Position numbers and translations under genes: made by a program
Shown here: in pieces, positions 1 through 64,000 of the stretch
How the letters are laid out: each line of letters begins with the position of its first letter
Position numbering within the stretch: the first letter of the stretch is position 1
The notes under the pieces: generated by a model
What the model saw: the letters and a program-made list of their open reading frames with translations, nothing else
The model's database searches: none
Told to the model about the DNA's origin: nothing
Source of the DNA: SAR202 cluster bacterium
GTDB lineage: Bacteria; Chloroflexota; Dehalococcoidia; Lucifugimonadales; UBA2985
Assembly (NCBI GenBank): GCA_009391535.1
Contig: VFHP01000024.1
Coordinates: 209,976-273,975, forward strand
Length of the DNA: 64,000 bases
Direction: 5' to 3'

Positions 1-1686
1 GGTAATAAACCTTGGATACGAATCGGTACCGCCGTCTGTGGAGAGGCTGCTGGTTCTAAGGAAGTAGTTGATCGCATCAAATCGGATCTTCGTAGTCTTG
101 GCGTAGATGCCAATGTCAGCGAGGTAGGATGTATCGGTCTATGTTACGCAGAGCCTATTGTAGACGTGATTAAACCTGGTGGGCCGAGGATTTTTTACGG
201 CAATGTTAATCCGGATATCGCGTCTGAAATTGTAAAGTCTTATGTATCGGAAGACGATTATAGACCAGATCTTGCTCTGGCTGCTATGAGTGAATCAGAT
301 GTGGACGGAGTGATGAACATGAAGGATCTGCCCATGTGGAGTAAACAGGTGAGAGTTGCACTTCGTAATTGTGGGAATATAGATCCAATGGAAATAGGTC
401 AATACATCGCTACAGGTGGCTATGCTGCTCTAGATAAAGCTGTTAACAGTATGACTCCCGAAGAAGTCTTGAAGGAAGTACAAGACTCTGGGCTTAGAGG
501 AAGAGGCGGGGCAGCATTTCCGACTGGAACAAAGTGGAGTTTCCTTGCTCGATCCCCAGGACCGGTAAAATATATACTTTGTAACTGTGAAGAGGGAGAC
601 CCCGGGGCTTTCAATGACAAAGGTATATTAGAGAGTGATCCACACTCATTGATAGAGGGAACTATACTGGCCGGATACGCTAGTGGAGCTTCAAATGGCA
701 TAGTATTTATTAGACACGGTCACGAAGGTCCGATTAACAGAACTTTGGCAGCAATAGAACAAGCTTACGAACTAGGTTTACTAGGGAACAATATACTGGG
801 ATCGTCGTTCAGTTTTGATATGGAAGTGTCCTTAACTGGAGATTCTTATGTTGCTGGAGAAGAAACTGCCTTGATGGAGTCAATAGAAGGAAAACGAGCG
901 ATGCCGCGTGCTCGCCCACCTTTTCCTGCTGCATATGGAGTGTGGGGACTGCCTAGCAATATAAACAATATAAAATCTCTTTCGTATGTTCCAGAAATAA
1001 TTGCAAAAGGTGGAGAATGGTTTGCAGGCATAGGCACTGATGGCAGTAAGGGCACTGCTATACTATGTTTGTCAGGGAATATAAAATATTCTGGGATGAT
1101 TGAAGTTCCTATGGGTCTGACTATAAATCAAGTTATTTACGATATTGCTGGTGGTACACCAGATGGTAGAAAGGTAAAATTTCTTCAAACTGGTGGTCCT
1201 TTGGGCGGAGTTCTTCCAGACGAGAAAATGGATGTCGAGTTAGATTTCGGTGCTATGTCGCAAGCCGGAGCGATTCTTGGTTCGGGAGGTTTGATTGTAG
1301 CGGATGAGAGGGCTTGCGCAGTAAATATGGCTAGGCTTCTTGTTGCATTTTGTCAATATGAGTCTTGTGGGAAATGTTTTCCATGTAGGCTAGGAATGAC
1401 AAACTTAATAGAAATATTGGAAAGGGTGTCGAACTTCGCAAGTCGCCCCGAAGATTTGGAACTTATGACCAATATAGGGCAAAACATGGCTGCCGGATCT
1501 CTTTGTGGCCATGGTCAACTAGGCTGGAATCCTGTTCAGTCAGCATTAAAATATTTCCCAGATGACTTTTCTGCTCATATGGAAGAGAAAAGATGTATAA
1601 CTGGTCAATGTGCTCAACAAATAACGACACCACAGAGAACCCGTTCCAGATGGTCACCTGTTCAACTTTTGGAGTTGAAAGTATAA
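1..1686 (+). CDS. NADH-binding flavoprotein subunit, NuoF / NAD-formate-dehydrogenase-beta-like (5' end outside window)
   Basis: The ORF track starts at an internal GTG (166), but the same frame is open back to base 1 (GNKPWIRIGTAVCGEAAGSKE...GCIGLCYAEPIV, a thioredoxin-like N-domain). The body has NuoF hallmarks: GLRGRGGAAFPTG, CNCEEGDPGAF, and ESCGKCFPCRLG plus SLCGHG (4Fe-4S ligands). Confidence 0.85.
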   Translation, partial: GNKPWIRIGTAVCGEAAGSKEVVDRIKSDLRSLGVDANVSEVGCIGLCYAEPIVDVIKPGGPRIFYGNVNPDIASEIVKSYVSEDDYRPDLALAAMSESDVDGVMNMKDLPMWSKQVRVALRNCGNIDPMEIGQYIATGGYAALDKAVNSMTPEEVLKEVQDSGLRGRGGAAFPTGTKWSFLARSPGPVKYILCNCEEGDPGAFNDKGILESDPHSLIEGTILAGYASGASNGIVFIRHGHEGPINRTLAAIEQAYELGLLGNNILGSSFSFDMEVSLTGDSYVAGEETALMESIEGKRAMPRARPPFPAAYGVWGLPSNINNIKSLSYVPEIIAKGGEWFAGIGTDGSKGTAILCLSGNIKYSGMIEVPMGLTINQVIYDIAGGTPDGRKVKFLQTGGPLGGVLPDEKMDVELDFGAMSQAGAILGSGGLIVADERACAVNMARLLVAFCQYESCGKCFPCRLGMTNLIEILERVSNFASRPEDLELMTNIGQNMAAGSLCGHGQLGWNPVQSALKYFPDDFSAHMEEKRCITGQCAQQITTPQRTRSRWSPVQLLELKV

Positions 1687-1701
1687 CGATGCCAGAGGAG
1701 A

Positions 1702-4563
1702 ATGATGGCTTCTGAAAATAGTGAAATAAATCTAATTATAGATGGCAAACAAATAACCACTCAGACAGGCAACACTATATTGCAGGCTGCAATGGAGTCT
1801 GGGTTGTATATACCTTATCTTTGCTATTACCCGGGAATGAAGCCCTATGGTGCTTGCCGCATGTGTGTTGTAGAGGTCGAGAACGGCAGAGGGACTCCGG
1901 CATCATGCACCACTCCTGTAGCGGAAGGAATGGTGGTTAATACCGATACACAGCAAATACAGGATTTGAGGAAAGGTATAACTGAGTTAATTATATCTGA
2001 ACACCCACATGGCTGTTTGACATGCCACCGGACAGATATTAATGGAGCAAACTTATGTGGACCTGAGGATATATGTCTCAGGCATGTTTCGGTTACGGAC
2101 AGATGTGTATCTTGCCCAAAGAATGAAAGATGCGAACTTAAAGACACGACTATATATGTCGGTACAGGACTTACTACTCCTATGACTTACAAATATAGGA
2201 ACCTTCCCGTGTTAAATCAGGATCCATTTTACGATTTGGATTACAACTTATGCATAGTTTGTGCTAGGTGTGTGCGAGCTTGTGATGAATTAAGAGGTGA
2301 CAATGCTATAACACTCACAGAAAGGTCAGGAATATCTTTGGTGGGTCCAGCGTATGGATCTTCATTACTAGAGTCCGGCTGTGAGTTTTGTGGGTCTTGT
2401 ATAGACGTCTGTCCAGTAGGGGCGTTAGTAGAATCAGATTACAAATGGGACAAGGCAGTTGAATCAACTTCCACAACGTGTCCCCAATGTCCAGTTGGTT
2501 GTCAGCTGAAGTTGGAAGTAAATAAAAGAGGTAAAGTCATACGCGTGATCCCCGAATTGGAGGCTGAAGCAAACAGAGGGCAGGCTTGTTTCAAGGGTAA
2601 ATTTGGTCTGGACTTTATAAACAAAAGATCTAGATTGAAGAGTCCTATGATTCGAAGAGACGGTGCATTAGAAGATGTATCTTGGGAAGAAGCAATGTCA
2701 TTTGTGGCAGATAAACTTAATCTATACAAAGGTTCTGGGTTCGCCGCATTGAGTTCCTCTAGGTCTACTAATGAAGAGGCCTATATATTGCAGAAATTTA
2801 CTAGGTCGGTGATGAATAGCAACAACGTGGATCACTCGTCAAACATGAGGCCTGAAGTCACAGAGATTTTGGGAGATGTCCTTGGTTATCAGGCGGCTAC
2901 TAACTCGATTTGGAGCATAGAAGAATCCGACTGTATATTGGTGGTTTCTAGTAACGTTACCGAAGAACATAATGTGGCATCAGTTGCTGTAAAACGGGGA
3001 TCCAAGAATGGGTCTAAACTGATTGTTATAGATTCCAGAGAAGTTGAATTAACTAGATCTGCTAAGCTATGGCTCAAGCCTAGACCAGGAACAGATTCGG
3101 TTCTACTGGGAGGCATCCTAAAAGTCATCTTCGATGAGTCTTTAGAAGATCAAGAATTCATGAATGCCAGAACTGACAATCTGGACAATTTCAAGAATTC
3201 TTTATGGAAATTTGACTTGAAAAAAGTTCAAGAAATCACTGGAGTTGATGAATCCGATATCCGTACAGCGGCGAGGTATATAGCGGAGAGTGATTCCACT
3301 TCTTTCATATATGCCCTGGACAATTTGAATGACGCCCAGAGGTCGGAATCAACCAGGTCTGTCATAAACTTGGCATTGGCAACTGGTAATATAGGGAAAA
3401 ATAACGGGGGTCTATACCCTCTGAGATCAGGCACTAATGATCAAGGATCGTGGGATGTGGGATGTGTTCCTCATTTATTGCCAGGCTATAAAAATCTGCA
3501 CGATTCAGCCGCTAGAGCAAGTTTGGAACAAAACTGGGGGTTGAATATACCTGAAGAAACCGGGCTTGGTCTGAAAGAAATGTTTCCAGCAATCATAACT
3601 GGTGATGTTAAAGCTATGATGATTGTTGGCAACAGTACCAACTTCTCGAATGGTGATTTGGGTGATGTCCTAGAATCTGTGAAAAATCTTGAATTTCTGG
3701 TTGTCCAAGATGCGTTTTTAACTGACATTGGTATGTTGGCGGATGTCGTTCTTCCGTCAGTTACGTTTGCTGAAAAAGAGGGTACTTTTACCAATATGGA
3801 ACGAAGAGTCCAACCATTAAAGCAGGTATTGGAAATTAACAACACTTATGCAATGCCTGATTGGTGGATCATAACCGAACTTGCCAAGGCTATGGGATAT
3901 GATTCATTTAATTACCACTGTGCAGCCCAAATTCTAGATGAGATATCCAATAATATCCCTTTTTATGCTGGTATAAAATATGATCGTTTGTTGTCTAAAG
4001 AGGGCATACTGGAACCTGCAGGCATACCTAACTTCCCTATACCTAGCCAGATGATTCCTGCATCAGGCGGGCGGAATACAGGTATTCAGTGGCCATGTTT
4101 GGATGTTCAGCATACTGGTGTAAAGGTTTTGTATACTAATATTGATGATAGTAATAAGTTTTCAATGCAATCACTAGAAATTGTGGATGGAACTAGTGTA
4201 ACTACTAAGGAATACCCTTTGTTGTTTGTGCCAGGAAGGGTGTTGCACGATTCAGATGACGTGAAAATAGAAGTTATAAATAATAAGAATGTAATTGTGA
4301 GAGATGAAGTATTACAACTAAATCCTGAAGACGCCAAACGTCTTGATATAGGGGACTTTGAAATGATTCAATTAGAATCAGTAGATGAAAAACTGACATT
4401 CCAGGCTAGGATTGTTAAAGAGTCTTTCGTGGGAGTCGTATCGTCTACAACTCTTTTCGGTTCACTTATAACTCAACTTGATGCCAGTGAAGATCCCGAT
4501 CCAATGGGTAACGTTCCGACTTTGAAAACAAAGGCGGTTAGAGTATCTAAACAGGGAAGTTAG
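1702..4563 (+). CDS. NuoG / formate-dehydrogenase-alpha-like Fe-S and molybdopterin-oxidoreductase-family subunit (expected Mo-ligand Cys/Sec not present)
   Basis: 953 aa. It has an N-terminal 2Fe-2S ferredoxin pattern (C..GACRMC...SC), HPHGCLTCH, two ferredoxin CxxCxxCxxxC(P) motifs (CIVCARCVRAC, CEFCGSCIDVCP), and a MopB-type cluster (CPQCPVGC...ACFKG), followed by a long molybdopterin-family body. Confidence 0.8.
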   Translation: MMASENSEINLIIDGKQITTQTGNTILQAAMESGLYIPYLCYYPGMKPYGACRMCVVEVENGRGTPASCTTPVAEGMVVNTDTQQIQDLRKGITELIISEHPHGCLTCHRTDINGANLCGPEDICLRHVSVTDRCVSCPKNERCELKDTTIYVGTGLTTPMTYKYRNLPVLNQDPFYDLDYNLCIVCARCVRACDELRGDNAITLTERSGISLVGPAYGSSLLESGCEFCGSCIDVCPVGALVESDYKWDKAVESTSTTCPQCPVGCQLKLEVNKRGKVIRVIPELEAEANRGQACFKGKFGLDFINKRSRLKSPMIRRDGALEDVSWEEAMSFVADKLNLYKGSGFAALSSSRSTNEEAYILQKFTRSVMNSNNVDHSSNMRPEVTEILGDVLGYQAATNSIWSIEESDCILVVSSNVTEEHNVASVAVKRGSKNGSKLIVIDSREVELTRSAKLWLKPRPGTDSVLLGGILKVIFDESLEDQEFMNARTDNLDNFKNSLWKFDLKKVQEITGVDESDIRTAARYIAESDSTSFIYALDNLNDAQRSESTRSVINLALATGNIGKNNGGLYPLRSGTNDQGSWDVGCVPHLLPGYKNLHDSAARASLEQNWGLNIPEETGLGLKEMFPAIITGDVKAMMIVGNSTNFSNGDLGDVLESVKNLEFLVVQDAFLTDIGMLADVVLPSVTFAEKEGTFTNMERRVQPLKQVLEINNTYAMPDWWIITELAKAMGYDSFNYHCAAQILDEISNNIPFYAGIKYDRLLSKEGILEPAGIPNFPIPSQMIPASGGRNTGIQWPCLDVQHTGVKVLYTNIDDSNKFSMQSLEIVDGTSVTTKEYPLLFVPGRVLHDSDDVKIEVINNKNVIVRDEVLQLNPEDAKRLDIGDFEMIQLESVDEKLTFQARIVKESFVGVVSSTTLFGSLITQLDASEDPDPMGNVPTLKTKAVRVSKQGS

Positions 4564-4685
4564 CATCTGAGTATTCATGCAAACTGGATTTGCGTTTCAT
4601 GGGGCATCTGTTTGGAACTATTGATGTGGCAATTGTAGTAAAAGTACCACTCCGGGTTTTATTTTAGGACGCTATAGGTTATGAG

Positions 4686-7241
4686 ATGGTAGCAGAAAAT
4701 ACTCCGATAAGAGAACAATACCTTAGAATAAAAAATCAAAATCCAGATACGATATTACTTTTTCAGATGGGCGATTTCTACGAAACATTTGATGAAGATG
4801 CCAAAATTGCGTCAGCGGAATTGGAGATCGCATACACTTCGAGGGAAATGGGTAAAGGTAATCAAATCCCTATGGCAGGCATACCCAAACACGCATTAGA
4901 AAACTATCTTCCAAAATTGATCAAGAGTGGTCACCGTGTAGCTATATGTGACCAAAAGGGAGATTCTACAGAGAAAGGTTTGGTAGAAAGGCAAGTTGTT
5001 AGAGTTGTGACTGCGGGGACATTAACTGAAACTTCAATGTTAGAAACATCAGTTAACAACTTCTTAGCTGCCGTTGTATTCGAGGAGAATCTGGTAGGTT
5101 TATCTTATGTTGATATAACCACCAATGAATTTGCTACCACTCAAATACATAGAAAAGACCTTCCGATGGAATTAAGCAGACTACGTCCTGCTGAAGTTAT
5201 ATTAATTGATAATACTGACCTTCCAGAAACGGGCACAGAATTTATAACTACAGTTGTGGATTCAGGAAGTGCTATAGTTACAGACTCTGAAATGCATTTG
5301 AAGCAACATTTTGGAGTCCAAAGTCTGGAATCTTATGGGTGTCATGATATGCCTTTGGCAATAGGATCTGCAGCACTTATTTTGTTTTATCTGGAAAATA
5401 CTGATAAATACGTCTTGGATGGATTAAATTCACTTTTCACGTATTCCCCATCCAATTTTATGGTATTAGATAATCAGTCTAGAAACAGTCTGGAATTGTA
5501 TATGTCTGGGAGATGGGGAGGCGAGAAAAATTCATTACTGTCACTTTTAGACATGACTAAAACTTCAATGGGGGGGAGATTGTTCAAGAAATGGATAGGA
5601 CAACCACTTCTTGACTTGAATGAACTCAACAGCAGGCATGACGGAGTTGAATTTTTGATAGATGCCGTATTGGTTAAAGATCAGATAGGTTTTTATTTGA
5701 AGGATATGTATGATGTAGAACGTTTGATCAACCGTATTGGTTCGGGTTCTGTTTCAGTTCGGGATATTGTATCTCTGGCATCTACTCTTTTTGCGGTGGC
5801 CGGACTCAAGGATTTCTTAAATAAACAAGAATCCTTGCCGCATATCCTGCAACAGTATTTAGATCCTTGTGAAACGGTGCAATCACTCATATCCAACGGC
5901 ATAGAAAATATTGAATCTGCCACTTCGGGGTCACATGGATTGATTCGCAGAGGATTTTCTGCTGAACTCGATTTCTTAAAAGACGATTCTTCAGAAGCGA
6001 GAGATTACATCGCTGGTTTGGAAAAAACTGAAAGAACTAGAACAGGGATAAGATCATTAAAAGTTGGCTATAATCGGGTGTTTGGCTACTATTTAGAAGT
6101 CAATAACTCCAGTATAGGCCAGGTGCCAGATAATTATACTAGGAGGCAGACTCTGACTGGGGCAGAGCGATATATCACTCCTGAACTCAAAGAATATGAA
6201 GCCAAGCTGTTAAATGCTCAGGACAAAATCGATGAATTAGAGTCAATTCTTTTCAGGAAAATTTGCGAAGATATTTATAAACATAGAGATTCTATAAAAA
6301 GAACTGCGTTGTCAGTTGCGAAAATAGACGTTGTCTTATCTTTATCTTTGGTGGCCTCTGAATACAGATACTCTAGGCCTAGGCTTAACACTAGCAACAT
6401 TTTGGATATTAAACAGGCAAGGCATCCAATAGTTGAGCATAATGTATCTTTGGGATCATTTGTTCCAAACGACATCCTCATTGGTGCTGAGAATGCGAGG
6501 ATATCTATAATTACCGGCCCAAATATGGCAGGTAAGTCCACATACATAAGACAGGTGGCCCTGATAGTGCTTATGGCACAGATTGGAAGTTTTGTACCAG
6601 CTGAGTCAGCTGACATTGGTATTGTTGACAGGATATTCACACGTATTGGCCTTCAAGATGATCTGTCTGTAGGACAATCAACATTTATGGTAGAGATGAT
6701 TGAGACAGCCAATATACTTAACCATGCTACTAACAGATCTCTAATAATACTGGATGAAATTGGCAGAGGAACTAGCACCTATGATGGTTTGGCGATTGCA
6801 AGGGCGACAGTTGAACATATACATAATAACGAAAAATTAAATTGCAGAACTCTTTTTGCCACGCATTACCATGAACTGATCGAGTTGTCTGATGTTTTCC
6901 CTTGTGTCAATAATCTAAATGTTTCGGCTAAAGAATCTGATGGGAGACTGTTATTTATGTACACAGTCATGCAAGGTGGGGCAGATAGGAGTTACGGGAT
7001 CAATGTTGCTCAACTTGCGGGGATGCCAAGGGATTTGGTCATAAGGGCTTGGGAGATTTTAAAGAAGTTGGAAATTGAAAATCAGGGTATTGTACAAAAG
7101 CAGCTACCGATGTTTGACATTCCAGATCCCATAATACTGTCAATAAAGAGTCTGGATATCGAGAGTATGACACCCATAGAAGCCATTAACAAGCTTAATG
7201 ATTTGAAATACCAAATAAGACAATACGAGAAATCGGAATGA
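4686..7241 (+). CDS. mutS: DNA mismatch repair protein MutS
   Basis: 851 aa. It has the N-terminal mismatch-binding motif LLFQMGDFYETF, Walker A GPNMAGKST, DEIGRGTSTYDG, and ATHYHEL. Confidence 0.95.
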   Translation: MVAENTPIREQYLRIKNQNPDTILLFQMGDFYETFDEDAKIASAELEIAYTSREMGKGNQIPMAGIPKHALENYLPKLIKSGHRVAICDQKGDSTEKGLVERQVVRVVTAGTLTETSMLETSVNNFLAAVVFEENLVGLSYVDITTNEFATTQIHRKDLPMELSRLRPAEVILIDNTDLPETGTEFITTVVDSGSAIVTDSEMHLKQHFGVQSLESYGCHDMPLAIGSAALILFYLENTDKYVLDGLNSLFTYSPSNFMVLDNQSRNSLELYMSGRWGGEKNSLLSLLDMTKTSMGGRLFKKWIGQPLLDLNELNSRHDGVEFLIDAVLVKDQIGFYLKDMYDVERLINRIGSGSVSVRDIVSLASTLFAVAGLKDFLNKQESLPHILQQYLDPCETVQSLISNGIENIESATSGSHGLIRRGFSAELDFLKDDSSEARDYIAGLEKTERTRTGIRSLKVGYNRVFGYYLEVNNSSIGQVPDNYTRRQTLTGAERYITPELKEYEAKLLNAQDKIDELESILFRKICEDIYKHRDSIKRTALSVAKIDVVLSLSLVASEYRYSRPRLNTSNILDIKQARHPIVEHNVSLGSFVPNDILIGAENARISIITGPNMAGKSTYIRQVALIVLMAQIGSFVPAESADIGIVDRIFTRIGLQDDLSVGQSTFMVEMIETANILNHATNRSLIILDEIGRGTSTYDGLAIARATVEHIHNNEKLNCRTLFATHYHELIELSDVFPCVNNLNVSAKESDGRLLFMYTVMQGGADRSYGINVAQLAGMPRDLVIRAWEILKKLEIENQGIVQKQLPMFDIPDPIILSIKSLDIESMTPIEAINKLNDLKYQIRQYEKSE

Positions 7242-7251
7242 GATATAGGAA

Positions 7252-8979
7252 ATGAGTATAAAGGTATTGTCAAAACAAGAGTCATCTGCCATAGCTGCAG
7301 GTGAAGTAGTTGAACGTCCAGCGTCCATAGTTAAGGAACTAGTAGAAAATTCTATAGATGCTGGAGCAGATACCATTGTTATACACATCGAATCAGGCGG
7401 AATTAAGGCAATAGCGGTTTCTGATAACGGTAGTGGGATAGCCTCCAATGATGTTGAACTAGCTTTCCATAGATTTGCCACTAGTAAATATCCAGAGAAC
7501 GGAGATTTATTCGGTATAGAAACATTGGGTTTCAGAGGAGAAGCTCTGCCAAGTATCGCATCAGTAGCTTCAATTAGAATGGTCACTAGAGTGGCTAATG
7601 AACAAAATGGTACGAGTGTACATATTGATAATGGCAACTTGATTGAGGTTTCATCAATAGGTTGTCCTCTTGGAACTACAGTGACCGTAACAAATTTATT
7701 TGCTCGGATACCGGCTAGACTAAAATTCTTGAAATCTCCATCTGTTGAATCTCAAAGAATTCACTCATTGGTTCAGCAATTGTCAATGGCATTTCCTTTA
7801 GTGAGCTTTCGTTTTGATGTGGACGGCAAGATCCGATTGAACACTAGAGGCAATGGTGATTTAAGAAACACTTATGCGGAGATATTCGATCCAAGAACAG
7901 CTGATTCAATGATGGTGGTTGAATCTGGCAAAGACTTCGGTTATGCGACAATATATGGGTTGATAAGTTCTCCGGATACAACTAGATCCAATAGGCATTT
8001 TATAAATCTTGTGGTCAATGGCAGATGCGTTCAAAATCGTTCCTTGGCTTTTGCTGTTGAGGATGCTTATAAAGGATTTCTGACTGTAGGGAGGCATCCA
8101 CTGTCATTCTTATTCATTGATGTACCTAAAGAAGATCTAGATTTTAATGTTCATCCTGCAAAAGTAGAAATTAGATTGAAGGATGAAAATCAGGTGTTTC
8201 GCTCTATACAAAGATTAATAAGAAATGCATTAATATCTATGTCACCGGTCCCATATACTCAATTTATGGGTGTTTCACCTGCCGTGGAACATGATGTGGA
8301 TGACGGGTTAGCTTACAAACAATCAACGGAATCGTATCAGCAATCACTTTCTCTATTCAATGATCAGAACTATTATGAGTCTGAAACAAATTTTAAATTC
8401 CAGATAAGGAACCTGCGTTTAGTAGGACAGATAAATGGCTTGTATATTGTAGGGGAAACCGATGAGGCTATATACCTAATTGACCAACATGCTGCACATG
8501 AGAGGATATTGTATGAGCAAGTACAGGATGTAACAAAAGTGGATAGACAGGGTATCTTGGAGCCGATTGTATTAAGATTATCTCCTGAAAATGAACAAGT
8601 ATTGACCGCAAACTTGGATTATTGGGGAAAATGGGGTTTTGATATTGAGTATTTTGGTTCTCATTCCTATTTATTGAGATCAGTGCCTTCAGTGTTTGGT
8701 AATGTTGACCCCGGCAAGGAATTCCTGTCAATTTTGGATGATTTGCTTGTAGATGATTTCTTCGGCGAAGGTATATCGCATGATTGGCAACTGAAGATAT
8801 GTGCTTCTATAGCGTGTCACTCTGCAGTTAAGGCCGGGGACATTTTATCCGGTGAAGAGATGCAGAACCTGTTGGCTATGCTCCAATCTGTCAAGCAACC
8901 AAATAATTGTGCACACGGCAGACCAACAACAATAAAATTTGGCCTTAAGGAACTAGAAAAAGAATTTAGGAGGACTTAA
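7252..8979 (+). CDS. mutL: DNA mismatch repair protein MutL (endonuclease type)
   Basis: 575 aa. GHKL ATPase motifs are present (VKELVENSIDAG, DNGSGI, LGFRGEAL). The C-terminal domain carries DQHAAHERILYE (a DQHAxxExxxxE nuclease motif) and CAHGRPT. Confidence 0.95.
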   Translation: MSIKVLSKQESSAIAAGEVVERPASIVKELVENSIDAGADTIVIHIESGGIKAIAVSDNGSGIASNDVELAFHRFATSKYPENGDLFGIETLGFRGEALPSIASVASIRMVTRVANEQNGTSVHIDNGNLIEVSSIGCPLGTTVTVTNLFARIPARLKFLKSPSVESQRIHSLVQQLSMAFPLVSFRFDVDGKIRLNTRGNGDLRNTYAEIFDPRTADSMMVVESGKDFGYATIYGLISSPDTTRSNRHFINLVVNGRCVQNRSLAFAVEDAYKGFLTVGRHPLSFLFIDVPKEDLDFNVHPAKVEIRLKDENQVFRSIQRLIRNALISMSPVPYTQFMGVSPAVEHDVDDGLAYKQSTESYQQSLSLFNDQNYYESETNFKFQIRNLRLVGQINGLYIVGETDEAIYLIDQHAAHERILYEQVQDVTKVDRQGILEPIVLRLSPENEQVLTANLDYWGKWGFDIEYFGSHSYLLRSVPSVFGNVDPGKEFLSILDDLLVDDFFGEGISHDWQLKICASIACHSAVKAGDILSGEEMQNLLAMLQSVKQPNNCAHGRPTTIKFGLKELEKEFRRT

Positions 8980-9001
8980 TCAGGATATATTGTCAGTTAA
9001 T

Positions 9002-9700
9002 TTAACTGGCATTTAAATATTCTATTACTAGGTTTCTTTGTTCCTCTTTGTTTGCTGAAGTAACAAAATCTTGCATGAGATCTTCCATGTCTGCGGTTGG
9101 CACCAGTATTTCCCCTTCATACATTATAGGGAACTGGTGGATTCTTTTAAGCAATCCTCCCAGAAGGATTATTTCGTGCGTTCTTTTGTTCTGGTGTAAA
9201 CTCTTCTCTACACGAACAATTCTCTGGACGTACTCCCAATCTTGCAGATAGGTTCGCAGTATTTGGCGTTTATTATGCTCACTGTCTGCGCCGGAAATGC
9301 TATCATGAAGGGTGTTAACTCCGGGTAATCCATCTTGATCCACTGAGGACACCAGTTTGTCCCCTTGGCATTCTACGCTGGTCTTATCACTCAAGGAGTT
9401 TTCTATATTATCTTCTATACAAGAAATCCTTTGATTTATTGTGATGTAGTTCTTAACTAAAGATTGTTGTTCCGTTCTGGTTTCCGCCTTGTCCAAATCA
9501 TCTGCCAGGTCGTTGAGTTCGTGGGCGTTGACTAGAACCGAGTTTTGATATTCGATATCGTTAGTTGACGTGACAGCAGAATCTATATTGGACAAGACGT
9601 GATCTGTTTGTTGAATAATGGGATCTGTAACACAACCGGAGGAAGTCAGGATAATGAGAACGGACAATGAAACGATATATTTTCCAGCAAGTTTTTTCAT
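9002..9700 (-). CDS. hypothetical lipoprotein
   Basis: The signal peptide plus lipobox-like cysteine is MKKLAGKYIVSLSVLIILTSSGC. I prefer the ATG at 9700 (AGGGAG just upstream) over the GTG at 9718 used by the ORF track. I recognise no family. Confidence 0.6.
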   Translation of the reverse strand: MKKLAGKYIVSLSVLIILTSSGCVTDPIIQQTDHVLSNIDSAVTSTNDIEYQNSVLVNAHELNDLADDLDKAETRTEQQSLVKNYITINQRISCIEDNIENSLSDKTSVECQGDKLVSSVDQDGLPGVNTLHDSISGADSEHNKRQILRTYLQDWEYVQRIVRVEKSLHQNKRTHEIILLGGLLKRIHQFPIMYEGEILVPTADMEDLMQDFVTSANKEEQRNLVIEYLNAS

Positions 9701-9807
9701 AGACTCCCTGTGTTTCACGTTATGGTCGATACACGATGCTTTAAATTCATGCTAGAGGGGCATCTCGGCGATTTTCGTGCCGTGCCTGATTATAAGTCTC
9801 TGGTGGG

Positions 9808-10032
9808 TTATCTTAATCTAAAGTTATTGAAGCGGTTACGCCAATAGTTAAGCTTAGAGCCAGGCCTAGGAGTGAATATCGATCCTGTATCTTTAGATAA
9901 GTTTGACCTTCTTAGAGAAGTCGGTCTGGAGAGAGTAGTTAAGGTTGCTATGCCTGCAACGGCCACGATAGACCTCTTTATAAAGCCTCGCCTGTCCATC
10001 ATCAATTTTGGATCCAATGATTCCTCTGACAT
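9808..10032 (-). CDS. small (74 aa) twin-arginine (TAT) signal-containing protein
   Basis: AGGAGG lies 5 nt upstream of the ATG at 10032. The sequence MMDRRGFIKRSIVAVAGIATLTTL is an RR motif plus a hydrophobic h-region, followed by a short basic tail. Confidence 0.6.
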   Translation of the reverse strand: MSEESLDPKLMMDRRGFIKRSIVAVAGIATLTTLSRPTSLRRSNLSKDTGSIFTPRPGSKLNYWRNRFNNFRLR

Positions 10033-10104
10033 CAATGCCTCCTAAAGCTTTTCAGTTTCCATTTGCCAGAAAGTTTCTACTGAGCAAGTAAATCGTATCT
10101 GGTA

Positions 10105-10133
10105 TTGACTATGATACTCTCTCATTGTACACT
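10105..10133 (+). promoter_or_regulatory. candidate sigma70-type promoter for the ACIII-like operon
   Basis: TTGACT (10105-10110), a 17-nt spacer, then TACACT (10128-10133), about 75 nt upstream of the first operon ORF. Confidence 0.35.
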
Positions 10134-10209
10134 ACGTGAAACTTATTGCAAAGTGCTCACAGAAACAAATAATCAATCTATCTGTGTGCCTATTTATTAG
10201 AGAGGTTAG

Positions 10210-10500
10210 ATGGATCCAGAATTCATTACAAGTGCAGACTGGGCTAGAATCGGTAATCTACTTCATTTCTTCTGGTACGCTGTCCTTTGTTCTATCGGAT
10301 TCGGATTCAACTTCCTGTTGGCACATGCCATAATACCTTCTCTAGTAAGCACTGGTCATATACCTCAGAGTGTAAACAGGGCAAGGCGCATGTTTTATAT
10401 AGGTGCCTTAGGTTTCTTGTCTCTCGTTGCGCTTAACCTTATAATAATAGCGTCCAAATTAGATACTCTGACGGTCATTTGGGATAGGTCTTGGATTTAA
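10210..10500 (+). CDS. small two-helix membrane protein at the head of the ACIII-like operon
   Basis: 96 aa with two hydrophobic segments (LLHFFWYAVLCSIGFGFNFLLAHAII; MFYIGALGFLSLVALNLIIIA). GAGAGG lies upstream. It is co-directional with actA and 29 nt before it. Confidence 0.5.
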   Translation: MDPEFITSADWARIGNLLHFFWYAVLCSIGFGFNFLLAHAIIPSLVSTGHIPQSVNRARRMFYIGALGFLSLVALNLIIIASKLDTLTVIWDRSWI

Positions 10501-10529
10501 AAATATAAAGCTTATCAATAATAACCATA

Positions 10530-11198
10530 ATGCTTAAGAAACTAATAATATTATTTACTGTGTTGGGTGGATTAGCCGCCGGTGGTCTGGTTACTCTGTT
10601 ATTGGTACTGTTTGTTGCTAGAGCCTGGTGGTCTACCCCATTTGAAGTCGGACCCTTTGGTGGTTCGCCTGAACAACCGATAGAATACCCTCATACAATA
10701 CACGCCGGATCAGGTGTGCTCTTGTTATCAGATGGAAGCCCTAAATTAGATGGAGATGGTAACGAGCTCCATGGATTGGGCCTAGATTGCACATTTTGTC
10801 ATAGGAATGTTGACAAAGGTGAATCTGCTGGAGTACCTCCAGTGGAGCAATGTATATATTGCCACAAAGTTATCAATTCCGATGAAGATTTGCCGGAAGT
10901 TGCCTTACTGATTAAAGCTTGGGAAAACAAGTCTCCAGTAGTGTGGGAGAGAATTCACAGACTACCGGATCACGTAAGATTTGTACATGAAGCACATATA
11001 AGATATTTTACCGAGCCTGGCAATACTATGCCTTCTGGTGAGCAGGCCATAGTGGCTGCTAACGTGTGTGCAGTTTGCCATGGGGATGTAGGAAATATGG
11101 AAGAGGTTAAACAGGTAAGAAGTCTGAAGATGGGCGACTGCGTCGATTGCCACAGGGACAATGGAGCTCCGACGGATTGTACAACATGTCATTATTAA
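10530..11198 (+). CDS. actA: Alternative Complex III pentahaem cytochrome c subunit ActA
   Basis: 222 aa with an N-terminal TM anchor and five CxxCH motifs (CTFCH, CIYCH, CAVCH, CVDCH, CTTCH). It is the first enzyme gene of an act-like cluster. Confidence 0.8.
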   Translation: MLKKLIILFTVLGGLAAGGLVTLLLVLFVARAWWSTPFEVGPFGGSPEQPIEYPHTIHAGSGVLLLSDGSPKLDGDGNELHGLGLDCTFCHRNVDKGESAGVPPVEQCIYCHKVINSDEDLPEVALLIKAWENKSPVVWERIHRLPDHVRFVHEAHIRYFTEPGNTMPSGEQAIVAANVCAVCHGDVGNMEEVKQVRSLKMGDCVDCHRDNGAPTDCTTCHY

Positions 11199-11216
11199 GG
11201 ATGAGTATTTAAAGAA

Positions 11217-13490
11217 ATGGGCATAACTAGAAGACAATTTTTGAAATGGTCAGGCGTATCTGCAATGGGTGCGGTGGTTTTTAATGGGTGTACCACACCA
11301 GAGCAGGAACTTCAGGTTGAAAGTCCAGTAAACATGCCAGAGGATTTGGTTAATGGTATAGATAATTGGTACGCCACCATATGTCGTCAAGAACCTGAAG
11401 CGTGTGGAATAATAGTTAGGGTGGTTGAGGGCAGAGCAAAGAAGATAGAAGGTAATCCTGACTACCCAATAAATAGAGGAAAACACAGTGTCAGAAGTGA
11501 GGCAGGAGTTCAAGCCCTGTATCACCCTGACCGTCTCAGCGGCCCTATCTACAGAGATAGTAGGAATGATGAATTTAGGGAAATATCGCTCGAAGAGGCG
11601 CACAATCTTGTTCTAAACAAGCTTAACGTTCTAAATTCCGAAGGGCAAAATGACCGCGCCTTACTGATAACCCAACCTTTGAGAGGGCACCTAGCAGCAA
11701 TTGCTAGTGAATTTTCTAGTGGATTTGGTGGCAGGCACATGGCTTTTGAAGCACTAGATAAAGTGGCACTTAGAAAGTCTCTGGGCAGGGTATTTGGTCA
11801 GAGTAGATTGCCTAAATTCGACATAGAACATTCGACTTATCTGATATCTTTCGGAGCCGATTTCTTATCCAGTTGGGTATCACCGACTAATCATTCAAGG
11901 GCGTACGGGGAATTTAGGCAAGGACATGCACAAAGGGGAGTTCACGTTCAGGTGGATCCCAGATTTTCAATGAGTGCAGCAAATGCCGACGAATGGCTAC
12001 CTGTGAAGCCAGGTTCTGAAGGAATACTGGCTATGAGTATGATATACGTAATAATCAAGGATGGTCTGGGTGATGTTGCAGCTGCTGATAATCTTACCGG
12101 TGGTCAAGGGCATCAAGCTTTGGAGATTTTTTCTAACAACAGTGCTGGAGTAATTGAAGCTACAGGCATAGATGGCGCTCGCATAGAAAAGATAGCTCAC
12201 GATTTTGCGAATAGCCATCACCCACTCGCAATTGGTGGCGGATCTGCAGGAGCTTCCGCTAATGGAAGTTTTAACTTGGATGCCATATATTCTCTTAATG
12301 TGTTGGTTAATAATCTAAACAAGGAAGGTGGAGTTATTTTCAACCCATCTCCGCCTATATCGGTTTTGGATAATGATTCTGTGTCGGGCGCCGGGATGCC
12401 TTCTTCATATCAAGATTGGAAGAATATCAGCCAACCTAGAGTTGTTATGATCAGAGGTGCAAATCCAATTCATGGTTTACCTTCAAGTGCGGGATTCTCG
12501 AATATTTTGGATAACTCAGAATTCATTATTTCATACTCAAGCTTTATGGATGAAACCGCTGAAAAGGCAGACTTAATTATACCGGAAAGTAACTATCTTG
12601 AAGATTGGGGAGATGATGTGCCAGAGCCGGGTCCTGGTTATCAAGTTATAGGGATTCAACAACCTGTTGTAGGGCGATTCCATCAGGGAACGGTTAACTT
12701 CGGGGATGAGTTAATTTACTACAGCAGATTTCTTGGTTTGGCACTGGACGCCAATTTGGGCTTAACTGAAGGATCTGGATTCAAGGAATTAGTGGAGGGA
12801 AGTATCAGAGAGTTGTGGTCTAAGAATTCAGGTTCTGTGAGGTCTTCTGACTTTGACGCGTTTCGGCAAGGAGTTCTCCAGCGAGGTGGTTGGTGGGATG
12901 TTGAATCCGGGGCTAAAATTGAAGAAATGTCCTCTAACTTACTGGATACTTCTTGGCCTGATGTGTCTTTCGTTGGCACAGGCGAATACAATCTAATACC
13001 ATTTTTGTCCAACTCATTAGGAGATGGAAATCTTGCGCACTTGCCATGGTTACAGGCCGCACCAGATCCTCTTACCTCAGTAGTTTGGAATACTTGGGTA
13101 GAGATAAATAGCAAGAAAGCAGAGGAGCTCGATATAATACAGGGAGACATACTTACAGTAGAATCACCAGCTGGAAGTTTAGAAGCTCCTGCTTACATCC
13201 ATCCAGGCGTACCACCATGGGTTATATCAATGCCTATCGGTCAAGGACATGTTTCATTTGGCAGATATGCTGAAAATGTGGGCGTGAATACTATTTCGTT
13301 ATTGTCTGAAGTTGAAGACAAAGGCAGTGGTAGTTTGGCTTGGGCAGCTAATAAGGTATCAATATCAAAAACTGGTAGACATATTGATATATCTAAATTC
13401 GAAGGAAATGTTCCTGCGTTTGAAGTGGATGAGCAGAGAATTATAAAGATAGCTCCTCCTGAATCGCATGATCATAAAGAACATCATTAA
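11217..13490 (+). CDS. actB1: ACIII ActB N-terminal module (molybdopterin-oxidoreductase-like, B1) encoded as a separate gene
   Basis: 757 aa with a TAT-like N-terminus (MGITRRQFLKWSGVSAMGAVVF) and a MopB-family-like body. It sits directly upstream of the Fe-S module. Confidence 0.75.
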   Translation: MGITRRQFLKWSGVSAMGAVVFNGCTTPEQELQVESPVNMPEDLVNGIDNWYATICRQEPEACGIIVRVVEGRAKKIEGNPDYPINRGKHSVRSEAGVQALYHPDRLSGPIYRDSRNDEFREISLEEAHNLVLNKLNVLNSEGQNDRALLITQPLRGHLAAIASEFSSGFGGRHMAFEALDKVALRKSLGRVFGQSRLPKFDIEHSTYLISFGADFLSSWVSPTNHSRAYGEFRQGHAQRGVHVQVDPRFSMSAANADEWLPVKPGSEGILAMSMIYVIIKDGLGDVAAADNLTGGQGHQALEIFSNNSAGVIEATGIDGARIEKIAHDFANSHHPLAIGGGSAGASANGSFNLDAIYSLNVLVNNLNKEGGVIFNPSPPISVLDNDSVSGAGMPSSYQDWKNISQPRVVMIRGANPIHGLPSSAGFSNILDNSEFIISYSSFMDETAEKADLIIPESNYLEDWGDDVPEPGPGYQVIGIQQPVVGRFHQGTVNFGDELIYYSRFLGLALDANLGLTEGSGFKELVEGSIRELWSKNSGSVRSSDFDAFRQGVLQRGGWWDVESGAKIEEMSSNLLDTSWPDVSFVGTGEYNLIPFLSNSLGDGNLAHLPWLQAAPDPLTSVVWNTWVEINSKKAEELDIIQGDILTVESPAGSLEAPAYIHPGVPPWVISMPIGQGHVSFGRYAENVGVNTISLLSEVEDKGSGSLAWAANKVSISKTGRHIDISKFEGNVPAFEVDEQRIIKIAPPESHDHKEHH

Positions 13491-13519
13491 TAAGTATAGT
13501 TGTTGAGTAGGAGTTTTTA

Positions 13520-14287
13520 ATGGCTACAGAGACAATAAATCATAAGTGGGGAATGGTAATAGATATAGATCGCTGCACAGGCTGTCAAGCATGCGTTGTC
13601 GCTTGTCAGGCGGAAAATAACATCCCACTTAACACAGAAGATAGATTCAGACAACGCAGAGCTATTGAATGGATAAGAGTGGAACGATACTGGGAAGGTG
13701 AATTCCCAAACATAAAAGCTAGATTTATACCGATCCTATGTCAACATTGTGAAAATGCCCCCTGTGAACCAGTTTGTCCTGTGTATGCCACTTATCACAA
13801 TAATCAGGGTATGAACGTTCAGGTTTATAACAGGTGTGTTGGTACCCGATATTGCGCCAATAACTGTTCTTATCAAGTGAGATTTTTCAATTTTTGGGAG
13901 CCGGTATGGCCCGAATCCCTCAAGAATCAGTTAAACCCGGACGTCACGGTTAGGAGCAGAGGCATAATGGAAAAGTGCACCTTCAACATCCAGAGACTGC
14001 GCAAAGCTGAAAGAGTAATAGAAGGACAACGCGGTGAGAGGATTACAGACGAAAATCTAAAAGAAGGCAACTTTTTACCAGCTTGTGTCCAGGCATGTCC
14101 TACAGATACATTAATTTTTGGCGACTGGAATGATCCATCTAGTAAAATATCTAATTTGAAAGAAAAACATTTTGTGGATGGTGGTAGAGGATATAAACTT
14201 TTAGGTGACTTAGGAACTCAACCAAACGTGATTTATTTAAAGAAAGTAGATATTAATGCCGAACATAAGGTGGATGCTCATGCATGA
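13520..14287 (+). CDS. actB2: ACIII ActB C-terminal module (4Fe-4S ferredoxin-type, B2) encoded as a separate gene
   Basis: 255 aa with Cys clusters CTGCQACVVAC, CQHCENAPCEPVCP, CVGTRYCANNC and CVQACP, typical of PsrB/NrfC/ActB2 iron-sulfur subunits. Confidence 0.85.
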   Translation: MATETINHKWGMVIDIDRCTGCQACVVACQAENNIPLNTEDRFRQRRAIEWIRVERYWEGEFPNIKARFIPILCQHCENAPCEPVCPVYATYHNNQGMNVQVYNRCVGTRYCANNCSYQVRFFNFWEPVWPESLKNQLNPDVTVRSRGIMEKCTFNIQRLRKAERVIEGQRGERITDENLKEGNFLPACVQACPTDTLIFGDWNDPSSKISNLKEKHFVDGGRGYKLLGDLGTQPNVIYLKKVDINAEHKVDAHA

Positions 14288-15656
14288 ATCCCACCACGTA
14301 GTAGCACCATCATATCTTGATATGACTGCTCAGGAGATAACTAACGATGTGCTAAAAAGGCATCACTCTCCAGGCAACCAGTTTTGGACAATCGCCATGA
14401 TACTTGGTGGGCTGTTTGTTGTAGGATTAGTTGGATTGTTTATGCTGATTGCAGATGGCTTCGATAACAAGTCAGCCTGGGGTTACTACGCTGCTACATT
14501 TGGCTACGTTTTTAGTTTGTCTCAGACAGCAGTTTTGGTGTCGGTAGCGTTACGAATGGCTAAATCCCACTGGCGTCGTCCATTAGCAAGGATTTCAGAG
14601 ATGTTCGCGATAGTGGGTGTCTACAGTTTTGCTATGTTGCTCCCACTGCTGTGGGTATTGCCGTCAATCGAAGGACGAAGAAGTTTGTGGTTCGAATGGC
14701 CGGGTAATACCCCTCATATCTGGGACACAATGGCACTGGGAAGTCTAGTTATTTGTGGGTTGGCGATACTATATTTTGCTTCTCTTCCGGACTTAGTTAC
14801 AGACAAGGAAGTATCTGGTAAATCTGACGAAGATGTTTCTTATCACCCCCTTATACCGCATTGGTTTGGAGCTCCCAAGCATTGGCAGTTGCAAAAAATA
14901 GTATTAGGGCTTCTGGGTGGATTTTATTTCCTGATGCTTATAATTGTCCATATGCTTATAAGTGTCGATTTTGCAATGGCCTTGATTCCGGGATGGAAAG
15001 ATGCGATATTCCCTGCTTTCCACGCTATAAATGGCATTCAAGCTTCGATAGCATTGATAATCGTGACCATGTTTATTTTGAGATCTAGGAGTAGTCTAGG
15101 GAAATACCTAGAACTGGAACAATTTTGGGCCTTGAGCAAGATATTGTTGGCCACATGTTTGCTCTGGTTTTACTTTTGGTGGTCCTCGTTTTTCACGTAT
15201 TGGTATGGAAGAATGCCGGCGGAAATTGGTGTACTCAAGTATATTATGTTTGAGACTTATAGTACGGTGTTTCTCTTGGCCTTCACTATGTGCTTTGTGA
15301 TACCGTTCCTTATACTGGTGGTGAATGTTGTTAGAAAGACCATTTGGGGACCGACATTGGCGGCATCTGTAATATTGATAGGTACCTTCTTCAATCAAGT
15401 AAGATATTATGTGGCTGGATTTTCTGTGGAAGATCATACGTTGCATGTTTTAGAAAATCTGCCAGATTTCACCGCTCCCGGACCGATTGATTTTATGGTT
15501 GTAGTGGGCGGAATATCGGGGGCCGTATTGACCTATATGCTAGGCACACGAATATTTCCAATAATTTCTATATGGGAAATTAAAGAAGGATTAATGTTAC
15601 AGAGAGTCAGAAAATTCATGAAACGAGACATCAGAGTATTGGCGAAACCGGAATAA
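14280..15656 (+). CDS. NrfD/PsrC-like polytopic membrane subunit (ActF-like paralogue of ActC)
   Basis: Polytopic hydrophobic protein, paralogous to the next ORF (shared pattern ...HWRRPLARISE... versus ...EWRRPATRAAE...). I prefer the ATG at 14280 (AAGGTGGA 6 nt upstream, 8-nt overlap with actB2) over 14256. Confidence 0.7.
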   Translation: MHESHHVVAPSYLDMTAQEITNDVLKRHHSPGNQFWTIAMILGGLFVVGLVGLFMLIADGFDNKSAWGYYAATFGYVFSLSQTAVLVSVALRMAKSHWRRPLARISEMFAIVGVYSFAMLLPLLWVLPSIEGRRSLWFEWPGNTPHIWDTMALGSLVICGLAILYFASLPDLVTDKEVSGKSDEDVSYHPLIPHWFGAPKHWQLQKIVLGLLGGFYFLMLIIVHMLISVDFAMALIPGWKDAIFPAFHAINGIQASIALIIVTMFILRSRSSLGKYLELEQFWALSKILLATCLLWFYFWWSSFFTYWYGRMPAEIGVLKYIMFETYSTVFLLAFTMCFVIPFLILVVNVVRKTIWGPTLAASVILIGTFFNQVRYYVAGFSVEDHTLHVLENLPDFTAPGPIDFMVVVGGISGAVLTYMLGTRIFPIISIWEIKEGLMLQRVRKFMKRDIRVLAKPE

Positions 15657-15711
15657 TTATGAATAGAATGTATGAAAAATATGGGATGCTATTTGCCAGG
15701 AGTGTTAAATA

Positions 15712-17088
15712 ATGCAGGAACGAGTCCGAATTTCTGATAGTCAAGTAAACACAGATTTAACTAGTTCTATATTTGAATCGTCCAAACTGTATTGGATTTT
15801 GGTTGGTTTCTTGGCACTTGTTGTGCTGTGTGGTTTTACTGCCGCAGGCTACATGTTTAATAGGGGCCTTGGGGTGACTGGACTGAATAGGCCTGTCATG
15901 TGGGGTTTCTTCATAACTAACTTCGTGTTTTGGATTGGTATAAGTCACGCGGGTGTTATGTTGTCAGCTATACTTAGATTGGTTCAGGCGGAATGGAGAA
16001 GACCTGCTACCAGGGCAGCGGAAGTATTAACAGTTTTCTCTTTGATGACGGCCATGACGATGCCGCTTATTCATGCTGGAAGGCCTTGGCGAGTGGCGTA
16101 TTGGGTCTTTCCCTACGACTGGGCTAGGGGCATATATCCCAATGTGAGATCCGCTTTGGTATGGGACCCATCTGCTGTATTCACGTATCTCACTAGTAGT
16201 ATTTTATTCGTCTATATAGCTCTGATACCAGATTTCGCTGTGTTAAGAGACCGAACAACAGGTGTGCCTCATATCATATACTCTATTTTGTCTTTGGGTT
16301 GGAGGGGAAGTGTTAGGCAGTGGAAATTGCAGATCATAGCAGGTATATTACTATCCGCCATAATCCTGCCTATTTTCGTTTCCGTTCATAGTATAGTTTC
16401 TTGGGACTTTGGTACTGCAATGTCAGTGGAAGCTTGGCACAGTACTGTTTTCGCTCCTTATTTTGTGATTGGAGCGGTCCACTCAGGTGTTTCGGCAGTT
16501 GTTACCGTCATGATAATACTGAGGTGGATGTTTCATTGGGAAGACTATATCAGACGAGAGCACATGGATTCATTGGCTAAGTTACTTATAGTTGTTGCGA
16601 CAGCTTGGTTGTTTTTCTTCGCTCTAGAGTTTTTCTTCGGCCTCTATGCCTTGGAAGGACCTGAAGTTGCCTTAAGAGAACTGCAGGTGTTTGAAGCTCC
16701 TTGGAAATGGTACTTCTTAACTTTCCTAATAACTTCTTACCTTATTCCGGTTCCCATGTGGTTGATTCCAAGTGTGAGGCGGAACCTGTGGTTGATGGCG
16801 TTTACAACGATTTTGGTCAATGTAGGCATGTGGTTTGAAAGATTTATCATTATCGTTCCCGGTCTGATGAGAAAACAGGCATTTGTTTTCACCTGGGGTG
16901 GATACACTCCTAGTATTGTCGAAGTAACAATTATAACCGCTACATTTGCGATGGTCTCGATGCTGGTATTGCTCTTTGCCAAAGTAGTGCCTTTAATACC
17001 GATAGGTGATGCAAAAGAGGGTATGATATTACACGACGAAATTAAAATTGGAAAAGTTATGGTTCCTGCTGTGATGCGGGAAGAGTAA
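15712..17088 (+). CDS. actC: NrfD/PsrC-like quinol-interacting membrane subunit (ActC-like)
   Basis: 458 aa, polytopic. It carries the NrfD-family signature region MWGFFITNFVFWIGISHAGVMLSAILRL. Confidence 0.75.
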   Translation: MQERVRISDSQVNTDLTSSIFESSKLYWILVGFLALVVLCGFTAAGYMFNRGLGVTGLNRPVMWGFFITNFVFWIGISHAGVMLSAILRLVQAEWRRPATRAAEVLTVFSLMTAMTMPLIHAGRPWRVAYWVFPYDWARGIYPNVRSALVWDPSAVFTYLTSSILFVYIALIPDFAVLRDRTTGVPHIIYSILSLGWRGSVRQWKLQIIAGILLSAIILPIFVSVHSIVSWDFGTAMSVEAWHSTVFAPYFVIGAVHSGVSAVVTVMIILRWMFHWEDYIRREHMDSLAKLLIVVATAWLFFFALEFFFGLYALEGPEVALRELQVFEAPWKWYFLTFLITSYLIPVPMWLIPSVRRNLWLMAFTTILVNVGMWFERFIIIVPGLMRKQAFVFTWGGYTPSIVEVTIITATFAMVSMLVLLFAKVVPLIPIGDAKEGMILHDEIKIGKVMVPAVMREE

Positions 17089-17098
17089 TCTGAGGAGG

Positions 17099-17632
17099 TT
17101 GAAATTGGCCAGAAAAAGTATATTGGGATTGTTTGATAACGCAGATTCTGCGGCTGATGCAACCGACGTGTTGCTGGAGGCAGGGGCGACTCAGGATGAT
17201 TTTGACGTCCTGACAGGTAGTCCCTATCCCGAAGGAGCATTTGGTGAGAAAGATCCTGTTCACCACATATACGTGTTTCCAATTATCGGGGCATTGATGG
17301 GCCTTACTATGGCCTTAGTACTTACTGCAGGCACACAAGTAGCTTACCCGATGGTAACAGGAGGAAAACCAATTTTAGCGTTTCCTGCGATGACCATCAT
17401 TTGTTATGAAGGAACGCTTTTAGGAGCCGTGCTCTTCACAATAATTGGTATAATTTTCGAATCCAGATTACCCAGATTGAGATTGGATCCATACGACGCC
17501 CGTATCAATGAAGGATATATTGGTCTACTTGTTACTACAGAGGAAGAAAAATTGGACGACATGGAAAGAGCATTGATTAGAGGAAGTGCACTTGAAGTAG
17601 TTCATGAAAGAGGTAGGGCTTTAAGGGGATAA
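17099..17632 (+). CDS. actD: ACIII subunit ActD (DUF3341-like)
   Basis: 177 aa. A soluble N-terminal domain (LGLFDNADSAADATDVLLEAG...LTGSPYP) is followed by two TM helices. Its position follows the NrfD-like genes. Confidence 0.7.
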   Translation: MKLARKSILGLFDNADSAADATDVLLEAGATQDDFDVLTGSPYPEGAFGEKDPVHHIYVFPIIGALMGLTMALVLTAGTQVAYPMVTGGKPILAFPAMTIICYEGTLLGAVLFTIIGIIFESRLPRLRLDPYDARINEGYIGLLVTTEEEKLDDMERALIRGSALEVVHERGRALRG

Positions 17633-17651
17633 CTGAAGAGTTATATAAACT

Positions 17652-18236
17652 ATGAAAACATCGTTATTCAAAAAACAAAAATTTAATCTGACACTGGTAT
17701 TGATAGTAGTTGGACTTATCTCATCTGCCTGTATGCCTTGGGGTAGAGGAACCTATCAGATTGAAATATTCAGTGAAATGCATTACGCCCAATCCTATAA
17801 GAGCCAAGAACCGCCACGTCTTTATCCGGCCCAGGGATCAGTTCCTTTCATGTCGCATGAAGATGGAACTGATGGGATATTGAATGTCGCGAGTAACTTC
17901 TTGCTAGAAAAAACAGAAGCGACTGTTTCAGCTGGCTCAGGACTATACCAAGTTAATTGCGCCGCTTGTCACGGAATGACAGGTAAGGGTGATGGGGCGG
18001 CTAAAAGTTACTTAATAAAGCACGGTGGGCTACCACCGGCTGATATTACTGGACCAGCTACGGCAATGGCATCAGATACGGAATTGAAAGGGTTTATAGG
18101 GTTAGGGGGCCGTATAGGTTATTACTCAGGTGGTAATAAATATGACTCCCCGTCGGCTATGCCTATGTTTAATAAACTGCTTACTGATGAAGAACTGTGG
18201 CAATTGGTTCACTATGTACGTAGTTTACAGAACTAG
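17652..18236 (+). CDS. actE: ACIII monohaem cytochrome c subunit ActE (probable lipoprotein)
   Basis: 194 aa with a signal peptide ending in ..GLISSAC, a single CAACH haem motif, and a distal Met region (SAMPMF). Confidence 0.75.
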   Translation: MKTSLFKKQKFNLTLVLIVVGLISSACMPWGRGTYQIEIFSEMHYAQSYKSQEPPRLYPAQGSVPFMSHEDGTDGILNVASNFLLEKTEATVSAGSGLYQVNCAACHGMTGKGDGAAKSYLIKHGGLPPADITGPATAMASDTELKGFIGLGGRIGYYSGGNKYDSPSAMPMFNKLLTDEELWQLVHYVRSLQN

Positions 18237-18344
18237 TGGTCGAACATATTGTAATACGTGTTGTGATTATTTACCCTTGATTCTACATTTATGATCCCGT
18301 TGATTGGATTGGAATTGATTCCTCTTACAAACCTAATTAAGCTC

Positions 18345-18373
18345 TTGTTATTGATTACCATGAGATGTAGAAT
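18345..18373 (+). promoter_or_regulatory. candidate promoter upstream of rplS
   Basis: TTGTTA (18345-18350), a 17-nt spacer, then TAGAAT (18368-18373), about 55 nt upstream of the rplS ATG. Confidence 0.35.
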
Positions 18374-18426
18374 ATTGGACGTAAAAATACATACTGTTGA
18401 CGAACAATTGACACAAGGACAAATAG

Positions 18427-18780
18427 ATGGACTTAAACTCTATAGCGTTAGTTGAAAGAAACGAAAAAATACAGGAATTCTCTCCTGGGGACACAGTGAA
18501 GGTGACTATAAGGATAAGAGAAGGGGAACGGGAAAGGCTTCAGGCGTTTCAAGGTGATGTCATTCGCACGAGAGGTAATGGCGTGGGTTCCACTTTTACT
18601 GTTAGGCGCGTTTCTTATGGTGTAGGAGTTGAGAGGACCTTCGCATACTATTCTCCGACATTAGATGCCGTTGACTTGGTACGGCATGGGAAAGTTCGTA
18701 GGGCAAGACTTTATTACCTCAGAGACAGGTACGGTAAATCAGCTAGAATCAAGGAAGATCGAAGACGGTCTAGAAGGTAA
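18427..18780 (+). CDS. rplS: 50S ribosomal protein L19
   Basis: 117 aa; [29 protein letters not shown]...[13 protein letters not shown] is the L19 family pattern. Confidence 0.95.
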
Positions 18781-18826
18781 AATGACTCGTAGTCACACAT
18801 CTGTGGCTTGATATTAAAGACCAAAG

Positions 18827-21262
18827 ATGAGTAAGTATGCTGAGGTTGCAGTAGATTCCCCCGCATCCAACAGAAGAACCTTTACCTATTCGATTCCTGA
18901 TGATGTGCCTGCTATGCCTGGTCATCTAGTTGAAGTGCCTTTCGGCCCTCGTTCGTTGATCGGAATAGTTTTCAAGACATCAGATTTTGTAGAACTAGAT
19001 ACGGTTAGACCTGTGAGAAAATTGATATATCCTGATCCATTGCTATCTACCGCTAATCTGGCTCTGGCAATTTGGGTCAGTCATTATTATATGGCTGGTC
19101 TGTTCGATTCAGCTGCTATGATGATGCCGCCAGGTTCAATGATAAGAAGCAAGCGATATGTTCGTCTTAAGAATCCTAACGCGTCACTTGAAAAAATAGA
19201 TGATCTACAACTTCAAAGAATCACTAGAACTCTCAATAGACGTGGCAAAATGCGTCGAGATACATTAGTAAAATCTTTGGGTATGTGGTCAGACAGGGTT
19301 CTGTCACAAATGGTCAGAGACGGCCTCATAGATGAGACATCGGAATGGTTAAACGCTTCTGTAGGTCCAAAGTACAAGTCATTTGTAGAACTCACCAATT
19401 TGGTTTCTGGGAGTGCCGATATATCTAATGTTTTTCATAATAAATCTCCAAAACAGGAATCACTGTTGCAACATCTTATCCTTGCCAAGGACCCAGTGAG
19501 TCTACTCGAGTGTAGAGACAACTTTGGACAATCTGCCGTTAATGGTTTAAGAAATAAAGGATTGGTCAATATAATTCAGATTCGTGAGGAACGAGATCCA
19601 TTGGCGTCAAGAACTTTTGACTCTGATATTCCACCTGTACTTAATAATGATCAGGAGATTGCGGTAGATCATATATGTGAGGCGATTGCCTCAAACTCCC
19701 CTGACGTGTTTTTGTTGCAGGGTATAACAGGTAGTGGAAAGACAGAGGTGTATTTACGGGCGTTGGATCGAGCTATTGCTTTGGGTAAACATGCTGTAGT
19801 GATGGTTCCAGAATTAGCATTAACACCTCAGACTATAGAACGATTTGCCAGTAGATTTCCTGACGATGTTGCCGTATTGCATAGTGGTTTATCTCTAGGT
19901 GAACGTTTCGATCAATGGTGGGGAATAAAGGAAGGTAAGTATAAAATTGTCATTGGATCTCGTAGTTCGATATTTTCTCCACAACCAAATTTGGGTTTGA
20001 TAATAATAGATGAGGAACATGAGTGGACTTATAAACAAAGAGATACTGCTCCTAGGTATGATGCAAGAGAGGTGGCTATAAAGATTGGAGAACTCACAGA
20101 AAGTGTTCTAGTGCTTGGGAGCGCTACACCTGATGTCATTTCGAAAAACAGGGCAATCTCGGGTCAATATAGGTTATTGAAGTTGCAAAACCGTGTGTCT
20201 AGAGGAGTTGTAGGAAATCAAACGTTAGAATTGACTCTTCCTGAGGTGGAAATAGTAGACCTTAGAGACGAATTGAAACATGGAAATAGAAGCATTTTCA
20301 GTTCTGTACTTCAATCTAATATAGGAAACAAGATTGCTTCAGGCGAACAAATAATACTTTATATAAACAGAAGAGGTAGTGGTGGTCAGATACAATGCCG
20401 TGATTGTGGCGATGTATTGAGATGTAACAGGTGTCATATGTCGATGAACTATCATGGTGCATCTAATGCGGCTGTTTGTCACATATGTAGTTATACGATC
20501 AAACACCCGACCGAATGTGAAGTGTGTAATAGTCATAGGATAAGGTATTTAGGATTAGGCACACAAAGAGTAGTTCAGGAGCTAGATGAATTATTTCCGG
20601 GTGTAAAAACTTTACGATGGGATAGAGATGCTGCTTCATACAAAGATGCTCATGGAGAAATGATGGCTAAATTCTCAACAGGTCAAGCCCAAATATTGGT
20701 TGGCACGCAAATGATAGCTAAAGGTCTACATTTCCCTAGAGTCACGTTAGTTGGCGTTCTGTGTGCCGATATAGGTCTGTTTTTGCCAGATTTTAGAGCA
20801 GGAGAACGGGTTTTTGAATTATTATGTCAGGTTTCAGGTCGCACAGGGAGAAGTGATTTGGGTGGTAAAGTGATCATACAAACTTATTCTCCAACAAATT
20901 ACGCCGTTCAGTCAGCTGCCGTACAAGACTATGACATGTTTTACGCTCAAGAAATTGTTTATAGACATGAGCTTGGCCTTCCTCCATTTGGTAAATTGAT
21001 AAGATTGATGTATTCACATAGGAATGAAGATACTTGCGCTAAGCAAGCCTTATATTTGGGTAAACGGTTTAGAGAGCAACTGGAAGTAATGGGTATCACA
21101 GATATCTCTGTATTAGGCCCCGCACCTGCTTTTCCTTCAAAAATCAGGGGAAGATATCGTTGGCACATTATTTTGAAAGGTATTGAGCCTAGAAGATTGA
21201 TAGACGAGACTAATTTACCTTTAGGTTGGATGGTTGAAATTGATCCTACTTCTGTGACCTGA
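18827..21262 (+). CDS. priA: primosomal replication restart helicase PriA
   Basis: 811 aa with Walker A GITGSGKTEVY, the DEEH box (IIIDEEHEW), and a Cys-rich zinc insertion (CRDCGDVLRCNRCH...CHIC...CEVC). Confidence 0.9.
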   Translation: MSKYAEVAVDSPASNRRTFTYSIPDDVPAMPGHLVEVPFGPRSLIGIVFKTSDFVELDTVRPVRKLIYPDPLLSTANLALAIWVSHYYMAGLFDSAAMMMPPGSMIRSKRYVRLKNPNASLEKIDDLQLQRITRTLNRRGKMRRDTLVKSLGMWSDRVLSQMVRDGLIDETSEWLNASVGPKYKSFVELTNLVSGSADISNVFHNKSPKQESLLQHLILAKDPVSLLECRDNFGQSAVNGLRNKGLVNIIQIREERDPLASRTFDSDIPPVLNNDQEIAVDHICEAIASNSPDVFLLQGITGSGKTEVYLRALDRAIALGKHAVVMVPELALTPQTIERFASRFPDDVAVLHSGLSLGERFDQWWGIKEGKYKIVIGSRSSIFSPQPNLGLIIIDEEHEWTYKQRDTAPRYDAREVAIKIGELTESVLVLGSATPDVISKNRAISGQYRLLKLQNRVSRGVVGNQTLELTLPEVEIVDLRDELKHGNRSIFSSVLQSNIGNKIASGEQIILYINRRGSGGQIQCRDCGDVLRCNRCHMSMNYHGASNAAVCHICSYTIKHPTECEVCNSHRIRYLGLGTQRVVQELDELFPGVKTLRWDRDAASYKDAHGEMMAKFSTGQAQILVGTQMIAKGLHFPRVTLVGVLCADIGLFLPDFRAGERVFELLCQVSGRTGRSDLGGKVIIQTYSPTNYAVQSAAVQDYDMFYAQEIVYRHELGLPPFGKLIRLMYSHRNEDTCAKQALYLGKRFREQLEVMGITDISVLGPAPAFPSKIRGRYRWHIILKGIEPRRLIDETNLPLGWMVEIDPTSVT

Positions 21263-21333
21263 TTTAGATTTACACAATTGTGGACGAATAATATAATGGT
21301 CACAGCAAGGATCACAAGCGGGGGGAATAACCA

Positions 21334-21837
21334 GTGTCAGTTTTAAGCATTCGAACATTACCAGATTCTGTGTTAAGAGAAAAAGCAAAAAAAGTTACAT
21401 TATTTAATGAATCATTACAAAATCTTATAGAAGATATGATCGACACTATGCGATATGCTAATGGAGTTGGTTTGGCGGCTAATCAAGTTGGTGTGTTGCT
21501 TAGAGTAGTTGTTATAGAGATACCGGATGAGGAGGAAGTGAGGATACTTATCAATCCTGAAATTATAAAAGTCGAGGGCGAAAGAAGAGTCGACGAAGGA
21601 TGTCTAAGTATACCGGGCTATAGAGGAGAGCTAACTAGATCAGTAAAAGTTAGAGTTAAGGCATTGGACAGAAGAGGCAAGGCATTGAGGATAAGAGCGG
21701 AAGGTCTGTTGGCTCAAGCTCTAGAACATGAAATTGACCATATAAATGGTGTTTTATATATAGATCATCTTTCGAGCCACGAACACCTTTGGAAATTAGA
21801 AAGAGACGAAGTGGAAACGACAACAGAGGCGATCTAA
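21334..21837 (+). CDS. def: peptide deformylase
   Basis: 167 aa with a GTG start and the three Def motifs GVGLAANQ, EGCLS and HEIDH. Confidence 0.95.
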   Translation: MSVLSIRTLPDSVLREKAKKVTLFNESLQNLIEDMIDTMRYANGVGLAANQVGVLLRVVVIEIPDEEEVRILINPEIIKVEGERRVDEGCLSIPGYRGELTRSVKVRVKALDRRGKALRIRAEGLLAQALEHEIDHINGVLYIDHLSSHEHLWKLERDEVETTTEAI

Positions 21838-23348
21838 TGTCAAGCGTTTCAATACCAAAATCTCCTGAACTAAATTTTGACAACCAGATAATACAGTTTC
21901 TGGAACCTATTAGAGATTTCTTTTCATCAGAAAATGTGAGCGCCTATATAGTGGGTGGTTTTCTCAGAGATTCTTTGATGGGCAGGTATAGTTTTGACAT
22001 AGACATTGCTATTGACCATGACCCAATTGAGATTGGCAATAAACTAACTGAGTTGATTGGTGGTAAGTGCATCGTTTTAGATCATGACAGGAAGATCGTC
22101 AGGATGGTTTTGCCAACATGTCAAACAAACTTATCGCTCTTGCCTAAACATATAGATTTGTCATTCGTGTCTAATGGTATAAGGGACGATCTTTCCCACA
22201 GAGATTTCACCATAGATGCTATTGCTTTGCCTTTTTCGACTATAAGCAATCCATCGAACGGTGACTTGATAGACATTTATGGTGGCTTGTCGGACATATC
22301 TTGCCAAGTACTTAGAGTAGTGTCAGGACAATCACTTACGGAAGATCCAGTTCGGTTGGTTAGGGCAGTTCGTTTGTCTGCCCAACTGGGATTTTCGTTG
22401 GATGAATTTACAGAACATAGTATATCTAAAAACTCTCATCTAATAACTTCTGTATCTACGGAGCGCGTTCGAGAGGAATTTCTTAAAATATTTGAGCAGA
22501 AGAATATCTCAAATAGTTTAAGGATTATGGATGATACTGGGTTACTGTGCAAGATAATACCGGAACTGGATACCACTAAAGGATCAATGCAGCCTAAAGA
22601 ACATTATTGGGATGTATTTAACCATTGTTTGCAAACACCAGGCAAATTGGAAAAAATTGTTGATTCTCCAGATGATCAAATATTTTCTTTAGTACCGCGG
22701 TTATTTGATATGTATGAATATTTTTCAGAGATAGTAAGTGACGGTCATAATAGATTAACTATGGCTAAAGTGGCAGGATTGCTTCATGACATAGCAAAAC
22801 CGGCAACTAAAACAGTGGATGGAACAGGAAGAATACGATTTATCGGCCACGATCTTAAAGGGTCTGAGGTTACAGAATCTTTCTTAGACAGACTGAGGTT
22901 TAGTAACAAAGGCAAGAATCATATATCAACAATGGTCAGACACCATTTAAGGCCGACACAAATGAGTTCTGATGGTCAATATCCAACAGACAAAGCAATG
23001 TACCGCTATTACAGAGACCTGAAAGATGTAGCTTTCGATATTTTATTTTTGAATTTGGCGGATTATTTGGCAGCCAAGGAAGATATGCTTGAGATGGATG
23101 ATTGGCGCAGTCATTGTGGTCTCATAGATTTTATTATGAAAAAAGGATTAGATATTCTTGCCGTTGACAACCAGGTTAGGCAGGATCGTTTGATAGATGG
23201 TTATGGTTTAATGAAAATTCTTGGTATAGGACCCGGGGAAACTATCGGAGTTTTGTTGGAGCAATTGGAGGAAAGTCATAAATTAGGGGAAATAACCACC
23301 AGGAAAGAAGCTATTTTATTGGCTAGGACGCTTTTTGCACGTTTGTGA
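21837..23348 (+). CDS. tRNA nucleotidyltransferase (CCA-adding enzyme / poly(A) polymerase family) with HD domain
   Basis: I prefer the start at ATG 21837, which overlaps the def stop (TAATG). The sequence has the nucleotidyltransferase head (VGGFLRDSLMG...DIDIA), RDFTIDA, and an HD region (LLHDIAKP...GHD). Confidence 0.75.
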   Translation: MSSVSIPKSPELNFDNQIIQFLEPIRDFFSSENVSAYIVGGFLRDSLMGRYSFDIDIAIDHDPIEIGNKLTELIGGKCIVLDHDRKIVRMVLPTCQTNLSLLPKHIDLSFVSNGIRDDLSHRDFTIDAIALPFSTISNPSNGDLIDIYGGLSDISCQVLRVVSGQSLTEDPVRLVRAVRLSAQLGFSLDEFTEHSISKNSHLITSVSTERVREEFLKIFEQKNISNSLRIMDDTGLLCKIIPELDTTKGSMQPKEHYWDVFNHCLQTPGKLEKIVDSPDDQIFSLVPRLFDMYEYFSEIVSDGHNRLTMAKVAGLLHDIAKPATKTVDGTGRIRFIGHDLKGSEVTESFLDRLRFSNKGKNHISTMVRHHLRPTQMSSDGQYPTDKAMYRYYRDLKDVAFDILFLNLADYLAAKEDMLEMDDWRSHCGLIDFIMKKGLDILAVDNQVRQDRLIDGYGLMKILGIGPGETIGVLLEQLEESHKLGEITTRKEAILLARTLFARL

Positions 23349-23393
23349 TTGGATTTGGTCAGTATTAGTATTAACCAAATGTACCGTGCATAA

Positions 23394-23440
23394 CATCAAT
23401 ATGTTGTGTATTGTAATATAATTCACACAAAATGCTGTAT
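23394..23440. promoter_or_regulatory. tandem candidate NrdR boxes
   Basis: The 16-mers catcaatatgttgtgt (23394-23409) and acacaaaatgctgtat (23425-23440) each match about 12/16 of the NrdR-box consensus as I recall it (acaCwAtATaTwGtgt). Start-to-start spacing is 31 bp, typical of tandem boxes. Confidence 0.45.
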
Positions 23441-23478
23441 CCCAAAGCTTGACTGTAGTTATATTGCAATGATAGTAT

Positions 23479-23494
23479 TGTCAATATATTTTGT
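23479..23494. promoter_or_regulatory. third candidate NrdR-box-like site
   Basis: tgtcaatatattttgt has a perfect central CAATATAT core but weaker flanks. It lies 42 nt upstream of the nrdR ATG. Confidence 0.3.
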
Positions 23495-23535
23495 TATGGA
23501 AGGCTTCACTGGAATTTTTCTAGGTTTGTGATTCA

Positions 23536-24117
23536 ATGCATTGCCCTTATTGTAATAATAGTGAGTCTAAAGTAATTGACTCAAGAGATGCCACAGATGG
23601 TGTTAGGCGAAGAAGAGAATGTATACGATGTGGTCTTAGATTCACGACATACGAAAGAGTGCAAACTAGTGCTCTTATGGTAGCGAAGCGTGATAACAGG
23701 CGAGAAGAATATAACAGAGAAAAACTTATGTCCAGCATACAAAAGGCTTGTGTAAAGCGGCCTTTGCCTACTGGGGCCATTGATAAACTGGTTCACGACA
23801 TAGAAATTCAATTACAGGATACAGGTAGAGCGGAAATCCCCAGTGTGTCTATCGGTGAAATGGTTATTGAACATCTACGAACCATGGACCCAGTTGCGTA
23901 TATTAGGTTTGCTAGTGTGTACAGGGATTTTGCAGACGTCGAGAGTTTCAAGGAAGCGGTAGAAGCATTGGAGAAAGCATATCACTCTACGGACAAAGAG
24001 AGAGATTCGGCTCAACTACCTCTTATAGATGAGACAATTTTCTCAACCAAAAAACGGTTAAGAAAACCTAGGGCAGGTTTGGATTTGAACATAAGTATTG
24101 GAGATGAAAAAAGATAG
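23536..24117 (+). CDS. nrdR: transcriptional repressor NrdR
   Basis: 193 aa with an N-terminal zinc ribbon (MHCPYCNNSESKVIDSR...CIRCGLRFTTYERV) followed by an ATP-cone. Confidence 0.95.
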   Translation: MHCPYCNNSESKVIDSRDATDGVRRRRECIRCGLRFTTYERVQTSALMVAKRDNRREEYNREKLMSSIQKACVKRPLPTGAIDKLVHDIEIQLQDTGRAEIPSVSIGEMVIEHLRTMDPVAYIRFASVYRDFADVESFKEAVEALEKAYHSTDKERDSAQLPLIDETIFSTKKRLRKPRAGLDLNISIGDEKR

Positions 24118-24179
24118 TTTACAGACTATGCTAGTTATAACTCAAACATTTGGTGAAACTTGATTACCTGGAGGCATGA

Positions 24180-26654
24180 ATGACCATCACTAGGGGAAAA
24201 ACAGACGATAGAGACTCTCAAAGAGGCGATAAAAATTTGAATGATGTGCTATCTGCATTGAGTGCAGCAGGTATAACTGATCCAAATATGGCAAAAAAAA
24301 TAGCGGCATCACTCGATGGATCGAGATCTACTGCTGAATTGACTGGCCACAACATAATAGATACTGGGATATCAGATAACGCGATGGTCGTATTGAAAAA
24401 ACGATATTTTATGAAAGATAGTAAAGGCAATGCGGTGGAGAATTCCTGGAGTGATATATCCAGAAGAGTAGCCAGAGCTATTGCTGAAACAGAACTACTA
24501 TACAATCCCGAAGCAGATGTAAGTTATTGGGAAGAGAAATATTATAGTGTCATGGTAAGTTTGGAGTACGTACCAAATTCTCCTACCCTTATGAACGCTG
24601 GCACAGGTGCCGGAACCCTTTCTGCTTGTTTTGTGATGGGATTAGAAGACAGTATGGAAGGCATAATGGAAACCGCTAAAGAGGCCGCTTTGGTTCAAAA
24701 ATTCGGTGGAGGTACGGGGTTTGCCTTATCGAAAATAAGACCAAAAGGCTCTCCAATAACTACAACACATGGTAAGGCATGTGGTCCCATAGCTGTGTTA
24801 AAACATCTGTCTTCAGTGTCTACTTTGGTTACTCAAGGTGGTAAACGAGATGGGGCGAATATGGCGGTTATGGATGTTCATCATCCTGACATAGAAGAGT
24901 TTATTACTTGCAAAACACAAGAAGGACAGATACACAATTTTAATGTATCAGTTGGTGCCAGTGAAGTGTTTATGCAGGCTGTAAGCAAGGGTGAGGATTA
25001 CGAACTGAAGGATCCCCATAACGGGGAAGTCTTAGGGAGTCTGAACGCAGGAAAAATATTCGATAACATTATAGAGGGCGCTTGGCTTAATGGAGAACCA
25101 GGAACAATTTTCCTGGACCGTGTTAATCAGGATAATCCGACGCCTCATATAGGGGAAATGATCGCTACTAATCCATGTGGTGAGCAGCCTCTGCTTGCCT
25201 ATGAATCTTGCAATCTGGGTTCAATAAACCTTGCAAAATTTGTTTTATTCGATGAAGGCGAAACCAAAGTAGATTGGGATCGTTTGGCAGAGGTGACGAG
25301 TATTACAACGAGATTCTTAGACAACGTTATAGATGCTAACAGATACTCAGTACCGGCTATAGAAGAAATGACGAAAACTACACGTAAAACCGGACTTGGT
25401 GTAATGGGATTCGCTGATATGTTGGTGATGATGAATGTGGCTTATAACTCCCAAGAAGGATTGGATTTGGGCCGGGAAATTATGAGGTTTGTAAAGGAAC
25501 ATGCAGATGCGACAAGTGAGGATTTAGCCGAAGAACGAGGTGTGTTTCCTGGATACGAAGGTAGTATATATGAAAAACAGGGACGGCCTATGCGTAATGC
25601 ATGTAGGCTTACAGTTGCACCAACGGGTACTATATCCATGATAGCTGGTTGCTCGAGTGGCATAGAACCACTTTTTTCTCTCTGCTATCACAAACACAAC
25701 ATATTGGAGGGCGAAAGTTTACTTTACATAGACTCCAATTTTGAACGTATGGCAAGAGAACAAGGGTTTTATAGTGATGAACTGATGGAATACCTTGCTG
25801 ATGGTGGGTCTATACAAGATAGGGATGATGTTCCAAGCTCTATTAAAGATATTTTTGTTACAGCTGGTGATATATCACCCGAATATCATGTTAGGATGCA
25901 AGCTGTTTTTCAAGAGAGCGTAGATGCTGCTATATCTAAGACCATAAATTTCCCTAATTCAGCTACTAGAAATGATGTGAGAACAGCCTATATGTTGGCT
26001 TGGGAATTAGGATGCAAAGGTATAACTGTTTATAGATCGGGGAGTAGAAATCTTGAAGTTTTAACATCTGGTTCGGCCAAAACGGAATCTGCAGATTCCG
26101 TGTCCATTAACGCCGATGACTTGCAGAATACTATTCATGATAGTCAATTAAACAAACCAGCTCCAAGACCTGCTCAAGTGAGTGGGATCACAGAAAAAGT
26201 GAGAACTGGTCACGGCAATATGTATATCACTATAAACTCTAGGGAAGGTCAACCCTTTGAAATCTTTTCAAACTTAGGCAAAGCCGGAGGTTGTGATTCT
26301 GCTCAACATGAAGCCATATCACGACTGGTTTCTTTGGCTTTACGTTCTGGTATAGAACCAAGTGAGTTGGTTGAACAACTTCGTGGTATAACGTGTTGTC
26401 CTCAGTGGGATGACGGCAAATTGGTTCGTTCAGGACCAGATGCAGTCGCATTAGTTTTAGAAAAACATACTGGTAGCGATAATGGTGAGAACAATCTTGT
26501 GACCTATGCCTTACAACCAGGATTACCACTTAAACCAGATACTAATGGCAATGGAGTAATTGGTAAGGCAGCATGTCCAGACTGTGATGGGTTTTTGGTA
26601 TATCAAGAAGGTTGTGAAATGTGTCCATCTTGTGGATATTCTCGTTGCGGATAA
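24180..26654 (+). CDS. nrdJ: class II (adenosylcobalamin-dependent) ribonucleotide reductase
   Basis: 824 aa with an RNR catalytic core ([21 protein letters not shown]; TVAPTGTIS) and a C-terminal Cys-rich tail (CPDCDGF...[13 protein letters not shown]). It lies immediately downstream of nrdR. Confidence 0.9.
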
Positions 26655-26659
26655 GGCAC

Positions 26660-26830
26660 TGCGAGAGCGTGATTCGGGACTTAATTTGTGATGAACACAC
26701 CGATTCTCGGTGATACGTGTGAGATCGGTGTGATACGGGGTAGACGCTTGGCGTCTATGGATAAAACTAATCCGCGCTCTTGATAGAGGGAGCGTGCAAA
26801 TCGGGCGGCCTCTTTTTTGGGGCCGCCTAG
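26660..26830 (+). other. GC-rich multi-hairpin intergenic element (candidate structured RNA or complex 3' UTR/terminator)
   Basis: Four stem-loops are visible. (1) 26696-26732 is a 12-bp stem with one bulge. (2) 26741-26757 pairs tagacgc with gcgtcta. (3) 26773-26796 pairs cgcgctc with gagcgtg and includes a G-U pair that works only on the + strand. (4) 26804-26827 pairs ggcggcc with ggccgcc. The region is visibly more GC-rich than its flanks. Confidence 0.35.
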
Positions 26831-26876
26831 CATTGTAACACATTTTTTTATTATAATGGCTAGGTGGAGTCGTTAA

Positions 26877-27881
26877 ATGGATAATTTACCTATCATAGGC
26901 ATAACAATGGGAGATCCGGCAGGAATAGGGCCAGAAGTTATAGTAAAGGCATTAAATAAACGTTGGTTAACTGATTCTTTTCACCCGTTAATAATTGGAA
27001 ATCTACATTTGTTATCTAAGGCAGCCAAAGATTTAGGATGTGATCTAGAATTCTCAGAAATTTCTTCTGCGCAAGACGCTAGGGTGAACCGCATATCCGT
27101 CTTTGATATGGGTAATCTGAATCCTGAAAATGTTGAACATGGAAAAATTTCTGCCGATTGTGGTCGGGCAAGTGTGGAATGGATTTTAGAAGCAGGACGA
27201 ATGGCTCTAAATGGAGAAATAGATGCCATTGCTACTGCTCCCATACACAAAGAAGCTGCACAATTAGCCGGCTACAAAGATATAGGTCATATGGAGTTAC
27301 TGCAAAAACTTAGCGGGGCGAAGGAAGTTGCAACAATGTTGACAGCTGGTAACTTAAGAGTTGTACATCTTACGACCCACAGATCCCTTGCAAAAGCTGT
27401 TGAATTTGTAAGAAGGGAGAATGTTTTGGCAAAGATAGAACTTACGTACAATAGTTTTAGAGAATGGGGTTTTTCAGATCCCCGTATTGCAGTGGCTGCA
27501 CTCAATCCACATGGTGGTGATGGTGGTTTAATAGGTAGAGAAGAAATAGAGGAAATTTCACCAGCTGTTAATGATGCATTAAAACTAGGTATTAATGTCA
27601 CCGGGCCTATACCAGCAGACTCAGTATTTCCTCAGGCTATAAATGATAATTATGATGTCGTGGTTGTGCTATATCATGACCAAGGTCACATACCGATAAA
27701 AGTAAAAGATTTTGAGGGTAGCATAAGTATAAATCTAGGATTTCCATTTACTAGAACATCCGTGGATCATGGAACAGCATTCGACATAGCTGGAAAAGGT
27801 ATAGCAGATGCTACTGGTATGATCAAAACCCTAGAGGCTACTGCTTTCATTGCAAACACAGGTAATCTTCCATCTGAGTGA
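26877..27881 (+). CDS. pdxA: 4-hydroxythreonine-4-phosphate dehydrogenase
   Basis: 334 aa with the PdxA family pattern (GITMGDPAGIGPEV; ATAPIHKEA; AALNPHGG; YHDQGHIP; SVDHGTAFDIAG). Confidence 0.9.
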   Translation: MDNLPIIGITMGDPAGIGPEVIVKALNKRWLTDSFHPLIIGNLHLLSKAAKDLGCDLEFSEISSAQDARVNRISVFDMGNLNPENVEHGKISADCGRASVEWILEAGRMALNGEIDAIATAPIHKEAAQLAGYKDIGHMELLQKLSGAKEVATMLTAGNLRVVHLTTHRSLAKAVEFVRRENVLAKIELTYNSFREWGFSDPRIAVAALNPHGGDGGLIGREEIEEISPAVNDALKLGINVTGPIPADSVFPQAINDNYDVVVVLYHDQGHIPIKVKDFEGSISINLGFPFTRTSVDHGTAFDIAGKGIADATGMIKTLEATAFIANTGNLPSE

Positions 27882-27916
27882 TATTGAGTGAAGAATTGTA
27901 GGAAAAGGATCAGAAT

Positions 27917-28750
27917 ATGAAAGCTGATGTGAAAATCTCCTTTATCGGAGGCGGTAATATGGCGGAAGCTATAATATCAAGTATCATTGCAAATGGATTA
28001 ATTGATCCCAAGAACGTGCTAGTAAGTGAACCAGTGTCAATGCGCAGAGAACACTTGTCTGCAGCGTATAACATATCATCGTACTCTGATACCAAGGCAT
28101 TATTGCTTGATATAAATGAATCCAAAGAGCCGAATGTTATTGTTATAGCTGTGAAGCCGCAACAGTTATATCAGGTGACTAGAGAATTAAACAGTATTGT
28201 TTCAGAAGACCATGCAATACTCTCGATAGTGGCTGGTGTGAGTATAGATACATTAACACAGTCATTAGGGCACAATGCTATTATAAGGGTTATGCCTAAC
28301 ACTCCAGCGCAAATTGGCAAAGGTATGTCAGTTTGGGCTGTTTCTGAATCAATCTCAGACTTATATGTAGATATTGCTCGTGAAATTTTTCAAGCGTTGG
28401 GCCTGGAAATTTTGGTCGACGATGAAAAGTACATAGATATGGCAACTGCTTTGAGTGCTAGTGGACCTGCATATGTGTTTATGTTTTTGGAAGCCATGAT
28501 AGATGCTGGAGTGTATATAGGTCTATCTAGAGATATATCTAGCAAATTGGCTATCCAGACAGTGCTAGGTAGCATAGAACTTGTGGCTCAAACCGACAAA
28601 CAACCCTCTGATTTGAGGGCTATGGTCACTTCACCAGGAGGTACTACAGCCGAGGCTATTTTGGTATTGGAAGAAGAGGGCTTCAGGAGTGCTATACTTA
28701 ATGCGGTTATAGCTGCATATAACAAGGCTGTACTGTTGGGAAAGCAATGA
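27917..28750 (+). CDS. proC: pyrroline-5-carboxylate reductase
   Basis: 277 aa with a Rossmann N-terminus (ISFIGGGNMAEAI), RVMPNTPA, and TSPGGTTAEA. Confidence 0.9.
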   Translation: MKADVKISFIGGGNMAEAIISSIIANGLIDPKNVLVSEPVSMRREHLSAAYNISSYSDTKALLLDINESKEPNVIVIAVKPQQLYQVTRELNSIVSEDHAILSIVAGVSIDTLTQSLGHNAIIRVMPNTPAQIGKGMSVWAVSESISDLYVDIAREIFQALGLEILVDDEKYIDMATALSASGPAYVFMFLEAMIDAGVYIGLSRDISSKLAIQTVLGSIELVAQTDKQPSDLRAMVTSPGGTTAEAILVLEEEGFRSAILNAVIAAYNKAVLLGKQ

Positions 28751-28774
28751 TATTTTCTAGAGGTTTTAAAAGTT

Positions 28775-29041
28775 TTGATTGAAATATTCATAGCCCTGTT
28801 TGATTCATTGATATTTTTCTTGACACTGGCAATATTTGCTAGAGTAATAGTAGATTGGCTGCTGGTAGCTGGGATAGTTAAATATGAGAATGTTATAGTT
28901 ACCATACATCAGTCACTGTTAGTAGTAACTGAGCCAATTTTGTATCCTATTAGGAAATATGCCAGAATAGGCATGATAGATCTAAGTCCTATGGTAGCTA
29001 TAATAGTTCTGAGCACACTCGGAAGAGTACTCACTGGCTGA
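28775..29041 (+). CDS. YggT family membrane protein
   Basis: 88 aa, hydrophobic, with a TEPILYPIRKY...IDLSPMVA pattern typical of YggT. It follows proC, as in many genomes. Confidence 0.7.
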   Translation: MIEIFIALFDSLIFFLTLAIFARVIVDWLLVAGIVKYENVIVTIHQSLLVVTEPILYPIRKYARIGMIDLSPMVAIIVLSTLGRVLTG

Positions 29042-29223
29042 TAATTAATCTATTCTATTGCTCTTGTTGGTAATCTGGTATATATTAAACTCCTTTTTAT
29101 CCAGATTTGATAAAAAGAGTTAGAAATACAGTAAGTCATTGAAGGATACAAGTTGTTCGAGTTTTGAATTACTATACTCGTTATTGTAAAATACCCACAT
29201 TAGAATGGAAGTTTGATTATAAT

Positions 29224-38548: not shown

Positions 38549-39007
38549 TTAGGAAGCAGACAAATCTTGTCTGTAACCTTCATAAGATTTCTTTACATCC
38601 TCGTGCTTAAGGCTCAGTATAGCTGCAGCCATGTAGGCGGCATTTCTGGCGCCCCATAATCCTATAGCCATACACGCTACAGGTATGCCGGGTGGCATTT
38701 GAGCAATCGTATATAAAGAATCCACACCATTCATATCGCTTGAGGCTATAGGTACTCCGATAATTGGTAGAGTAGTCCAAGATGCCAAAGCTCCAGGTAA
38801 AGCTGCTGACCCACCTGCTCCAGCGATTATTACTTCAATACCCCTGCCTGCTGCGTTTTTCCCGTAGTTTCTAGTCTCCTCTGGCTTCCTGTGAGCGGAT
38901 ATAACGGATGATTCGTAACTTATCCCTAGACTATCTAACACTTTGGCTGTTTCGTCTGCTATATCTTGGTCCGATTTACTACCTATTACTATTCCTACTA
39001 ACGGCAT
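38549..39007 (-). CDS. purE: N5-carboxyaminoimidazole ribonucleotide mutase
   Basis: 152 aa with VGIVIGSKSD, SAHRKPE and AGAGGSAALPG. Confidence 0.9.
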   Translation of the reverse strand: MPLVGIVIGSKSDQDIADETAKVLDSLGISYESSVISAHRKPEETRNYGKNAAGRGIEVIIAGAGGSAALPGALASWTTLPIIGVPIASSDMNGVDSLYTIAQMPPGIPVACMAIGLWGARNAAYMAAAILSLKHEDVKKSYEGYRQDLSAS

Positions 39008-39026
39008 TGTGTTCTCCTATAATTTA

Positions 39027-40292
39027 TCAAATATTTAATGCGATATCATTGCGATATGACGCACCTTCAAATCGGATGGTTTCCACATTTTGATATGCTT
39101 TTGATCTAGCAATATTCATGTCATCTGCCTTACTTACTACTGTCAACACTCTACCCCCATTGGTGACTATACCGTCATTTGGTAGATCGGCATTTTTCGT
39201 GCCCCCATGGAAAATTATTCCCTCTTCGTCCACATTATCTAATCCATCAATTTTGTAGCCAATATCGAAGTTTGCAGGATAACCCGCGGATGTCACTACT
39301 ATACCAACACAAGACTCATTACTCCAGGATATGTCAATCTCGTCAAGTCGTTCTTCTATGACGGCAGTAAGTATTGATGGCATATCTGAGACAAGAAGTG
39401 GCAACACGACCTGTGTTTCTGGATCCCCAAACCTACAATTGAATTCTAGAACCTTTGGTCCGTCTGATGTTAATATTACTCCACCGTACAATATACCTTT
39501 GTATTTTGACTTTTCTGATGCTAATGCTTTTATTGTGGGTAGCATTATTTTTGATCTAATTTCATTTGATAATTCTTCGTTCCAGAAACTAGGCGGGCTG
39601 TAGCTACCCATTCCACCAGTGTTAGGTCCTAAATCATAATCGTAAGCTCTTTTGTAGTCACAAGCAGCTATTAGGTTTGAGCAGTGAACACCATCAGTGA
39701 ACCCGAAAACACTTACTTCTCTTCCAGACAAGAATTCTTCGATCAGTACGGATCGTCCTGCATCACCGAATACTTTTTCCACCATGAAGGATTCCAGAGC
39801 CTCTAGTGCTTCTTCCTGTGTGTAGGCAATTATTACACCTTTACCAGCAGCAAGACCATCTGCTTTGATAACCAGAGGTAAGTTTTGTTTCTTAACGTAG
39901 TCTCTAGCCGTATCAAAGGATTGAAAAACTGCAAAATCGCCTGTTGGGATACCATATTTCCTCATCAGATTCTTGGCGAACACTTTACTGCTTTCTATTC
40001 TGGCAGCACTTTGAGTTGGACCGAATATTCTCTGTCCCATTATTTGGAAGTGATCAACTATTCCTTGAGAGAGCGGAGTTTCAGGGCCAATCATTGTCAA
40101 GTCGATCTCATACTTTACGGCTGCATCTGCTAATGCCTCGAAATTGTTTTGTTCTAAAGAAAGATTTGTTGCTATCTGTGCAGTGCCAGCGTTTCCTGGA
40201 GCAACGTATACGTTTTCAACAAGGGAACTTTGGCTCAATTTCCAGGCTATTGCGTGTTCCCGAGAGCCATTCCCCACTACAAGTATATTCAA
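39027..40292 (-). CDS. purD: phosphoribosylamine-glycine ligase
   Basis: 421 aa with a TTG start (GAGGA 7 nt upstream), ILVVGNGSREHA and an ATP-grasp body. Confidence 0.9.
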   Translation of the reverse strand: MNILVVGNGSREHAIAWKLSQSSLVENVYVAPGNAGTAQIATNLSLEQNNFEALADAAVKYEIDLTMIGPETPLSQGIVDHFQIMGQRIFGPTQSAARIESSKVFAKNLMRKYGIPTGDFAVFQSFDTARDYVKKQNLPLVIKADGLAAGKGVIIAYTQEEALEALESFMVEKVFGDAGRSVLIEEFLSGREVSVFGFTDGVHCSNLIAACDYKRAYDYDLGPNTGGMGSYSPPSFWNEELSNEIRSKIMLPTIKALASEKSKYKGILYGGVILTSDGPKVLEFNCRFGDPETQVVLPLLVSDMPSILTAVIEERLDEIDISWSNESCVGIVVTSAGYPANFDIGYKIDGLDNVDEEGIIFHGGTKNADLPNDGIVTNGGRVLTVVSKADDMNIARSKAYQNVETIRFEGASYRNDIALNI

Positions 40293-40432
40293 GAACGAGT
40301 CCTCATAGATATGTTAGCTATAAAACGTGTTGATATTAGTGCATATTGGTTAGCAACCAAAATTCAACACTAGTCCTAATGGATTCTCAGCCTTGACGAA
40401 AGCGAGTTACAGAATCCACGATAATGAATAAT

Positions 40433-40461
40433 ATTATAGCATGACAGCCACGAATTTTCAG
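40433..40461 (-). promoter_or_regulatory. candidate promoter for the pur block
   Basis: Reading the minus strand: CTGAAA, a 17-nt spacer, then a perfect TATAAT (40438-40433). This would give a leader of about 130 nt before the purD start. Confidence 0.3.
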
Positions 40462-40508
40462 TATGATAGGAAGACTTTCGAGTACATTTTCGGACATGAA
40501 TTAACTAA

Positions 40509-42155
40509 TTATTCTTTACCGAAAAAATCTTGTCGGTCTTGTTCAAGCTCTTCTAGAGTTTCAGCAGTATCTGGTTTTTCGTCAGGACCCATTAGGGTGG
40601 AATACGATTCCGGTGTGCCAAAGTCTCTAACTTTGACTACTATCGGCATGGGTACTGAATGTCCAAAGATCAATGATTGCTGTTTGCTTTCAAGTTTACT
40701 AAGAACAGATCTGAGTTCTCTGGATCCACTTGCACCTGACATGACCGAATCAACATCTTTTTCGTTGTCCAGTAAACACGATAATTTCGTTCCAAGTTGA
40801 CTCATTACTTCATCGTCAATCCCACTAGGTCGTTGATCTACTATTAGTAAAGTCACCCTTCTCTTCCTGTCTTCTCTTGCAATTGTTCCAAAAACAGTTT
40901 GAGAGGCTATGCCTTGATTCAGAAATTTATGAGCTTCTTCTATAGTTATAACTAACGGTTTTGGCATTATGGATTCATCACCCATTGCTGCATCAGCTCT
41001 TTCCGCATACATACTGTGGATTCGCCTGGTTAGTAGATTAGTTACTAATATATAAGCATCCAAGTTATCCTTGAAGCCTCCAAACTCCAATACTATGTGC
41101 TTGCCGGCGTCTATGTTATCCAATATTTGTTCCACTAATCTCCCCGTAGACTTTTCTTCTAAGAAACTGAAACGTGTCAATCCTCTTATTCTGTTTTGCA
41201 ACGTTGATAAAGCCATTAGGTTCAAGTTATTTTTGTTAGATAATTCTTGTAGCGCCTCCCGATCCAATGCGATCAATTTCTTGATCCAATTGTCTTTTCC
41301 GTATACATCTCGTAGGGTGTAACAAGCATCTGCAGCCACAGAAGACAGGTTTAGATTTTCTCTAAGAATTTCTATGTCTTCTGGTTCGATCTCGTTATAT
41401 CCGATTTTTACCAAATAATCTGGGGTTATATTGCGCCTCCGAGAGTAATACTCGTCTAATGAGAACACAGCCACCTTAGAAGGGAACAAGTTTTTGAGCC
41501 CTTTTACACTACCTGGTCCTTCAAAACTTCCTGCCCATCCATATTCGTTTTCCATATCGAATACTAGGTTGACTGCGGTATTTTTTTGCACAATACCTAT
41601 CAACAACAATCTAGTCAGGAATGTTTTTCCAGTGCCACTCTTACCGAATACACCGTTGGATCGTTTGACAAATTCTTCCAAATTGAGCCTTACTCTGGAC
41701 TCCAAATCTGGCGGAGTTCCAATCCAAAAATGCCTTTGGTCTTCTGAACCAAACACCATATTTATATCTTCGTCTGAGGCGAGGTAAACTTTGGAAAAAT
41801 GATTAGGTATATTTCGGGCAGGTTTGGGGGGATCACTATCAGAAATAGTGCCACTTATCGTCAATGCCATGATTACGCGTATAGTTGCATACATGGCAGC
41901 TTTGGATGTTATAGATGCCATGACCGGATCAGAAAGGTCAGGGGGATTGGTTTTGATAGACTGATCAGTGGATTGTAGGGTTATATCAGTTATTATACCA
42001 AAAAACCTCATGTTTTTCCCCTGTATGACTACTTGCTGGCCACCGCCTATACCCTCGATATCTGCTTCCGGGTCAAGAAGAACATCCACACCCTGATTTA
42101 GAGATCCTCCAATCACGAGCCCCAGATAATTGCCAACGGGGTTATCTGTAGTCAT
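40509..42155 (-). CDS. HerA-like (DUF87 / FtsK-HerA superfamily) hexameric ATPase
   Basis: 548 aa. A beta-rich, barrel-like N-terminal segment is followed by Walker A GVFGKSGTGKTF, Walker B LVITIEEAH (hhhhEEAH) and LLIVDQRPSGID (the QRPS motif of HerA/FtsK/VirB4-class ATPases). Confidence 0.8.
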   Translation of the reverse strand: MTTDNPVGNYLGLVIGGSLNQGVDVLLDPEADIEGIGGGQQVVIQGKNMRFFGIITDITLQSTDQSIKTNPPDLSDPVMASITSKAAMYATIRVIMALTISGTISDSDPPKPARNIPNHFSKVYLASDEDINMVFGSEDQRHFWIGTPPDLESRVRLNLEEFVKRSNGVFGKSGTGKTFLTRLLLIGIVQKNTAVNLVFDMENEYGWAGSFEGPGSVKGLKNLFPSKVAVFSLDEYYSRRRNITPDYLVKIGYNEIEPEDIEILRENLNLSSVAADACYTLRDVYGKDNWIKKLIALDREALQELSNKNNLNLMALSTLQNRIRGLTRFSFLEEKSTGRLVEQILDNIDAGKHIVLEFGGFKDNLDAYILVTNLLTRRIHSMYAERADAAMGDESIMPKPLVITIEEAHKFLNQGIASQTVFGTIAREDRKRRVTLLIVDQRPSGIDDEVMSQLGTKLSCLLDNEKDVDSVMSGASGSRELRSVLSKLESKQQSLIFGHSVPMPIVVKVRDFGTPESYSTLMGPDEKPDTAETLEELEQDRQDFFGKE

Positions 42156-42730
42156 CTTGTTACCCTTTTCAATATGTATTCGACTTTTTTCAATTCTCCG
42201 GGAAGGTTAGATATCAAATGGACCCCCACGGTTTTAAGGAATTCTGTGTTATCTAGTTGGTATTTAAATCCATTCCTGATGTATGCTGATATGACTTCTT
42301 CAATGGCTTCTAGGTTTGATGTGGCTAGAGTCCTTAATACAGACATATTGGATATTATGGGTTTTGTGTCTTCCTCATCGCAAGTGTGAACAAATGAATA
42401 TATGGGAGGTGGCACAGGAGGAAGATGATAAAGCATCTCAGACCCCATTTTGTGGCCAACTATGATTGCTTCAAAATCTGTACGCAATAGGTGTTTCAAT
42501 TGTGGATTGTTGTTATAAACGTCTTCTTCTTTTTCTTCGTTTTGTCCTCTGGCAGTTGGTTTTCTTGTTGGGTCCAACCCCCCTGTATATATGTTATAAA
42601 CCACTCCGAATGTAGGATAGTGTCCGTTGGTTTTAACCAAGTCTCCTAGAGCGGGCGAATGGTACAATTCATAACATTGAGCTGTGAAAGTTCCGGTTGA
42701 TGTTGCTATAACGTCACCTAATCTAACCAT
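42152..42730 (-). CDS. 192-aa protein of unknown function, translationally coupled to the HerA-like gene
   Basis: Its TGA overlaps the HerA-like ATG (ATGA at 42152-42155). The N-terminal ~50 aa look like a small beta-barrel (MVRLGDVIATSTGTFTAQCYE...GDLVKT...FGVVYNI). These are followed by an acidic/Pro-rich linker (LPPVPPPIY) and a helical C-terminus. I recognise no family. Confidence 0.6.
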   Translation of the reverse strand: MVRLGDVIATSTGTFTAQCYELYHSPALGDLVKTNGHYPTFGVVYNIYTGGLDPTRKPTARGQNEEKEEDVYNNNPQLKHLLRTDFEAIIVGHKMGSEMLYHLPPVPPPIYSFVHTCDEEDTKPIISNMSVLRTLATSNLEAIEEVISAYIRNGFKYQLDNTEFLKTVGVHLISNLPGELKKVEYILKRVTR

Positions 42731-42777
42731 TATTTAACCCCATTGCGGTATGAAAAGTCACGCTTTCCTCCATTATA

Positions 42778-43986
42778 TTATAACCATTTTGTACGCTTAG
42801 ACCTGTTTTTTTCTGAAGTATAATTTGGTAAATTATTCCTCATTAAAGCCTCTTCGAGAACCTTTCTAAACTCTTCTCTGTCATGGTTTGTTACTACTGC
42901 CTGTTCGTGTGCCTCCATCAAGGCTACCGGATAACCTCGTCCCTTATCGCATTGATTGACAATTGCTGCATGGGTTAGATCTAGTAAATATTTGTTGGAG
43001 TGAACCCATTCTGGGATTTCTACTCTGGATATTTCGTTACCGACGTGCAGGTAATAAAAATGGATTTTATGATGATCGTAGTACCTTTCTACTATTGAGG
43101 ACGTTGACATAAATGATTCTGATCTTTCCCCCACCTCCAATAGTTTATCGAATAGATTTCTGTCCATTATTTCAGTAAATCCATCGCATGGTCTTTCACC
43201 ACTTGTTAATGAGCCACAATGAATAGAACAATTTGCATTTTGATAGGGGCAATTATGTTTATCTAACCTTAAGGCGTTAGCAACCTCTTTGCTTCGCGGG
43301 AGACTTATATAAGAGGCTAGAGCCAAAGGAACAGCCCGGCTTATTTTATGCAGTCTTGCTAGGGCAGGCAGGAACATATCGTCTAATAGTCTATTTCTCA
43401 CAAAATCTGGGTATGTTTGACCAACTATGCTCCAAAGTATCAGAGATCCGTCTATCAAAGCCAAGGTAGGGGTGTCACTCCGAGTTTCTTCCATTAGGTC
43501 TGCCAAAGATATCATTTCCTCAACAGCTCGTAATGCACCTAGTAGAGGCCCTTCTAACGTTTGATATCTGTTACCGTTTGTTTCGTGTAGTTGAAGGTCT
43601 TCTTTTTCTGAGAAAAGCCTTGGATGGTTGCTGAGCGCAGCAATAGGGGAATCTCCGTATCGGATATGAACCTTTCCTATGTTTATCAAACAACATTGGA
43701 TTGGCAAATGCCTGTCTATGTCTATGTGCGAGCCGTCTACGGCTAACACACTGTGATTTTCAGGTAGATCAGGCAACTTATATTTTGATGAGAGCGATTT
43801 GGATATTCCAGGAATAAGGAAATTAGTATTACTAGATGTTCTTTTAGCTTCAATTTCCGTTGCATTAGAGCCAAGGAGTGTATCGTAGGATCTATTGAGT
43901 TGTTCGTGGTAAAACTTGTTCTGTTCCCTGATGTTATTGGTTGCACCCTCGATTTGTTGTACAACGTTATGTATATCTAGTGACAT
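42778..43986 (-). CDS. NurA-like nuclease
   Basis: 402 aa with NurA-domain motifs LAVDGSHID, ALIDGSLILW and GRGYPVALMEAHEQAVV. It also carries a Cys-rich insert (CPYQNANCSIHCGSLTSGERPC). Confidence 0.75.
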   Translation of the reverse strand: MSLDIHNVVQQIEGATNNIREQNKFYHEQLNRSYDTLLGSNATEIEAKRTSSNTNFLIPGISKSLSSKYKLPDLPENHSVLAVDGSHIDIDRHLPIQCCLINIGKVHIRYGDSPIAALSNHPRLFSEKEDLQLHETNGNRYQTLEGPLLGALRAVEEMISLADLMEETRSDTPTLALIDGSLILWSIVGQTYPDFVRNRLLDDMFLPALARLHKISRAVPLALASYISLPRSKEVANALRLDKHNCPYQNANCSIHCGSLTSGERPCDGFTEIMDRNLFDKLLEVGERSESFMSTSSIVERYYDHHKIHFYYLHVGNEISRVEIPEWVHSNKYLLDLTHAAIVNQCDKGRGYPVALMEAHEQAVVTNHDREEFRKVLEEALMRNNLPNYTSEKNRSKRTKWL

Positions 43987-44074
43987 TTATTACGACCTCT
44001 TTATTATCCATTGGGCCTAAGAAGAGGATATCACAGTAGAGTATATCAAGCCAAATATAAGGCAAGAACGTCGT

Positions 44075-45283
44075 CTAGAAAAACTTTAGGAATACCTCAT
44101 TGGAAAATAGATTGCCTTTGTCTGTTAATTTCAATGTACCGTTTTCGTTTATCATCAAACCTAAATCTATAGCTTCAGCAATGGATTCTTTAAAGACTTC
44201 ATGGATAGACAATCCGAAACGATGATTGAAAGACTCCTCGCTGATGCCTTCTGACAATCTGAGTCCTAGCATTATGGTTTCTGACATCTCTAATTTGGAT
44301 TCTATATATTCGATGTTTTCCACTGTGGGCATTGTGTTTATTGTTTGGGAGGGGAGACGTTTATTATAGTTTTTGTTTGGGTCTATATGGTTCAATCTTT
44401 TTATGTATTGTCTGGGGGAGTTAATATTGTTGAATCTTGTTTTATGTACATATGAGTGACCTCCTGGTCCCATTCCTATATATTGTTTGTTCCTCCAATA
44501 AGTTAAATTGTGGAGACTATTTAAACCGGGCTTAGACCAATTGGAAATCTCGTACTGATCATAAACTGTGTTTTCCAATATTTTGTTCGCGGTTGTGTAC
44601 ATGTCAGCGGCTAGATCTTGATCTGGTGACGGTATGTTAGCTGAGTCAATGCTCTTCTTCATGGGTGTACCTGGTTCCAAGGTGAGACAGTATAGAGATA
44701 AATGATCTGGGTTTATCTCTATAGCTTGATTGAGTGTGTCTTCCCATTGTGTCAAGGTTTGGCGAGGTAACCCGTACATGAAATCTAGGCTTATATTGTT
44801 GAATCCGGCTTCGCGTGCCTTAGCAAAAGCGGTTAACGCGTCTTCTGAAGAATGCCTTCTACCTAATATAGTTAATAGATTATCGTCCAAGCTTTGTACT
44901 CCAAAGCTTAGTCTGTTTATCCCTGTTTTCCTCAGATAGGTTAGCTTGTCGGTGTCTATATCATTTGGATTACACTCTATTGTAATTTCTGGAGCGCTTT
45001 CTATCTGGAAAAATTTATATACCTGATTGAGTATAGATTCCAAATGACCTTCTGGTAGATAGGATGGGGTTCCTCCGCCAAAGAATATAGTTCTAACACT
45101 TAAATCATTCAGTGAATCTCCCCAATAGTGTATTTCTGAATTTATTGCCTTTACGTAATCTGGAATAAGAGATTCTATACCGGAATAAGTGTTGAAATCA
45201 CAATATGGACATTTAGTTTGACAAAAAGGTATGTGAATATATATGGATAGTGAATCGTCTTGTATCTCGGGATTAATCATCAT
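44075..45283 (-). CDS. hemW: radical SAM haem chaperone HemW / oxygen-independent coproporphyrinogen oxidase-like protein
   Basis: 402 aa with the radical-SAM cluster motif CQTKCPYCDF, GGGTPS, and a HemN_C-like tail. Confidence 0.8.
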   Translation of the reverse strand: MMINPEIQDDSLSIYIHIPFCQTKCPYCDFNTYSGIESLIPDYVKAINSEIHYWGDSLNDLSVRTIFFGGGTPSYLPEGHLESILNQVYKFFQIESAPEITIECNPNDIDTDKLTYLRKTGINRLSFGVQSLDDNLLTILGRRHSSEDALTAFAKAREAGFNNISLDFMYGLPRQTLTQWEDTLNQAIEINPDHLSLYCLTLEPGTPMKKSIDSANIPSPDQDLAADMYTTANKILENTVYDQYEISNWSKPGLNSLHNLTYWRNKQYIGMGPGGHSYVHKTRFNNINSPRQYIKRLNHIDPNKNYNKRLPSQTINTMPTVENIEYIESKLEMSETIMLGLRLSEGISEESFNHRFGLSIHEVFKESIAEAIDLGLMINENGTLKLTDKGNLFSNEVFLKFF

Positions 45284-46380
45284 ACATTAAAAAGAAAGTT
45301 TATGATGTCGCCATCTCTTACGTTGTAAGATTTCCCTTCCAGTTTTACAAGTCCTTTCTTTTTCCCAGCTCCTAAACTCCCAGAGTCCAATAAGTTTTGA
45401 TACGATATAACTTCTGCTCTGATGAATCCCCGCTCTATGTCTGTGTGAATTTTACCGGCAGCTTTTGAGGCCTCTATGTCCTTCTCTATCGTCCATGCTT
45501 TTACTTCATCTGATCCGACAGTGAAGAAAGAAATTAGTCCTAGTAACTCATATGAAGAACGTATGGCTTTATCGAGGGCAGGTTCATCAATGCCCATAAA
45601 TTCCCTAAACTCATTGGATTCATTCATATCCATGATTCCTAGTTCCATCTCTATTTTCCCAGATAATGTTACTACTCCCACACCAGGGCGGGCGAATTGA
45701 GATCTTAATTCATCTTCTATAATTTGTGAGTTATCTATATTGTTTTCACCGATGTTCCATACTATCAACATCGGTTTAGCTGTGAGGAACTGAAAATTCG
45801 ACATAATTTTTTGTTCCTCTTCGGAGATATCCTGTTCTCTTATTGGTATTTCTTGCTCTAAGTCCTTTTTGACTCTAGAGAGTATCATTTGTTCTTTGAG
45901 TTTAATGTCACGTTCATTGGATTTGGCACTTTTTAATTCGTTGGCCAATTTTTCCAATCTGCGTTCAAGAATTGTTAGGTCGGAAAACGATAGTTCCAGA
46001 TCCATTAGGCTAATATCTCTAAATGGATCTATTGAGCCTTCGACGTGAGGTACCGAAGGGTCTTCAAAAGACCTTACTACTTGTAATAAAGCGTCAGCAC
46101 GTTGCAAGTAGTTCAAGTATTCACCGGATATGCCTTTTGACTTAATATTGACCTCCTGAGATTTTGGGAAGTCAATGTACTTTACTTCTGCCGGTGTTGT
46201 TTTGGCTGGATTAAACATATCCTGCAATATATTTAATCTAGGATCGTGTACTTTAGCCACGCCTAAATTTGGCTTATTGGTGTTTAGCATAGAATTGGTA
46301 ATAGTGGATTCACCACCACTAAGGGCGCCGAAAACAGTGGTTTTTCCACATTGAGGCAATCCTATTATTCCGATTTCCAC
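45280..46380 (-). CDS. ychF: ribosome-associated ATPase YchF
   Basis: 366 aa with the P-loop GIIGLPQCGKTT and a C-terminal TGS-like region (IHTDIERGFIRAEV...GKSYNVRDGDI). There is a 4-nt overlap with hemW. Confidence 0.9.
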   Translation of the reverse strand: MEIGIIGLPQCGKTTVFGALSGGESTITNSMLNTNKPNLGVAKVHDPRLNILQDMFNPAKTTPAEVKYIDFPKSQEVNIKSKGISGEYLNYLQRADALLQVVRSFEDPSVPHVEGSIDPFRDISLMDLELSFSDLTILERRLEKLANELKSAKSNERDIKLKEQMILSRVKKDLEQEIPIREQDISEEEQKIMSNFQFLTAKPMLIVWNIGENNIDNSQIIEDELRSQFARPGVGVVTLSGKIEMELGIMDMNESNEFREFMGIDEPALDKAIRSSYELLGLISFFTVGSDEVKAWTIEKDIEASKAAGKIHTDIERGFIRAEVISYQNLLDSGSLGAGKKKGLVKLEGKSYNVRDGDIINFLFNV

Positions 46381-46388
46381 ATTACACC

Positions 46389-48713
46389 TTATTCAATGGC
46401 GTATAAGGTTCCATCTTCAGAAGCTAAGTACAATACACCATCTGCAACTACAGGAATTGTAGATATATTGTTGGCTGCGTCTATTTGCCATAAGGGTTCC
46501 CCATTATGTTTATCAACCGCGTGTAATTTACCCGTTGCATCGGTTAGCAATAAAGTGTCTTTAACTATGGTGGATGAGGATATTTTCAATGGCCTTACGT
46601 CGTATAGCCATTCTCTCTTACCCGTTTCATCATTAAGGGCATGCAATAGTCCTTCTTGTGTCGATACGTACACTCTTTGACCATCTGACGAAGTTGTTGA
46701 GGAGATTGTACCTCCCATAGGCCTGATCCAGTTTACACCTTTAGGTAAACCTGGGTGATCCATCATGCCCCACAGCCAAAGTTGTAGTCTAAGGCGGTAA
46801 TATCTACTGAAAAACAGTACCTCTTCCTCGTGTAAATTTACTGAAATTACATATCCATTCCTGTAAGTTACATAGATGGAGTCACCTGATATGTTCGGAG
46901 ATCCCATAATATGGGGACCTAAACCGCGAAAGGAAAATCTCCTTTTCCCTGTATTTGTATCGTGTATAGTTACTCTACCGTCCATAGAGGCAATAACAAG
47001 AAGGTTATTTGATATGGCAGGTGTGTTTGTTAACCAGTCTCTGGTCAGATAGTCCCATTTTAGCTCCCCAGTCAAGGCGTCTAAAGCATATAGTTTATTA
47101 TCTCCTGATCCAATATATAAAACTCCATCTTTCACGATAGGGGATCCTTCAAGGGGAAGAGCATCCGGGTTGTCTGGCATGACAAATTGCCATTTTTTAT
47201 CCCCATTGTACCTGTCTAATGCCAGAACCTTGTTATTTCTTAGACCAATAAAAATTAAGTTGTCAGTTACTGCTGGAGATGAATCAACGGGGATTTCCGT
47301 AGGGCGTTCCCATATTATAGCCCCAGAATTCCTATTTAACGCTACAATTCTGTGGTCTTGAGTATTGAGATAGACCATATCACCCTTCAAAACGGGTGTT
47401 GATACTATTTTTGCATTGGTTTCAAACGCCCATTTTACATTGCCAGAGATAGACAGATCTTCAGTTTCAATGGTATGTAGTCCAGAATGATCCCTGTGGA
47501 TCATTGCCCATTCACCCGGCTCCGAAATCGAGCTTATGTTGGATGTTGGAGGTGGCAAAGGAAAAGTTATGTCCAAGAATTGAGTTATAGAGAAGGCTAG
47601 GAAGCATATTGATATACCTCCTACCAATGTTCTCCTGATCCTGTCCCTAGTTTCTTTTATTGAAGATCGTTCTTCTGAAGTTGCAACTTCTTCGTCTTCT
47701 CCGGCGCCCGCTCGCTTCAATATGCTTCTACAACCCATGCACCATTCTATTCCCGAACTGTTTTCATATCCGCATATTCTGCATCTAATGCTGGTGCCAT
47801 ACTCGACAGTGTATTCTCTTGTTATTTGGTTTTCCAATCCAGGGATTGGCTTTTGTGTTTGGTTGTCGTTTGCCATACTAGGTATATTACCAGAATTACT
47901 AATTAAAGACAGGCCTATTAAATCATTCATGAATAACCTTGCATTTTCATAACGCATACGTGGATGAGGAGAAAGAACTTTGTTAAATATGAAGTCCACT
48001 TCTTTAGGGAGTGTTCTATTCAGTGTGCTAGGTCCCTTGGGTGCAGAACTAGTTTTTTGACTGTATGACACTGAGTGATCCAAGGATTTATACGGTAGCT
48101 CCCCTGTTATTAACCTGTATGCTATAACCCCTATTGAATATGTGTTGGAGCTTAAGCTCATAGGCTGGTTGTTCAATGATTCCGGTGCTATGTAAGGTGT
48201 TTCAGGTCTGTTTATAGCTATATAAGTATTGTCATTTGAGCTTCTTAATGCCTCGCTTATAGCCAAACCGCTAATTTTGACTTCAGAAGTTATGGTATTA
48301 ACGAATACCTTACTTGGAGTTATATTAGTGTGATATATTCCCATATCGTTGAAAAAACATATAGTGTCAGACAGATTTTTCAGGATAGTTATGATTTGCG
48401 ATAAACTATTCATATTGTCCAGAATCGTCTCGAGGCTTTGATATTCACAATATTCGGTGACTACACAAAATTTTCCATTCTCTTCGCCATGATAGATGAC
48501 ATCAACTAATCCAGGATGGTTTGTGGTTGAGATCAATTCAGATCGGCGGTTCATTTCAAGAGAAATTTGAGGAAAGCTAGACAAATTTGGACGAAACATC
48601 TTTATAACGACTACTTCATTTTTGTTATAGGTGCTACTGGCTTTGTAGGTCGACGAGATACTATTAGATCCAAGGACTTCTAATATCTCGTATCCTAAAA
48701 TTTTTCTTTCCAA
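46389..48713 (-). CDS. Ser/Thr protein kinase homologue with degenerate catalytic motifs (predicted pseudokinase), zinc ribbon, TM helix and PQQ-like beta-propeller
   Basis: 774 aa. The kinase fold is recognisable (VVIK, YIAPES, HPRMRY). However, the Gly-loop is LGSNSISS, HRD is replaced by HTN, and DFG by GLA. CRICGYENSSGIEWCMGC follows, then a TM segment (LVGGISICFLAFSITQFL). The rest is repeated 'G.l.A.d..tG...W' beta-propeller blades. Confidence 0.8.
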   Translation of the reverse strand: MERKILGYEILEVLGSNSISSTYKASSTYNKNEVVVIKMFRPNLSSFPQISLEMNRRSELISTTNHPGLVDVIYHGEENGKFCVVTEYCEYQSLETILDNMNSLSQIITILKNLSDTICFFNDMGIYHTNITPSKVFVNTITSEVKISGLAISEALRSSNDNTYIAINRPETPYIAPESLNNQPMSLSSNTYSIGVIAYRLITGELPYKSLDHSVSYSQKTSSAPKGPSTLNRTLPKEVDFIFNKVLSPHPRMRYENARLFMNDLIGLSLISNSGNIPSMANDNQTQKPIPGLENQITREYTVEYGTSIRCRICGYENSSGIEWCMGCRSILKRAGAGEDEEVATSEERSSIKETRDRIRRTLVGGISICFLAFSITQFLDITFPLPPPTSNISSISEPGEWAMIHRDHSGLHTIETEDLSISGNVKWAFETNAKIVSTPVLKGDMVYLNTQDHRIVALNRNSGAIIWERPTEIPVDSSPAVTDNLIFIGLRNNKVLALDRYNGDKKWQFVMPDNPDALPLEGSPIVKDGVLYIGSGDNKLYALDALTGELKWDYLTRDWLTNTPAISNNLLVIASMDGRVTIHDTNTGKRRFSFRGLGPHIMGSPNISGDSIYVTYRNGYVISVNLHEEEVLFFSRYYRLRLQLWLWGMMDHPGLPKGVNWIRPMGGTISSTTSSDGQRVYVSTQEGLLHALNDETGKREWLYDVRPLKISSSTIVKDTLLLTDATGKLHAVDKHNGEPLWQIDAANNISTIPVVADGVLYLASEDGTLYAIE

Positions 48714-48825
48714 TTAATTAATGTCCTTGAAGAGTGTGAGTTCTCCGAGCTTGAAATGCTGCATTGACAATTTTGGCGGATTATACATGGCAAATGTTTG
48801 CAAATCTACGGATCGATATAAGGCT

Positions 48826-49083
48826 TTATTGTGATTTTTTGCCAGAATCCTCTTCATCTATAAGTTGGTACCTAGCCTCTATAACATTACTGTATTTTTT
48901 ATTGGTAGATTCTTTTCGTTTTGCATTGTTTGAGTTGCTGTGGGATAATTTTATTACAGCTATTATTATCCCTGTGAATCCAGCTATGACTACTCCCAAT
49001 ATTATTAACCTGAAAAAAGCTGTTATAGATAACAGGGTCAGTAAACCGTAAATTAATAACCGATATGTAATAGCTCTACTCAT
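48826..49083 (-). CDS. small two-helix membrane protein (hypothetical)
   Basis: 85 aa with two hydrophobic helices and then a charged tail. No obvious SD. An ORF on the opposite strand (48764..49051) overlaps it, so the strand call is uncertain. Confidence 0.3.
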   Translation of the reverse strand: MSRAITYRLLIYGLLTLLSITAFFRLIILGVVIAGFTGIIIAVIKLSHSNSNNAKRKESTNKKYSNVIEARYQLIDEEDSGKKSQ

Positions 49084-49175
49084 GATATATTTGTGTTTTA
49101 AGTATTTCTCTAAGATCCTGTTAATGATACATTAAGTACAGTGATTTTGTACCTAAAAAGTGGTTTGGTTTTATT

Positions 49176-50171
49176 ATGATATACGTATTATATGGCATTG
49201 ACGATTTTTCTATCAGGCAAGAGTTGTCCGAAATACAAAATTCGATAATGCAGGATGACATATTCAACACTAATGTAACTAAATTTTATGCCTCGTCTTC
49301 CACTCTGGCTCAAATAAAGGAAGTGTGTAGTACCTTACCATTTATGGCTTCTAAACGTCTCGTAATATTGGAAGGTTTGTTGTCTTTGTTTGACAATAAA
49401 ATAGTGAATGGAGAAGTGACCAAACAAGATAGTTGGATATCCTTTGATAGTTACGTTAAAGAGATGCCGGAAACCACTGATTTAATCCTAATTGATGGGA
49501 ATATAAATGATCGTAATAAGTTGTTAAGACAATTGGTGGGAACCGCAAGCATAAAGCCATTTCCACCGATAAGAGGTAACAATCTTATTAATTGGATTAA
49601 TCATAAAGCAAAGCTTGAAGGATGTACCATATCTGTTCCAGCCGTAAAATTGTTGGCAAGTGTGGTTGGAAGTAATTTGTGGATAATGGATGGTGAGATA
49701 AATAAGTTATCATTGTATTGCTCCTATAAGCATATAACAGTGGAGGACGTGAGCACGGTGGTTTCAGATTTGTTTTCCAGAGAAGTAAGAATATTCGATG
49801 CTATCGATTCTATATTCTTGGGGAACAATCCGGAATTTTTGAAGGTAATACAAAAACTCCAAAATGAAGGAATGATGACATCCCAAGTTGTTACTATGTT
49901 CGCTCGCCAACTGCGACTACTTTTATTGGCGAAACACCTTCATGGAAAAGGAGTTAAGGTAGGCGCTTTAGATAAATTGTCTTCATATACGAATAACAGG
50001 TGGGTGGCCCAGAAAATATTAGATCAATCTCGCAAATATCCGGAAGACGTACTTCGCAACATACATACCGCTTTTATAGACGTAGATTATTTATTCAAAA
50101 GTGAATCTATTAGTCAGGACTCATTGGGAAAAATAATGATCGAGACTATGGCATCCTCTCAGCGGCGCTGA
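49176..50171 (+). CDS. holA: DNA polymerase III delta subunit
   Basis: 331 aa. The N-terminus (IYVLYGIDDFSIRQEL) and the overall length and pattern are typical of HolA; the sequence is weakly conserved. Confidence 0.7.
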   Translation: MIYVLYGIDDFSIRQELSEIQNSIMQDDIFNTNVTKFYASSSTLAQIKEVCSTLPFMASKRLVILEGLLSLFDNKIVNGEVTKQDSWISFDSYVKEMPETTDLILIDGNINDRNKLLRQLVGTASIKPFPPIRGNNLINWINHKAKLEGCTISVPAVKLLASVVGSNLWIMDGEINKLSLYCSYKHITVEDVSTVVSDLFSREVRIFDAIDSIFLGNNPEFLKVIQKLQNEGMMTSQVVTMFARQLRLLLLAKHLHGKGVKVGALDKLSSYTNNRWVAQKILDQSRKYPEDVLRNIHTAFIDVDYLFKSESISQDSLGKIMIETMASSQRR

Positions 50172-50196
50172 TCCCATCAACCTTCGTCCCAATTAC

Positions 50197-50928
50197 TCAC
50201 CGGAGTTTTATGTATTTGAATGCCTCTGCGTATTTCATAGCGTGGGGTGTTCCAACATCGCTGGCTCTTTGCTTTAGACGAGTCTCCAGTCTTTCCAGAC
50301 TTTCTGCATCAGTGCCTACTTGGGAAGCATGCTGTTTAAGGGCAGATACTTTGATGTCTATTGTCTCTGTAATGTCTATCCAGACGCTTGCGTTACCTTC
50401 TCGTGTTGAAAGGTATACTTCTAGCACTTTGTGAGGTAGAAGGCCTTCTTCTTGAACCAATTCTGGAAACATATGGTAATCACGTGCAGACGGAAATATT
50501 GCGTCTAGCGCAGTATCACCTGCTGCTCTGTGATCAGGATGGTTTATATTGGAATCCCCGTAGCGGTTGGTGGGGTCTTGGCAAATAACAACATCTGGTT
50601 TGTGAATTCTGATCTGGCGCACGATATCCTTACGTAATGTGAGAGTGTTTTGTAACATACCGTCTGCATGTCTTAGAAAAATCACCTGTTCCCCCCCGAT
50701 CACTGTACAGGCATTTTCTTGTTCTTTTTCTCTGATAACGGCGAGTTCTTCGGGTTTCGTTTTCGGGTCTGATGTCCCTTTATCGCCACTCGTGCAGAGT
50801 AAATAAACTATGGAACACCCTTCTTGGGCCCATTTAGCTAACGTTCCTGCTGCCATAAAGTCGGCATCGTCTGGATGAGCAACTATGATCATAACTTTTT
50901 TGGTGATGCTATCTGTATATTCACTCAT
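50197..50928 (-). CDS. PIG-L/LmbE family N-acetylglucosaminyl deacetylase
   Basis: 243 aa with IVAHPDDADF and HPDHRAAG zinc-site motifs. Confidence 0.8.
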   Translation of the reverse strand: MSEYTDSITKKVMIIVAHPDDADFMAAGTLAKWAQEGCSIVYLLCTSGDKGTSDPKTKPEELAVIREKEQENACTVIGGEQVIFLRHADGMLQNTLTLRKDIVRQIRIHKPDVVICQDPTNRYGDSNINHPDHRAAGDTALDAIFPSARDYHMFPELVQEEGLLPHKVLEVYLSTREGNASVWIDITETIDIKVSALKQHASQVGTDAESLERLETRLKQRASDVGTPHAMKYAEAFKYIKLR

Positions 50929-50970
50929 TTTTATCTCCTAGGTTTACTTTTCAGCACAGTATTGATTTTT

Positions 50971-52194
50971 TCAATGATCGTTCAGAAGTTGATTAATCAC
51001 ATTCAAGAAATTGTTTTGTTTAGTACTCTTGACATTACCATTCTGTAAGATTTGTATGTCTTTTGTTTTATCTAGCATTTCCAAATGACTGACAATCTCT
51101 GATAGAGCGGCAAAAAATCCACCACCTACCAACTTTCTTGGTGGGAATAGTTTTCTTGTTATTTCTGGAGGGCTTTGAACGCCAGATTCTATTACATTTA
51201 CAATTCTTTTAAGTCTCGTGGAATGGTGTCTTATTATATCCTTGCCTCTCATCAGATTCCTGATGTTGAATTTATTGTTGTTGAATAATCTATGTGCAGG
51301 TAGAACCGTTTTACGGTTATTCAATTTCAATGCTTTTCCCAAAGAAGACAAGTAACAATAGAGTCCATAGTGGTTGTTTGCATCCTTGTATGGGTCAGGT
51401 ATTTTATCCATCAAATCTGCTGGGTATTTTCTCACTATGGTGGGGTGTGGGGTTATTTGGGGCAATATATGATCACCTGTAAATAAAACTCCGTCCATAT
51501 CTATACATATTTCGTCTACCGAATGACCAGGAGTGTATAAGAACGTCATTTTATCGAGAGAGTCTCCATCCTTTATGGTATGTATCTGAGAAACTTGTTT
51601 AATGATTTTCTGTCTTGATTCGTCGTACCCTCTAAACCTTGATCTGTATTTGGCATAGTCACTTTTGAGTCTAGATGGTGAATTCTCAGTGTGATTTCTA
51701 AATTCAAGAATAGATTTGTGTAGCAGGGAGTCAGAATTCAATCCTGAATACGAACTGTGTTGGCCAAGAAAGAAAAAATACATCTCTTGCGCCCACAATA
51801 CTGCACCACTTTTTTCTATTACGTCGTATGTGTTTCCATCGTGATCTTGATGTCCATGACTTATTATAACTCGCTCGATATCTGTAATCTTTTTCCCTAT
51901 AATTCCCAATCCTGCTTCCAACGAAGGGAGTGCTCCATAAGGTCCGGCATCTATTAGTGTCCAGCCGTCGTTATTTACGAGGTAAGACCAAGTTGGTCCA
52001 GTTCTATTAGGCAGAAGATGAGGCAATGAGATAGCAAAAATTTCTAACGAGCTTTCGAGTGTTATATGGATAACCATATTGTATCCATCTTCATCACCGT
52101 TTTTTAAGATCTCGAGATCTTTTAGGTACGGATTAGTTGAGGGATTCCAAAGTGATGATCCAGATTGAATTGACAAACTACCTCGCCTTAACAT
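50971..52194 (-). CDS. MBL-fold metallo-hydrolase
   Basis: It has the HxHxDH motif (ISHGHQDHDGN). The ORF-track start at 52248 would overlap tRNA-His, so I use the first ATG downstream of the tRNA (52194). A later start is possible. Confidence 0.7.
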   Translation of the reverse strand: MLRRGSLSIQSGSSLWNPSTNPYLKDLEILKNGDEDGYNMVIHITLESSLEIFAISLPHLLPNRTGPTWSYLVNNDGWTLIDAGPYGALPSLEAGLGIIGKKITDIERVIISHGHQDHDGNTYDVIEKSGAVLWAQEMYFFFLGQHSSYSGLNSDSLLHKSILEFRNHTENSPSRLKSDYAKYRSRFRGYDESRQKIIKQVSQIHTIKDGDSLDKMTFLYTPGHSVDEICIDMDGVLFTGDHILPQITPHPTIVRKYPADLMDKIPDPYKDANNHYGLYCYLSSLGKALKLNNRKTVLPAHRLFNNNKFNIRNLMRGKDIIRHHSTRLKRIVNVIESGVQSPPEITRKLFPPRKLVGGGFFAALSEIVSHLEMLDKTKDIQILQNGNVKSTKQNNFLNVINQLLNDH

Positions 52195-52205
52195 TTGAAT
52201 GAATA

Positions 52206-52282
52206 TGGGGTGAGCGGAGGGATTTGAACCCTCGATCTCCAGGGCCACAACCTGGCGCCTTAACCACTAGGCCACGCCCACC
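52206..52282 (-). tRNA. tRNA-His (anticodon GTG)
   Basis: The minus-strand read is G-GTGGGCG-TGGCCTAGTGGTTAAGGCG-CCAGG-TTGTGGC-CCTGG-AGAT-CGAGGGTTCAAATCCCTC-CGCTCAC-C-CCA. It forms a cloverleaf with anticodon loop TTGTGGC, an encoded G-1 opposite C73 (a His identity element), and an encoded CCA. Confidence 0.9.
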
Positions 52283-52308
52283 ACGAAACCCTTTCGCAGA
52301 CGCGGGGA

Positions 52309-52337
52309 ATTTTAACATTGGTCATGGAAGAGGTCAA
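52309..52337 (-). promoter_or_regulatory. candidate promoter for tRNA-His
   Basis: Reading the minus strand: TTGACC (52337-52332), a 17-nt spacer, then TAAAAT (52314-52309). The -10 element ends 26 nt upstream of the tRNA 5' end. Confidence 0.5.
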
Positions 52338-52422
52338 TGATGTATGTCAAATTTTGAAATTGATAACGCTGACATGGGTTTGAGGACAGGCCCATGTATT
52401 TGACGTTATGCATAGGTTGATA

Positions 52423-53034
52423 TCAGGCAATTGCGTGCCTATTTACCATGTTTCTGGCTTTCCTTAGTATCTTGTGCAGTGCAGGATATATATCCAAAGA
52501 AGAGTCTATAATGTAGTGTTGTCTCAGGATAGGCTGGGCTGTTTCCTTTAATTTATTGTATACAGATATATCAGCAGAAGAATTATTTTTTGGATCTGGT
52601 TTGACTGTTCGTTGATAAAGCCTATCTCTTACTATCTCCTGTGGGGCTGTTAAGGCTACTAATATCACATTTGCATTACTGGTTTCTGCTATCCGATATA
52701 TTCTTTTCCTGTTTTTCCTCAATAAGTTTGTCGCATCCAGGAGTACCGAGACATTGCTTATTAACAGTTCTTCTATCAACGTGTGGCAGACACTGAACAC
52801 TGTAGCATTTTCGGCCCTGCTATAGTCTGGGTTTTTGAACAATGTACGCCTAATGAAGTCAGTTTCAATTATAGTTATGGGTAATCTATCTGCTATGATA
52901 TTGGCTAGATGTGACTTTCCTGTTCCAGGCAGACCGCTGAGAATAATTAAGATGGTTTTATTCGTATCACTAGGTTTGGATAAATTTGGTAAATTCCTGC
53001 GTATTTCGTCTAGATTATATTCACGAAAGCTCAT
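52423..53034 (-). CDS. P-loop kinase-like ATP-binding protein (AAA_33-like)
   Basis: 203 aa with Walker A LSGLPGTGKSHLA near the N-terminus and a small kinase-like size. Substrate unknown. Confidence 0.55.
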   Translation of the reverse strand: MSFREYNLDEIRRNLPNLSKPSDTNKTILIILSGLPGTGKSHLANIIADRLPITIIETDFIRRTLFKNPDYSRAENATVFSVCHTLIEELLISNVSVLLDATNLLRKNRKRIYRIAETSNANVILVALTAPQEIVRDRLYQRTVKPDPKNNSSADISVYNKLKETAQPILRQHYIIDSSLDIYPALHKILRKARNMVNRHAIA

Positions 53035-53179
53035 GATGGTTATAGAATTCTTGTTTATTAACCAATATTTGGCATTATAATGCAGACATATAATTTAAGA
53101 AACAGTAGATTGTTATTTCCATTTTTTGTTATGTCTATGATATATTGCCATAAATTATAAGAAACTCTTTAGGGGCGCA

Positions 53180-53671
53180 ATGTTTAATTTAGGAATATTA
53201 ACTAGTAGTGATGCCGGATCTTCTGGCAAGAGAGAAGATACTAGTGGATTATTTATCAAGGAATTGTTTTCGGGCAGGGGTTTCAGTGTGGTTTGTTATG
53301 AAATAGTTCCGGATGATATCGCTACAATTGAAAATAAGATAATTTCATGGGCTGATGGTGGTGAAGTTAATCTCATTATTACTAACGGAGGGACAGGTTT
53401 GGGTCCCAGAGACGTTGTCCCGGAGGCCACGAAGAATGTGATAGAACGGATGGTACCAGGCATTTCGGAAGCTATGAGGCAGCATGGTTCTAACTATACA
53501 AAGTTAGCGATGATCAGCAGAGGAGTCTCTGGTATTCGTAATAATTGCCTGATAATTAACTTGCCTGGTAGTTTGAAGGCCGTAAAGCAATGTTTAGAGG
53601 CAGTTGAAGATGTGATCCCTCATGCTCTAGAAGTATTGACGAAGATAAGGGTAGAGAAACATCCGTCTTAA
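53180..53671 (+). CDS. molybdenum cofactor biosynthesis protein MogA/MoaB family
   Basis: 163 aa with the MoCF_biosynth motif ITNGGTGLGPRDVVPEAT. Confidence 0.8.
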   Translation: MFNLGILTSSDAGSSGKREDTSGLFIKELFSGRGFSVVCYEIVPDDIATIENKIISWADGGEVNLIITNGGTGLGPRDVVPEATKNVIERMVPGISEAMRQHGSNYTKLAMISRGVSGIRNNCLIINLPGSLKAVKQCLEAVEDVIPHALEVLTKIRVEKHPS

Positions 53672-53682
53672 TTGAATCAACC

Positions 53683-54438
53683 ATGAAGATCTATGTATTG
53701 ACACTTTTCCCGGAGATGTTCCAAGGACCTTTCCAATACAGCATAATTGGTAGAGCTATTGAAAATGAAATTGTAGATATCGAGCTTCATGATATTCGTG
53801 ATTATTCGGAAGACAAACATAGGAAGGTTGACGATTATCCTTTTGGTGGAGGAGGTGGCATGATTCTGAAACCAGAGCCTATTTTTTCCGCCATTGAATC
53901 AATAAAGAACAAAATAAGAAAACAGGATGGAGAACATGTTGTTGCCGATACTAAAGTAGTGCATTTGTCTCCACAGGGTGATGTCTTTGATCAGAGAAAA
54001 GCAATGACACTTTCTGGATACAGTTCATTAATATTCTTATGCGGACATTATGATGGAATTGATGAAAGGGTTATAGATCAGCTGGTGGATCTGGAAATAA
54101 GTATAGGGGACTACGTACTTAGCGGAGGCGAATTACCTGCCATGGTTGTAATTGACTCGATTGTTAGATTATTGCCTGGAGTGCTAGGAAACCGCAAGTC
54201 TATAGAGGATGATAGTCATTACATCGAGGGGTTCATACAATTCCCACAATATACTAGGCCGTCTTCGTTCAGAGATCTCGATGTGCCAAATGTGTTGCTT
54301 TCAGGAAATCATGAAGAGATCCAGAAATGGAGAATAGAGCAATCCATCAAACGCACTATAACCAAAAGGCCAGATCTATTCGATTCCTTGGAATCGGATC
54401 GTGGCATCGATTCTCTGAATGATACAGAGCAAGCATAA
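53683..54438 (+). CDS. trmD: tRNA (guanine37-N1)-methyltransferase
   Basis: 251 aa with LTLFPEMF, DDYPFGGGGGM, CGHYDGIDERV and LSGGELPAMVVIDS. Confidence 0.95.
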   Translation: MKIYVLTLFPEMFQGPFQYSIIGRAIENEIVDIELHDIRDYSEDKHRKVDDYPFGGGGGMILKPEPIFSAIESIKNKIRKQDGEHVVADTKVVHLSPQGDVFDQRKAMTLSGYSSLIFLCGHYDGIDERVIDQLVDLEISIGDYVLSGGELPAMVVIDSIVRLLPGVLGNRKSIEDDSHYIEGFIQFPQYTRPSSFRDLDVPNVLLSGNHEEIQKWRIEQSIKRTITKRPDLFDSLESDRGIDSLNDTEQA

Positions 54439-54530
54439 ATTATGTCCCAAGCCATAACGCTACACAAATAAAGTCGTTTAATCGTCATCTATTTTTAAAT
54501 ACTTTTCTAAGTTCCCAGAATTAACACATA

Positions 54531-54550
54531 TTTATTCCTGTTTATTCCTG
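54531..54550 (+). repeat. perfect tandem 10-bp direct repeat TTTATTCCTG x2 (candidate MraZ operator)
   Basis: tttattcctg tttattcctg, followed by a looser third unit (tctcactcca, with TCC recurring at 54536, 54546 and 54557). It lies about 130 nt upstream of mraZ. The ~10-bp phasing resembles described MraZ direct-repeat operators. Confidence 0.4.
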
Positions 54551-54620
54551 TCTCACTCCATGGTTAAGCCAGTGTTTTAAACGCGATCATAAATTCATCA
54601 AAAGTTTTTTAAAATAAGGC

Positions 54621-54649
54621 TTGCATTTTACAACAACTAGTATTATTCT
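54621..54649 (+). promoter_or_regulatory. candidate promoter of the mraZ-rsmH cluster
   Basis: TTGCAT (54621-54626), a 17-nt spacer, then TATTCT (54644-54649). If real, transcription starts after the ATG at 54650, which favours the ATG at 54680 as the mraZ start. Confidence 0.35.
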
Positions 54650-54679
54650 ATGGTAGAAATTGGAGTAAACAGGAAAAAT

Positions 54680-55135
54680 ATGGGGACAATAGTGAATCCT
54701 GCTGAACTTTTCTATGGAGAACTGAATAAGAAAGTGGACCTGCAAGGCAGGATCTCGCTGCCGTCCCGTTATAAGGAAAGATTCAAGGGGGGGCTAGTCT
54801 TACAACGTGGATACGACCGTTGTATAAACATATGGCCTCCTTCTGAATTTGGAGACTATGCCAGGCAGGTCGCGGCTTTACCTACTAATATCTCTAAGGA
54901 GCGTAGGCAGAGAAGGAATGTGTTTTCGTCGTCGTTTGATGCGGACATGGATAGACAAGGAAGAGTTTTAATACCTAGTCGTTTGAGAGAGTATGCACAT
55001 ATAGACGAAGAAGTCGTAATAGCTGGCATGGGTTCCTACTTGGAATTATGGTCTAAAGACGAATGGGAACTGGAACGAGACGCCATAGAGGCTGACTCTT
55101 CTAGGATCGCAGAACAGGGGGAGAATTACAGATGA
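54680..55135 (+). CDS. mraZ: division/cell wall cluster transcriptional regulator MraZ
   Basis: It has two SpoVT/AbrB-like halves (DLQGRISLPSRYKERF and DRQGRVLIPSRLREYA). Starting at 54680 gives 151 aa, a typical MraZ length. The ORF track starts at 54650. Confidence 0.85.
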   Translation: MGTIVNPAELFYGELNKKVDLQGRISLPSRYKERFKGGLVLQRGYDRCINIWPPSEFGDYARQVAALPTNISKERRQRRNVFSSSFDADMDRQGRVLIPSRLREYAHIDEEVVIAGMGSYLELWSKDEWELERDAIEADSSRIAEQGENYR

Positions 55136-56022
55136 GTAACTCTTTCCCTAAATATCACGTACCAGTTTTGTCAGAAGAGCTTGTTGATAGTTTAAGTGTT
55201 AAGCCAAAGGGTAAATATATAGATTGTACCCTTGGTGAGGCTGGACACACACAGGCGATTTTAGAATCAACAAAACCGGCTCCAACAATTCTGGGTATAG
55301 ACTTGGACCTAGATGCCATATCTTCCTCAATAAAGTCTCTCGACAGTTATTCAAAAAACGTTACGTTAGTCAATGACAACTTTGGTAATCTTAAAGCAAT
55401 AGCAGCTAAAAACGGATTTTCTTCTGTGGATGGTGTTTTCTTCGATCTTGGATTGTCATCTTTGCAACTTGAAAAACAGGGTAGGGGATTTAGTTTCAGG
55501 TCAGATGACTACCTTGATATGAGATTTGACAAAAATCAAGATTTTACAGCCTGGGATGTTATAAATACCTATCACGAAAAAGACATTTCTAGGATTGTTG
55601 CGAATTACGGAGAAGAATCTAAGCCTGATCGTATAGCTAAAGCAATTGTCAGAAACAGACCAATTGATACCACTTTGCAATTATCAACTGTTGTTATTAA
55701 AGCACTGAAACGTCCTTGGAATAAGATTCATCCTGCTACTCGGACTTTTCAGGCAATTCGTATGGAAGTTAATGGAGAGATGGAAAACTTAGAATCTGCG
55801 CTTTGTCAATCACAAGAAGTCTTAAGTCCAGGCGGTCGATTGGCAGTTATAAGTTATCACTCTTTAGAGGATAGGTTGGTGAAGAATTTTTTAACTCAAA
55901 AACATAGGGAAGGCGACACTTTAAGGATAATCAATAAAAAGGTGATCAAACCTTCTGATACTGAAATTAGGTTGAACAGAAGGAGTCGAAGCGCCCGAAT
56001 GCGGGTGGCGGAGCGAATTTAG
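55132..56022 (+). CDS. rsmH: 16S rRNA (cytosine1402-N4)-methyltransferase
   Basis: 296 aa with HVPVL, DCTLGEAGH, FDLGLSS and ISYHSLEDR. There is a 4-nt overlap with mraZ. Confidence 0.95.
   Translation: MSNSFPKYHVPVLSEELVDSLSVKPKGKYIDCTLGEAGHTQAILESTKPAPTILGIDLDLDAISSSIKSLDSYSKNVTLVNDNFGNLKAIAAKNGFSSVDGVFFDLGLSSLQLEKQGRGFSFRSDDYLDMRFDKNQDFTAWDVINTYHEKDISRIVANYGEESKPDRIAKAIVRNRPIDTTLQLSTVVIKALKRPWNKIHPATRTFQAIRMEVNGEMENLESALCQSQEVLSPGGRLAVISYHSLEDRLVKNFLTQKHREGDTLRIINKKVIKPSDTEIRLNRRSRSARMRVAERI

Positions 56023-64000: not shown

Follow-up and report, generated by a model that had tools for sequence, protein, structure and literature searches.

A conserved 153-nt structured RNA with six helices is encoded on the forward strand between nrdJ and pdxA in the 64-kb stretch of SAR202 cluster bacterium DNA analyzed here (the window). 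We regard it as a new RNA family: the fold is new and the setting unusual, and what is already known is the broader class, conserved and structured bacterial RNAs that lie at mRNA 3′ ends. In the reading that we prefer, with a probability of about 0.45, the mRNA of nrdJ or of nrdJ-ORF90 ends in this element, a lineage-restricted structured domain whose helices P5 and P0 would form or protect the 3′ terminus and whose P1 to P4 would bind a factor. The SAR202 bacteria are uncultivated, abundant in the dark ocean and ecologically important, and the locus adds a well-supported RNA fold with six covarying helices, placed at the putative 3′ end of the nrdJ transcript and abutting the probable promoter of a vitamin B6 gene.

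Locus and secondary structure

The genes on the forward strand are arranged in the order CCA/poly(A) polymerase-like gene, nrdR, nrdJ, spacer, pdxA, proC, yggT, and hisS. The PdxA of the window is a 100% match to MQF99149.1 from a SAR202 cluster bacterium, and the contig also recurs in Tara Oceans assemblies. The initial annotation, made by eye from the sequence, had pointed to a GC-rich stretch in the 222-nt spacer between nrdJ and pdxA, and this was borne out by the GC content of 100-nt segments in 26650-26849 (0.49-0.52, vs. 40.5% for the whole window).

RNAfold analysis of 26655-26850 (+) gave a folding energy of −73.5 kcal/mol (z = −4.06), a value equaled by none of 200 shuffled sequences; the minus strand likewise folds well (z = −4.37). 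The four stems originally drawn by eye were recovered in this fold as P1, P2, P4 (approximately 26775-26794, compared with 26773-26796 as drawn), and P5 (26803-26828, compared with 26804-26827). In the window, P1 consists of 9 bp, a bulged U, three additional base pairs, and a 12-nt loop. Two helices had been missed, the small hairpin P3, which is the weakest of the six, and the closing helix P0. The extent first given to the element, 26655-26850, is slightly wider than the conserved part, 26686-26838 (Table 1). Helix P0 has 8 bp in the window clade; in the main clade it is equally long and is formed by GURUAAUA with UAUUGUAC. The central AUUGUA of its 3′ strand shows no variation in 13 hand-aligned sequences and is different in the diverged L207/L208.

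Both repeats reported in the initial annotation are present. The TGATACG repeat occurs as GTGATACG at positions 26710 and 26730. The motif GAGCGTG..TCGGG is found at 26666 and 26790, and its first copy lies in the nonconserved spacer directly 3′ of the nrdJ stop codon; as this spacer differs in the close relatives L086 and L199, the first copy is rejected as part of the element. A pseudoknot between GGG in J1/2 and CCC in the P3 loop was also considered and rejected, since no covariation of the two was seen by eye across the sequences.

Table 1. Features of the nrdJ-pdxA region, numbered from the first nucleotide of the window. Percentages of paired cells come from alignments fitted to the structure, which inflates them.
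Feature	Position	Strand	Description
nrdJ	24180-26654	+	824 aa, class II B12-dependent ribonucleotide reductase; Pfam Ribonuc_red_lgC, TSCPD
Nonconserved spacer 3′ of the nrdJ stop	26655-26685	+	Outside the element; differs in L086 and L199 (PdxA at least 97% identical)
Whole conserved structured RNA	26686-26838	+	153 nt; P0 closes a junction with P1-P5; full-length covariance-model match, 122.8 bits
P0 5′ strand, UUGUGAUG	26686-26693	+	Pairs with 26831-26838; 8/8 positions paired, wobbles included
P1 hairpin	26696-26732	+	Outer 7 bp CACACCG/CGGUGUG, variable inner extension; 100% of cells paired
J1/2 linker, AUACGGGG	26733-26740	+	Length and sequence vary among relatives
P2 hairpin, UAGACGC-UUG-GCGUCUA	26741-26757	+	7 bp, 3-nt loop; 94% of cells paired; stem sequence highly conserved
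P3 small hairpin, UGGAU-AAAACUA-AUCCG	26758-26774	+	Invariant GAU; 89% of cells paired
P4 hairpin, CGCUCUU-GAUAGA-GGGAGCG	26775-26794	+	Includes U·G pairs; followed by invariant UGC; 96% of cells paired
J4/5 linker	26795-26802	+	UGC invariant, remainder variable
P5 GC hairpin	26803-26828	+	−21 kcal/mol in the window; terminator-like, poor U tail
P0 3′ strand, CAUUGUAA	26831-26838	+	Partner of 26686-26693
TATAAT, probable −10 box of pdxA	26852-26857	+	3′ of the element; not called by the promoter scanner, good −35 absent
pdxA	26877-27881	+	334 aa; Pfam PdxA, E = 1e-95

Conservation and covariation

Homologous loci were reached through PdxA relatives of 60-97% identity, through homologues of the neighboring small ORF, and through a DNA pattern scan of JGI metagenomes, in which six of the 110 matches were real. 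Contigs with an identical PdxA carry an identical spacer and are uninformative. A corresponding scan of IMG/VR viral sequences gave two matches, one of which fails the P2/P0 sequence check, while the other is the contig of a rejected metagenome match. In total, the element was identified in 17 distinct sequences on marine SAR202/Dehalococcoidia contigs, in all of them between nrdJ and pdxA. The sequences fall into a window-like subgroup (the window, L086, L199, and L215/L216), a main clade (L088, L113, L106, L166, L089, L091, L092, L093, L204, and L205), and a strongly diverged subgroup (L207/L208).

The conservation and covariation in relatives on which the initial annotation had made its proposal depend are both present. 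Two alignments were used, a hand-built structural alignment of 13 sequences and a covariance-model alignment of all 17. As both were fitted to the structure, the proportions of canonically paired cells are inflated; they amount to 95.7% in the hand-built alignment (86.4% after shuffling), with compensatory changes in 16 pairs, and to 95.3% in the covariance-model alignment (82.5 ± 0.8% after shuffling), with compensatory changes in 26 of 46 pairs. Controls in which the 17-sequence alignment was slid gave 29-52% canonical cells, and in all five measures the count was 0 of 500 shuffles for this alignment. The fitting accounts neither for the double changes nor for the L207 group, which lies outside the seed and was still matched over its full length by the covariance model (E ~1e-6).

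Compensatory pairs are found in all six helices (P0, 5; P1, 3; P2, 3; P3, 1; P4, 3; P5, 11). In P0, where they make up five of the eight pairs in the 17-sequence alignment, the outermost pair is G-C, U-A, or A-U depending on clade and the innermost is A-U or G-C, both being double changes. Three of the seven outer pairs of P1 switch between A-U and G-C or between C-G and U-A, a single pair of P3 flips between C-G, G-C, and A-U, and in P4 a G-C pair is replaced by A-U in L204. In P5, 11 of the 12 pairs covary around an unconserved loop. From this free drift, its full compensation, and its high stability, P5 appears to behave as a generic structural or terminator hairpin.

A different pattern is seen in P1, P2, and P4, where most stem positions are invariant, as are GAU in P3, GA in the P4 loop, and UGC after P4. 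The strands J1/2 and J4/5 vary in both sequence and length. The conserved stem sequences suggest that a factor is bound, and judged from the alignments their conservation is more like that of a surface for a protein or for tertiary packing than that of a typical small-molecule aptamer.

The pair cells of the alignment contain 53 G·U against 7 A·C, an asymmetry that identifies the RNA as one of the + strand and rules out a minus-strand RNA despite the good minus-strand fold. Pairing of G with U that works on the + strand only, first noticed in one stem, is thus numerous, and it includes variants of P2.

The upstream transcript and ORF90

In most relatives, the interval between nrdJ and the element contains ORF90, a conserved and very basic ORF of 90-92 aa. 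The spacers between nrdJ and ORF90 are 55-75 nt long, with the exception of L093, in which 175 nt separate an upstream 91-aa ORF from ORF90; they contain a conserved Shine-Dalgarno sequence, and no canonical terminator was seen in them. In all three subgroups, the stop codon of ORF90 lies 1-4 nt 5′ of P0. In the window, the 5′ strand of P0 begins 31 nt past the nrdJ stop codon.

In the main clade, a TATAAT-like sequence precedes P1, and a sigma-70 promoter of the element's own was considered at this site. This candidate is rejected: the sequence varies at the essential A2, and it is itself the 5′ strand of P0, whose pairing with the opposite strand is kept in the window clade by compensatory changes. 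The covariation of P0 requires that the RNA begin 5′ of this helix, and as there is no space for a promoter between the ORF90 stop codon and P0, the element is most simply seen as the 3′ part of the nrdJ-ORF90 transcript or, in the window, of the nrdJ transcript. It shares with structured 3′-UTR domains a position 3′ of a stop codon, the lack of promoter space, and the strand of the upstream gene. Among the three options offered by the initial annotation (an unclassified small RNA, a 3′-UTR element, and a leader for pdxA), the 3′-UTR element fits best, on account of the spacing to the stop codons, while the pdxA leader is disfavored by the TATAAT discussed below. The element may alternatively act as an independent small RNA, for example, one processed from the 3′ UTR.

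According to the preferred reading, the element would be transcribed as the 3′-terminal part of the nrdJ or nrdJ-ORF90 mRNA and not as a pdxA leader. P5 and the 3′ strand of P0, which contains U residues, would together form or protect the 3′ end of the transcript and would separate it from the pdxA promoter directly downstream. The sequence-conserved P1, P2, and P4 are the probable binding surface for a hypothetical trans-acting factor, which could be a protein or a small ligand. Such a factor could determine how stable the upstream mRNA is or how it is processed; alternatively, the domain could be released as a stable 3′-UTR-derived RNA. Besides the spacing to the stop codons of ORF90 and nrdJ, this reading is favored by the separate promoter of pdxA, by the terminator-like P5, and by the retention of the RNA after loss of ORF90.

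Several observations weigh against it. The ends of the RNA and its co-transcription with nrdJ are deduced from spacing. Every member has a stable P5 hairpin, with an energy of −17 to −26 kcal/mol, and tails that hold 3-6 U in 10 nt; in L092 a U-tract follows and the hairpin passes the terminator scan, and in L088 the U-tract is partial. In the window, the tail has 3 U in 10 nt and no terminator-like site was called in the scan, in line with the earlier remark that the last stem is not a textbook terminator. Termination 7-9 nt past P5 would leave the 3′ strand of P0 incomplete, a poor fit with the covariation of P0. In addition, a pure stabilizer or terminator role would leave the sequence invariance of P1, P2, and P4 unexplained, and with J1/2 and J4/5 variable, a ligand pocket is not evident.

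A related possibility is that the RNA is the partner of ORF90 in a protein-RNA module, either as the autoregulating 3′ end of the operon or as a small trans-acting ribonucleoprotein. The narrow distribution of ORF90 matches that of the RNA, the two are adjacent in three divergent subgroups, the outgroups lack both, and ORF90 is conserved and very basic. Against this, ORF90 has no match to Pfam, NCBIfam, or PDB sequences, and the quality of its AF2 model (pLDDT 58.6) is too low for a fold search. In an exhaustive HMM search, the sole relationship found was a WXXGXW-like β-hairpin repeat, which is common to proteins with signal-peptide-like N-termini and is not a known RNA-binding fold. ORF90 forms ~50 clusters, and every named source is Dehalococcoidia or Chloroflexi. 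It is lost in the window clade, with no ORF90 elsewhere in the 64-kb window, precisely deleted in L091, and reduced to a truncated remnant in L089. In all three lineages the RNA is intact and keeps its conserved stems, which means that it is under stronger constraint than ORF90. We consider a partnership with ORF90 to be possible, if rather unlikely.

Equally doubtful, in our judgment, is a new class of factor-responsive 3′-end domain, in the form of a "3′ riboswitch" that senses a metabolite connected with DNA-precursor or B6 metabolism, or as the RNA half of an ORF90 ribonucleoprotein. If true, either form would tune the lifetime of the mRNA for the B12-dependent ribonucleotide reductase, and possibly the read-through into pdxA-proC-yggT, in SAR202.

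A precedent for the preferred 3′-end reading is the Vc2 riboswitch of Vibrio cholerae, a structured 3′-end domain that controls the stability of the upstream RNA (10.1101/617340). Like Vc2, the SAR202 element is a compact multihelix domain that would form the 3′ end of an upstream transcript, close to the next gene and lacking a canonical terminator, and the role proposed is protection from degradation. They differ in that Vc2 belongs to an established aptamer class (GEMM-I) whose ligand is known, and also serves as 5′ leader of tfoY (10.1101/617340). The SAR202 element has a new fold and no assigned ligand, and its downstream gene apparently has its own promoter after the element.

Regulatory RNAs located in mRNA 3′ ends are also found among the 3′-UTR-derived small RNAs of enterobacteria, such as CpxQ, SroC, and DapZ, which end at a terminator hairpin and may be processed. 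The resemblance lies in this location; these RNAs are short, simply structured, and Hfq-dependent, with a single-stranded seed, whereas the SAR202 element is a closed six-helix junction of 153 nt with conserved stems and no evident seed. With intrinsic terminators, the element has in common the stable GC hairpin P5, which drifts with compensation, and a U-containing tail, and in L092 the hairpin passes the terminator scan as noted. It differs from them in that most members have only 3-4 U in the 10 nt of the tail, which is itself a strand of P0, and in that four further conserved hairpins lie 5′ of P5.

The pdxA promoter and the question of a leader

Among the element-bearing sequences compared, only the diverged L207 lacks a TATAAT, the probable −10 box of pdxA, 3′ of the element. 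Dehalococcoidia of the outgroup, in which the element is missing, have TATAAT or TGnTATAAT 5′ of pdxA, and from this comparison we take it to be the probable ancestral pdxA promoter. Since pdxA thus appears to have a −10 box of its own, present also where the element is absent, a function of the element as pdxA leader is unlikely. TTGTAC in the P0 3′ strand is separated from TATAAT by 17 nt in the main clade and may double there as a weak −35 of pdxA; in L215 and the window clade the two are 13 nt apart. At 13 nt, use of TTGTAC as a −35 is impossible, and it was not called by the scanner; the invariance of the P0 3′ strand in these sequences is therefore better explained by the RNA.

An intercistronic riboswitch-like cis-regulator, that is, a P0-closed aptamer sensing a metabolite such as a B6 vitamer or a nucleotide and controlling read-through or translation of pdxA-proC-yggT on nrdJ-derived transcripts, is in our view quite unlikely. 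The fold has the look of an aptamer, with a closing helix, a multihelix junction, a length of ~150 nt, and strong covariation, and it lies directly 5′ of pdxA in all homologues. P5 is terminator-like in some members. An alternative helix of 7-8 bp can form between the P0 3′ strand and UAUAAUG, which lies downstream, and would make a two-state switch possible; its energy is about 0 kcal/mol and it is invariant, so that covariation is uninformative. RNAalifold analysis from the P0 3′ strand to the ATG gave no covarying hairpin, expression platform, or anti-Shine-Dalgarno pairing. A Shine-Dalgarno pairing of 26823-26831 with 26859-26867, seen in the window clade, is broken in L199 and absent in L215. 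Moreover, the probable −10 box stands between the element and pdxA, in the element-less outgroups too, and the combination of varying junctions with invariant stems is the opposite of that in typical aptamers. The conserved, covarying fold generally expected of a riboswitch is thus found, while a position in a 5′ UTR and a conserved expression platform are lacking.

It is very improbable that the stems are DNA-level operator palindromes for transcription factors at the pdxA promoter, as P2 (TAGACGC-N3-GCGTCTA) and P4, near-perfect conserved palindromes 60-110 bp 5′ of the −10 box, might suggest: the excess of G·U over A·C is expected of RNA and not of DNA half-sites, the loops differ in length, pairing in P5 and P0 is kept through complete changes of sequence, and six nested or adjacent helices with a long-range closing helix are not operator-like.

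Relation to known RNA families

The 4227 covariance models of Rfam 15 were searched against the window and against homologous loci. At the gathering score, the only match in the whole window was a tRNA (52209-52281). At E ≤ 10, region 26500-27000 gave nothing except snoRNA noise of 9-15 bits, and the only match in eight homologous loci at E ≤ 1 was BSnc120, with 24 bits against a gathering score of 114. The initial annotation had recognized no motifs of cobalamin, SRP, 6S, purine, or ZTP RNAs and left the element unclassified; the absence of an Rfam match at the gathering score or at E ≤ 10 agrees with the former, and covariation in six helices across 17 sequences that belong to no Rfam family upholds the latter.

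As NrdJ is B12-dependent, cobalamin is the natural suspect for a ligand. The element resembles the aptamers of the cobalamin (RF00174) and lysine (RF00168) riboswitches in its size class of ~150-200 nt, closing helix, radiating hairpins, and strong covariation. The cobalamin model had no match in the window or in the eight loci, and neither had the lysine model or those of other junction aptamers. In contrast to these aptamers, the element has variable junctions (J1/2 and J4/5) and lies not in a 5′ UTR or 5′ of nrdJ, but between nrdJ and the −10 box of pdxA.

Lineage-specific variants can drop under Rfam thresholds, and a diverged member of a described family might be missed by covariance models for this reason. 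This appears hardly probable here: with its filters set permissively, cmscan gave nothing on the element at E < 0.1, either in the window region or in the eight diverged homologues, the weak matches (snoU36a, sR28, and BSnc120) are all at noise level, far below their gathering scores, and no matching description was found in full-text literature searches. Nor did these searches yield a description of any structured or small regulatory RNA in SAR202.

Orphan motifs such as raiA, IMES, HEARO, and GOLLD were discovered by comparative genomics and metagenomics. Like these, the SAR202 element is defined by conservation and covariation only and comes from uncultivated marine bacteria. It differs in having no Rfam match, in its far narrower distribution (one SAR202 subclade), and in its strictly syntenic occurrence with one copy per locus. 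For an orphan motif the structure is unusually elaborate and well supported; its distribution is narrow, and the function proposed for it is putative. If a ligand or protein does bind the fold, the element would join a small number of known examples of structured 3′-end regulation and, at 153 nt, would be an experimentally tractable target.

Distribution, copy number and coding potential

More distant Dehalococcoidia (PdxA 49-56% identical, among the matches listed) often keep nrdJ and pdxA adjacent. The covariance model had no match in these spacers, which contain only a terminator and/or a promoter, and in the PdxA-based contig search none of the relatives of 56% identity or less, among the matches listed, carried the element. 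This absence marks the element as a clade-specific insertion, and as judged from these comparisons its occurrence is confined to a single clade of marine SAR202/Dehalococcoidia.

By blastn-short, nhmmer, and the covariance model, the element occurs once in the 64-kb window and once at each homologous locus, with no further copies in 1.5 Mb of sequence searched. The single copy rules out a repetitive or mobile element of the REP or MITE kind.

A protein-coding ORF was likewise rejected. Compared with the window, 1-nt indels in L086 (in the P5 loop) and L199 (in P1) break the reading frame, and many indels are seen elsewhere. The minus-strand ORFs at 26523-26843 and 26681-26833 and a gene call of 31 aa in L001 are accordingly spurious. 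Even if the RNA is only a stabilizer or terminator, it would still serve as an annotation marker for the clade, by which such spurious gene calls inside the element are corrected.

Loss of ORF90 and retention of the RNA element

ORF90 encodes a conserved, very basic protein of 90-92 aa and is placed between nrdJ and the conserved structured RNA upstream of pdxA (the RNA element), with its stop codon 1-4 nt 5′ of P0, the helix closing that element. At homologous loci from relatives (L-numbers in the Table), ORF90 has been lost independently at least three times with the RNA element retained. In L091, a precise deletion begins at the start codon of ORF90 and extends as far as P1, the first hairpin inside the element; it has also removed the 5′ strand of P0. 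L089/L090 carry an internally deleted ORF90 remnant whose frame runs into the RNA element. In the window clade ORF90 is gone completely, the window included; the window-like locus L215 retains it.

Searches with ORF90 gave no match in Pfam, NCBIfam, or PDB. About 50 protein clusters were found, with all named sources being Dehalococcoidia or Chloroflexi bacteria. The N-terminal 30 residues are similar to a WXXGXW/'VWVPGH..G.WIPGHWR' beta-hairpin repeat; other proteins, with signal-peptide-like N-termini, carry multiple copies of this repeat. L093 has an additional 91-aa ORF, directly followed by a 175-nt spacer; this ORF had no Pfam match, and its similarity to ORF90 was not significant (BLASTP E = 0.011). 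Indels among relatives ruled out coding by the two minus-strand ORFs of the window and by the 31-aa gene called in L001. The sole Rfam gathering-level match within the 64-kb window was a tRNA (68.8 bits).

Table. Locations of ORFs, deletions, and pdxA promoter-region features
Feature	Location	Strand	Context
ORF90	L088:2521-2793; L092:2371-2643; L093:2463-2735; L204:2521-2793; L205:2523-2795; L207:3501-3776; L215:3001-3279		
ORF90 deletion	L091:2785-2805		
ORF90 remnant	L089:2667-2800		
ORF90 loss	window 26655-26685		
91-aa ORF	L093:2015-2290		one relative; between nrdJ and ORF90
Mechanical ORF, 106 aa	window 26523-26843	-	within RNA element
Mechanical ORF, 50 aa	window 26681-26833	-	within RNA element
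31-aa gene call	L001:2812-2907	+	one public assembly; within RNA element
Alternative helix strands	window 26831-26838 with 26851-26858		also in every relative, at homologous positions
TTGTAM-TATAAT region	window 26833-26857; L215 3428-3460; main-clade loci		
Palindromic element	L088:2465-2499; L092:~2860-2920		L092: pdxA 5′ region
tRNA	window 52209-52281	-	

The pdxA promoter region

In the main clade, 17 nt (18 in L093) separate TTGTAM from TATAAT, the probable pdxA -10 box; in both the window clade and L215 the distance is 13 nt. No -35 box of the pdxA promoter is therefore recognisable in the window clade, where a T7 tract precedes the -10 box. The P0 3′ strand (C/UAUUGUA) can also form 7-8 bp with UAUAAUG, in the -10 box region downstream. 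This possible alternative helix could not coexist with P0. Covariation cannot test the alternative because both strands are invariant, and the pairing may simply follow from the near-complementarity of ATTGTA to TATAAT.

A palindromic element, CCCGCTCAT...GAGCCTGTCGAA...GAGCGGG, is repeated at differing intergenic places among related genomes and is probably a REP/MITE-like repeat of the lineage. A similar element lies in the nrdJ-ORF90 spacer of L166, and the L092 copy makes the pdxA 5′ region longer, at about 200 nt.

What the first reader, a model, noticed from the sequence alone, without database searches (positions are those of the whole stretch)
42152..42730. Orphan 192-aa protein with a possible stand-alone HAS-barrel-like N-terminus
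Seen in sequence: the first ~50 residues (MVRLGDVIATSTGTFTAQCYELYHSPALGDLVKTNGHYPTFGVVYNIYTG) alternate small and hydrophobic residues. This resembles the beta-barrel that opens HerA proteins; compare the HerA-like N-terminus here, VGNYLGLVIGGSLNQGVDVLL...RFFGIITDITLQ. They are followed by an acidic low-complexity linker (GQNEEKEEDVYNNNPQ), a proline run (LPPVPPPIY) and a helical tail.

Inference: it could cap or extend the HerA ring, or bridge it to NurA. A free-standing barrel partner for HerA is not something I know to be described.
Basis: inference. Interest (0 to 1): 0.6.

Follow-up and report, generated by a model that had tools for sequence, protein, structure and literature searches.

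The report
HerA-barrel-only partner protein of HerA
This small gene is real and encodes a copy of only the front beta-barrel of the DNA-pumping HerA motor; it sits directly before HerA in hundreds of Chloroflexota genomes, so these bacteria probably have an unstudied third subunit in their NurA-HerA DNA-end-processing machine.

Summary
The ORF at 42152-42730 (minus strand, 192 aa) is a real gene under purifying selection (dN/dS 0.08-0.17).

The structural guess holds. Residues 1-116 are a HAS barrel. This is supported by Pfam PF09378 (E 2.9e-5, just under the cut-off; 45 of 132 relatives also hit), by an AlphaFold model whose 50 listed PDB matches are all HerA-type chains, and by a collinear profile alignment to its own HerA (residues 6-139).

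- It is not an orphan. The family has at least 957 clusters at 50% identity and occurs in 157 species genomes, almost all Dehalococcoidia.
- The "acidic linker" is not a linker. It is the most conserved motif of the family, and it lies inside the barrel.
- The proline run is also part of the barrel.

**Context.**
- The gene's stop codon overlaps the HerA start in 68 of 82 related loci, and in three further loci found by starting from HerA.
- NurA is usually upstream but at a variable distance.
- A Firmicutes relative has NurA-X-HerA-Mre11-Rad50. Another genome has RecJ-X-HerA.
- HerA keeps its own barrel, so this is not a split gene.

**Best reading.** It is a non-catalytic copy of the HerA N-terminal module that acts as a HerA subunit. 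How it binds is untested. I found no paper describing it.

The parts
42152..42730 (-). Gene X: 192-aa stand-alone HAS-barrel protein, made of a barrel plus a helical domain.
   Evidence: ORF. dN/dS 0.08-0.17. Family alignments. AlphaFold model with pLDDT 84.7 and pTM 0.81.
42383..42730 (-). Residues 1-116: HAS-barrel domain. Strands at 3-10, 14-19, 31-34, 40-51, 82-95, 98-100 and 113-116.
   Evidence: Pfam PF09378 E 2.9e-5; 45 of 132 relatives hit it. All 50 listed Foldseek PDB hits are HerA-type chains, E 2e-5 to 7e-4. hhalign to own HerA 6-139, E 5.9e-4. The strand and helix order matches the model of the window's HerA.
42488..42577 (-). Residues 52-81: conserved excursion inside the barrel. 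Basic part DPxR(K/R)PxARG, acidic part (D/E)ExxEE(D)xY, then NPQLxxLLRT.
   Evidence: Conservation and charge per column: R56 100%, R61 99%, E65 98%, E68 100%. Invariant columns. About 10 residues of the acidic part are an insertion relative to HerA. pLDDT is 62-71 here.
42401..42424 (-). Residues 103-110 (LPPVPPPI): conserved proline loop before the last barrel strand.
   Evidence: L103, P104, P105 and P107 are invariant or nearly so. The loop aligns with HerA 'PPKPARNIPNHF'.
42155..42382 (-). Residues 117-192: five-helix C-terminal domain. The first two helices still align with HerA; the rest matches nothing known.
   Evidence: Helices 119-127, 130-136, 143-155, 161-175 and 180-191, pLDDT about 90. 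No Pfam, PDB-sequence or HerA profile match beyond residue 130.
42152..42155 (-). ATGA overlap: the X stop codon and the HerA start codon share bases, a sign of translational coupling.
   Evidence: Sequence. The same 4-nt overlap occurs in 60 of 82 related loci, and some overlap in 68 of 82.
40509..42155 (-). HerA ATPase (548 aa) with its own HAS barrel, Walker A GKSGTGKT, and the DUF87 core.
   Evidence: Pfam DUF87 4e-28 plus HAS-barrel 7.6e-4. Relatives carry PF09378 plus PF01935. The model matches TdpA, Sulfolobus, Thermococcus and Deinococcus HerA.
42778..43986 (-). NurA nuclease (402 aa), 47 nt upstream of X on the same strand.
   Evidence: Pfam NurA 4.3e-26, 92 bits. It lies upstream of X in 65 related loci, at a variable distance.

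Best explanation
Gene X encodes a non-catalytic copy of the N-terminal module of HerA: the HAS barrel plus the two helices that follow it. The ATPase is replaced by a small helical domain.

X is co-translated with HerA and most likely serves as a subunit of the HerA ring. My preferred mechanism, which is inferred, is that X barrels bind at or next to the barrel (N-terminal) face of the HerA hexamer. There its conserved basic-acidic excursion would change how a nuclease (NurA, or RecJ in some genomes) or the DNA docks. Every solved HerA complex uses that face to hold its effector.

Shown here: the gene is real, the fold, the relationship to HerA, the tight genetic coupling to HerA, and the DNA-repair context.

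Inferred: physical binding to HerA, the binding site, and the effect on the nuclease.
For: Real gene: dN/dS 0.08-0.17, similar to NurA and HerA.

Fold and homology:
- Pfam HAS-barrel E 2.9e-5, with 45 of 132 relatives also hitting it.
- AlphaFold pLDDT 84.7.
- All 50 listed PDB fold matches are HerA-type chains, over 129-298 alignment columns (mostly 130-150).
- A collinear profile alignment to its own HerA 6-139, and the same order of strands and helices as the HerA model.

Coupling to HerA:
- The X stop overlaps the HerA start in 68 of 82 loci.
- Three of three loci found by starting from HerA have X directly upstream. Two of these have no NurA within 4 kb.

Not a split gene: HerA keeps its own barrel.

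Repair context:
- NurA-X-HerA-Mre11-Rad50 in a Firmicutes genome.
- RecJ-X-HerA in L086.
- Conserved housekeeping neighbours, even GC content, and no PADLOC hit for X or NurA.

Docking precedent: in Deinococcus, NurA binds an acidic patch (D78, E80, D81) on the HerA barrel (PMC9960219). X carries an invariant acidic cluster in the matching region of its barrel.
Against: - There is no direct evidence of binding.
- The window protein itself scores 0.7 bits below the Pfam cut-off.
- The hhalign probability is only 29%.
- Foldseek TM-scores normalised to X are modest, at 0.34-0.49.
- The acidic-patch analogy could not be mapped residue by residue, because Deinococcus HerA was not retrieved by sequence.
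- Distance correlations among the three proteins are all about 0.93-0.94. The partial correlations only weakly favour X-HerA (0.57) over X-NurA (0.42).
Confidence: 0.55

Rival explanations
1. X is an assembly factor. It binds HerA protomers through barrel-to-barrel contacts and sets or stabilises the ring size (hexamer versus heptamer), and is not a permanent part of the working machine.
For: The same coupling evidence applies. HAS barrels form the crown that holds HerA and F1-type rings together (established knowledge; describes the barrel ring). A study of the oligomeric formation of archaeal HerA and the assembly of HerA-NurA exists (PMC5715905, abstract only).
Against: Overlap-coupled translation suggests roughly equal amounts of X and HerA, which fits a stable subunit better than a catalytic chaperone. 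Nothing here separates the two ideas.
Confidence: 0.15
2. X is a decoy or brake. By imitating the nuclease-docking face of HerA it holds NurA (or RecJ) away from HerA until DNA damage occurs.
For: X copies the barrel that NurA binds in known complexes. It has a conserved acidic cluster. NurA is usually in the same transcription direction upstream.
Against: X stays glued to HerA, not to NurA. NurA is separated by up to 3 kb of unrelated genes, or is not found in the fetched locus or within 4 kb, in several loci. The partial correlation is lower for X-NurA than for X-HerA.
Confidence: 0.12
3. X works on its own, for example as a small DNA-binding barrel protein, and is merely co-transcribed with HerA.
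For: Barrel folds of this general kind often bind nucleic acid (general knowledge). The conserved R56, R57 and R61 could contact DNA.
Against: A 4-nt overlap with HerA is kept in 60 of 82 loci, including a Firmicutes-labelled relative. No family member was seen away from HerA wherever the contig was long enough.
Confidence: 0.08
4. X is a decaying remnant of a partial HerA duplication, or a mis-called ORF.
For: It is homologous to the 5' part of the neighbouring gene.
Against: dN/dS is 0.08-0.17. There are 30 invariant columns among 14 sequences. Length stays at about 190-215 aa across 957 clusters. The fold prediction is confident.
Confidence: 0.01

Closest known systems
N-terminal HAS-barrel domain of HerA (Pfam PF09378), as in Sulfolobus HerA 4D2I, Thermococcus HerA-NurA 9X1M and TdpA 8WFD
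   Same: The same barrel fold with the same order of strands and helices. It is collinear with the window's own HerA residues 6-139.
   Different: X is free-standing, with no Walker A/B motifs and no RecA core. It has an extra conserved acidic insertion of about 10 residues and its own three-helix C-terminal end.
Two-component NurA-HerA end-resection complexes (archaeal; Deinococcus radiodurans 7F6D, PMC9960219)
   Same: NurA and HerA are both present and adjacent. A Firmicutes relative adds Mre11-Rad50, as in the archaeal operon.
   Different: Those systems are described as NurA dimer plus HerA hexamer only. Here a third gene lies between the two and is coupled to HerA.
HerA-effector defence complexes (Sir2-HerA/Nezha 8SUB and 8J4U, DUF4297-HerA 8ZIR and 9C1N, TdpAB 8WET)
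   Same: A HerA ring with a partner protein encoded next to it. The HerA chains of these complexes are among the top fold matches for X.
   Different: The partners there are enzymes (NADase, nuclease), not barrel copies. X and NurA have no PADLOC hit, and the locus sits among conserved housekeeping genes with even GC content.
UniProt automatic name 'Helicase HerA barrel domain-containing protein' (Dehalogenimonas sp. 4OHTPN, UniRef100_A0AAU8G9H7)
   Same: A member of the same family, 37% identical over 98% of X.
   Different: This is only an automatic domain label. Every other source name seen is 'hypothetical protein', and no paper was found.

Membership tests
HAS-barrel domain (Pfam PF09378) | Score at or above the Pfam gathering cut-off of 25.2 bits | tested here: inconclusive
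   The window protein scores 24.5 bits, E 2.9e-5, just below the cut-off. Of 132 relatives, 45 match at E<=0.01, the best at 2e-9. Some relatives carry a precomputed PF09378 label.
HAS-barrel domain (Pfam PF09378) | Beta-barrel fold that superimposes on the N-terminal domain of solved HerA structures | tested here: met
   The model has pLDDT 84.7. All 50 listed Foldseek PDB hits are HerA-type chains, probability 1.00, E 2e-5 to 7e-4. The superposition itself could not be inspected.
HAS-barrel domain (Pfam PF09378) | Collinear sequence-profile match to a bona fide HerA N-terminus | tested here: met
   hhalign of A2 against A4 aligns X 1-130 with HerA 6-139 over 119 columns, E 5.9e-4 but probability only 29%. 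The smaller profiles gave E 0.057 over X residues 2-58.
HerA / FtsK-HerA ATPases | Walker A and B motifs and a RecA-like core (DUF87, PF01935) | tested here: not met
   X has no DUF87 or P-loop hit. The sequence has no GK[ST] motif. After the barrel there are only helices. X is therefore not a HerA, only a copy of its N-terminal module.
NurA-HerA end-resection system (the locus) | A NurA-domain nuclease and a HerA ATPase encoded together | tested here: met
   NurA 92 bits and DUF87 99 bits, both above their cut-offs. The same order is seen in 65 related loci.
NurA-HerA end-resection system (the locus) | Genetic link to Mre11-Rad50 | tested here: inconclusive
   The link is present in one Firmicutes relative. 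In this window purD follows HerA. The rest of the window was not scanned for Mre11 or Rad50.
NurA-HerA end-resection system (the locus) | Physical NurA2-HerA6 complex with ATP-driven resection | not testable with these tools
   This needs biochemistry.
HerA-based anti-phage defence systems | Match of the partner proteins to defence-system models, in a mobile or variable context | tested here: not met
   X and NurA have no PADLOC hit, and HerA gives only generic hits. The ychF-hemW-nurA-X-herA-purD neighbourhood is conserved. GC content is even.

The most novel reading that the evidence does not exclude
X forms its own ring of HAS barrels that stacks on, or interleaves with, the HerA barrel crown. 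That would give a three-tier NurA / X / HerA machine in which a pseudo-subunit, not HerA itself, presents the nuclease-docking surface. It would be a new architecture for HerA motors and the first case of a barrel-only copy acting as the adaptor.
Probability: 0.25. Interest if true: 0.7.

Novelty: new variant of a known kind. Interest (0 to 1): 0.55.

Why it matters
HerA rings are under intense structural study, in NurA-HerA repair and in Sir2-HerA, DUF4297-HerA and TdpAB defence. In all of these the partner docks on the HerA barrel face.

A whole bacterial class, Dehalococcoidia, together with a Firmicutes-labelled genome (MAG), instead encodes an extra barrel-only copy that is translationally coupled to HerA. 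If this copy is a subunit, the two-component picture of bacterial NurA-HerA is incomplete for these lineages. It would also offer a natural experiment on how the barrel face controls which effector docks.

It also gives a name and a testable role to about a thousand clusters of 'hypothetical proteins'.

Tried and rejected
- **Complex prediction.** I built a paired alignment of X, a Gly-Ser linker and HerA from 11 loci (A3).
- **PDB by sequence.** A single-sequence search and a profile search found no relative. The only hits were chance-level matches to mevalonate diphosphate decarboxylase, E about 0.2.
- **Mapping the Deinococcus NurA-binding residues.** I tried to place D78, E80 and D81 onto X. 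Deinococcus HerA was not retrieved by sequence from the window's HerA, so there is no residue-level map.
- **A conserved fourth gene between NurA and X.** Rejected. The spacers hold unrelated, variable genes.
- **Split-gene idea (X supplies HerA's missing barrel).** Rejected. HerA has its own barrel.
- **Natural fusion P0081 (372 aa, NurA C-terminus plus X).** The joining segment looks like out-of-frame sequence, so I treated it as a probable frameshift or gene-calling artefact, not as evidence.
- **Mirror-tree correlations.** Dominated by shared ancestry and not decisive.
- **Promoter and terminator scan.** Nothing above the shuffled background.
- **Defence-system reading.** No support.

Full report
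**The observation.** It lies 47 nt downstream of a NurA gene (42778-43986). Its TGA stop overlaps the ATG of a HerA gene (40509-42155) as ATGA. Pfam confirms both neighbours: NurA at 4.3e-26, and HerA with DUF87 at 4.1e-28 plus a weak HAS-barrel hit at residues 12-104.

**It is a real gene.** In seven close pairs of orthologues, dN/dS for X is 0.08-0.17. NurA gives 0.08-0.14 and HerA 0.04-0.09. Fourteen homologues share 30 invariant columns.

**It is not an orphan.**
- A word-indexed search found only 13 relatives.
- A full profile search found 957 representative clusters at E<=1e-3, and 207 at E<=1e-30. Almost all are 190-215 aa.
- A genome scan found it in 157 species-level genomes. The 80 best are almost all Dehalococcoidia or other Chloroflexota MAGs.
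- Another member comes from a Firmicutes MAG.
- Source names are 'hypothetical protein'. The one exception is the UniRef automatic name 'Helicase HerA barrel domain-containing protein' for a Dehalogenimonas member.

**The fold.** Several lines of evidence agree.
- Pfam HAS-barrel matches residues 5-75 at E 2.9e-5 and 24.5 bits, which is 0.7 bits below the curated cut-off.
- Of 132 diverse relatives, 45 hit the same model, the best at 2e-9. The only other family hit was one relative's stray SelB winged-helix match.
- An AlphaFold model built from 14 sequences is confident (pLDDT 84.7, pTM 0.81). It shows strands at 3-51 and 82-116 followed by five helices at 119-191.
- Foldseek against the PDB returns only HerA-type chains in its 50 listed matches. 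These include Sulfolobus 4D2I, Thermococcus HerA-NurA 9X1M, TdpA, and the Sir2-HerA and DUF4297-HerA complexes. E-values are 2e-5 to 7e-4, over 129-298 alignment columns (mostly 130-150).
- A profile-profile comparison with the cognate HerA family aligns X 1-130 with HerA 6-139 over 119 collinear columns (E 5.9e-4, probability 29%).
- A model of the window's HerA has the same N-terminal order of elements: four strands, two short helices, a long strand, then two helices. That model matches solved HerA structures along its full length.

- The barrel does not end at residue 50. It ends near residue 116.
- The 'acidic low-complexity linker' (residues 52-81) is an excursion inside the barrel and is the best-conserved part of the family. 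R56 is conserved in 100% of sequences, K/R57 in 94%, R61 in 99%, E65 in 98% and E68 in 100%. Y72, P76, Q77, L78, L81 and L82 are also conserved.
- About ten residues of the acidic part are an insertion relative to HerA.
- The proline run (L103, P104, P105, P107, nearly invariant) aligns with HerA's own proline-rich loop before the last barrel strand.
- Beyond residue 130 the helical domain matches nothing in Pfam, in PDB sequences or in HerA.
- X has no P-loop, so it is not an ATPase.

**Genomic context.**
- In the 87 related loci, X lies directly upstream of HerA wherever the contig is long enough.
- The X stop overlaps the HerA start in 68 of 82 loci, and 60 of those have the 4-nt form.
- I also started from three HerA proteins chosen without regard to X. 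All three have an X homologue overlapping the HerA start, and two of them have no NurA within 4 kb.
- NurA is upstream on the same strand in 65 loci, but the median gap is 537 nt. The spacers carry unrelated, variable genes.
- More distant members keep the NurA-X-HerA order.
- A Firmicutes MAG has an overlapping five-gene operon: NurA-X-HerA-Mre11-Rad50.
- In one Dehalococcoidia MAG, RecJ sits directly before X-HerA.
- In the window's own clade the neighbourhood ychF-hemW-nurA-X-herA-purD is conserved. GC content is even across it. X and NurA match no PADLOC defence model.
- The context is therefore chromosomal DNA-end processing, not a mobile defence island.

**Mechanism.** The following are shown:
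- X is a copy of the HerA N-terminal module.
- HerA keeps its own barrel, so X is an addition and not a split-off piece.
- X and HerA are almost always translationally coupled, which is typical of subunits made in matched amounts.

From the literature, NurA docks on the HerA barrel face in both archaea and Deinococcus. In Deinococcus this depends on the acidic residues D78, E80 and D81 of the barrel (PMC9960219).

I infer that X binds HerA, probably at or beside the barrel face. I also infer that its conserved basic-acidic excursion alters nuclease or DNA docking. I could not test this. Distance correlations are uninformative beyond a slight edge for X-HerA.

The rivals are an assembly factor, a NurA decoy, and an independent DNA binder. 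A pseudogene is excluded.

**Comparison with what is known.** X is a member of the HAS-barrel fold class but not of the HerA ATPase family. The locus is a NurA-HerA system with one extra, conserved component. Eight full-text literature searches found no description of a barrel-only HerA partner or of this family. Only the automatic UniProt domain label exists. I therefore rate it a new variant of a known kind, of moderate interest.

Noticed in passing
L088/L089 5826-12990 (Firmicutes MAG GCA_013178045.1): An overlapping five-gene operon, NurA-X-HerA-Mre11(Metallophos)-Rad50. It is an archaeal-style break-repair cluster in a bacterium, with X inserted.
   Followed up: partly
L086 2217-6352 (Dehalococcoidia MAG JAUSJJ010000259): RecJ (DHH, DHHA1 and RecJ_OB domains) sits directly upstream of X-HerA, and no NurA is on the contig. 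Deinococcus RecJ is reported to interact with HerA (PMC4663267, title and abstract only).
   Followed up: partly
L001 4031-4294, L002 4695-4958, L003 638-901: The ~797-nt NurA-X spacer of one marine clade holds an 87-aa ORF beginning VYFSGHKGFHVELVF. This looks like an archaeo-eukaryotic primase / LigD-polymerase motif, possibly a gene fragment. The resemblance is from memory and was not tested.
   Followed up: no
Loci L014, L024, L027, L046, L048, L054, L056, L061, L066, L077, L080 (between NurA and X): In Dehalococcoidales the NurA-X spacer (1-3 kb) carries different unrelated genes in different genomes. By reading the sequences, these look like a small membrane protein, putative lipoproteins and an acetyltransferase-like ORF. 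X-HerA stays intact, so the spacer behaves like an insertion hot spot.
   Followed up: partly
L091 6275-6502: A second fragment, 59% identical to the HerA C-terminus (residues 466-545), lies about 640 nt downstream of the full HerA gene.
   Followed up: no
window 42674-42676 and 42380-42382 (codons C19 and C117 of X): Two cysteines are invariant in 14 homologues and highly conserved in 86, at the end of strand 2 and just after the last barrel strand. They might be a contact pair or a redox or metal site. This is unexplained.
   Followed up: no
window 36257-40292 and 44075-46380 (minus strand): The NurA-X-HerA cluster is embedded between what read as purine-synthesis genes (purC, purB, purE, purD) and hemW-like and ychF-like genes. 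The hemW, ychF and purD neighbours recur in many Dehalococcoidia loci, and some relatives have selB inserted before NurA. Gene names come from reading the sequences and from Pfam labels on relatives.
   Followed up: partly
window 46389-48713 (minus strand): A 774-aa ORF that reads like a Ser/Thr protein kinase fused to a zinc-ribbon-like CxxC pair, a membrane segment and PQQ-type beta-propeller repeats. It was not scanned against any library.
   Followed up: no
P0081 (372 aa, metagenome protein): An apparent fusion of a NurA C-terminal fragment with X through a scrambled-looking segment. It is probably a frameshift or gene-calling artefact rather than a true fusion.
   Followed up: no
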